This document shows, one piece after another, positions 1-64,000 of a stretch of 64,000 nucleotides of DNA. Position 1 is the first letter of the stretch, and each line of letters begins with the position of its first letter. The stretch lies in the NCBI RefSeq assembly GCF_009914755.1, contig NC_060945.1. One strand, given 5' to 3'. Under the pieces are notes generated by a model, which was not told the origin of the DNA, did not search any database, and was given only the letters and a program-made list of their open reading frames with translations. The position numbers and the translations under genes were made by a program. The DNA is from the human T2T-CHM13v2.0 reference genome, Homo sapiens.

Positions 1-1372
1 GCAGCTCTCCAGGGACAAACTCATAAAGCATAGTTTAAGAAAAAGATCCTTTCTCTAGTCACAAAGGTTATGAGACCAGCTCCCACCATGCCCACTGGGC
101 TCAGAAGAGTTTTGCCAGTAGGAAGGACATGACTGTCAACTCTTGACACTTAGGTTCCACTTCCAATCTTGACTCCAGCTCCCGGCACAGAGGAATACAG
201 ACAAGCCTATACTTCTTCCCCACCCTAAGCAACTGATACACCACAAGTGGTATCATAACTCAGACTGCAGCTGCTTCTCCAGAAACCAGGTGATAAAGAC
301 AAAACATGAGAAACCCTACAGAGAGGACATGGTGAATGTTATCTCATCCTGAATCTGGCCACAGACTGACTGGAACCATTAAGACCCATCAGGAAGAAAG
401 ATCCATCAGGAAGACATAGTCTGGCAATGATCTTTTCCCAGCCATTGGTTTTAGGGTATTCAAGTAATCAACAAAGATAACAAAAGTTGAAATACATATT
501 TAACCACACTATATGCTTACAGATTCTAAGCTAATCTACATAGCCAATAACAAAGGGAAATGTGCCTTCCAATCCAAAGTTCAGACAGGATATTTAAGGA
601 CCACAGTTTTAATTTTTTTTTTTTTAAAGATAAGGCTGCAAAGTCCACAAATGCTTATAAACCAGTGCCTCAACCAATACTTTTATCTTAAAGAAAAAAA
701 ATCAATTAGGAGGTCATTTGAGAAACTAGCTGTTTGCACCTAATTTTAAATGTAAACAATAAATAGTATAAGAATGCCAAACATTTTGTCAACTGACTAT
801 CCTATTGAAAAAAACAAACTTGGGAGAAATGAAACCTTAGAAAAAATGATATCCAATGAAATGGTTTCTGAAAGAAATCAAGCATAGGCTTACTTAGATA
901 AAAACTATTAGCAACAATGGTAATCATCATCCAGGGTAAAAAAAAAAAAAAAAAAAAAACTAATAAAAATTTGCAACTTTATATGCATATTTAGAATTGC
1001 TTGTAGAAACGTTTAAAAATAAGTTTAAACCTGAACCAGAAAAGAAAATTTTATCAGATGAGTCCCTTATATTCTAAGAATTCAGCACAGGCCAATAATA
1101 ATCTACCACCATATTGAAATAAGACTTTCCAAAGTCTTATTTAAATGTGCTTTAAGATATTATCTTTATTTCTGTTTTCAACAAAGGTATTATATTGCCC
1201 TTAAGAGATAATGCCACTAATGAAGTGAAGAAAAATGAAGCATGACTTTTCATCACTTCTAATGTTGAGTTCAGTGGGTACTTTCTGAGAATTATAGAAT
1301 GTTCTACACAAGGCCATCTAGACCTCCCTAATTTTGCCTTATTCAAAGAGATTAGTATTTTTGCATTCTTAC

Positions 1373-1562
1373 CTTTTCACTGAAACACTCAAGCAAGTCT
1401 TGGACATACCCTCGCATTTCTTGCAAAAATTTATACCGTTCACCAATACCCCCAGAAGACCCTTCTAATCTTTCAATAGCCCTGGTAGAGTCCACTCGGC
1501 TTTGCAGATGTTTCTCATGCTGCTGTCGATTTGTTTTGTGCAATTCTTTCATGGAGTCCAAC
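1373..1562 (-). CDS. PAXBP1: PAXBP1 coding exon 7 (190 nt; LDSMKELHKT...LLECFSEK); gene continues beyond the window
   Basis: Acceptor ttcctaag| and donor AAG|gtaaga. Cumulative CDS is 1383 nt = 461 codons. Confidence 0.96.
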
Positions 1563-2069
1563 CTTAGGAACACAAAAGGATAAATATAACACATTTACAT
1601 CCAAAGGTCTATGGTGTCAGGACTCTTGCAATATTAAAATATGCATTTAGCTCCACTATTAGAACATAAAAATATTTGGAATGGCATCTTTTCCTCTGTA
1701 CTGCTTTTTTTCTCAAAAAACAAAAAATGGCAGTTTACAGATTTCACAGTTTTGTGGGCTAACCAAAATCTCACTGTTTTGCTTTTCCCCCCATAGCGTG
1801 ACTACACTTTTTCAGAGTCCAAGAGGTACAAACTCAGAAATGTCTTCAACAAGATCATGGAGTGGCATTTTTTATAATTTTTCGAGGCTTCCACAGAAGT
1901 AATCCAAGAAGGTAGCAGAACAAAGTATGAAGTCATCTTCTGTTTAGCTTTTGAAGCTGGGCCAGTGAATCTTCTTTGCTGATATTCTGCATCTGCTACC
2001 CCAGACTACATGTTGCCTGAGGGAACAGAAAGCTAGCGGACAGGTCTTTAAGAAGTTGATCTGCCCTAC

Positions 2070-2287
2070 CTGTCTTTAAGCTGTTTCTTTACCAAATCAA
2101 TAGTAACGGGAGTCATCTCATTACTGGGAGTTTTGAAAGGGACTGTATTATCTGTTTTTTGAGATTTGGCATCTGATGATCCATAGGCCGTATAACTATA
2201 AGGAATGCCATAGGATGAGCCGTAAGGCATTGTCTGGTAAGTGTTCTGGTAGTACATATTCACTTCTGCGGGTTGACTGGCTTGAAC
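2070..2287 (-). CDS. PAXBP1: PAXBP1 coding exon 6 (218 nt; VQASQPAEVNMYYQN...KKQLKDR)
   Basis: Acceptor ttttctag| and donor CAG|gtaggg; frame is consistent. Confidence 0.96.
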
Positions 2288-2907
2288 CTAGAAAAGAAAT
2301 GGGATATAGATGAAATCTGGTAGTTAAAACTTTGAAAATAATAATATGCCTTTAGGGTTAAAAAATCAACAGCAAAAATTATACCTATTTGCCAAATATT
2401 ATGTAATAATTGCAGAATTCTTCAAAATTAGATAAAAGCAGGATTGAATGAATGTCCTATCTCTTGGTGGAATCACTAAATTTATTTCTAATAATTTTCA
2501 GAAAAACAGAGTTCAGAGTTGGAAGAAACATCAAAAATCATTTAAGGCCACCTTTGATCAATGAAAGAGGATAAATGCCTTGCCCATGGTCACAGAATCA
2601 ATGGGCAACCAGAGATTAGAATCTAAGACTCCTGACATCCAGTCCAAGACTTTCTCTATTGTGCCATTTTCTTAACTTCACCCAAATGTATGCGAATTCT
2701 GCCTCAAAACACTATTAACAAAAATAGGTTTACGTTTATGCAATTTTTCTCACTGTATTACTTACTTTTATAAAACAAATTGTTATAACTGGGAAGATAT
2801 TTTTCATCGATCTCAAGTTTTTTGTATTATTGAGAAATCCATCTTCTTCAAAATAATTCTTAAAGTCCAAAAAAATAAGCTACACGCACAAAAACATTCC
2901 ATTTAAA

Positions 2908-3092
2908 GCAATGGTTCTCAAACTTTAGTGTGCATCAGAATCACCTGGAGGGCTTGTTCAACAAAGATTGCTGGCCCCACCACCCCAAGCTTCTGACTCT
3001 GTAGGTCTCTGGGGGCTGATAATTTGGTAATTTGCGTTTCTAATGAGCTACCGGGTAATGCTAATGCTAACTGAAGGACCACTTTGAGAAAA
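2908..3092. mobile_element. MER5A-like hAT-Charlie MITE
   Basis: caatggttctcaaacttt...gcatcagaatcacctggagggctt...accactttgagaa termini. Confidence 0.8.
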
Positions 3093-3180
3093 ACTCATCT
3101 AAGAAATTGGAAATTCCTCCATCATTCTGACTGCAAAAAGCCGAACACACTGCAGTTTCTTCTAAAAGCCTACGTGTCTC

Positions 3181-3187
3181 TGTGTGC

Positions 3188-3226
<39 letters not shown>
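3181..3226. repeat. (TG)n microsatellite
   Basis: Direct reading. Confidence 0.97.
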
Positions 3227-3228
<2 letters not shown>

Positions 3229-3351
3229 TCCTCATGGGATTTTGTTACTTGAAATGAATGACAAAGATTCAATACGGAATTTTTTACTTTAACAAAATAA
3301 AAAAGGCTTTTTAATCTACTTTTAATTTTTAGTTTAATTCTTTTGTCGTAC

Positions 3352-3455
3352 CTGAGGGATATTAATTCCTTTCCTTATCTGCTCCTGTTCCCATCGGCTG
3401 AGCTCTTCATCCTGTTCTCCAGTTACTAAAGCATCATCATCACTCCCCTCAATTC
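3352..3455 (-). CDS. PAXBP1: PAXBP1 coding exon 5 (104 nt; GIEGSDDDALVTGEQDEELSRWEQEQIRKGINIPQ)
   Basis: Acceptor ctgtag| and donor CAG|gtacga. Contains the WEQEQIRKG motif and ends in phase 0. Confidence 0.96.
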
Positions 3456-3957
3456 CTACAGCCATGAGCAACAAAGAAAAGTAAGTAACACCCAAAGAGC
3501 AAAGAGGTAAAAGATGCTGTCCTGACATTTCACAAGAACTGAGCAAAACTATTAACTCAATCTTACTAAAATGTCTAATATGATCTCCTCTCTCATTTGG
3601 TAGTCCTGACTTTGCCTGTTTTAAACACAGTATTCCTTGAAGCTAAAGGCAGTATTAATGTAATAGTTAAAATCTTGGATGTGTTTCTTAATCTCTGTAA
3701 ACTTGACATCAACAAAGGGAACAAAATCTAATGCCTCCTAGGAATATAGAACTATATGAATTTACGCATGTAAACTGCTAAGCACAATACCAGCTGCACA
3801 ATAAATGTTCAATGAACATGAGTTATCACAATGATATTAGTTTTTAAAAATTCCAATAAAACACTTGTACCCAAGAATAGTCCTCTAACATAAAATTTAG
3901 TAAGTCTAAATACTTTTTACTTGACTATAATATCAAATCACATTTAATAGCATTAGA

Positions 3958-4348
3958 GGCCATGCATGGTGGCTCATGCCTGTAATCTCAGCACTTTGGG
4001 AGGCTGAGGCATGGTGGCCCATGCCTGTAATCCCAGCACTTTGGGAGGCTGAGGCATGGTGGCTCATGCCTGTAATCCCAGCACTTCGGGAGGCCAAGGC
4101 AGGAGGATCTCTTGAAGCCAAGAGTTAAGACACCAGACACAGTGAGACCCCATAACTACAAAAAAATTAAAAATAAAAAAATTAGCCAGGTGTGGTGACG
4201 CACACCTGTAGTCCCAGCTACTCGAGAGGCTGAGACAAGGGTGACTGTTTGAGTCCACGAGTCAAGACACTGCAGTGAGCTATGATTGTACCACTGCACT
4301 CTGGCCTAAGTGATGGAATGACACCCTGCCTTAAAACAAACAAAAAAA
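3958..4348 (+). mobile_element. AluJ-type element with a triplicated 45-bp 5' segment
   Basis: Alu consensus; repeat units start at 3964, 4009 and 4054. Confidence 0.9.
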
Positions 4349-4388
4349 GGCAATGCAATAGGCTTACTATTCAATTAAATCAAGTTAC

Positions 4389-4610
4389 CTATTTCCTCAG
4401 CAATTTTTTGTCTTTGTGACTTTTCTTTCACAGAAAAAACTATCCGGCGTTTCTCATCGTCATCTTCATCATCACTGGCATCATTCTCATCTTCTCTAAC
4501 AAGGCGGCCTTTACCAGGCTCATTATCATGAGGAGTGAAATCTCCCAATTCTCGGGCCATTTGGCGCTTTTTCCTTGCAGCATGTATAAAAGCTGCATCT
4601 GGAATTTCTC
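4389..4610 (-). CDS. PAXBP1: PAXBP1 coding exon 4 (222 nt; GEIPDAAFIHAARKKRQMARE...IAEEI)
   Basis: Acceptor tttctag| and donor TAG|gtaact. Contains the GCFC-family IPDAAFIHAARKKR motif. Confidence 0.97.
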
Positions 4611-4892
4611 CTAGAAACAAATGGTAAGAATATGGCAGTATGAGAGATGCAAAGTTTCTATTTTCTTGAAAATATGAAGGGTAAAATAATCCAAGATAGC
4701 CTCATCACAGTGATGTTTCAGCTGCTGGCACCTCCTTCCCATACTATGTCTGCAATCCAAAAGATTGTTAATTGAGTTTAAATGGAATATAAAAGTCACT
4801 GAGGAAACTAAAAAGAACATATAATGGTAATATATATGGGAAAGAGTGGGACGGGGTAAAAAGGAAAAACCCACCAAAGCAGTTTTATTTTA

Positions 4893-5293
<401 letters not shown>

Positions 5294-5996
5294 CTATATG
5301 ATGTATAGTACATTTCTCTTGCAGATAGTTTTTAGTTTACCTGTAATCATACTAAATATTTAATTTTGTACCTATTTCTCATATCATAATAAGTTTTATT
5401 CCATGTTATTGTTCTCCATAAACATAATTTTTAATGGTTTAACATTTTCTGCATAGATAAGGCATAATCTACCGCACACATTAACTGACCTTTTGAGTAT
5501 AGCAAAAATTAATGCCTCCCTACTTGCCTAATTGTTAACAGTTACATAATATCCTATCAAGTAAATGTACTGTAATTTTCTAACAAACCTTTCCCCTCCT
5601 GCTAGACATTTTTTCCTAAATGTTGCTCATTGCAAATGTTCCAATAAAAACATGGTTTCCTTGGGATAAATCTCTAGATATGAAATTACTGGGTCAAGAG
5701 TAAGAACATTTTGAAATCTATTGATTCATATTGCCAAAGAGCTTCCCATAAGGACTGTACCAATCAGACTGCCACTAGTGATGTATGTATAGAATTTACT
5801 ACAACTTTCTCAGCCCAGAGTAGCATATTTTTAAATTGTATAAACATTAACAGGAGTTAAATGGTACTGCTTCATAATTTAAATCTGGCTACTAAGCACT
5901 TATTTATTCAAAGGCTGATTAGCCAGTGGATAGACCTGCAAACTATTTTTTGCAGAAAAGTAAAAAGGAGTGTGGACATAAAACTAACAGAAATTA

Positions 5997-6349
<353 letters not shown>

Positions 6350-6640
6350 TTAAGTCAGTCTTAATCTGAAATACATTAAAAAGGACTACAGGACCATTTT
6401 TCCATTTACTTGAAGACTTATTTGCAAAATACAATTACCTGTCTGTGAATAAACTTGGAAAAGTTGGGAAACTTCTGGTTCTCCTATTTTTTATATTTGC
6501 AAATGGAAAAACTCCCTCTTCAAACAGCAATGTCATAATAAGAAACACCACTCAGCTAATTCCTTCTTAATAATCATCTTTAAAGATGGCCCATTCTTGA
6601 GGGTTTAGTTTAGTTCTGAGAAATACTTTTGAGTACACAC

Positions 6641-6817
6641 CTGGACGAAGAACATTCAATGAAGATAAAGCATTTGAAAAAGCTCCACCAGTCTTTGGCT
6701 TTTCTTCCTCTTTTTCACTTTCCATATCCATTTCATCTTCACCATGTTCACTGATGATAACTCCATCTTCTTGATTTGTATCCTTAACATGTCCTGTTTT
6801 GTCCAAAGGTTGTTCAC
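6641..6817 (-). CDS. PAXBP1: PAXBP1 coding exon 3 (177 nt; SEQPLDKTGHVKD...NVLRP)
   Basis: Acceptor atttag| and donor CAG|gtgtgt. Overlaps ORF 6567..6806; phase 1/1. Confidence 0.95.
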
Positions 6818-8152
6818 CTAAATTTTTGAAGAATTAAAATATATGTAAAATAAAATTCATAAATTAAGAAAGTTTATTCCAATGGTATTGACATCATTAA
6901 AAATTTTTTTAATTAAAAAAAGGGGAACTTTTCATTCAATTATGGGCTCAATCCAGTAAAGCTTGAATTAATTGTTTGTTAAAAACTCATAACTCTTGAG
7001 TGTGTGAGTATGAAACAGCATAACAGACAGGATTAGGTAAAAATAATACAGAGGATGTAATAAAGGATGCATTTGAGGCCCTGCTCCATTCCACCTTCAG
7101 TTAATTTTATCAAAATGTCAACAATTTATCAAAATTAACTGTTTTTTCTGCTAAACTCCCACAAGGAACTGCTTGTACCTCTTTCAAGCATTACTTCATT
7201 TTATGTTAGTATTTCATTAAACCCTAAGCCCATGCGAGGCAACTCTGTTATGAACAAAGCACATTTACAGTCCAGCTAAGTCTCTTAGTAATGGACACTT
7301 ACATGGAATACCTTCTTAGCTCAAAACCACTTGTCACCTATCACCTAAAGAGATGAGATCCCAGCAGTCACATTTACACTGTGCAAGCCTGACCCCACTA
7401 CCACGACTCAATGTTTAAGAGTGGACTTCTGACTGAAGCAGAGATAACCAGATTCTCTTTCTGGGAATCTGGAATCAGGACTGAAACTAAAGGCTACATG
7501 AATATGTAAACTAGGAAGGGAGCTGAGGAATGGCCACATTGTGCCATCTGGACAGAGAAGAGAGCCTCCTAATTCTCAGTTCTAATCCACTCCTGAGGCC
7601 CATTTCAAGATTGCTTTCCTGCCATTGTCATCCAGGAGGCACCACTACATCTTAATGATAAACTGTCCTGGTTTACATTACTTACAATTAAATAATCCTA
7701 ATACAGCCTCTGTCCCAGGCAAAAATCGAAGTGCTTCACCTTGAAGCACTGAACCTGGTAATGCTCACAACAGGCACAAGGAATATACTGAAAGAGTAAA
7801 GCAAAAGTTTATTCTCAATATGAAAGATATTTTTCTGTCATTTCCTTAGAATGTTCCTGTCCCCAAAACTGCTTCAAACTTCTTCCTTCTTCTCAAACCA
7901 TACTGTACTCCCTTAAGTAACAGTCCCAGAGATAACATCCCTCCCCTCTTTTTAACTTTACCAAGAAGATTTTAGGTAACCTCTTTTAGGCTCTTTCATT
8001 TTTTTTCTTTTTTTTTTTTCATTTACCATTTTCTCATTACCCAGACTTCCCTCTGAAATGGATTATGAAGCTATAAGGTTTTAAAACTCACTTTATCACA
8101 TTATTAGATGGAGTAAAAACTACCTATTTCCTTTTGCTCTAAACCCATGCTA

Positions 8153-8449
<297 letters not shown>

Positions 8450-9787
8450 TTACCCATGCTAAACCAATGGCTGTTAATGGACTAAAAACAAAAGCACAAA
8501 AGGTCTACTACATCAGATATGCTCAGATAATGAATGATTCCTACAAATTTTAGGATTCAATGTTTCATTAAATTCACAAGTATTTGCTTATGATTGAGCA
8601 AACACAAGCCGAAAGCATGGTGATATGTGAATGTCAGTGGTCACATGTTACCCTTCCAGACATCTCTATATAGATGTTAAATAACCTTTTTCAAGGCTCC
8701 ACTCATGCCTTCAATTTCATTTACTACTACTTCAGGAAACCTGCTCACAATTATTACCCACTTCACCTTAAACCTGGTCAGGCTCTCCCTCTCCTCTTCT
8801 ACAAAGAGGGACAGGCTTCTCTTCATCAAAAGAGCTTTCCCACTTGACTCCATTGGTCCCTCTAGTTATTGCCTAGTCTCTCTCTGCCAAACTTCCCAAG
8901 GAAGCAGTGTGGACCTGCTGCCCTCTACTTCCTCTCCAACTTTTGTGCCTTGACCCTACAAACAGCCTTTGATTTCACCCAACCTAACCCAATGGCTGCA
9001 GCCACGGCTAATTCATATATGATAGCATCATCAAGCAATTTAGCAAAAGATGTTCCTTCTTCCAAACATCTCTGAGGGCACTGGGTCTGGCTGGTGGGCC
9101 ACTCCCATCCATCCTGTCAGAAGCCCTCAAGAGAAACGCTGGGCAATCTTGCCAATAGCCCCTCCTTGGTCCTCACTTTTCCTGACTTTTCTTGTACTAG
9201 TTCACACAAGCGACCATCATCTTCCTGAAACATTCTTCTCTTTTCCTCTTTGGCCTTCCTGATTCTTTTATCTCTTTGGTAAATCCCTTCCTCTACATGT
9301 AGGCTTACTAGAGTAGAAGTCTTTGGTCTTCAGGAATTTTTCCTTTATATACGGCTCCCTCATCAATTCCATTCACCTTTAATTATCACCGCAATAAGCA
9401 CCACCCCCAAATCTACATCTCTAGGTATTCACTGACTACTTCCACTCAAATTCAAATTAAAAAGAGAACTCATTATTTTAAGAATATCAGAAAAATGGGG
9501 TTCTCAAGTCAATACCGTGGTTATTTTGAAGTTAATTGTCTCTGCCTACTATAGAGGGTTGAAGGTAGGAAGAGTTCTGGATTGCCAATTAATGACAGAC
9601 CTTCATTTCAGTGTTACCAATGACAACCTACAATACAATCAGACTCCGCCTTCAGAGGACATTAATTGGAGTTATCTAGTGAGTGGAGTATCAGAATTCA
9701 ATGAGGATAGAAGGATGGAAGAGGTCAGAGATGGCTTCATCAACTTCACACTTGTTTCAATTTCTAAACCCAACAATAAATGGCAAC

Positions 9788-10142
9788 TAATATGGTTTGA
9801 CTATGTCTCCATCCAAATGTCAACTTGAATTTTATCTCCCAGAATTCCTACGTGTTGTGGAAGGGACCCAGGAGGAGGTAACTAAATCATGGGGGCTGGT
9901 CTTTCCCGTGCCATTCTCATGACAGTGAATAAGTCTCACGAGATCTGATGGGTTTATCAGGGGTTTCCGCTTTTGCTTCCTCCTCATTTTCTCTTGCTGC
10001 CGCCATGTAAAAAGTGCCTTTCACCTCCTGCCATGATTCTGAGGCCTCCGCAGCCACGTGGAACTGTAAGTCCAATTAAACCTCTTTTTCTTCCCAGTCT
10101 TGGGTATGTCTTTATCAGCAGCATGAAAACAGACTTAATACA
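9788..10142 (+). mobile_element. THE1 (THE1A/B-like) MaLR solo LTR
   Basis: atatggtttg...aattaaacctcttt...aataca termini; TSD gcaac/acaac. Confidence 0.88.
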
Positions 10143-10340
10143 ACAACCATGACAACAGGCCTTTCTCAGTTGTCACTTATCCTGACCTTTCTTTTACTCT
10201 CATCATATATAGTTGGTCTCAAGAATTCTGAGGAAAATAAGGCAGTTTCCTAGACTCCAAAATAACCAGTTCTCCTAAAAACATTCCTCCTTCCACTTGC
10301 CTTCTCTATTCCTATATATAATTATTCATAACCAAGACAC

Positions 10341-10690
10341 CCTATGGTTTGAGTGTCCTCTCCAAAACTCATGTTGAAATTTAATTGCCATTGTAACGTT
10401 ATTAACAGGTGGGGCCCTTAAATGGCAGTTACAACATGAGAAGGTGAATGCCATTATCCCAGGAGTTGGCTCCTGATAAAAGGATGAGTTTGGCAGGATA
10501 TTCTCTCTCTGTCTTGGAGACTCACCTGCCCTTCTACCATGTTATGACAACATAAAGGCCCTTAGTAGATGCCTGTGCCATGCTCTTGGCCCTCCCAGAC
10601 TCCAGAACTGTCAACCAAATAAACTTCTATTGTTTATAAATTACCTAGTCTGTAGTATTGTTACAGGAGCAGAAAATGGATTAAGACACT
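10341..10690 (+). mobile_element. MST/MLT1A-type MaLR solo LTR
   Basis: ctatggtttgagtgtcc...aataaacttct...ttaagaca. Confidence 0.8.
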
Positions 10691-12119
10691 CCAGGACAAA
10701 AGCTCAAATTTGACTCTTTCTTTTAAATCCAATATGGCAAAGTGTATATTAAGCCTATCAATTCTTCCCTTGGAATGGTTCTCAAATCATTCTTTCTTTC
10801 CACTTCTCCCCCTAAAACAACAGAAAACATTTTTAACTCATCCAGAATTTCCTACTAAATCAGTAGAAGCCTTTACTCTTGCTCAACTGTGAGACCTTTT
10901 TAAACCCACTATTAATGGATCAAAGCTGGCCCTTGAGTTTAAACTGCTTTAGGCCTCCAATCTCTCCTCATGCTGCATGTTAATACCAGGCTAAAGTTTC
11001 AAAACGCATTTATCATGTCACCATCTTGGCAAGCCACTGTAGCAAATGTAAACCCTTACTGGATACTGAACATCCTTCACAATCTGTCAACGTATCTTTC
11101 ACATGAAACTTCTAACTACTTCCTTCACAAATCATCTACTCTGACCTGTCAGGTGCACTTGTTCTTTTCCAAAACAGCTTTAGTCATTTTAATCCTTGAT
11201 CATACCCCCAATACCTTCCCTTTCGGAATTTTAACTATCAAAGATCCATCTTCGAGTCCCACTTTTTCCATAAAGCAGTCCTCTCTCCTCTGAAAGAGTA
11301 GCCACCCTTTGGAACACTGATTGAACATTTTGCCAAACACTGAGTCCTCTTACACATTTATGAGATATTGTCTTCACATCTAGATTGTAAATTTGAGATA
11401 CAAAGCCATACTTTTTCACAATAAGCCTGTAAGTGAGAATCTGGAAAATCATGATTTTCTCATTAATTCCATAAAATAAAATAGCATTTGCAGGAGAATA
11501 ACTCAGACCATAGAATATTATACTGGATCCACTTTCCTAAAGACAAAATAACCGCTTAAAATTTTTTAAACTGAGGTTTTGAGAGACATAAGAGATGTCT
11601 GTACAATATACCTGCCTCATTATTCTAAGGAGTCTTCATCTAGTATCAGATAAGGCTGCTGAATGGGAGTAATACTAATATTAAATTTAGGGCATTCCTA
11701 AAAGTTCTCTAAGAATAAAATCCACTGTGGAAATACCACCAAAGAAATCGCAAATCTGTCTCTACAAAATACAAGAATTTGCACAACACTCCTTCAAACA
11801 GAAATAAACCTGTGTCTTAGGCTAAAATGAGAAACCTTCTTTCTCTGTTCAACAGCAGTCTGCACACAAGTAGGAAAACTGTGAGAGAATCTAGTCATTG
11901 CAGCAGAAATGTTCCAGTGGCAACAATTCTGTCTTCTTATAAAATACATTTACAAAGCATCTGTGTTACAATTAAATAACAGAACTGTATTGCTACTCAA
12001 TAAGGGCCCTTGACAACCACAGGGTCCACTGAATGAGTTCAGAAGATATACAGCAAATCACTGTGAGAAAGAGCTTTCATTTTGTCATTTCAAAAGAATT
12101 CAATTAGTTTGGTACTTAC

Positions 12120-12248
12120 TTTCAGCTGATGAGTTGAGTTCTGTCTTAATCTTCGATTTTTCAAGATCTTCTTTATATTCCTTCTTGAGCAATTTTACTA
12201 TCTTTTTGCTATAACTTGATTTCTTCACTTTGAAAACTTCTTCATTTT
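12120..12248 (-). CDS. PAXBP1: PAXBP1 coding exon 2 (129 nt; ENEEVFKVKKSSYSKKIVKLLKKEYKEDLEKSKIKTELNSSAE)
   Basis: Acceptor ttcctttttaag| and donor |gtaagt. Open in the frame continuing from exon 1. Not in the ORF track. Confidence 0.95.
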
Positions 12249-13631
12249 CTTAAAAAGGAAATTAAATGAAGTCTGTAGCAACTATTTTCTGAAAATATTT
12301 TCCCTTCTTTCACATGATCTTACGTGCTGTCCAAATTATCCCAAATATATATACTCATATGCCAAAATCATTGTATAATTATTTCAAGTCTGTCACAGAC
12401 TCAAAAACAGAGGTCAACTTCCTAAATTACTGTGAAGTAATGAGATTTTTGAGACTTTTTAAAGGAATAGCACATGTAACTTCACAAAATTTTCCTATTA
12501 TTGTCGTCCTTAAATCATCTATTTGAGAGGGGAAAAAATCATTCAAAATGTTTCTGAAAAACCACATCACCAAGTTATTAACGAATCCGAAACAAAATAT
12601 CTAAAATAAAAAGGTGCTGTCAATTCTGAGTAACTACATCCACCACAAGCTGACATAGTGGTTTTAAAGCTAAGGTAAGGGCAAATCACTTTTCTTTGAT
12701 TTGAAATTTTAAAAGTACTAAATACTTAAAAAAAAATAGCTCATGTATCTCAAAAACAAAAATCTGTCTGTACTCCTCTCAAACCAAATAAAGAGTAACA
12801 GAAATGCCAAAGATAAACTACCTACCTTACTGGAAACCTCTCGAATAAAAATGCAAGATTTACAAAACTTAATTTCTTTTTTCGTAACATGGAATTAACT
12901 GGGTTATGCACATTCAAATGGTCAGAAGAAAAGATTTAAGGCTCATTTAAGATCAGCAATCTAAAACCACTGCAGCCTGGCCTCCCACAGGAATTGGAGA
13001 AACTACCTTGCTTTTACTATTTTTACACCGTCTTGCTTCACTGTTCCCAAAGTCAGTGCGAAGAAGGCTGGGTATCTGCTACCCCTAATTACTTTTATGG
13101 GTAAACTGAGGCTCAGCGACTGCAAGGGACTGGCCCAAGGTCACTCAGAACCAGAGCTGCAACTCCAGGCTTCTGTTCCCTCTCCTAGTATTCCTTTTTA
13201 CAAACTCGGCCTTCATGGTCGAGGATGCCTGGACAGAGCATCCAAGAAGTGTGGGCGCAGTGACCTGCAGAGGGCTCGGAAAGCATGCCAAGAGCAGCCA
13301 GGGGACCCACACCAAGTTGGCCCTGAAACACGCCAGGCAGAAAAGAGGCAGGACAGGGAACACCGAATTTCCCCTGAAACACTCTGAATGCCTGATCTGA
13401 GCTCCGGCCCCGTGGCAGAGGAGGTGGTTAAGAAAAGGCTGGGGGCAGCGCGGGAACGCGTCCCTTGCCCGAGCAGAAGGCCGGAGGCTGGGGAAGATTC
13501 GCAGCCGGTCGGACGGCAGGGGACTCCGTTCCAGGGCTCCGGGGCTGGGCGTCCAGAGAATACGGGGGCGGGGGACGGGGGCCTGCGTCGGGGATGCGGC
13601 CGTCTAAGGGCGTCCGAAGCGCGCACTTTAC

Positions 13632-13974
13632 CTTCCTCCTCGTCCTGGAAGCTGAGCAGGCTGGCCCGGGGCACCTCTTTGTTCTCGCGAGGCCTCTTGC
13701 GCGGCTTCAGCCCGTTGCCGGGCTCCGCGCCGCCGGGGAAGCCGCCCCCGGCCTCAGCCCCGAGGCCCGGGGTCAGCGCGGAAGGCGGCGACGGCCCCGG
13801 GCCCAGCAGCGACTCCCCGCCAGGGGCCCTGTCGCCGCCACCGGGGCCCGCCTCTTCGCCCGTGCCCGGCGGCGGCAACAACGGCGGCGGCTCCTGCTCC
13901 TCATCGCGTTCCCGCTCTTCCTCTTCGGAGTCGTTCCGCTTGCGCACGTTCACCCGCCGGGCCTTTCGGAACAT
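13632..13974 (-). CDS. PAXBP1: PAXBP1 coding exon 1 (343 nt; MFRKARRVNVRKRNDSEEEE...SFQDEEE)
   Basis: ATG at 13974-13972. The translation matches the PAXBP1/GCFC1 N-terminus. Donor AAG|GTAAAG at 13632/13631, phase 1. Confidence 0.97.
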
Positions 13975-14151
13975 CCCCGCGGCCCGCACGGCGGTCGAAT
14001 ACTCGCTTCCACACCGCGGCCCCGGCAGCGCCGAGCTCGTGACGGCGCACGCGCGCTCTCCGGAGCTCCAGCCGGGTCGAGTCCTCTGTTGCTACCGCGC
14101 ACCCCACGAGCGCGCATGCGCCTATGCTCCCACGCGCTCTCAATACTTGGA

Positions 14152-14159
14152 GAAAGAGA

Positions 14160-14209
<50 letters not shown>

Positions 14210-14212
14210 GAG
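14152..14212. repeat. (GA)n microsatellite in the bidirectional promoter
   Basis: About 60 bp of nearly pure GA repeat. Confidence 0.97.
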
Positions 14213-14608
14213 CCCCACACCTCTCGCGAGAGCGTCGGCTCTTTGCATCGCTCTCTGTCGGAGTGGAGTACTATTAGCATGGAACTCTGGTGTTGTTTGA
14301 CAGGTCACAAAGAGGATCATAGAGATGAGAAGAAAGAGTAGGCTCTGTTGTCCCTCAGACGGCGCTGCTGCAGTGCGTCTTCGCACTTACGCGGAGCGGT
14401 AATGTGAGGAAGCCTCCCGCCAAACAGATGAGGGAGGAGGAGGAGGGGAGAGGCCAGAGAGAGAAGCGGCTTTCGGGAAGGAAAGTGTGATCTAGGAGGT
14501 GGAATAGTCCTCTCCAAACTTTGACCTGAGGTGTGACTATTGGTAATTACTAGTTATTCTTGAGTAATACTTTGTATTTCTACAGCTTTATAGCTACAGA
14601 GCTCTTAG

Positions 14609-14719
14609 AAAGACATTGAATTTTATTTATGATACAATGTTACTTCAAAGACATTGAATTTCATTTATGGTACAATGTTACTTCAAAGACATTGAATTTC
14701 AGTTATGATACAATGTTAC
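14609..14719. repeat. 38-bp minisatellite, about 3 copies (AAAGACATTGAATTTYAKTTATGRTACAATGTTACTTC)
   Basis: Units start at 14609, 14647 and 14685. Confidence 0.93.
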
Positions 14720-15289
14720 CTGGCTTGATGTCCCCCGTTCCCCAGTCTTTCAGGAACAAGGAAAGCAAAAGTGTTTCCGTGTTTTCTAAAGAATGCCAAG
14801 TTTGCAAGCAATTCTATGACTAAATACTTTCCGAAGCTTAGTGAGTTTCAGAAACAAGTGGAAGGAAAATAGAGCAGGGGGTGGGGAAGGTTGTGACAGT
14901 TCTCAGACTTGCGTGACAAAGCCCTCGCTGGCCACACCTTCACAGGGTGATTGCGCCTAAGGTTGAACTCACCGGCTTTCCCTATCTCATCACCGAACTA
15001 GAAGTTTTTCCTTCGGGCATGCACCTGTGCATGCGAATTCATTTTGATGTTTCGAAATTAAAAGGGTATTCGGTAGAGTGAAAAAAATCCACCCATGTCT
15101 GGAAGGCTGTTCACTTCCTCAGTGGCAATGTTAACAGTTTCTTATGATCCTCTAAAGATGTTCCATGAACATAAAAGCAAATAAATATGCATATTTTAAT
15201 GTGTTCCCCTTTTTACACAGATGGTGTGTAAGCTGCATTTTTAGCCTACCGTAGATTGGAGATCGGCCCATATCTGTATATGAAGGGTT

Positions 15290-15595
<306 letters not shown>

Positions 15596-15920
15596 TCTAT
15601 TTTTTTTTTTAACCCACCTGCGTAGTGATTCATTGTTGGGATATACCGTAATTTATTTAACCAGTTCCATAAACATTGATATTTAGATTATTTCTAGTCT
15701 TAATCAGTGCTGTAATGAAAAGCTTTGAAAAACTGTTACATCTGTAGGATGAAATAGAATTGAAATTGCTAGATCTCAATATATGCATTTATGATTTTGC
15801 TAATTCTAAATTTCTTTTTATAGAAGTTATGCAGTTTGCACTTATATCAGCAAACATTAGGATGCCTGTTTGCCCACACCATCCTGTAGAAATTTCAGTA
15901 AGATTTAAATTCCAGGTTGA

Positions 15921-16452
<532 letters not shown>

Positions 16453-16905
16453 TAATTTTTATATTTTTAATTAGATTTGACATGTGCACAACTAGGACTC
16501 AGTTTTGGAGCTAAGAGCATCCTCTATAACATTAACATTTTCTTCTAGTTAATAGGAAGGGTTAATAACATCTGGCTTCCATTCTACTTATGTTACTCTC
16601 AGTTCTTATATTCTGGCTGTTCAGCATTGGTGTAAGTTCTGATTCCAACAGTGTTTCACTAGTGAAATTGAACTCCCTTTTCTAATCATAGAAGATTCAA
16701 ATTGTGCCTGATCAGCCTCCAGACACCTGAGCCAAGAGAAAGATTTGCAGTAAAATAATTAGGGTAGAGGTAGCAAAGACAAGGTCCAGAAGCCAAATAT
16801 GTTATTATGGTGGCCTGAAATTTCAAAAATTTCTCCCAGTGTAAAAGTGGTGATTGGATATGGATAGAGGGAAGAGTACCTCTCATTTTAAAGTAAGCCA
16901 CAATA

Positions 16906-20144
<3,239 letters not shown>

Positions 20145-21180
20145 TATTCAGATACAACAGATTTATTTATAACTTTGCCAGTCTACCTATTTATATAGTT
20201 AAAGAGCAAAGTTAAACATTTAAAAGTTATCTTACTGCCCAAGCAAGCCAAAGGTTCTTCTATCAGAAGTTATAGAGATTGTGGAAATTAAATTCCTGAA
20301 ATTGAATAGCTACCTTAACTGCCTGTCAGCTGGTATATTATCAGAAACTAATTACTTGATAAAGTACTTCTGTACTTTGAGTATCAAATATACTAATTTG
20401 TTTGTTGATATAGTATGTCATCACCATTTAATATTGCAATGCTTTTAGTATCCTGGGAAGACAAAGAACTAATACATCAACCATTTTGTTTCAATCAATA
20501 AATTGTTCCTTTAAAAAAAGTCATCTTTCCAAGCAATAATTCTGGTTAGTATTTTTCCCATGAAATTGTGACTTTACATGGATTAATTGACACACAGATT
20601 CAGACAAAATAGGCAATAAGCAGTTTGGTTTGCCAACTCAGTCCTAAACCATGCAGTCTGGAACAATGACTACCAAATTCAGGTCTGTGAACTTGTGAAA
20701 AGTTTTCCCTACTCAGCTGCCAAAATAAAAGAGGAAGGACAGTCTGTGTGTATAGAGTAACCAGATGTCCTTTCTTGGAAGAAATAGTCCTTTATTCTGA
20801 AATTATGTGCCTTTTTTTCTCTTTCATGTTAAGATGAGAAAATTTCTTTATTTCTATAAACAATGATGCTAATATATGGTAGTCTGTGAGTTTATCTTCA
20901 TACCCTTACTTGGAAAACTGAAATGTAGTAAAAGCTATAGGCCCTCCTCAATTTTTTATTTTATCTTTAAAAAATTTTATCTGGTAGGTGAAATATAACA
21001 GCCTAGGAGTCCCTGATCTAGGATTTTCCTTTTTTTAAAAAAACTATAACTCTGGACATCTCAATAATTCTATTCTGGAAAAAGGCTGAAGAAATAATGT
21101 AATAATTTTTTAGATTGATTTAGACCTTACTTTGATGAAGGCAGTTCTGCAGTAACTTAAAGTAGAATGTCAACTCATGG

Positions 21181-21580
21181 GTGCCACGGTTTGAATGTAT
21201 CCCCCAAAATTCATGTGTTGGAAACTTAATTCCCAATGTAACAATGTTGAGAGGTGAGACATTAAGACATTAGGTCATGAAGGGTCTGCCCTCATGAATG
21301 GATTCATGTGGTGGTCGCTGGATTAGTGGGTTAGTTATCTTGGGATTGGCTTCCTCATAAAATGCATGAGTCCAGCCCCCTTTCTGTCTTGCTCTCTTGT
21401 ACTCTCTTCCCCTGTCACGTACTGCCGTGGTGTGTGGTGCAGCAAGAAGGCCTTCACCAGATGTGGCCCCTCAACCTTGAACTTTCCAGCTTCCAAAACG
21501 ATAAGAACTAAATTTCTGTTCTTTATAAATTATCTAAGCTGTGGTATTTTGTTATAGCAACACAAAATGTACTAAGACAA
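21181..21580 (+). mobile_element. MST/MLT1A-type MaLR LTR
   Basis: tgccacggtttgaatgtatcccc...actaagaca. Confidence 0.8.
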
Positions 21581-21808
21581 TAGGGGAAGAGATTTTTATG
21601 TTTTGTTCACTGCTGTTTTCACAGTATGTTCAATGGCTCTTGGCACAGAATAGACAATATTCGTTGACTGAATGCTATTGGACATTATCTGTTTATTGAA
21701 TTAGTGATAAATATTTTACCCTACGTTGATATAAATGGACATATTCTACAGGTAACAACCCTTTATTTCTAAAGCATGATCTCAATGTATTATAAATTAC
21801 TGAAGTAG

Positions 21809-22106
<298 letters not shown>

Positions 22107-22198
22107 ATTAGTTCTTAAAGTAGTAATAGACATCTCCCCTCCACCTTTGGGAACTGCCTCCTCTAGGGAGAAGAGTACCCCGTGAGTTAGGAGGCCAG

Positions 22199-22670
22199 GT
22201 GATATGGTTTGAATATTTGTTCTCTCCAAATCTCACGTGGCAATGTGACCTCCTGTGTTGGAGGTAGGGCCTGGTGAGAGGTGTTTGGATCATGGGGCAG
22301 ATGCCTCCTGAATGGCTTGGTGTCATCCTGTAACAAGTGTATTCTTGCCCTATTTGTTCCCATGAGAACCTACTGTTTAAAAGAGTCTGGTACTTCCTCT
22401 TCTCGCTCTCTCTCTCTCTCTCGCTTCTGTCTCACCATGTGACATGCTGGCTTTCCTTCACCTTCTGCCATGAGTAGAAGGTTCCTGGGGCCCTCACCAG
22501 AAAAAAATGCTGGTGCCATGCTTCTTGTACAGCCTGTGGGACCATGAGCCAAATAAACCTCTTTTCTTTATAAATTACCCTAGCCTCAGGTATTTCTTTG
22601 TATCAACAACAACAACAAGGGCACACACCAAAAAAGAAAAAAAAAAAAAAAAGAAATGGACTAAGACACC
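22199..22670 (+). mobile_element. MSTA/MSTB MaLR LTR
   Basis: tgatatggtttg...aataaacctcttttcttt...ggactaagaca. Confidence 0.83.
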
Positions 22671-24032
22671 AAGTTACATTGTACTGGCTGATGCAAAGTG
22701 GGCTGATCAGAATCTCCCGAGATTTTGCCCTTGAAACAGAGACAGTGAGTCCCTGCTTATGGCTGGAATTGCAATGAACTCAAAAGCAGTAGGAAAGCCT
22801 TAAATTACATGTCAACTCAGGAGCCAAGAAAACTAGTCAATGTAGCGAGAGAGAAGAATGAGGACAGAAAGGATACTCTGAGGGCTTCTGGTACCTTCCC
22901 AGGTCCTTGACTCTTCCAGAAGCTGGACTGCACGCCATGTGTGAGTTCCCTTGATCTTCTTGGAATCCTTATAATAAATTTCCTTTTTGTTATTGTTGGT
23001 ATTAATGATGTTTTATTGTGTTACGTATATTTGCTTAAAGAGTTATTTTCATTTTATAGTAGGGTAAATTTTATCTGTGTACCTTATACAATTGTTTTTA
23101 AAAGTTCACTTGCTTAATAACTCTTCACCTATAGCTTTTGTTCAACAGAGTTTTTCTCTTATTTCTTTCTTTTTAAAAACTATGCACACATACATCCTCA
23201 CAAGCAGGCATTTAAGCAGCAAGTAACAGTGAGGAATGCTCTCTCTCCTGCAGGCACATAGTTATTGCAAGTAACTTGCTAATAGAGATAAGTACCTCTG
23301 TTTAGAGCATATAAATGGTCCTAGTTAAAATTGTTAGTAAATTTATACTTTGTATCAAACTCTATTAAAATGTAGCCATTGGTTCTAATTGAATGAGATC
23401 ATTGTTTCTACTAAAACTTTGACTCAATCCAGGTTTAAAAGACCCCAAGGTTTTATTTATTTATTTTTTTAAATAAAGTTGTTACTTTAAAAATTATTGG
23501 CCACATTAGTATCCCCAGTGGAGATTCAACTCTTATAAATGTATTCCACTCATGAGTGTTTTGGCAATTCAGCTATAATGGTCATTTCTTCATTTTCCAA
23601 AATGACACTTTCTTCAACCAAAAGAAAGTGAAATTTCTCTTTGTCCAAACTAAGGCCTTCACCAGATGTGACCCCTCAACCTTGGAACAAAAGTAAATGT
23701 TTTAATGAAGGTTACCTTGTTCATCCTAGTTTATTTTTAAGATGTATCTTCTATTTAGACCAGGTATTTCTCTTACCCATTCATTCAACAAAATTTATTG
23801 AACATGTTTGATGCTCTAGGCATTGTGCTAGGCAGTAGGGACACAACAGTGAATAAGACAGATGTTTTCTTTGTCCTAGAACTGTAGTCAGCTGCTAGAG
23901 ATGTAAAAAGTCAATAAACAAATTAATTGCTAATTGTGATTATAATTGTGAACGAAATCAATAGGGTACTACATCTTAAGAACTGATATAAAATGATAGA
24001 AATTTCAGTTTGAGTTTATTTTTTCTATGTGC

Positions 24033-24609
24033 TGTAGGGGACAGGAAACATTCTCTTTACCCTCTGAAGGACTGAAGTAAATAGATAGTAGACAGAGTAA
24101 CAGGAAAAAAAGGCACACAAATTTATTATATGCACAGGGGCATCATAGGAAAAAGTGAGTACCCTATAACCGAATGATATTGAGAAGCTTATATACCTTC
24201 TTCAAAGGGGAGAGACAGGGAAGGATGTAGGCAGCTTAAGGTTGAGAAAATAATTTGGGGAAAAGATGAATAGGTGTTAGAGCCTGTGCCAAGTCTCTCT
24301 GGGCATGATGTTGACCTTCAGTCTCTTCTCTTGGGTTGCAGTTGATCTTCCTTGGTTGAAGAGATTCCTGGGGAGGAGACTCATGACAATTGAGTTTCTT
24401 TTTGGAGGATCTATCTTTAGGCAGGTATGAGAAGTTCAGAGAGCCTCTCCCTGTGCTTTGGGAAAGAAAGAGGGGCCAGAGACAGGAGGGCAGGAGAAGG
24501 TCAGAGAGACCCTGGTTCTGAGGCTCCTTCTGTGGTTTTCCAATCTCCTTTAGTTCAAAGTACTCAGCATGCTAAAGTGGCATGCTTTGTGGTATTGTGA
24601 GCCCTAACA
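24033..24609 (-). mobile_element. ERV1 solo LTR (MER34/MER39 group)
   Basis: TG...CA ends, 4-bp TSD gtgc and minus-strand AATAAA at about 24122. Confidence 0.7.
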
Positions 24610-25637
24610 GTGCCAATGGCCAGTTAAGTATCTTTATCATTAGAAAATGTGTAAGGACTTTGGGGGCTGAGGCAGAACATTTTCCTGCAAGATAATTACA
24701 ATGAACAGCTCCAAGGTGTCTTCAGTAGTAAACTTTTCTTCAAACATTTCATGTAAAATGGGCATTTGAAATCATTTTGTTCAGTTCAGTATTTTATATC
24801 TTCTAGTGTTACTATGTGAAAGAGTATTATTCAGAACCATAGTAGAACAAGATATTTATATTACATTCACAATGGACACTTTATATCTGAGAATAGTGTG
24901 ACCAATGAAAAAGCAAAAATACCAATCTATGCACGCTTTCTGAAAGAACCCACTTACCACCTGTTGGGTCAGTATCATTCATACATTATTGTGCCTCTTG
25001 AAAAAAATTTGAAGCAGATATATTATGGAAGACGACAGTTATAAACATGCTCTCTGGGTATAAAGGATAGAAGAATTGATGTTTCTTTTTTTCTGTATTG
25101 TTTAGTGTTACTAGAGGGCAGCAAAGTCATACAATAAACATACAGTAAGCTTAGACTATGATTACCTAACAGAATCAGATGCAGCTTTGAATTTGTTAAA
25201 AACTACAGATGGACTTTGAAAAGTAACTTTTTCCTAATTATAAAAGTACTGCTTGCACATTTTAGAAATTCAGAAAATGCAAAACAATACAAAGAAGAAA
25301 ATGAGAATAACTTATAAACTAATCATATGGTTTAAATCTTAAAAGGTATTAAATGTTAATTTTTGGTTCATTCCCTTCCTGATTGCTTGTGTTTAGTCAT
25401 TCTCTGCTCAAAACACCTAGACTGTTTTCTGTTTTCTGCACAGATACAGCATCTATTTATCTACAGTAATGTTCTCTGTGTTTTTTAACTAAATGGTATC
25501 ATGCTCTATGTGTTATTTTATAACTTGCTTTTTCCTTTTAGCTTGGGATTTGCAGCTCTTTTAAGTATGTTTAAATATACTTCATTCATTTTCCCAACTT
25601 TTTATTTTGGAAAAATTCAAATGATAAAAACAAGCAG

Positions 25638-29760
<4,123 letters not shown>

Positions 29761-30194
29761 GATTATATGTTTATTCAAAAAATAAATATATCTCCCAGTA
29801 AATAAATATTTCTCCCAGATAGGTAGAAAATAAGAATTGCCCCCATACCATCACCACATATGATACTGTTTTTAGTGTGCGTCCTAGTCTGTTTTTTATT
29901 TTTTGTTGTTGTTTTGTGTGTGTGTGCTTCTAACACCCTCAATTGACTTAATTTCCCTTTCCATTTTTTTTAATGATTTTACTATTAGCAAGTACTTTTT
30001 TTTTTTTTTTTAGTTTAGGATCTGTCTTTGAGGCATCCTTCCTGCTGTATTTGTCTATCTATGGTGCCATTTATATTGTCTTACAATTGTCTTTAGGAGA
30101 AATGTACTCTCTGTAGAGCCAGCTCTCCCTCATTGCTTTCCTAGAGTCTGGGTAGGATAAACATGACCTTGTGCAACATTTTGAGTTGTGACTC

Positions 30195-30554
30195 TGTATT
30201 AGTTTGTTCTCACACTGCTAATAAAGACACACATGAGACTGGGTAATGTATAAAGGAAAGAGGTTTAATTGACTCACAGTTCCACATGGCTGAGGAGGCA
30301 TCACAATCATGGCTGAAGGTGAATGAGGAGCAAAGTCACGTCTTATATGGTGGCAGGCAAGAGTGTGTGTGCAGGGGAACTCCCCTTAATAAAACCATCA
30401 GATCTTATAAGAACTCACTATCATGAGAACAGCATGGGAAAGACCCACTCCCATGATTCAATTACCTCTCACCAGGTACCTCCCACAACCTGTGGGAATT
30501 GTGGGAGCTACAATTCAAGATGAGATTTGGGTGTGGCACAGCCAAACCATATCA
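30195..30554 (-). mobile_element. THE1 (C/D-like) solo LTR with TSD gactc
   Basis: tgtattagt...aaccatatca with a perfect 5-bp TSD. Confidence 0.9.
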
Positions 30555-31890
30555 GACTCTGTTAAATGAAAAAGCCTCCGTACATCATTATTCTTGTAAC
30601 AAATCACATCCAATTTACAAGTGTTCTGTAAATTCTGGAGAAACAGAGGCCCTGAAGTTATTCGTGAGCAAGTCTGGGAAATGGAAATGGAGGTTCCAAT
30701 TCCTGTTTTTACTAATTTAATGTGTATAAAATGTTATCTATATCTTTTCTTCATTCCTTTGTTCCTTCCTTTCTTTTGAGGGACTTTCATAGGTTCATTC
30801 AAGAGTTTTAACCCCTAACTCATTTTTCTCACAAGGCCTTAAATTCCACAACCTCATCATCTACCACCTTTGGTGCTTTCAGAATCATGACTCTCAATGT
30901 TGAAGAATGGGCTACTGCATGGAAGGTGGGTGCAAACCCCTAAAATTTCCACCCCTGGTTCTGGAAAGTGAGAAATTGGGGATTTCAATACTGCAAGCCA
31001 TCCTTCACATTCTAAACTCATTGTCTTTACTTAGTTCCGTCAGCATTTCTTTCTTCCAGTCAGTGGGGTATTGGCATGGACTTGTACTGGCTCATAAGAG
31101 CTGATTGGTAAGTTTTCAGGAATTTGCAAGCTGGTTGTTAAGCACAGTCATTATTGAAAGCAAATTATGTAAACTTACAATTAAATAAATTATATCAAAA
31201 CCAAAAATAATAAATACTCAGAACTTATCACTTCCTAATTATTTTACTTCACTTTACTATTATTCATGCTTTTGGGGTTAGTTGTGCCTGTTGTATAGGT
31301 AGGGTGGAAATACTATATAATGCTGCCCTATTGTATGTCTTTTCTCAACTCCATGTTCTCTTGGTAGCATGAAATTGGGTTATGGTGGCAGTATTTACAC
31401 CACTACATATCAGAGTGTGATTTATGATTTTGTTGAGTGTGATGGAGAAAATGTTAACGATGCAGATTAAACTTAAAAGTGTGTCATGTCCATAGCCCTT
31501 ACATTGTGAATAGTCCCCATACATGAGAAAATATTCCTCCAGTATTTGAAAACTATTATTTGATTCAGCAAAGAAGTTGCTTTCATCACTGACTAGCAAG
31601 TGACATTCTCACATATATCTTTGTTGTTTAACTTTCCTCTTACTTCTAACATAAATGAAAATCTCAACCAATATTTATACCAAAACTATACATGCTCATC
31701 AGTTGCAACCCTAGGTTGGCTTTGTGTACAAGAGTTTGGCAAAAATCAAAGCATTCTTTGAGAACTAATGATGTACAAAGAGTATATAATAAAGAGTAAT
31801 CTATAGTTTATTATCATTTGTAAATTGTGTGCTACACATTCTTTACATCCGTAAAATTGAAATAAACTATGTACATACATATCTGCGTAC

Positions 31891-32966
31891 TTTTTTGAAG
31901 ACTAAAGTGAAAGCAAGTTTATTAAGAAAGTAAAGGAATAAAAGAATGGCTACTCCATAGGCAGGGCAGCCCTGAGGGCTGCTGGTTGCCCATTTTTATG
32001 GTTATTTCTTGGTTATATGCTAAACAAGGGATGGGTTATTCATGAGTTTTCCGGAAATGGGTAGGGGGTGGGCAATTCCCAGAGCTGAGGATTCCTCCCC
32101 TTTCTAGACCATGTTGCCATGGCATTTGTAAACTGTCATGGCGCTGGTTGGAGTGTAGCAGTGAGGACGACCAGAGTTCACTTTCATCTCTATCTTGCTT
32201 TGGGTGGGTTATGGCTTCTTTACTGCAACCTGTTTTATCAGCAAGGTCTTTATGTCCTGCATTTTGTGCTGACCTCCTATCTTATCCTGTAACTAAGAAT
32301 GCCTAACCTGCTGGGAATGCAGGCCAGCAGGCCTCAGCCTTATTTTACCCAGCCTCTAAACAAGATGGAGTCGCTCTGGTTTAAACGCCTCTGACATTTC
32401 CCCGCTCCCTTTTATAAGAGAACCCTTAATCCTAAGGGTCATAGAGAGATGAAGGTCCATCTTTTGTAACTTCTGGAGGCTGAATGAGGTGATGATATTC
32501 CTGCCTATCTATTAGGGTCTCAGATCCAGGGTAGAGAGGAGTTCAGTCAGAGAAAGTCCGTATGGTGAGGGCCATTCATAACTCTGACTAAAAGTGATAT
32601 AACTAGTTTCCAGATTTTGGAGAAATTAGATAGAGAGAAACAAGCATGCTTCAAATTTTGTTCACAGGAGCGTAATTTATGCAATTGTTGAAAGCTGTCA
32701 ATAGCTCAAAAGAAAGGTTTCCTTGACTCCAAAGTCAGCCAATCAGTGTTGGTCTATTTCCTTTGGGTCAGGGGTCTCCTTAGTATCATCCCTTTGTGGT
32801 TGCCATAAAGATGTTACCAGAAAGGGGTCCTAAACCAGACCCCAAAGAGGGTTCTTGGATCTCACATAAGAAAGAATTCAAGGCGAGTCCGTAGAGTAAA
32901 GTGAAAGCAAGTTTATTAACAAAGTAAAGGAATAAAAGCATGGCTACTGCATAGGCAGAGCAGCCC
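31891..32966 (-). mobile_element. MER41 ERV1 processed RNA copy: R-U5 (32966-32812), PBS (32805-32789), about 400 bp internal, PPT (32414-32397), U3-R (32396-31897), A tail
   Basis: LTR start TGTCAGAGGCGTTT. 70-bp R repeat at 31903-31972 and 32897-32966. PBS TGGCAACCACAAAGGGA (tRNA-Arg type). PPT AAAAGGGAGCGGGGAAA. Confidence 0.85.
32912..32917 (-). terminator. Candidate distal EPCIP poly(A) signal (AATAAA) in the MER41 R region, followed by U5
   Basis: AATAAA on the minus strand about 3.07 kb downstream of the EPCIP stop, in a sense-oriented LTR R-U5 context. Confidence 0.5.
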
Positions 32967-34119
32967 ACCTCCCTTTTTTGTTGGAGAGCTGCTGGTTAAA
33001 CTTTTGTTAGCACACCACTGGCCAGAGGCAATAAGCTACTAGCCCCAGGCCAGATGGCTACCATTAACATAGTTTGTTTGACCCACATGATATTATTTAA
33101 AACAAACAAACAAAAAAGCTGAATGGCAAGCCGACATTTACAAATTGTGAGAATTCACATAACAACCTGGAATTCCTCATTCTCTGAAGGATCAGATCTG
33201 GCCCCATCAGATTTTCCCATGGCAACACTCAGTTGGAGCTGAGCCACTGTAGAGCTTCAGGTGGGGCATGCACCCTTACTTAACCACCATCCCACCACTC
33301 CCTGTTGTCCCCCAAACCCTGCAGCTAAGTGCCAAATGCCATTAATCCCCATGCCTGCACTGTGGATTTTCTCTGCCCATTCTTCATCCCACAGCAGCAC
33401 AAACTGAACCATATTTTTAGTCCAGAAATCTGAAACCTCAGGCTTGATTTATAACTAAATTAGCTTTCCTTTTCTGTTGGTTTAAGTCCCATTAACTCAC
33501 AAGTATTTCTCAAAAGACTTACTTAAAACATATGTGAAAGGGCTTTGAAACTATTAAAAGCTACCAAATGGAAGATATTTATAGGAGGCATATACTTTCT
33601 ATCATCATTTAATTTTATACTTTATTAATAAAAATTATTAAAATTCAATTTGTTATATTTTCAGTAACTAATGACAATGAATATATTACTAATCTTTTCA
33701 CTTGTCTTTTCTTGCTTTCCTTTTTCCTCCTTTTTCCCCTTTTCCTTATTTTTTCTTTCACTTTAACATTATCTGCAGTACAATGTCAGTAATGAGGTCA
33801 CATTTTTCTATTAAAATTCATACTTTGGTCTTTGTTTTGGCCTAATTTAAACACTGACATGGGCTCATGCTAATTAGCCTGAATGGCTAAATCCCCCACC
33901 AATTAAGCAAATGTAGAAATTGCAGATTATTTCAGTTACTCTATGTTAAGGTTAAGTGAAAAAAAAAAAAAAGTGATGTATGTGATCTAAAGTCATCAAC
34001 CCCAGGATATCCTGTTAAGTCATGGACTATTTCTTATCATTATGGTATCATGAATGCAATAATGTTTCAAATTCATTCCACTCCAGGTTTAGACATTTGT
34101 ATCACAATTGCAGTGGATT

Positions 34120-34391
<272 letters not shown>

Positions 34392-35124
34392 CATGGATTC
34401 TTTACAGTCCACTTTAATGGCAAGTTGCGTCTCTATGAGGGAAAATTTTCTTTGTACAATAATGAATCCATTTAATTTTTTCAAAAGTATGTTGCTTTGG
34501 TTCCTTTTATCAGCACACATAAAATCATTTTGTGTTAACCGTGTCATATAAAATGCCTTCACTTTGCAATCTTAACCTTCCAAATGGATTGAGCCTTAGA
34601 TGTTTTTTTGTTAATTATCTGTTAATAATTTGAGCACTTTTAACAATAGAAATAATGTTGTAAGTGGTGAGTAAATTCCCAGGCTAGCCCCTAATGTAGT
34701 TAAACATAGCTTGAATGGTATTCATCTAAGTTCTGATTTTTGGAGCAAGAGGAAAAGGAGTAGGAGAAAGAAGATGAAAATGAGAAGAGAAATTGGTGAA
34801 ATGGTATAGCAGGGGCAAAGACAGACCATGCAAAGAAAGAAAAGGAAAAGAATGTGAAAGGCTAGAAGTGAAGAACTTTCCTTGCAGTTAGGCTGTGCTC
34901 TAAGCAAAATTTTGAGATAGATGCAAATGTGTTTTGTGTCCTCCAATTTTCACTGCTGCATCCCTCTCTCTGGAACACTGGTCCCCCCATTTGATCCTAA
35001 GGTCTTACCCTATCCATGCCTGTGGTACCTCCACCCCAACAAACACAGTCTCCAACCTCTTATTTCTTGGTGCATCTATTCTTAGCAAGGTATTTAGAAA
35101 AGATCAGTTTAAGAGAACCTAATC

Positions 35125-35480
35125 ATTTTATTATTATTATTTTTTTTTTTTTTGAGATGGAGTTTCGCTCTTGTTGCCCAGGCTGGAGTGCAATGGTGTG
35201 ATCTCTGACTCTGTCACCCAGGCTGGAGTGTAGAGTGCAGTGGCACGATTTTGGCTCACTGCAACCTCCGCCTCCCAGGTTCAAGCGATTCTCCTGCTCA
35301 GCCTCCGAGTAGCTGGGATTACAGGCATGTGCCACCATGCCCGGCTAATTTTGTATTTTTAGTAGAGATGGGGTTTCTCCATGTTGGTCAGGCTGGTCTT
35401 GAACTCCCGACCTCAGGTGATCCGCCCGCCTCGGCCTCCCAAAGTGCTGGGATTACAGGTGTGAGCCACTGTGCCCGACC
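35125..35480 (-). mobile_element. AluSp-like element with an internal duplicated patch, in the inferred EPCIP 3'UTR
   Basis: Alu consensus with an extra segment at about 35205-35240. Confidence 0.88.
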
Positions 35481-35985
35481 ATTTTATAAAACTCATAGTC
35501 CCCAAACCTCTGAAATTGATTATTCTCTACTTAGGGGAATTCCAAGCAATTTCACAAAATGAAACAGAAAAAAATTAAGGCAGTATTTTGAAAGAAGATA
35601 TGTTTCTTGGGGGTCACCTTCTAGGAGGAGCTCCACTAAGCAGTCTCTAGGGTGTATTGCTTTCTCCATTTCTGACGGGACATTTCCCTGCAGGCTTCTA
35701 GTTGCAGAGACCAAGCCTAGCTGGCTCCCAAGACATGTCCCTGGACGGAATCAAGTTGGTTTTTTGGTTTCTTTTTCTTTTGTTTTTCAAAAGTGTTCTC
35801 GCAGTTGGGCACAGAGCAGAACAGAGAGCTGGTTATTGGTATGTGTGGCTGTGTTGCAAATGGAGCCTGCGGAGAGAGGCACAGTTGTGGGTAGGGATAC
35901 CTATCTCACGGCCTTATTTCCAGATTCCTTCTGCAAATTATTCATCATTTGCCAAAGTTCCAGGCAGCTGGACACAGTTATTATG

Positions 35986-36645
35986 CTAGTAAATAAATGT
36001 GACAACATAGCTTTTGTTGCTTGGCATTGGGAAGGTTCTAAAGTAAGAAAAGTCAGGAAAGTTGTTGGCAATGCTGGTAACGTTTTCAATACTATATGAT
36101 TTTAAGGCTGAGTCCCTGTTGAAAAGAGCCATATCTAAGAATGAGATATACATACATGGCTGCCAGCCTTTGTGTAACCACATGGGCTTCTCTCTGGAGT
36201 CACTGTCCCCACCGCTATGGATGAGTAAGCTCTGCTCTGGGAAGGGATGCTTGGCCTCCATGTTGATGCGCAGCCTCTTCAGACCACAAATAGCCAGGTA
36301 TTCAGTGGGGAGAGTGTTGGTGCTGCACAGGGAAAGCTTCAGGTCTTGGACCAGCGTGAAGTTCAGCAGGTGGCCCAGCGCAGATGTGTCCGTGAACCAG
36401 ATGGTCAGATGGCCATTGTAGCTGGTTCGCTCTACTGCAAGGGGCAGGACGGTTTTACAGTTGCACATCAGGTTGGCCAAACTGTAGTCACAATCCCGGA
36501 TGTCCGCAGAACAGCTGCAGTTCCGAATGGTGTTTTCCCTTGTGAAGATGAGCGTGCTGTTCTTCTGACCTTTGGTGAAGCAGTTAAGTGCAAAGACACC
36601 CAGAGTGCTGATCAGAAGAAGACAGTGCCTGGAAGGTGGTGCCAT
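35986..36645 (-). CDS. EPCIP: EPCIP / C21orf62, exosomal polycystin-1-interacting protein; 219-aa secreted Cys-rich glycoprotein, single coding exon
   Basis: Intact ORF with strong Kozak context (AGCATGG). Hydrophobic N-terminal signal peptide, Cys cluster (NCSC..DC..CNC) and N-glycosylation sequons at N29, N42, N95, N188, N210. Protein sequence recognised. Exon acceptor ttttctttcag| at 36709. Confidence 0.95.
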
Positions 36646-38149
36646 GCTTGCCCAGCATGGGCCAGCGTGTTTATCCCCCCTCTTTTTGAACCAATTTGTT
36701 GGAACTCACCTGAAAGAAAAGAGGCAGCTTTATCACAACCTTTCATTTGAAATACACAGCTTATGGAAAAGGAACCCCAGAAAAAAACAAGTTGTAAACA
36801 TTTCTTTCTTGCAGTTCTAGTAACTGTTTCCTGAGCCACAGGCAATGCTTGCAGCCCAGGCACTGGGCAAGCTCTTTTCTCAGCACCTCATCCAGAGACA
36901 GCAGCCAAACCTTTGAGCTCTGCTCATCTGAGGTGTAAAACTCCCAGTGATGTTGGCTGACAGTGAGACCAACATGCCAACAACACAGCCAGAGCGATGC
37001 CAGAGCGGATGCCAGAGAGGAGACCTACCGCATCCTATCTATGGGCAGGGATTTGGAGTTGAAAGAGCACATTCTCCAAACATCCAATTACTAGCATGAA
37101 GCGCCCAAAAACCCCTGAACATGACATGCTTTCCTCCCCCTCAATATCTGACTTCCTGGAATTCGGGAGACAAACACTTCTTTGTTGGATTCAGCTATCC
37201 AAGCGCTACCTATTACACAACATAGCATGAATACCAATGAAGCATTTAGTTAATGGCAAGCTTTAATTTCTAAGTAGATAAACATGCCTCCCATCCCCAC
37301 CATATTAATCTGTTTGTGAGTCCATTCATCCTGTTCAGGGCCTCTTACAAATGTACCTAGGTAACTGTGGTAATAGACAACAAAAAGACTAATCACCCAC
37401 CGATTAATCACAATTATTTTGACTTAGCTACTCTTATGCCAGAAGAAATTTATGAACTGATCTTGTCAATGTATTGCAGGGCTCCAAAACAAAACCATAT
37501 ATAAGAACTTCTAAAAAATCTAAATAAGGTAGGGATGCATGGGTAATTTAAAGAGCAGCACCAATGTCCAGTTTTGGGTAAAAGCCCTACAGTGTCTGGC
37601 ATATGACAGATGCAGGATCCTCCTTTGTGGTGTGATTGGAATGAGATGAGATGAGCATTATGGCAGAGTGTACCACATTTCAGTTTGGCGAAAGTAATAA
37701 CATTCCCCCAATGACTGAGGAGAGAAACCAAACAATACAATTCAGTCTTCTCCATTTGCTAAGCTCCATGGGTGTGGTGGGATACTTGGCATGCGACCTC
37801 TGAGTGGGAGGGCCCAGAGCTACTGGCAGGGCCACTACACTAAGGGCCAGGGAGCCACAGATGGAAGGGTCAGTCTGAAGAGCTCAACATGTGTCCAAAG
37901 AGTACAGTGACAGCAGGAAAGAGGCTAGGCAGACAAGCAGCAATTAGGGTGTAAGATGAGGCCACAAGGCAATTAGAAATCCAAAGGAATCAAGGCTAAA
38001 AATGCCAGGGATCGGGTAGACAGGCAGGAGGCACAAGCCACAACCCCATGGCTGGGATGCCAGGAGGATAGAAGTAAGCTCTGCCGCGTAAACTTGAACA
38101 GAGGGTGAGACATTGATTCACAGCAACTGTGACTGTATTCATGCATTCA

Positions 38150-38288
38150 TCCCTCCCTTCCTTCCTTCCTTCATTTCTTCATTTCTTCCTTCCTTCTTTC
38201 CTTCCTTCCCTCCTTCCCTCCTTCCCTCTTTCCTTCCCTCCTTCCCTCCTTCCTTCCCTCCTTCCTTCCTTCCTTCCTTCCTTCCTTC
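38150..38288. repeat. (CCTT)n polypyrimidine microsatellite
   Basis: Direct reading. Confidence 0.95.
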
Positions 38289-39484
38289 AACTAATGCTTA
38301 TTGGAAGATTACTAGGTGGCATGCCCTCTGCTAGCCATGGGGGTACAACTCAGAACAAGACAACCCAGGGCCCAGTCCTCATAGAACTTATGTCCTAACG
38401 AAATTGATTCTGCTTCCAATGGGCTGGGGCGTCATAGCCCAAAGCCAGGCCCGTCCTGCATGTGAGGATGGAGAGGCTATAGCAGTGGGGAGGAGGCGAG
38501 AGGAGGGGGCAAATGCAGGAGTTAGGCAGGGCCCAGCCTGGGCTGTGTGCCAGGCCCTGGCTTAGGCCAAGCAGAAGAAACAAAGATACAAAAGACCTGG
38601 ATCCTATCCTCCAGGATTTATCCTCAAAGGAAAAAGACCAATAAGGCTGAACTGAGAAGCACTGTACTGAACATACAGGCGGCTATGAGAACATAGCAGA
38701 GAGAGAGAGAGATTCGACGCGGGGGACTGGATAAGGCGGTTTAGAGTGCTTTGTATCTATTTTGAAGTTGGCACAGGATTTTCTTAAAGGCTTCTTATTA
38801 AATGTATTAATAGGTACATTTTGTCATGAAAGAAAGAGCTTTGAGAAACGTGGAGAACAAGCGTTCTCCCTGAACAAGAGGCTTAACAGTCTTAAGCAGT
38901 GTTAGAATGTGGGTGTGTCTACCCCCTTAGTGAGGAACGGTGTATAATTTATTAATTACAAGATAATTTTAGACAATCAGCTGTCCCAGATTCCACTGGA
39001 GGCCTCTGGGACTTCGTGTCCCAGTAACCCTGTTATCCCAGAACCAGGAATGCTGTCAATACTGTTGGCCCACCCTGACCCTAGCCTTAAAAGAAAAAAG
39101 AGGGGAGAGGTCTATTCATCAGCCCGAACCTAGTGAGAAAAGTGTCTGCCTCCCTGTTTCAGGTGCTGATCCTTTTAGAGGCAGCCGTGGAAGAGGAAAA
39201 GAGATCAGAAGAGAAAAGGATATTGGTTTGCGGAACATGTGGGACAAGAAGTTCCCAGAAGAATTTGTGAGCAACTTCCCGACAGTAAGGCCCTGGCTAG
39301 ACCTCAGGATGGTCCCTGCCTCCTGGACATTAGGAAGCCCAAAGGCCAGAACAAAAACACATGCCTAGTGGGGGAAGGCTCACTAAGAGGGCACCAAGTG
39401 GGGCAAATACCCCTGGTAACCCATTTATGGAGGCTGCCACAGAAATGCTAGTTGGAAATTTTCCTCCTTCAGTCTATCATGAAT

Positions 39485-39772
39485 TTCTTTTTTCTCTTTT
39501 GAGATGAAGTCGCCCGGGCTGCAGTTCAGTGGTGCAATCTCAGCTCACTGCAAGCTCTGCCTCCCAGGTTCCAACGATTGTCTTGTCTCAGCCTCCTGAG
39601 TAGCTGAGATTATAAGCACGCACCATCATACCCGACTAATTTTTGTATTTATAGTAGAAATGGGGTTTTGCCATGTTGGCCAGGCTGGTCTTGAACTCCT
39701 GACCTTAGGGTGATCCACCCATCTTGGCCTCCAAAAGTGCTGGGATTACAGGCATGAGCCACTGCACTCGGC
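39485..39772 (-). mobile_element. AluS
   Basis: Alu consensus. Confidence 0.88.
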
Positions 39773-40273
39773 TGTACCGTGATTATTAGTTCAAGGTTCT
39801 CTTTCACTGGGGTAAAGACCTTAAGAGAGCAGTTTTTGGGCTTTATATTCTCAATTTCCCGCACAGTGCCTAGCACATAGCAAGGACTCAACAAATTTCA
39901 TTGAATGAATGAAAAAACATAGTTTACCAAATGTCAGTGTACTCAAACTCTTTTAACTGCTAGCTATAGAAATCCAATTAAGACTCACTTGGGTAAAAAA
40001 AAATAAAAAAATAAACAAAATAAACTGCTCACTTATTTGAAAAATTAAGGAAGGATTTCAGGCATGGCTTGATCCAGCTACTCAAAAAAGGTTGTCAGAA
40101 ATGTCTGTCCGTTCTTCATTTATTCTTTCTCATTTGTGGGCTTTGTTCCCAGATAAGATCACTCCTTCTGGGGACAAGATGGTCACTAGTAGATCCAGGT
40201 TTACTTTCTATCAGCTGAGCAACCTCTCAAGAAAAAATAAATAAATAAATAAACCTCTCTTTAAATAGCACCA

Positions 40274-41235
40274 GGCTGCTGGGTGTGGTGGCTCATACCT
40301 GTAACCCCAGCACTTTGGGAGGCTGAGGTAGGAGGATTGTGGGAAGCCAGGAGTTCAAGACCAGCCCAGCCAACATTGTGAGACATAATCTCTACAAATA
40401 AAATAAATTAGTTGGACATGATGGTGTGCACCTATAGTCCCAGCTACTCGGGAGGCTGAAGCAGAAGGATCACTTGAGTCTGAGAATTCGGTGTTGTTTA
40501 AGCCACCCTGTTGTGGTATCTGCTATGGCTGCACAGGCAGAAATAGGGACACAAGTGCAGGTTCAGGGCAAGGTGTGTGAGCACACTCAGTCCCTGGCCT
40601 CGGAGTCTCTCTGGATGGCTTCTTGCCTAGGGTGACTGACAGAGGGAGGGATGATATGCAAAGGCACCTGTTCTCCTCATGACCTAACCCCAATTCTTAC
40701 TCCACGGGTTCATGACAGCCTATTCTGCTGGAGACTGTGTCTTAAAACTTCCTCCCCTAGTTTCTCTCAAGTACCCCTCGTGAGCTGTGATTTCACTGGG
40801 CTTTGAACTCTTAGGCCATTTGAGGCTGCAGTGAGCTATGATTGTATCACTGCACTCCAGCCTAGATGACAGAACGAGACCCCATCTCTAATGAATAAAT
40901 AAATATGGCTGGGCACAATGGCTCAGGCCTGTAATCCCAGCATTTGGAAGACCAAGACAGGCAGATCGCTTCAGCTCAGGAGTTCGAGATCATTCTGGCC
41001 AACAAGGCGAAACCCTGTCTCTACCAAAAATACAAAAATTAGCCAGGCAGGGTGGCATGTGCCTTTAATCCCAGCTACAGGGAGGCTGAGGCAGGAGAAT
41101 CACTTGAACCTGGGAGGCAGAGGTTTCAGTGAGCTGAAATTGTGCCACTGCACTCCAGCCTGAGTGACAGAGTGAGACTTTGCAACCAAAAAATAAAATA
41201 ATAATAATAATGAAATAAATAACCAAATAAGTAAA
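40274..41235 (+). mobile_element. AluJ split by an approximately 330-bp non-Alu insert (40491-40817), followed by a second Alu (40907-41235)
   Basis: Alu sequence stops at ...gagaattcg and resumes at atttgaggctgcagtgag. Confidence 0.85.
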
Positions 41236-41883
41236 TAAATAAATATTAGGAGGCAAAAATACATTGGACTCCTGAGTCGTACACTCAGCTTGGGAGCCAA
41301 TGAATGGGATCAGCCCCACTGCAAAGAGTGGACTGAGAGGGTAGAAGGATGGTTCTGCAAAGGGAAATCAGGAGGCGCTATCAGAAAAGGGCCAGGTAGG
41401 CAGTCAGAAAGGTGGGTGCCCACAAGACCCATGGGATGAGCATGGGTGAGCATTGCAACTCTACTCCTCTCAGTCTCAGCAAACACTAAAGCACCACTTT
41501 GATAAAATGCCCTCTAAGAGTGCAGATATATGTCTGACTTTGTGGGATATATTCAGATTTTCAAATTGGCTCCTTTACTGGAGGGCCCCTCGATTTTACC
41601 ACCCAAGAATCTTCAAGGATTTTTGCAGGGACACACTTTGGGTACTGCATTTGTGAGCAATAGCCCTGCTTACCTCTCCAAGTCCTGGCTTCACAGTGTG
41701 TTCCTTGGGGTGCCCGGGCCCTAGCTTTCTTCTGGCTTTAACCCCAGAGCCATAACTCAGATCTATACTTGAGACTGCTTCTTGCCAGGGCATCTTCTCA
41801 GCTTCTGACTCTTGAGCCTTTCACAATTTTCTTCTCTTGAGTCTTTCCCCTAATTGCATTTCCACTTTAAAAATAAAAATCAC

Positions 41884-44083
<2,200 letters not shown>

Positions 44084-47000
44084 GATGCAGATGGAGTGGT
44101 GGTAAGGGAGAAACGGAAAGACTCTCAAAGGATGTGCTCTTTGGGCCAGGCAGAGAAGAGGTTCGGGTTAGGAAGGGCGAGGCAGTGCAGATATAAGAGT
44201 CATTGGCGCAGATGTCAGAATGACTAAAGTCCTTAGTATGTTTAGAGCAGGTATAAGACATCTGGAGGTCCATGAGGCTGGGGATGTAGGCAGGAAGACA
44301 GGGTTAGACAGGACCTTGCTGGTCAAGCTAAGGGGTTTGGACTTTATGCTGGCAGTTACTTGTTCTCCAAACTCTTCTGATCATCACCCCATCAATAAAT
44401 GATTTTAAAACCCTCCCCAATAGATGTATCTGTTAATTTATAAAGGCCATTCACATATTACCATGCTTACATATCATCTGTATTATCAACAATACACAAA
44501 CTGTAGCATTTTTAAAAATTTAAGATGAAAAATAAATAAAAATGAAAGTTTGAATATTTTCAGCTCTACCCCACTAGCTTGGCTTGCAAACCTCCTGTGA
44601 GGTAAGCTCCCTCTTTGGAGGCTCCTGCAAGAGACAAAAAATGAGATGGTAAAGGTCTGAAGCAGGAGACATCTACTTAAATCTTGTTTAAGGAAGGTAA
44701 CCTAGGTTGCCAGGGAGAGACTGAATCTGGGGAGAAAACACTAGTCAGGACAGTGAATTCTAAATAGTTTTCTTTTGTATTTTCCTCAGTGATTTCCATC
44801 TCTCCATTTGTTGACTCCTTCTAACTCCAGGCTCTTTGGATAAATTTGTTTCAATATCTGGAATCCTCAAGGGGATGGAGAGAACCAAGAATGTAGGATT
44901 GAGAAGGTGGGGATGAGGATGAGGCTGTCTTCCTCCTATGAGCATGAGTCAGGATACCTGCTAGAACCTCCAGGAGGGAACCAGTGGTACAGGGAGCAGG
45001 AGAGCCCAGTGGGCAGCACAGCAAAGCATTTGTCTCTCTCTGTCTCCCAGGCTGGAGTGCAGTGGCGCGATCTCGGCTCACTGCAACCTCCCACTCCTAG
45101 GTTCAAGCAATTCTTCTGCCTCAGCCTCTCATCGTTGTCTCATTCTTAGCATCCCAACACAGCTTGCCTGGGAACGCCACTCCCTGAGACATCCACTGTG
45201 AGCCCTGACAGCCACGAGAAAAACATAGCTCATTTTCTCAGAGTTAGGAGCCTCTGGGTGGCTTCATCAGACTGGCAGCAAGCCTAGCTGCTAGTGAGGG
45301 CTAGTTATGGCAAACTATGGAGTAGGTGGAGTAGCTCTCCGATCCCCAGTTCCCCTTGATGTGCCTTCCTCTTAACTCCCTGATCATCCATTCTTTTCTT
45401 TCCAGGAGCCAGTGCTGAAAACCCGCTCACAGATTGGTATCTGATACCAGTTGGTTAGGCCTTAATCGGAATTTAAACTGACACATTCTTGTCCAAGGGT
45501 ATTTGCACTGTAAGCCTTATGGCTACCTTGTTCCTTATTAGAGAGATAGCAAGGATCAAACAGAAAGTATGGGAGGAGTGTGGGGTGGAGACCCACGCTG
45601 GGCTCCAGAAACAAGTGGTCACCTGTTCTCAGGTCCAGTGCCCACTTGTCCAGGGCTGTGCAACCCCTCTTCCCGTTGAGGTCAAGGAGGGGTGTTGGCT
45701 ATTCTGTTATGTGGATGAGATGCCCACACAGGCAGTGTGAGGGCTTTAGCTGTAGGACCTTGAAATGCTCTTGAAAAAAGGGATTTTTAGCATTTTTCTT
45801 TTCTTTGGCTTTGTTCCACGAATGCACTGCAGGAGATAGGTTAGAGATAAACACTATGTAAGATATTTGAAAACGGAATGATATCTTTGTTGTTTACTAT
45901 TTCAAAGCTTATGAAGTTGAAAACTAATTTGGGTCCCTCCCCAATGTTTTCTTACTGTGATACTGTGATACTGTGATACTGTGTCTTTTATTTCTTCTTC
46001 ACATTCCACAACAGCACATCCTCATCCTTGGTATGAGCCACTGAATTTTCACAGGCCCTTGCAAGGATCTAATGCTGAAGTCACCGTTCTGTGCAGTCTC
46101 TGTGGGTGAAGATCACTTCCCTTTCATTGTGGTTTACACAGTTCATTGTGCGGGGCAGGAAATGAGTTCCCAGTAATTCTGATGTGATCGGAATCTCATT
46201 TGGTTTCTATAGTAGGATCTAAACTATATGCTCTCATCTGATATTTTTGCTCATCTAGAGAAAGATGAAGTAAATTCATGTCTCCATAAGTTGGAATTAT
46301 GCAGGCAAAATTAGCTTCAAGTATGCAATTTGGGTTTTGAGAGGACACACTTTAAAATATTTTTGTGACTGTTCATGTTGAACTCACTAGTATATAGTTG
46401 GATCAGTCGGAGAACCTGTCTGAGTCTTATTTCTCTTGACAGGGCACAGGATAATAATCCAACCACACAGGTTGCAAAAGCAAAGTAGATGCATGTGATT
46501 ATATATATATATATATATATGAATAGTACTATATTATTTATTTATTTTGTTTAGAGATGGGGTCTCACTATGTCATCCAGGCTGGTCTTAAACTCCCAGG
46601 CTCAAGTGATTCTCCTGCCTTGGCCTCCCAAGGTGCTAGGATTATAGGCATGAGCCACCACACCCAGCCTGAATAGTTCTGTAGTATTATGTATATTGTA
46701 TACTCATAAGTACTCATAGGCATGCTACAATATACATAGTACTATTCATAGACATTGATATTTTGTAATATCAGAGTCATAGTGATAACAAATGTATTAC
46801 CATGCTCTGTGAGGGCATCCCAAAAGCCACCCCAAAGAAATCTAAAGTAACTGGTTCATTTAATGCATTACTTGTATCAAACATTTGACTAGACAGAGAA
46901 CAAGCACAGCGTAAAACAAAAATGTCTCTCTGCATGATTTTTCCTGTAATTAATCCAATCAGATTTACAAACGTCCTCCTGTAAATTCTGAGGATTGTGA

Positions 47001-47157
47001 GGTCCTGAAATTATTAGTGAGCTAGTCTGGAAAATAGAAATTAATTATCTGATTCCCATTTCTACTAACTTAAATGTGAATGAAATGTTTAAAGGAACAG
47101 CAGGAATATGGGATGTGATCAAAACACTTTATTTCTGATCTCCAACTGTGCCTAATG

Positions 47158-47930
47158 GATGTTATAGTAGGTCAAATAATGGTCCCTAAAGGTGCCTGTG
47201 TCCTAATACCTGGGCCCTGTGAATACATTACCTTACATGGCCATAAGGCCTCTACAGATGCTATTAAATTAAGAAACTTGAGATAAGGAGATGATCCTAG
47301 ATTATCTGGGTGGGCCCAATGTAATCAACAGGGTCCTTATAAGAAGAAGGCAATATGACAACTGAAGCAGAGATTGGAGCAATGTGGCTACAAGCTGAGA
47401 AATGCGAGCAGCCTCTAGGAGCTGAAAGAGGCAAGGAACAGATTTTCCCTTGGAGTCTCCAGAAGGAACCAGGCCTACTGACACCCTCACAGTAGCCTGG
47501 TCAGACTGGTTTTGAACTTCTGACCTCCAGAAGTGTAAAATAATATAGATATGTTGTTTCAAGCCACTAACATTGTAGATTATTATTTTTTTTTTTTTGA
47601 GATGGAGTCTCGCTCTGTCACCCAGGCTGGAGTGTGGAGTGCAGTGGCACGATCTTGGCTCACTGCAATCTTTGCATCCCGTGTTCAAGCAATTCTCCTG
47701 CCTCAGCCTCCTGAATAGCTGGGATTACAGGTGTGCACCACCATACCAGGCTAAATTTTATATTTTTAGTAGAGATGGGGTTTCACCATGTTGGCCAGGC
47801 TGGTCTCAAACTCCTGACCTCAAGTGATCTGCCTGCCTCAGCCTCCGAAAGTGCTGGGATTACAGGTGTAAGCCACTGCGCCTGGCCAAGTTGTAGAAAT
47901 TTTTTATAGCAGCAATAGGAAATGAATACA
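47158..47930 (+). mobile_element. MLT1C/D-type MaLR LTR interrupted by an antisense Alu (47585-47887)
   Basis: aataatggtccctaaag...ctccagaaggaacc...atagcagcaataggaaatgaataca. Confidence 0.8.
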
Positions 47931-49038
47931 GAGACGGTGAGGAAACCAAACCACCACATCAAACCACCCTTGTGGACCAAACCAGCCCTTCTGTATTCAC
48001 AGCCCTGCAGTGTTTGCTAATTACATTATGTGGTTTATTCCTCTCATTAGCCTGGATCATTGGTAACTAGTCTCCTGAAATACCGAGCTCAATGCTCCCA
48101 TAGAATAGTCACACTATGTTGGACCCAGCCAAGCCCAAATGGATACATCTGGCTACGTCTTATGAGTTGAGGGGGAACCATCTTCAGGTGGTTAATTGCA
48201 TACATGGAATTGTTGAAGGAGAGCGAAGACGATATGGGAGGGCCCAGGGCAGGGAAGAGCAGAGGGATGGGACAGTGGCATTTGTGTCTTTCCAGCCCAA
48301 ACGTATGCCTGAGGCTGAGTCCGGTCAGGTAGCAAGCAGAGGCTGCAAGAAGTGCTTTTAAGAATTCTGAGATGTGAGGCACAAGTGGCCCCCTGCCCAG
48401 GCAAGAAAGGGTGACATTGAGTGGTGGACAGAAGCATTTTCTCCACTTCTGTACTGAGTACAGCTCAGCTCTAGCACAGTGAGGAATGAGGGACAGATGG
48501 CACTATTTGACCCTTTCTCAAGAACAGACTGGGGCTACCCCTGGATTTTGCTCTCTGGTCATCAAGCAACAGGGAGCCCCATGGCCAAGGTAAGGGACAG
48601 TCAGCATCCAGTGGGGGCTGGGGACAGAAGCAGATGAAAGGACCATTGTGCGCATAGGCAAGACCCCTGGGGACTCAAAGAAGCACCTAGAGGAAATTCT
48701 GTTTTGTAGACGTAGTGGTGGGAGGAGGCAAGGACCTGTATCTGGTAGGTGGGAGCACGAGCCAACAGAATACAAGCTATTCGTGTTCACTTAACTTCAT
48801 CTGTGCCCTCTGGCTGGTGAAGCCAGGAGCTCTTCAGGTATCAGCTGGATTACCTGTTTGAGATTAAATTGATTGAATCATAGAAATAGACTAAAGTGCT
48901 TAGGAGCTTAGAAGCTGAGTAAGAACTGACTGAAAAGTAGATATTTTATTTGGAAAGCACTGAGCTCACCTGGGTATTAATTTCACCCACTAATTTGCTG
49001 CCTGGATGCGGGGCTTCCTTGTTGGTTTACTGTGGGGT

Positions 49039-49395
49039 TTTATTAGTCCATTTTCATGCTGCTGATAAAGACATACCCAAGCCTGGGTAATTTACAAAAG
49101 AAAGAGGTTTAATGAACTCAGTCCCACATGGCTGGGAGGCCTCACAATCATGGTGGAAAGTGAGTCGTGTCTCACATGGTGGCAGACAAGAGAAGAGTGA
49201 GAGCCAAGTGAAAGGGGTTTCCCCTTACAAAGCCATCAGATCTCGCAAGACTTATTCACTACCACAAGAACGTTATTGGGAAAACCACCCCCGTGATTCA
49301 ATAATCTCCCACTGGGTCCCTCCCACAACATGAGGGAATGATGAGAGTTACAATTCAAGGTGAGATTTGAGTGGGGACACAGCCAAACCATATCA
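49039..49395 (-). mobile_element. THE1B-like solo LTR
   Basis: tattagtccattttcatgctgctgataaagac...aaccatatca. Confidence 0.88.
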
Positions 49396-49560
49396 GGGGG
49401 TCAGGTTTCTGATGCCTTCTTGCTGATTGCGGTTTCCCCAGTCCTTAGCACAGGGCCTGGCACATAGGAGCACTCCATGACTATTTATATTATCCAAATG
49501 AGTCCCTACATTTGCTAAGCCAATGAGGCATGTTATTGATCCTTGATTCCCTCTTATGCC

Positions 49561-49850
<290 letters not shown>

Positions 49851-51404
49851 CCTCTTTTGCCTTTTACCTCCTAGGATTGTCGAGTGTTAGCAAATCCGCA
49901 GGCAAAATTCATATTCTTCTTCAGCGACTTTCATTGTATGGCCTAGACATGGCAGAAAAACCAGAATGAGTTTCTGTGTATGGGTGACAGGGTGGGAATT
50001 TGAGCTTACTCTCCTATGGCCTAGCTGTGCATCATCCTTGAAAGCCATTGAATGACATCTGGCAAAATCCCAGGAGGCACCTCCAACCTCCTGTGACTTT
50101 ACAAAAGGCCTAGTCTAGGTTCCTGATTGCCTTACAACTTTCCTGTGAATCTGATGAGGAGGAAGCGTGAAATACACTTGGCTAGAATGGAGACCGTGAG
50201 TCCCAAGTCAGGCCTCCAGTCACTGCCCTTCCATCTTATGCCACACACCTTCCGAGGGGCGAAGGAAAACATGAGTAGAATTAGTATATTTTGGTCTCAC
50301 AGATATTTGTGAGCATCACGAAGCCATTCCCCTAATTGCTCTTGGTTGAGAGATTACAACAGCCCTTGCTGCAAAACTCCCCCACAACCTAACCTTTCAG
50401 AGTCCAATCTTGCAAAGCTAACTCAGGGAGAGCTTTGCTTAAATTACTGGGCTAGTATTATGTGAGTGTGAAGTTGCCAAGGAAAATGAGTCAGACACTA
50501 ATCCCTTTGCTAGGAGATGAGAGAAAAAAAAAAAAAGGCTGGCAGACCTTTACTATTTTAATTACCTGCTTCCAGAACAATAAAAGAGAATTCAGATCTT
50601 CCACTTAACAGTCGTGCCCTTCTTATATTCCCGTAAAGTACCTGCACTATTTCCTTAAGATGTAAGCCTTGGGCTTTTTTCCTTTCAACTGTGTTCAAGC
50701 TATAGTTCCGACCATTCGATTTTGGACAAAAATAAGAATTAAAATTTCCTTTGCTGGTTTTAGTTACAAATATTGGAACCAATGAACATTTAAACCTTGT
50801 TTCTTTCTTGAAAGATTTTTCAGAGTTTTAAAATGCTTCCTGGGAATGATGACTAAAGGTAATGTGGGATCCTGGATGAGATCCTGGGACAAAAAAAAGG
50901 ACAATGGGTGAAATCTAAGGACATCTGAATAATGTTTGGACTTTATTTTATAATAATAATGTGTCAATACTGGTTCATTAATTGTGACAAATATACCATA
51001 CTCATGTAAGATGTTAACTCTATATAAGAACTCTCTATTATCTTCACGATTTTTCTGTAAACCTGAAACTATTGCAAAATAAGAATTTTATTTAAAAAGA
51101 GTGAATCCTGATCTCATTGATGACTCTTTGACGATTAGTTTTGTGACAGCAGCAGAGCTCCAGTAGATAATCTGGCATCACAATTTGGGCTAAACCGAGT
51201 GCCCATGAAATAGTGTCTAGGCACAACTCCAAATGAATTCTTCAGACCTCCTGGCCACAGAGAAGATTCTTTTTTTGTTTTTTTTAATGACCCAGAGACC
51301 AGGCATTTCAGAGATGGAAATGCGAAGTAATGCTTTTATGGGAAGTGGATCAAAACTGGGAAAGGAGAGGCATCACGGCATGTTGTGGGGACAAGCCTCG
51401 AGGG

Positions 51405-51407
<3 letters not shown>

Positions 51408-51448
<41 letters not shown>

Positions 51449-51503
51449 TGTCTCACTGGGCTTTTGTTGTTCTTTCTTCTTTTCTTTCTTCCCTCCCTCC
51501 TTC

Positions 51504-51574
<71 letters not shown>

Positions 51575-51632
51575 TCCTCTTTCTTTCTTTTTCCTCTCTT
51601 CCTTTCTCTCTCTCTTTCTTTCTTTCCTTTTT
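51408..51632. repeat. (TG)n followed by a long (TTTC)n tract forming the tail of the Alu at 51632-51894
   Basis: Direct reading. Confidence 0.93.
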
Positions 51633-52381
51633 TGAGACAAGGTCTTGCTCTGTCACCCAGGCTGGAGTGCAGTGGCTCACTGTCACCTTGAACTTCTGGG
51701 CTCAGGCAAGCCTCCCAACCTCAGCCTCCTGAGTAGCTAGGACTATAGGTGCGTACCACTGGCTAATGTTTAAAATTTTTTGTAGAGACACAGACTCACT
51801 GTAGTGCTCAGGCTGATCTACAACTTCTGGCCTCAAGAGATCTTCCCACCGCCCAAAGTGTGGGGATTACAGGCATGAGCCACCGCGCCTGCCCCCATTG
51901 TGTTTTCTTATTCTCCAATCTGGACCCCATTCGCCTCATGCTGCTTATGTTGCCCTCTGTGTTTGGGGATGATTTCTGTTTCTTGTCCACTAAGAAACTA
52001 CCTTCATCTCTGATACTGTCTTCAAATCTCTCCTCTTTCATGACATTTTATTATGCTGGGGGAATAGGTGACAGTTCTTGTTTGACTCAAACCTACTTTT
52101 CTTAGAGTGCAACATCAGTCTATTGTAAGATAAATTAAAAAAAAAAAAGAGCTTTTGTAAGCCAATCTGTTATCACACAGAGCCTAGTACCTAGTCGTGT
52201 TAGATTTTTAAGCCACTCCAAAAAACCAGACTTTTGCTGTAATCATTCTATTGCAACCATTCTCATCAGGTTCCCAGTGAATCCCACCACCCCCATACCA
52301 AATCCAGTGATTAATTTCCTGGTCTCATTTTGTTTGACTTCCCACAAGCATCTGACTTAGTTGCCTCCCCCTTCTTTTTGA

Positions 52382-52792
<411 letters not shown>

Positions 52793-52805
52793 CTGATCTT
52801 CTTAC

Positions 52806-52886
52806 CTGTTATTGTTGCATGTCCCCAGCTCAGTGCATGGCTGTCTTCTGTATGTGCGTCCACTCTCTTGGTGCCTGCATGCTGTC
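52806..52886 (-). other. EPCIP: Candidate EPCIP 5'UTR exon exonised from L2 sequence (alternative acceptor at 52905)
   Basis: Acceptor tttaacttcacag|G and strong donor CAG|GTAAGA, inside a degenerate L2 fragment. Confidence 0.55.
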
Positions 52887-53261
52887 CTGTGAAGTTAAAT
52901 ACCACCTAGATGCTGATGGTGAACTGAGATACGTCTCTAGCTCCTGACTGCATCATGCTCACATGTCCCACATTGTATCTGATAGCTCTTTCTGAATGTC
53001 TAGTAGACATCTCCAACTTAACATGCCAAATACACAGCTCCTGATTCCCAAGAAAGTTCAGACTCCTATGAGAAATGTTACTGTACCAGTAATTCACTGT
53101 TCCTCAGCCCTGTGTTCCCAAGGCTAAGCTAGCTAAATACAGCAAATTGTCATTGATAAAGAGGCAACATACTATAATATATAAAATGTGATACATGTAT
53201 GTTGTATACTGAAAATTGAATGAAATCAGGAACTATCCATATTTTTATTCACTAATAGTAA

Positions 53262-53663
<402 letters not shown>

Positions 53664-53918
53664 CCATTTTCATATCAGGAAATGATACATGGGTACTCAG
53701 GGAGGTTAAATAACTTGTCCAAGGTCACAGAACTAGTTAATAATGGCTAAAATTTGAACCCAGACAGCCAACTATACTCTGAAGAGTCATGGTGGAAATT
53801 ACAGCGCTATTTCCTACCCCAGGGTCTTGGGCCTATTCAAGTGAGATTCCATGCATTGTATTCTATTACTAGATGCTGTAGCCTTTAACCTATATGTGTA
53901 TAGAACCCTCATGCTAAA

Positions 53919-54270
53919 TGCTATGATTTGAATGTGTTTCCTAAAGTTCACGTGTTGGAAACTTAATCCCCAGTGCAACAGTGTTGAGAAGTGGGAGCTT
54001 TAAGGGGTGACCTTTAAGAGGGCGGTGCCCTCATGAATGGATTAATGCTGTTATTGAGGAGTGGGTTGGTCACCATGGGAATAGGTTTCAAATAAAAGGA
54101 TGAATTTGACCCCCTTTCTCTCTGTCTCTCTTATGTGTGTGCACATGTTCTCTTGCCCTTTCACCTTCCACCATGGAATGAAACAGCAAGAATGCCCTTG
54201 CCAGATGCAGGCCCCTTGACCTTGGAATTCCCAGTCTCCAGAACCATAAGAAAGAAATTTCTGTTCTTAA
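53919..54270 (+). mobile_element. MST/MLT1A-type MaLR LTR (3' truncated)
   Basis: tgctatgatttgaatgtg...ccagaaccataagaaag. Confidence 0.78.
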
Positions 54271-55823
54271 GTTCATAATCAGAATAGAGGACAATATGAG
54301 CAGAGTGCTGCTTCTGCTAACATAGGTATGGAATGTGGGACAAAGAATTCTCAGAGAGTGAGCCACTGGGAAGTCCTAACTAAAATATGTGGCTACCGTA
54401 CTTTTCTACTTGACACAGTCCTTGAGAGAGTGAATTAGGCAATGAGTGCAAATCCTTCAGGCTTTCCCCTTGAGTGACTTGGTAGACACTCAGTTAATTG
54501 CATCACTGGGGTTCACATCCACAGCTTTGCACAGCTGCCCCTTGGTCCCACGCCCACAGAACTGTGAGGCCTGCCTGTTCTTCCCACTGGGGCCTATTGA
54601 CCTATTAGCTCCCACAGACACAGACACAAGCCACTGGGCACTGAATTTTAAAAGCTGATAATGTGGCAGCTTTAAGCAGTGAAAAATATTAGTGTGGAAA
54701 AGAAAGATGAGAAATCCAAGTCAGCTCTTGAAAAGCACTCATTTCCATAAATACTTTATTGAAACTGTTATTTTCAGAAAATGCCCAATTTCTGTCAGAA
54801 AAAAAAGTAATGAAAAGTCTTTTTTTTTCCTTCCAAACATATTGCATTATTTAGACTAAAAAAAAGCAAAAAACTTCTCAAGGATGGCTCTTTTCGGTAA
54901 AAAATTTTCAAACAAATGAAGTCTTTTTTTTGGTATTTTTTAAGGGTGGGTTTTTTATAAATATTATGCACAATGTTTTTGAAACATTTCCTGTCCTCAG
55001 TATACACCAACATACTTTTTGCTAAAAGCTTTCCAAAAATATGCTTATTAAACAAAGAAATAAATGCAAGACTGTATATGTTCTACTCATTTTGAATTAA
55101 AACATTCCCCTCTTCATCTTGCCTTTTGCTACATTATTTATCATGCTTTTTCACTTTTGAATAAAAGACCAATTTTTTAAAAACACGAACTATCCAATCC
55201 AAATGTTAATGCTCATCTTAGCTTACTTTCTTTTCTTTGTTTTCTAATCAGCAAACTCTATAAAGCCTGGTGTGTAAATAGGCAGTAAATATAATATTAT
55301 TAAAAGATAAAACAGAGCAAAGAAACAGTATCAGCCGGTGTTTTGGGAGTTCTCACTTTTCTTTGTTTGTGATCACAATAAGGAAAAGAGATATCATATC
55401 TCTTTTCCTTAATTGTTATTTAGCATTGAAGACTAATGGAAAAGTCTAGCCAGATGTTTTAAAATAGAGACAAGATTTCAAGGAGCTATCTGTTATATTA
55501 GCTTTAAGTGAGTTTATCTTTTTAGGGTTTAAATGAGAAGACCATGTCATTCTTTGCTTAATGCACTGAAAATCTTTCATTTTAAAGGCAGAATCTCAGT
55601 AAAGAGGAATTCATATGCCTGGAAGCCTAAAAAAGTGTTTCATAGTGAAAGCCACTCATACATGTACATTATGTTCAGGAAATGCAAATGCAACAAGAAG
55701 GTGACCCTGACAATGGTTCTTCCAACCGTCACAGTTCCTGCCATGCAGCAGAAATTCTGAAGCTCTGAAAAACTGTCAGACTAGACATGCTTTTTAAAAA
55801 AGAAGAACACAGAAATTACTTAC

Positions 55824-56050
55824 ATCTGAGAGTTCCACCGTGAGGCCTCGCCTCTCCACTCCACAGACCTCTGCCTGGCCACGGATCCTTCACCCTGGCT
55901 TGACAGCTGGTTTAATCTGCAAGCCAGGGTGGAATGCGTGGTCTTGCACTTGCTGTTCTTTTCCGTCTTCGGAGGGCCAGCAGCCTGGTCATTTCCATGG
56001 CAACCAGGAGGAAGCTGCTGGCCTACCAGTCTCATTAACTACACGCAGGA
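55824..56050 (-). other. EPCIP: Probable EPCIP non-coding exon 1 (TSS approximate)
   Basis: Strong donor GAT|GTAAGT at 55824/55823, in a locally GC-richer, repeat-free block containing an X-box. Confidence 0.65.
55991..56004 (-). promoter_or_regulatory. RFX X-box-like motif GTTGCCATGGAAAT
   Basis: 13/14 match to GTTNCCATGGNAAC, next to the inferred EPCIP TSS. Confidence 0.55.
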
Positions 56051-56459
56051 GAGAACCTGCCTTGGTGACTGCTGACCACTCTTTTGGGGTTCTAAACTGG
56101 GAAGTTTCTAGAAGAAACTGAGGAGACTGTTGCTGTAGGCTGATCCCAAAGGATTGACACAAATGGAAGAAATTCTACTTTAGCAGGAAATTGAATGGAT
56201 TAAATGTAGAGTACGGAGACTCCTTGATACTTTTACTTTCATGATTTATTCCACCTTTTTTGGTCTGATGAATTGTTACTTATGGTAAATGCCTGCACTA
56301 CTGTATAAAGTGTCCTATCGTAGTTGTTCCAAAGAAAAAAAACTCATTTGAACTCCAAAGATAGACATTATTCTCTGTCTTTTTTAAAATTCATTTAAAA
56401 AAATATTAGAAGCCACAAAACCAATAAATAGGTAACAATTATTCTATGTACATTAACTG

Positions 56460-56778
56460 ATAGTCCATGTGGGCTTCTATAACAAAATACCATTAGTTGG
56501 GTAACTTACAAACAACATATTTATTTCTGTAGGCTGGGAAGGCCAAGATCAAGGCAGATTTGTTTTCTGGTGAGGGTCTGCTTCCTGGTTCATAGATGGC
56601 ACCTTCTAGCTGAGTCCTCACATGGTGGAAGGGAAACTGTGGTTTCTTCAGCTTCTTACAAGGGCACTAATCCCATTCATAAGGGCTCCACCCTCATGAC
56701 CTAATCACATTCCAACATCTCCACCTCCTATGCTATCACATTAAGGATTAGGTTTCAATATATGTATTTTAAGGGAAG
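56460..56778 (-). mobile_element. MLT1A-type MaLR LTR
   Basis: tagtccat...aacaaaataccat...ggattaggtttcaatatatg. Confidence 0.78.
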
Positions 56779-56839
56779 ATAAATACCTGGGCCTTAACAA
56801 CTGATGAAGTCTCACTAAATATGGGAAAAAAAGATAAGG

Positions 56840-57364
56840 CAGGGGTCCCCGATCTCCAGGCCACGGACTGGTACCAGTCCATGCTACAGTAGGAGTTGAG
56901 CAGTGGGTGAGCAAGAGAAGAAGCTTCATCTGTATTTACAGCCGCTCCCTATCAATCACATTACCACCTGAGCTCTGCCTTCTGTCAGATCAGCAGTGGC
57001 ATTAGATTCTCATAGGATTGAATTGAGAATGCTATTCTATTGTGAACTATTGTGAACTGTGTATGCGAGGGATCTAGGTTGCATGCTCCATATGAGAATC
57101 TAATGCCTGATGATCTGTCACTGTCTCCCATCACCCCTAGATGGGACAGTCTAGTTGCAAGAAAACAAGCTCAGGGCTCTCACTGATTCTACATTATGGT
57201 GAGTGGTATAAGTATTTCATTATATATTATAATGCAATAATAATACAAAGTGCACAATAAATGTAATCGCTTGAATCATCCCCAAACCACCTCCTACCCC
57301 TGCCTGTCTGTGGAAAAATTATCTTCCATGAAACTGGTCTCTAGTGCCAAGAAGGGGACTGCTG
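56840..57364 (+). mobile_element. MER1A hAT-Charlie element with 8-bp TSD agataa(g/a)g
   Basis: caggggtcccc...ggggactgctg; flanks agataagg (56832-56839) and agataaag (57365-57372). Confidence 0.9.
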
Positions 57365-58949
57365 AGATAAAGAAAAATCTTGCTAATTAAAAGCACTAGG
57401 AGTCTGGAGCAATTGATTTGTAATTACCCAGATACAGATTCTCCAATATGTTAAAGAAGAGAGCACCTCAGTAGGGAAATTTATTCATTCATTTATTTAT
57501 TATTCATCTACTGAATCCTTACCACACACATGCACTGTGCCAGGAGATTTAAGGGGCACAGAGATCAATGTCATGGTTCTTGTCTTTAAGGAAGTTATAC
57601 TATAGGAGGGGCAATTATGTAAGTTGCATCTGGGAAATGTTTGAAGGGAGATACAGACACAATGCAGGGGAATCCCAGTGAAGGTCGGCCTTTGCCAGGG
57701 AGACTGGTGAAGTCCTTGGGGAGAGGTAGTTTTGGATCTAGGCCTTAAGGGATGGCTGAGATCTGCATGGTCAGATGTGGGGGAAAGGACAACGATCTCT
57801 CATGGAGTGATTATTTGATGAACTGCGGATCCAAGCTGATGGATATATCCTTCCTCCTTTCTGCACCCAGAGAGCCTGGCACAAATGGCTTCTCGGTGGC
57901 CCACAGGATAAAGGAACTCAAGTAATTAAGAAAATTGCTGGAGCAAAGGTTTGGAGGTGGAAGAGTCCCAGGCCTATTCAGCCATTTGGAAAGCCAGTGA
58001 ATCACAGCCAGAATAAAGGGAATTGAGAATAGAGAGAGGCTGCTATTGTTGGGTGATCAGTTTCAGCAAAGCACATATATGAATTCTACCATGTAAGAAT
58101 AGCAAAGTGGATCTTGGTTCAAACCTTGAGTCTGTTACCTTCTTGCACATTATTTAAACTTTATAAGCCTCAGTTTCCTTATCTATAAAGTGGGTATAAT
58201 AATACTTTGTTGAAAGGTAGAGCTGAGGAAAAAATGAGATAATATATGTGCACTGGATGCCTGAAGATGAGGGAGGGAAAGGCTGGCCAACAATACACCG
58301 AATACCCCAACTTTCCAGAGCAACTGTGGCTAATCCAATGGTTTGGCGTACTCAACCTCTATTTCAACATCTTTCTGTCTTGCCTGCCTCTACTGTAGAG
58401 ACTGGAAATCTCTATTATTCAACACAACAGAGTCTCTTGAAGCTGAGGTTTCAGATGGGATTTAAGTTTTATTATTTATACTTGATTCAGAATGAAGTCA
58501 CGTGGAGAGAGGATCCTGAGACTTTGGGAATGAATTAAGTGAGAAGAGAGAGGAGAGTACTGGGAATCTCTTGCTGGCCAGGGTCTCAGCAGATATGGCA
58601 TGGTCTGTTGTGGGGGTGGCCTTCTGACTGAGTTGTTGACTGGTTGTGGCCAATATGGCATGGCTCAAGAGCTGAGGACTGTGGCACTAACTTCCTGTTG
58701 GAGAATGTGGCCTCTTAATTCAGCAACTTCCTGGTTGTGGATGAGGTAGTAGCTCCCCATGATGGTTCAATTCTATGGTGACTTTCAGAGTTCAGTCTAG
58801 AATCCATTTCTTCAGTCCTTCCAATGACTCAAGGCAGTATCTGTATATCTGAAGAAATTCCTGGTTTAAACCAGCTAGAGTAGACTCTGTTGCCTGTAAC
58901 CAAGAACCCTGAATTATATACTAGTGCCTTAATTCTGTCCAATACAAGG

Positions 58950-59348
58950 TGACAGAGTTTGGATATATGTCCCCGCCCAAATATCATGTGGAATTGTAAT
59001 CCCCAATGTTGGAGGTGGGGCCTGGTGGGAGATGATTGGATCATGAGGGTGGATTTCTCATGAATGCTTGATGCTGTCCTCACGATAGTGAGTTCTCATG
59101 AGATCTGGTTGTTTAAAAGTGTGTGGCACTTCCCCACACCTACTCCTGCTTTCCCCATGGGACACACCTGCTCCCCATTCACCTTCTCCACGATTGTAAG
59201 TTTCCTGAGGCCTCTTCAGAAGCCAAGCAGATGCTGCTATGCTTCCTGTACAGCCCACACAACCATGAGACAATTAAACCTCTTTTCTTTATAAATTACC
59301 CGGTCTCAGGTATTTCTTTATAGCAAGGCGAGAATGGCCTACTATACA
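58950..59348 (+). mobile_element. MSTA MaLR solo LTR
   Basis: gtttggatatatgtccccgcccaaat...attaaacctcttttc. Confidence 0.85.
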
Positions 59349-59996
59349 AGGTAAGTGGAAGTTTGCTGGTACTGTCTCTTCTACTTCTTTATTTTAATGA
59401 CTAAGATAAACAGCATAAGGTATTTAGTGTAAACTGAGCACAAATAAGGCAGCCAGTAATGGTAGCTACTATATTGATTACTCTTTGTGACTTTCTCTAT
59501 TTATGACTCGGATGCCTTCCAGGACCTCTTGCTTAGTGGGGTTCCTGGCTGAAGGCAAAGAGTGTGAAGAGCCAGGTACTTCCCTGGAAACTTGAAGGCC
59601 AAACATGCAGCTGCTGATGGAATGTGGCTGGGGCCCTGTGTATGGCATGTTAAACATTTACCCCAGGTTTTATATCTCCCTGTCTTTTTAAAGCATTTAC
59701 TTCCACTGGCTCTTTGTGTTAACCGGTCACATAGTTTAAGTTGATTTAGCAGCAATGAGTATTGGGAAGGTTAATAAAACCACACCTCAGACTGCCTGTT
59801 TTGTTCAGCTGTGGAGCCAACGGGTGGTGGACAAGTGTTTGTTCACAATGAGATGGAATTCTAGCTTTGTCCTTGACCAATTTTGTTTTCTTTCTCCGTT
59901 TTATTTTTTATCATAAAAGCAATGCAGTTTTTCTGATAGCACATTCAGATAATATCCAATGTATTAAGCAAAAGTGAAAATCCACACCCCCCTCTA

Positions 59997-60449
<453 letters not shown>

Positions 60450-62515
60450 TCATCTGGATTCTCTACCACCCCCTACTTAACTGCCTCCAAATCACTACCA
60501 GTGTCTTCTATAAGTGTTTCTTCCATCTGGGGCAGGAGTCATCTCAGGGTCTCTCTTTCCTTCCCAACTTCCCTTCCCCTTCCTTCTTTGGCAACTTTAA
60601 CATCTGTATTCTCAGCTCACTGCAGGCCGTCAGCACTCATGTCCTCACCTCATGGCCTTGCTGGGCCCCAGAGCTTGTGCAGGGCTCTATGTGTGTTCCT
60701 TCTCCCTGCTCCATCCTCACAGTGTCTCTAGATATCAGCGCCTCTGGCTTTACCTCTTCCATCCACCCTCAGCTCCCTGCCCTGCTGCATCCACACTGCC
60801 CTGACCCCTACCGAGGTGACCCCTACCTATGACCTTTGCCCTCTGCAAAGTCCACTCTGGGTCCTCTCATGGTCTGCTTCCTCAGCATCCACTTTAGGGT
60901 ACAGGCACTCATGGAGAAAATGCAGAGAACTAAGAATTCCTAATGCTTGGTTTCCTGAGAACCCCTGATGTGATCCCGGAAGTCTTCCAGCGGTTCTGGC
61001 CCAGTGGCTGCAATAACTCTTCTCCACTTGTGTCAGATACTCACTGCTGTCACAGCATCCCTGGCCTCGTGAGAAGGCCTTGCATCTGAGAGGAGCCAGG
61101 AATCGTACCAGGGCTTTCTTACCATCCTGCTCACACCTATATACTCCTTAGAACATGAACATCTTGGATCAGACACCTCGTAAGCACTGCCTCAGCTCCT
61201 TTCAGCCACACCTGTCTTTGATTCCAGCCGCCACTGTAGTGACAGTTCTGCCATGAGCCTGACCAGCTGCATGTAGAACTAACTTGCAAGCACCTCTCAC
61301 CTCCCATCCGAAGCCTTCTCTGTCATCTCTGCAGCCTGGGACAGACACTGCAAACACTCCTTAGTAGTCTCATGAATGCAACCTGAAGTTCCGGGGACTT
61401 AATGCCTCCATGGAGTGATCCTTTGACCAATGGGGGATTCCTCCTTTCTCAATCCAGGCAGACAGTCCTGAGATGCGTGCCTTGTGGCTTCTCAGGTGGT
61501 TCACAGAATCAAGCAGTAACTTACCTTGCGCTGCCCCTCACCGCTTCCCTCTCCCTCACTCTTGCTTCTAGGGATAGCAGTTCCCAATACAGTGCTTGCA
61601 TATATGTATATATATGCTTTTCTGATGTTCTACTCTCTGGGAAAATCAGGCTAAGCCACATTCTTTCTTCTTTCCAGATTCTAAAATAAATTCTTCTACC
61701 TGTGAGCTAAAAGCAGCCCTTCCCAACTCCTGCGTTTCTTCTCTAGTGATGGCCTCATCTCTTCCAATAAGTAGAATCTTGATCTTGATAGTTTTAAGAA
61801 ATGTATCCTTAGAGCTTCGAAAATCCCTCTTTTCAGAGTACCCCTCATATGGAATTACCTCCATAAAATGATGGGAAGAATACCTGAAGCATCGAAGTGA
61901 TATCTTCAGTCCCTTAGATGGTTTTTAAAGAACTAAAGTAGTCATCATACATCATCTTAGTGGCGACATTACCCATGGGCTTATCTGAATCTACAAAGCA
62001 GCGGAGTCCCTCTCACTTCATGATAGTTACAGCACATACGATTAGCAGAGAATAACAAAGGCATGATATGATACAGATGTTGGGCAGCTAGCGAGGCATG
62101 CTCTCCAAATAAGTGACTCACTCTTGTGCGGCAGTTCCTCAGCGGATGTGATTCCAGTGTGTGCCTTGGCAAAATTTAGAAATTACAACATGGTTTGGCC
62201 CATAGAGGTTGATGACAAATGGTAAGAACCATAGAGATTAAAGCATAAATATCAGGAATATCCTGTACTTTCTATCTCTTAATCCCTGCTGTCTGTTCTT
62301 TGGACTTCAGATGTGCAAGGCCTCCTCATTCTGAAATGCAGAAAGTGTCACTTGACTCTGTAGTGCCACTTAGGTGTCATTTCACTGTTGCACAGATCTA
62401 CTGGAACTTCACTCTCCAAGTCCTCTCACAACTTGCTTGGCCTTACTGTACTTCTCTTATTTGTGGCACCTGACTATTAGCCAACCTTTCCTTGGTCTTC
62501 CACTGTCATGCATGA

Positions 62516-63781
<1,266 letters not shown>

Positions 63782-64000
63782 AGCAATAAATAACAACTTC
63801 TCTCAACTTAATTTAGAGAGCTAATTCAATAGTGATTTTAAAAATCCAATGGAAATTGATACAAATATCGAAGGAGTTGATACAAGTATTCTGAAGTTCA
63901 ATGAGATAATAAAGAAAATATTCAAAATATGAAGAATAATAAGGGGGGATTAGTCATTTGACTTATTAAAACAAAATGATACTTTGGTAGGTTGATGTGG

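What the first reader, a model, noticed from the sequence alone, without database searches (positions are those of the whole stretch)
31891..32966. Spliced, polyadenylated MER41 endogenous-retrovirus RNA retrocopied into a DNA transposon
Seen (minus strand): the element is R-U5-PBS-about 400 bp-PPT-U3-R-A6, which is RNA-genome layout rather than provirus layout. The 70-bp R is repeated with 4 mismatches. The 5' end (32966) corresponds to a point 27 nt downstream of the U3 TATA-like ATAAAAA (31999), the expected TSS. The 3' end stops about 20 nt after AATAAA at an A run. From my recollection of MER4-group internal consensus, the discontinuities at 32729/32728 (actttgg|agtcaagg) and 32601/32600 (aactagtt|atatcac) fall where GTAAGT/GTGAGT donors and a ttccag acceptor lie. 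Inference: a doubly spliced subgenomic ERV RNA was reverse-transcribed in trans by L1 machinery, as known for HERV-W processed pseudogenes, preserving a fossil of the extinct virus's splicing pattern. I could not resolve a clear TSD.
Basis: partly seen in the sequence, partly recalled or inferred. Interest (0 to 1): 0.75.

Follow-up and report, generated by a model that had tools for sequence, protein, structure and literature searches.

The report
Spliced MER41 retrovirus RNA retrocopy family
This 1-kb human sequence has the exact layout of a twice-spliced RNA from the MER41 endogenous retrovirus, likely pasted back into the genome by LINE-1 enzymes; at least 16 other spliced copies exist elsewhere in the genome, and this one likely supplies the far end-signal of the EPCIP gene.

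Summary
Confirmed and widened. Minus strand 32966-31903 reads R-U5-PBS-415 bp-PPT-U3-R, with no 5' U3 and no 3' U5. A 7-8 bp target duplication exists; the 'A6 tail' lies inside it, so no separate poly(A) is left. The element is not a one-off. The best hits hold 17 distinct spliced insertions (window included) in at least 7 splice forms, two others with the same two junctions, and 6 of 9 sisters with both ends held show an A tail plus target duplication. Splicing goes with loss of U3 (0 of 7 versus 17 of 23, p=8e-4). The RefSeq end of EPCIP (32897) falls on the poly(A) site of the 5' R. The mechanism is known from HERV-W, which a 2017 review calls the sole L1-mobilised HERV group. I found no paper on MER41 retrocopies, but could not read Dfam or Pavlicek 2002. 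LINE-1 as agent and EPCIP use are inferred.

The parts
32973..32980 (-). 5' copy of the target-site duplication (CAAAAAAG, 8 bp; 7 bp if the C is coincidental)
   Evidence: empty-site context in other transposon copies
32967..32972 (-). six extra bases matching neither U3 nor the target
32897..32966 (-). 5' R (70 nt), AATAAA at 32917-32912; its end equals the RefSeq 3' end of EPCIP (32897)
   Evidence: RefSeq end taken from the hub's gene table
32812..32896 (-). U5 (85 nt), ends in CA
   Evidence: matches the U5 of proviral 3' LTRs
32788..32805 (-). primer-binding site (starts TGG); tRNA not tested
32729..32966 (-). exon 1 (238 nt), ends at the major donor D1
32601..32728 (-). exon 2 (128 nt), acceptor A1 to donor D2
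32397..32600 (-). interior part of the last exon (204 nt) from acceptor A3, with PPT at 32413-32397
31973..32396 (-). U3 (424 nt), MER41B-like, shorter than the 458-489 nt class; published MER41B-like motif at 32035-32010; STAT1 sites decayed; TATA-like box at 31999
31903..31972 (-). 3' R (70 nt), AATAAA at 31923-31918; no full U5 behind it
31890..31897 (-). 3' copy of the target-site duplication, holding the A6 run
31061..33020 (+). host DNA transposon interrupted about 45 bp from its right end (MER63-like hAT element; the name is recalled); left end read by eye
   Evidence: 40 scored matches of 178 candidates; right ends of copies; left end, (the 4-mismatch search for the left inverted repeat found nothing)

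Best explanation
The element is a DNA copy of a twice-spliced MER41 RNA that starts at R and ends just past R, likely written into a T-run of an old DNA transposon by LINE-1 reverse transcriptase in the germ line of an early simian. Shown: RNA layout, four GT/AG edges, a target duplication, and many sister copies in several splice forms. Inferred: a MER41B-type provirus was transcribed from its 5' LTR; the host spliceosome removed introns of about 2.6-3.5 kb and 0.93-0.95 kb; the RNA was polyadenylated at the 3' R; L1 ORF2p primed on the T-run; the tail was short or later lost. The copy has no promoter in front and no long reading frame, so it is predicted to be inert as a virus. Its 5' R-U5 keeps a whole poly(A) signal in the same direction as EPCIP and likely became that gene's distal 3' end.
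For: Splice edges. Among the 30 loci, 7 have U3 upstream and none of them is spliced at D1; 23 lack U3 and 17 of them lack intron 1 (Fisher p=8.4e-4, or 1.9e-3 after dropping the window, one duplicate and one unverified acceptor). Among the 26 loci that hold exon 3, all 10 with U5 are unspliced at A3 and all 6 spliced at A3 lack U5; 7 more lack U5 and 3 are unresolved (p=0.019). A tail plus target duplication of about 8-18 bp in L034, L038, L015, L053, L035 and L050. L034 and L050 carry the same two junctions at unrelated sites. Every further junction that could be tested (exons X and Y) also lands on AG/GT. The EPCIP end lies 15 nt after the AATAAA, where the sisters' A tails begin.
Against: At this locus there is no A tail beyond the duplication, the duplication is short, the nick site reads TTTT/GT rather than TTTT/AA, and 6 bases at the 5' end are unexplained. 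Three of the 9 sisters with both ends held gave no clear duplication (L037, L059, L055). The loci are the top 30 of 40 scored out of 1424 and 2582 candidates, and both queries span junctions, so the counts are not genome-wide proportions. No orthologue, no Dfam alignment and no RNA data. EPCIP has upstream poly(A) hexamers at 35132, 34476, 34418, 33626 and 33613, so the retrocopy site may be a minor one.
Confidence: 0.87

Rival explanations
1. The spliced RNA was copied into a DNA break without the L1 endonuclease (repair-type capture of cDNA, or annealing of the A tail to the T-run).
For: No separate tail, short duplication, off-consensus nick site and 6 extra 5' bases.
Against: A true duplication in a T-run is present; the sisters show ordinary L1 marks; tails shrink over tens of millions of years (own knowledge).
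Confidence: 0.08
2. The spliced RNA kept PBS and PPT, was reverse-transcribed by a retroviral enzyme into a short provirus with two full LTRs, and later lost U3 and U5.
For: PBS and PPT survive. A precedent is proposed for the HML-2 locus ERVK-17 (PMC3590776, passages).
Against: Both losses would have to fall on the R boundaries and inside a target duplication; 0 of 7 U3-bearing and 0 of 10 U5-bearing copies are spliced at the adjacent site; class I ERV duplications are 4 bp (PMC11905727 Table 1).
Confidence: 0.03
3. The gaps are ordinary DNA deletions in a decayed or non-autonomous provirus.
For: Recurrent interior deletions are common in ERVs (PMC5016936, passages).
Against: Four of four edges lie at GT/AG (about 1.5e-5 for the dinucleotides alone, my arithmetic); the same donor is joined to at least five different acceptors in different copies.
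Confidence: 0.02

Closest known systems
HERV-W processed pseudogenes (PMC5016936 and PMC5537654, passages; Pavlicek 2002 not held)
   Same: R-U5 start, U3-R end, A tail and 5-15 bp target duplication; family-wide. MER41 is filed in the same HERVW9 supergroup (PMC5753468 Table 4; PMC4724089; passages).
   Different: Different LTR and interior family. Most hits here are spliced, in at least 7 forms with short non-coding exons; the word 'spliced' does not occur in PMC5016936. PMC5537654 calls HERV-W the sole HERV group mobilised by L1, which these copies contradict.
HML-2 rec-mRNA retrocopy at 2q32.1 (PMC3590776, passages)
   Same: Doubly spliced ERV mRNA with a short A stretch and a target duplication, ascribed to L1.
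   Different: A single class II locus with a 136-aa frame. Here it is a class I family with many copies and no stop-free stretch over 81 aa on the sense strand.
Retrotransposed spliced HERV-H copies (Goodchild 1995; seen only as cited in PMC3590776)
   Same: Spliced ERV RNA re-inserted in the genome.
   Different: From memory those keep full LTRs (not checked); the MER41 spliced copies seen here have none.
MER41B LTR as STAT1 enhancer (PMC2897888, passages)
   Same: The published MER41B-like motif matches 23 of 26 at 32035-32010.
   Different: No intact TTCNNNGAA site is left in this U3; sisters L034 and L035 keep the 21-bp tandem.

Membership tests
L1-processed ERV pseudogene (HERV-W type, features from PMC5537654) | 5' LTR cut to R-U5 | tested here: met
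   U3 alignment score 35 upstream versus 277-469 in proviral copies; start 27 nt after the TATA-like box
L1-processed ERV pseudogene (HERV-W type, features from PMC5537654) | 3' LTR cut to U3-R | tested here: met
   U5 score 16 versus 85-115 in proviral copies; only 6 U5-like bases remain
L1-processed ERV pseudogene (HERV-W type, features from PMC5537654) | poly(A) tail | tested here: inconclusive
   A6 lies inside the duplication; clear tails in sisters such as L034 and L053
L1-processed ERV pseudogene (HERV-W type, features from PMC5537654) | 5-15 nt target duplication | tested here: met
   7-8 bp; consistent with empty transposon copies
L1-processed ERV pseudogene (HERV-W type, features from PMC5537654) | TT/AAAA insertion motif | tested here: inconclusive
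   reads AC/AAAA today; the A run is present, the two bases before it are off-consensus
Spliced transcript | missing stretches bounded by GT...AG in unspliced copies | tested here: met
   12 of 13, 13 of 14, 15 of 18 and 19 of 20
MER41 (B-type LTR) | published MER41B-like U3 motif | tested here: met
   23 of 26; 0 matches in 100 shuffles
MER41 (B-type LTR) | tandem STAT1 sites 21 bp apart | tested here: not met
   decayed at this locus; present in sisters L034, L035 and L028. This lowers the subtype call, not the family call
MER41 (B-type LTR) | best match to the Dfam MER41B and MER41-int models | not testable with these tools
   no repeat library held; the interior label is recalled
Two-LTR provirus | full U3-R-U5 at both ends and a 4-bp duplication | tested here: not met

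The most novel reading that the evidence does not exclude
MER41 is a second ERV family, beside HERV-W, that spread on a large scale as LINE-1 passenger RNA. Its retrocopies form an undescribed fossil transcriptome of simian germ cells about 40 million years ago, with one major donor, at least five acceptors and several short non-coding exons. A sizeable share of annotated MER41 LTRs with interior sequence would then be retrocopies carrying U3 enhancers and R-U5 poly(A) signals to new sites, one of which now ends EPCIP.
Probability: 0.55. Interest if true: 0.72.

Novelty: new member of a known kind. Interest (0 to 1): 0.57.

Why it matters
It contradicts the printed claim that only HERV-W was mobilised by L1 as a group, and gives a second family with which to ask what makes an ERV RNA an L1 substrate, a question PMC5537654 lists as open. 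MER41 LTRs are a main source of interferon- and placenta-responsive enhancers, so a second route of spread changes how their copies are counted and dated. The retrocopies map the start site, poly(A) site and splice forms of a long-dead element to the base. One copy appears to set the 3' end of a human protein-coding gene.

Tried and rejected
An 18-base pattern across junction 2 with one mismatch gave 69 hits against 72 for the reversed control; of the 30 loci cut, only the window itself was MER41, so it is useless for counting. A 121-base junction-2 query found only the window and L034 spanning the junction among 40 scored of 522 candidates. A junction-1 query found 12 spanning matches among 40 scored of 362; one (C5:123.37 Mb) was new and, like two listed earlier (C10:104.4, C1:214.8 Mb), was not read and is not counted. 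A tree of 30 U5-leader pieces was star-like (21 of 27 branches open; retrocopy label not clustered, 220 of 500 shuffles as low) and cannot name a source provirus. R-versus-R divergence (4 of 70) is too short to date. No long reading frame in the element; the frames in the start of intron 1 of L041 were not searched against protein families, so what the introns encode is untested. The acceptor used by L060 is not in any held unspliced stretch. No target duplication was seen for the host DNA transposon. Six D1-unspliced copies that start at R (L036, L040, L041, L047, L051, L057) were seen at the 5' end only. Literature: nine full-text searches listed no paper on MER41 retrocopies or on a C21orf62/EPCIP poly(A) site from a repeat. 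Pavlicek 2002 and Chuong 2016 are not held, and no supplements were read; a supplement or Dfam note could already record this.

Full report
Observation. On the minus strand the stretch 32966-31903 reads R (70 nt), U5 (85 nt), primer-binding site, 415 bp of interior, polypurine tract, U3 (424 nt) and R again. The two R copies differ at 4 of 70 positions, and the 3' R begins 27 nt after a TATA-like box at 31999. There is no U3 in the 1.5 kb upstream (score 35 against 277-469 for proviral copies) and no U5 downstream (score 16 against 85-115). This is the layout of the RNA, not of a provirus.

Splice sites. After exon 1 (ends 32729), 12 of 13 unspliced copies continue with GT, 11 with GTAAGT (two rows were read from the shifted part of the alignment). 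Before exon 2 (starts 32728), 13 of 14 have a pyrimidine tract ending in CAG. After exon 2 (ends 32601), 15 of 18 continue with GT. Before exon 3 (starts 32600), 19 of 20 have AG (two rows needed a small shift, checked). Intron 2 is 0.93-0.95 kb in most copies. Intron 1 is about 2.6 and 3.5 kb in two proviruses, from hit coordinates.

Insertion site. The element sits about 45 bp inside the right end of an old DNA transposon (40 scored matches of 178 candidates; the MER63/hAT label is recalled). Most of twelve other copies of that transposon have a T-run at the matching place. CAAAAAAG flanks the element on both sides (32980-32973 and 31897-31890), and removing the element with one copy restores the transposon's end. 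Six U5-like bases precede it and six unexplained bases lie at the 5' end. The nick site reads TTTT/GT, an imperfect L1 site. Taken alone, this locus has two of the four L1 marks clearly, plus the duplication, with tail and motif inconclusive.

A family. Of the 30 loci, 7 have U3 upstream and all 7 are unspliced at donor 1; 23 have none and 17 of these lack intron 1 (p=8.4e-4). Of the 26 loci holding exon 3, the 10 with U5 are all unspliced at the last acceptor, and the 6 spliced there all lack U5; 7 others lack U5 and 3 are unresolved. With L015, and counting the duplicated pair L044/L045 once, there are 17 distinct spliced insertions. Three have exons 1-2-3 (window, L034, L050). Three have exons 1-3 (L038, L015, L059). 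One each has 1-2-X-3 (L037), 1-Y-3 (L035), 1 joined to an upstream Y acceptor (L053) and 1 joined to X (L055). Six join exons 1-2, with intron 2 kept in five and not examined in L039. One joins an untested acceptor (L060). Exons X and Y are bounded by AG and GT in most unspliced copies. Of 9 sisters with both ends held, 6 have an A-rich tail and a duplication of about 8-18 bp; L037, L059 and L055 gave none. Copies without U5 come from both U3 length classes, about 390-400 and 458-489 nt, so more than one LTR subtype contributed. These counts come from ranked hits of junction-spanning queries and are not genome-wide proportions.

Family and age. A motif published as resembling MER41B (PMC2897888, passages and Table 1) matches at 32035-32010, 23 of 26 bases. 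The tandem STAT1 sites are decayed here but intact and 21 bp apart in L034 and L035. The median pairwise distance among 30 U5-leader pieces is 18%, roughly 40 million years at a neutral rate recalled as about 0.22% per million years. PMC11905727 (passages) places all MER41 subtypes in the simian ancestor. The tree is star-like and names no source.

EPCIP. The hub's gene table ends EPCIP NM_001162495.3 at 32897 on the minus strand. That base is 15 nt after the AATAAA of the 5' R (32917-32912) and is the point at which sister retrocopies begin their A tails. Only the 5' R has U5 behind it, which would supply the downstream element. The retrocopy therefore likely gave EPCIP its distal poly(A) site. 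Five other hexamers lie upstream in the 3' UTR, and I have no RNA data on how much each is used.

Mechanism. Shown: RNA layout, splice edges, duplication, sisters with tails. Inferred: germ-line transcription of a MER41 provirus, host splicing, polyadenylation in the 3' R, and target-primed reverse transcription by L1 ORF2p. The spliced RNA has no stop-free stretch over 81 codons on its sense strand. The isoforms are best read as host processing of endogenous transcripts; whether they served the virus is unknown. Rivals are endonuclease-independent capture (0.08), retroviral reverse transcription with later truncation (0.03) and DNA deletion (0.02).

What is known. HERV-W processed pseudogenes have the same marks (PMC5016936, passages). 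PMC5537654 (abstract and passages) calls HERV-W the sole HERV group mobilised by L1 and says the determinants are unclear. PMC3590776 (passages) describes one doubly spliced HML-2 retrocopy and cites HERV-H cases. PMC4724089 (passages) says it did not separate processed pseudogenes from proviruses, and files MER41 in the HERVW9 supergroup, as does PMC5753468 (passages). PMC9604959 (passages) has a spliced env retrocopy in antelopes. PMC11359688 and the HERVarium preprint 10.64898/2026.02.17.706328 (passages) showed nothing on MER41 retrocopies. Nine searches listed no paper on MER41 retrocopies or on this EPCIP site. Pavlicek 2002, Dfam notes and supplements were not seen, so prior mention is not excluded.

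Verdict. New member of a known kind; interest 0.57.

Noticed in passing
L034 about 2612-2900; also L018, L022, L039, L055: Antisense Alu-like insertions fall at the same T-rich spot of R, just upstream of the AATAAA, in five independent copies: an L1-endonuclease hot spot inside the MER41 R.
   Followed up: no
L044 and L045 (G000:C23, 151.05 and 150.95 Mb): Two copies with the same flanks, about 100 kb apart in opposite orientation; one retrocopy duplicated with its surroundings.
   Followed up: partly
L050, between exon 2 and exon 3: An Alu-like insert sits at the exon 2-3 junction with the first bases of exon 3 duplicated, so it landed after the spliced copy was made.
   Followed up: partly
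L016 2239-3152 and L049 2424-3239: A second MER41 LTR lies directly next to the first (tandem or nested LTRs).
   Followed up: no
window 33021-33121: The sequence right after the transposon's end looks by eye like the end of another short DNA transposon (recalled resemblance, no call tested it); it may explain why no target duplication is seen for the host element.
   Followed up: no
window 31973-32396: The U3 lies in an intron of EPCIP-AS1 and about 0.5-0.9 kb past the EPCIP end; it is 35-65 nt shorter than its class and has lost intact STAT1 sites.
   Followed up: partly
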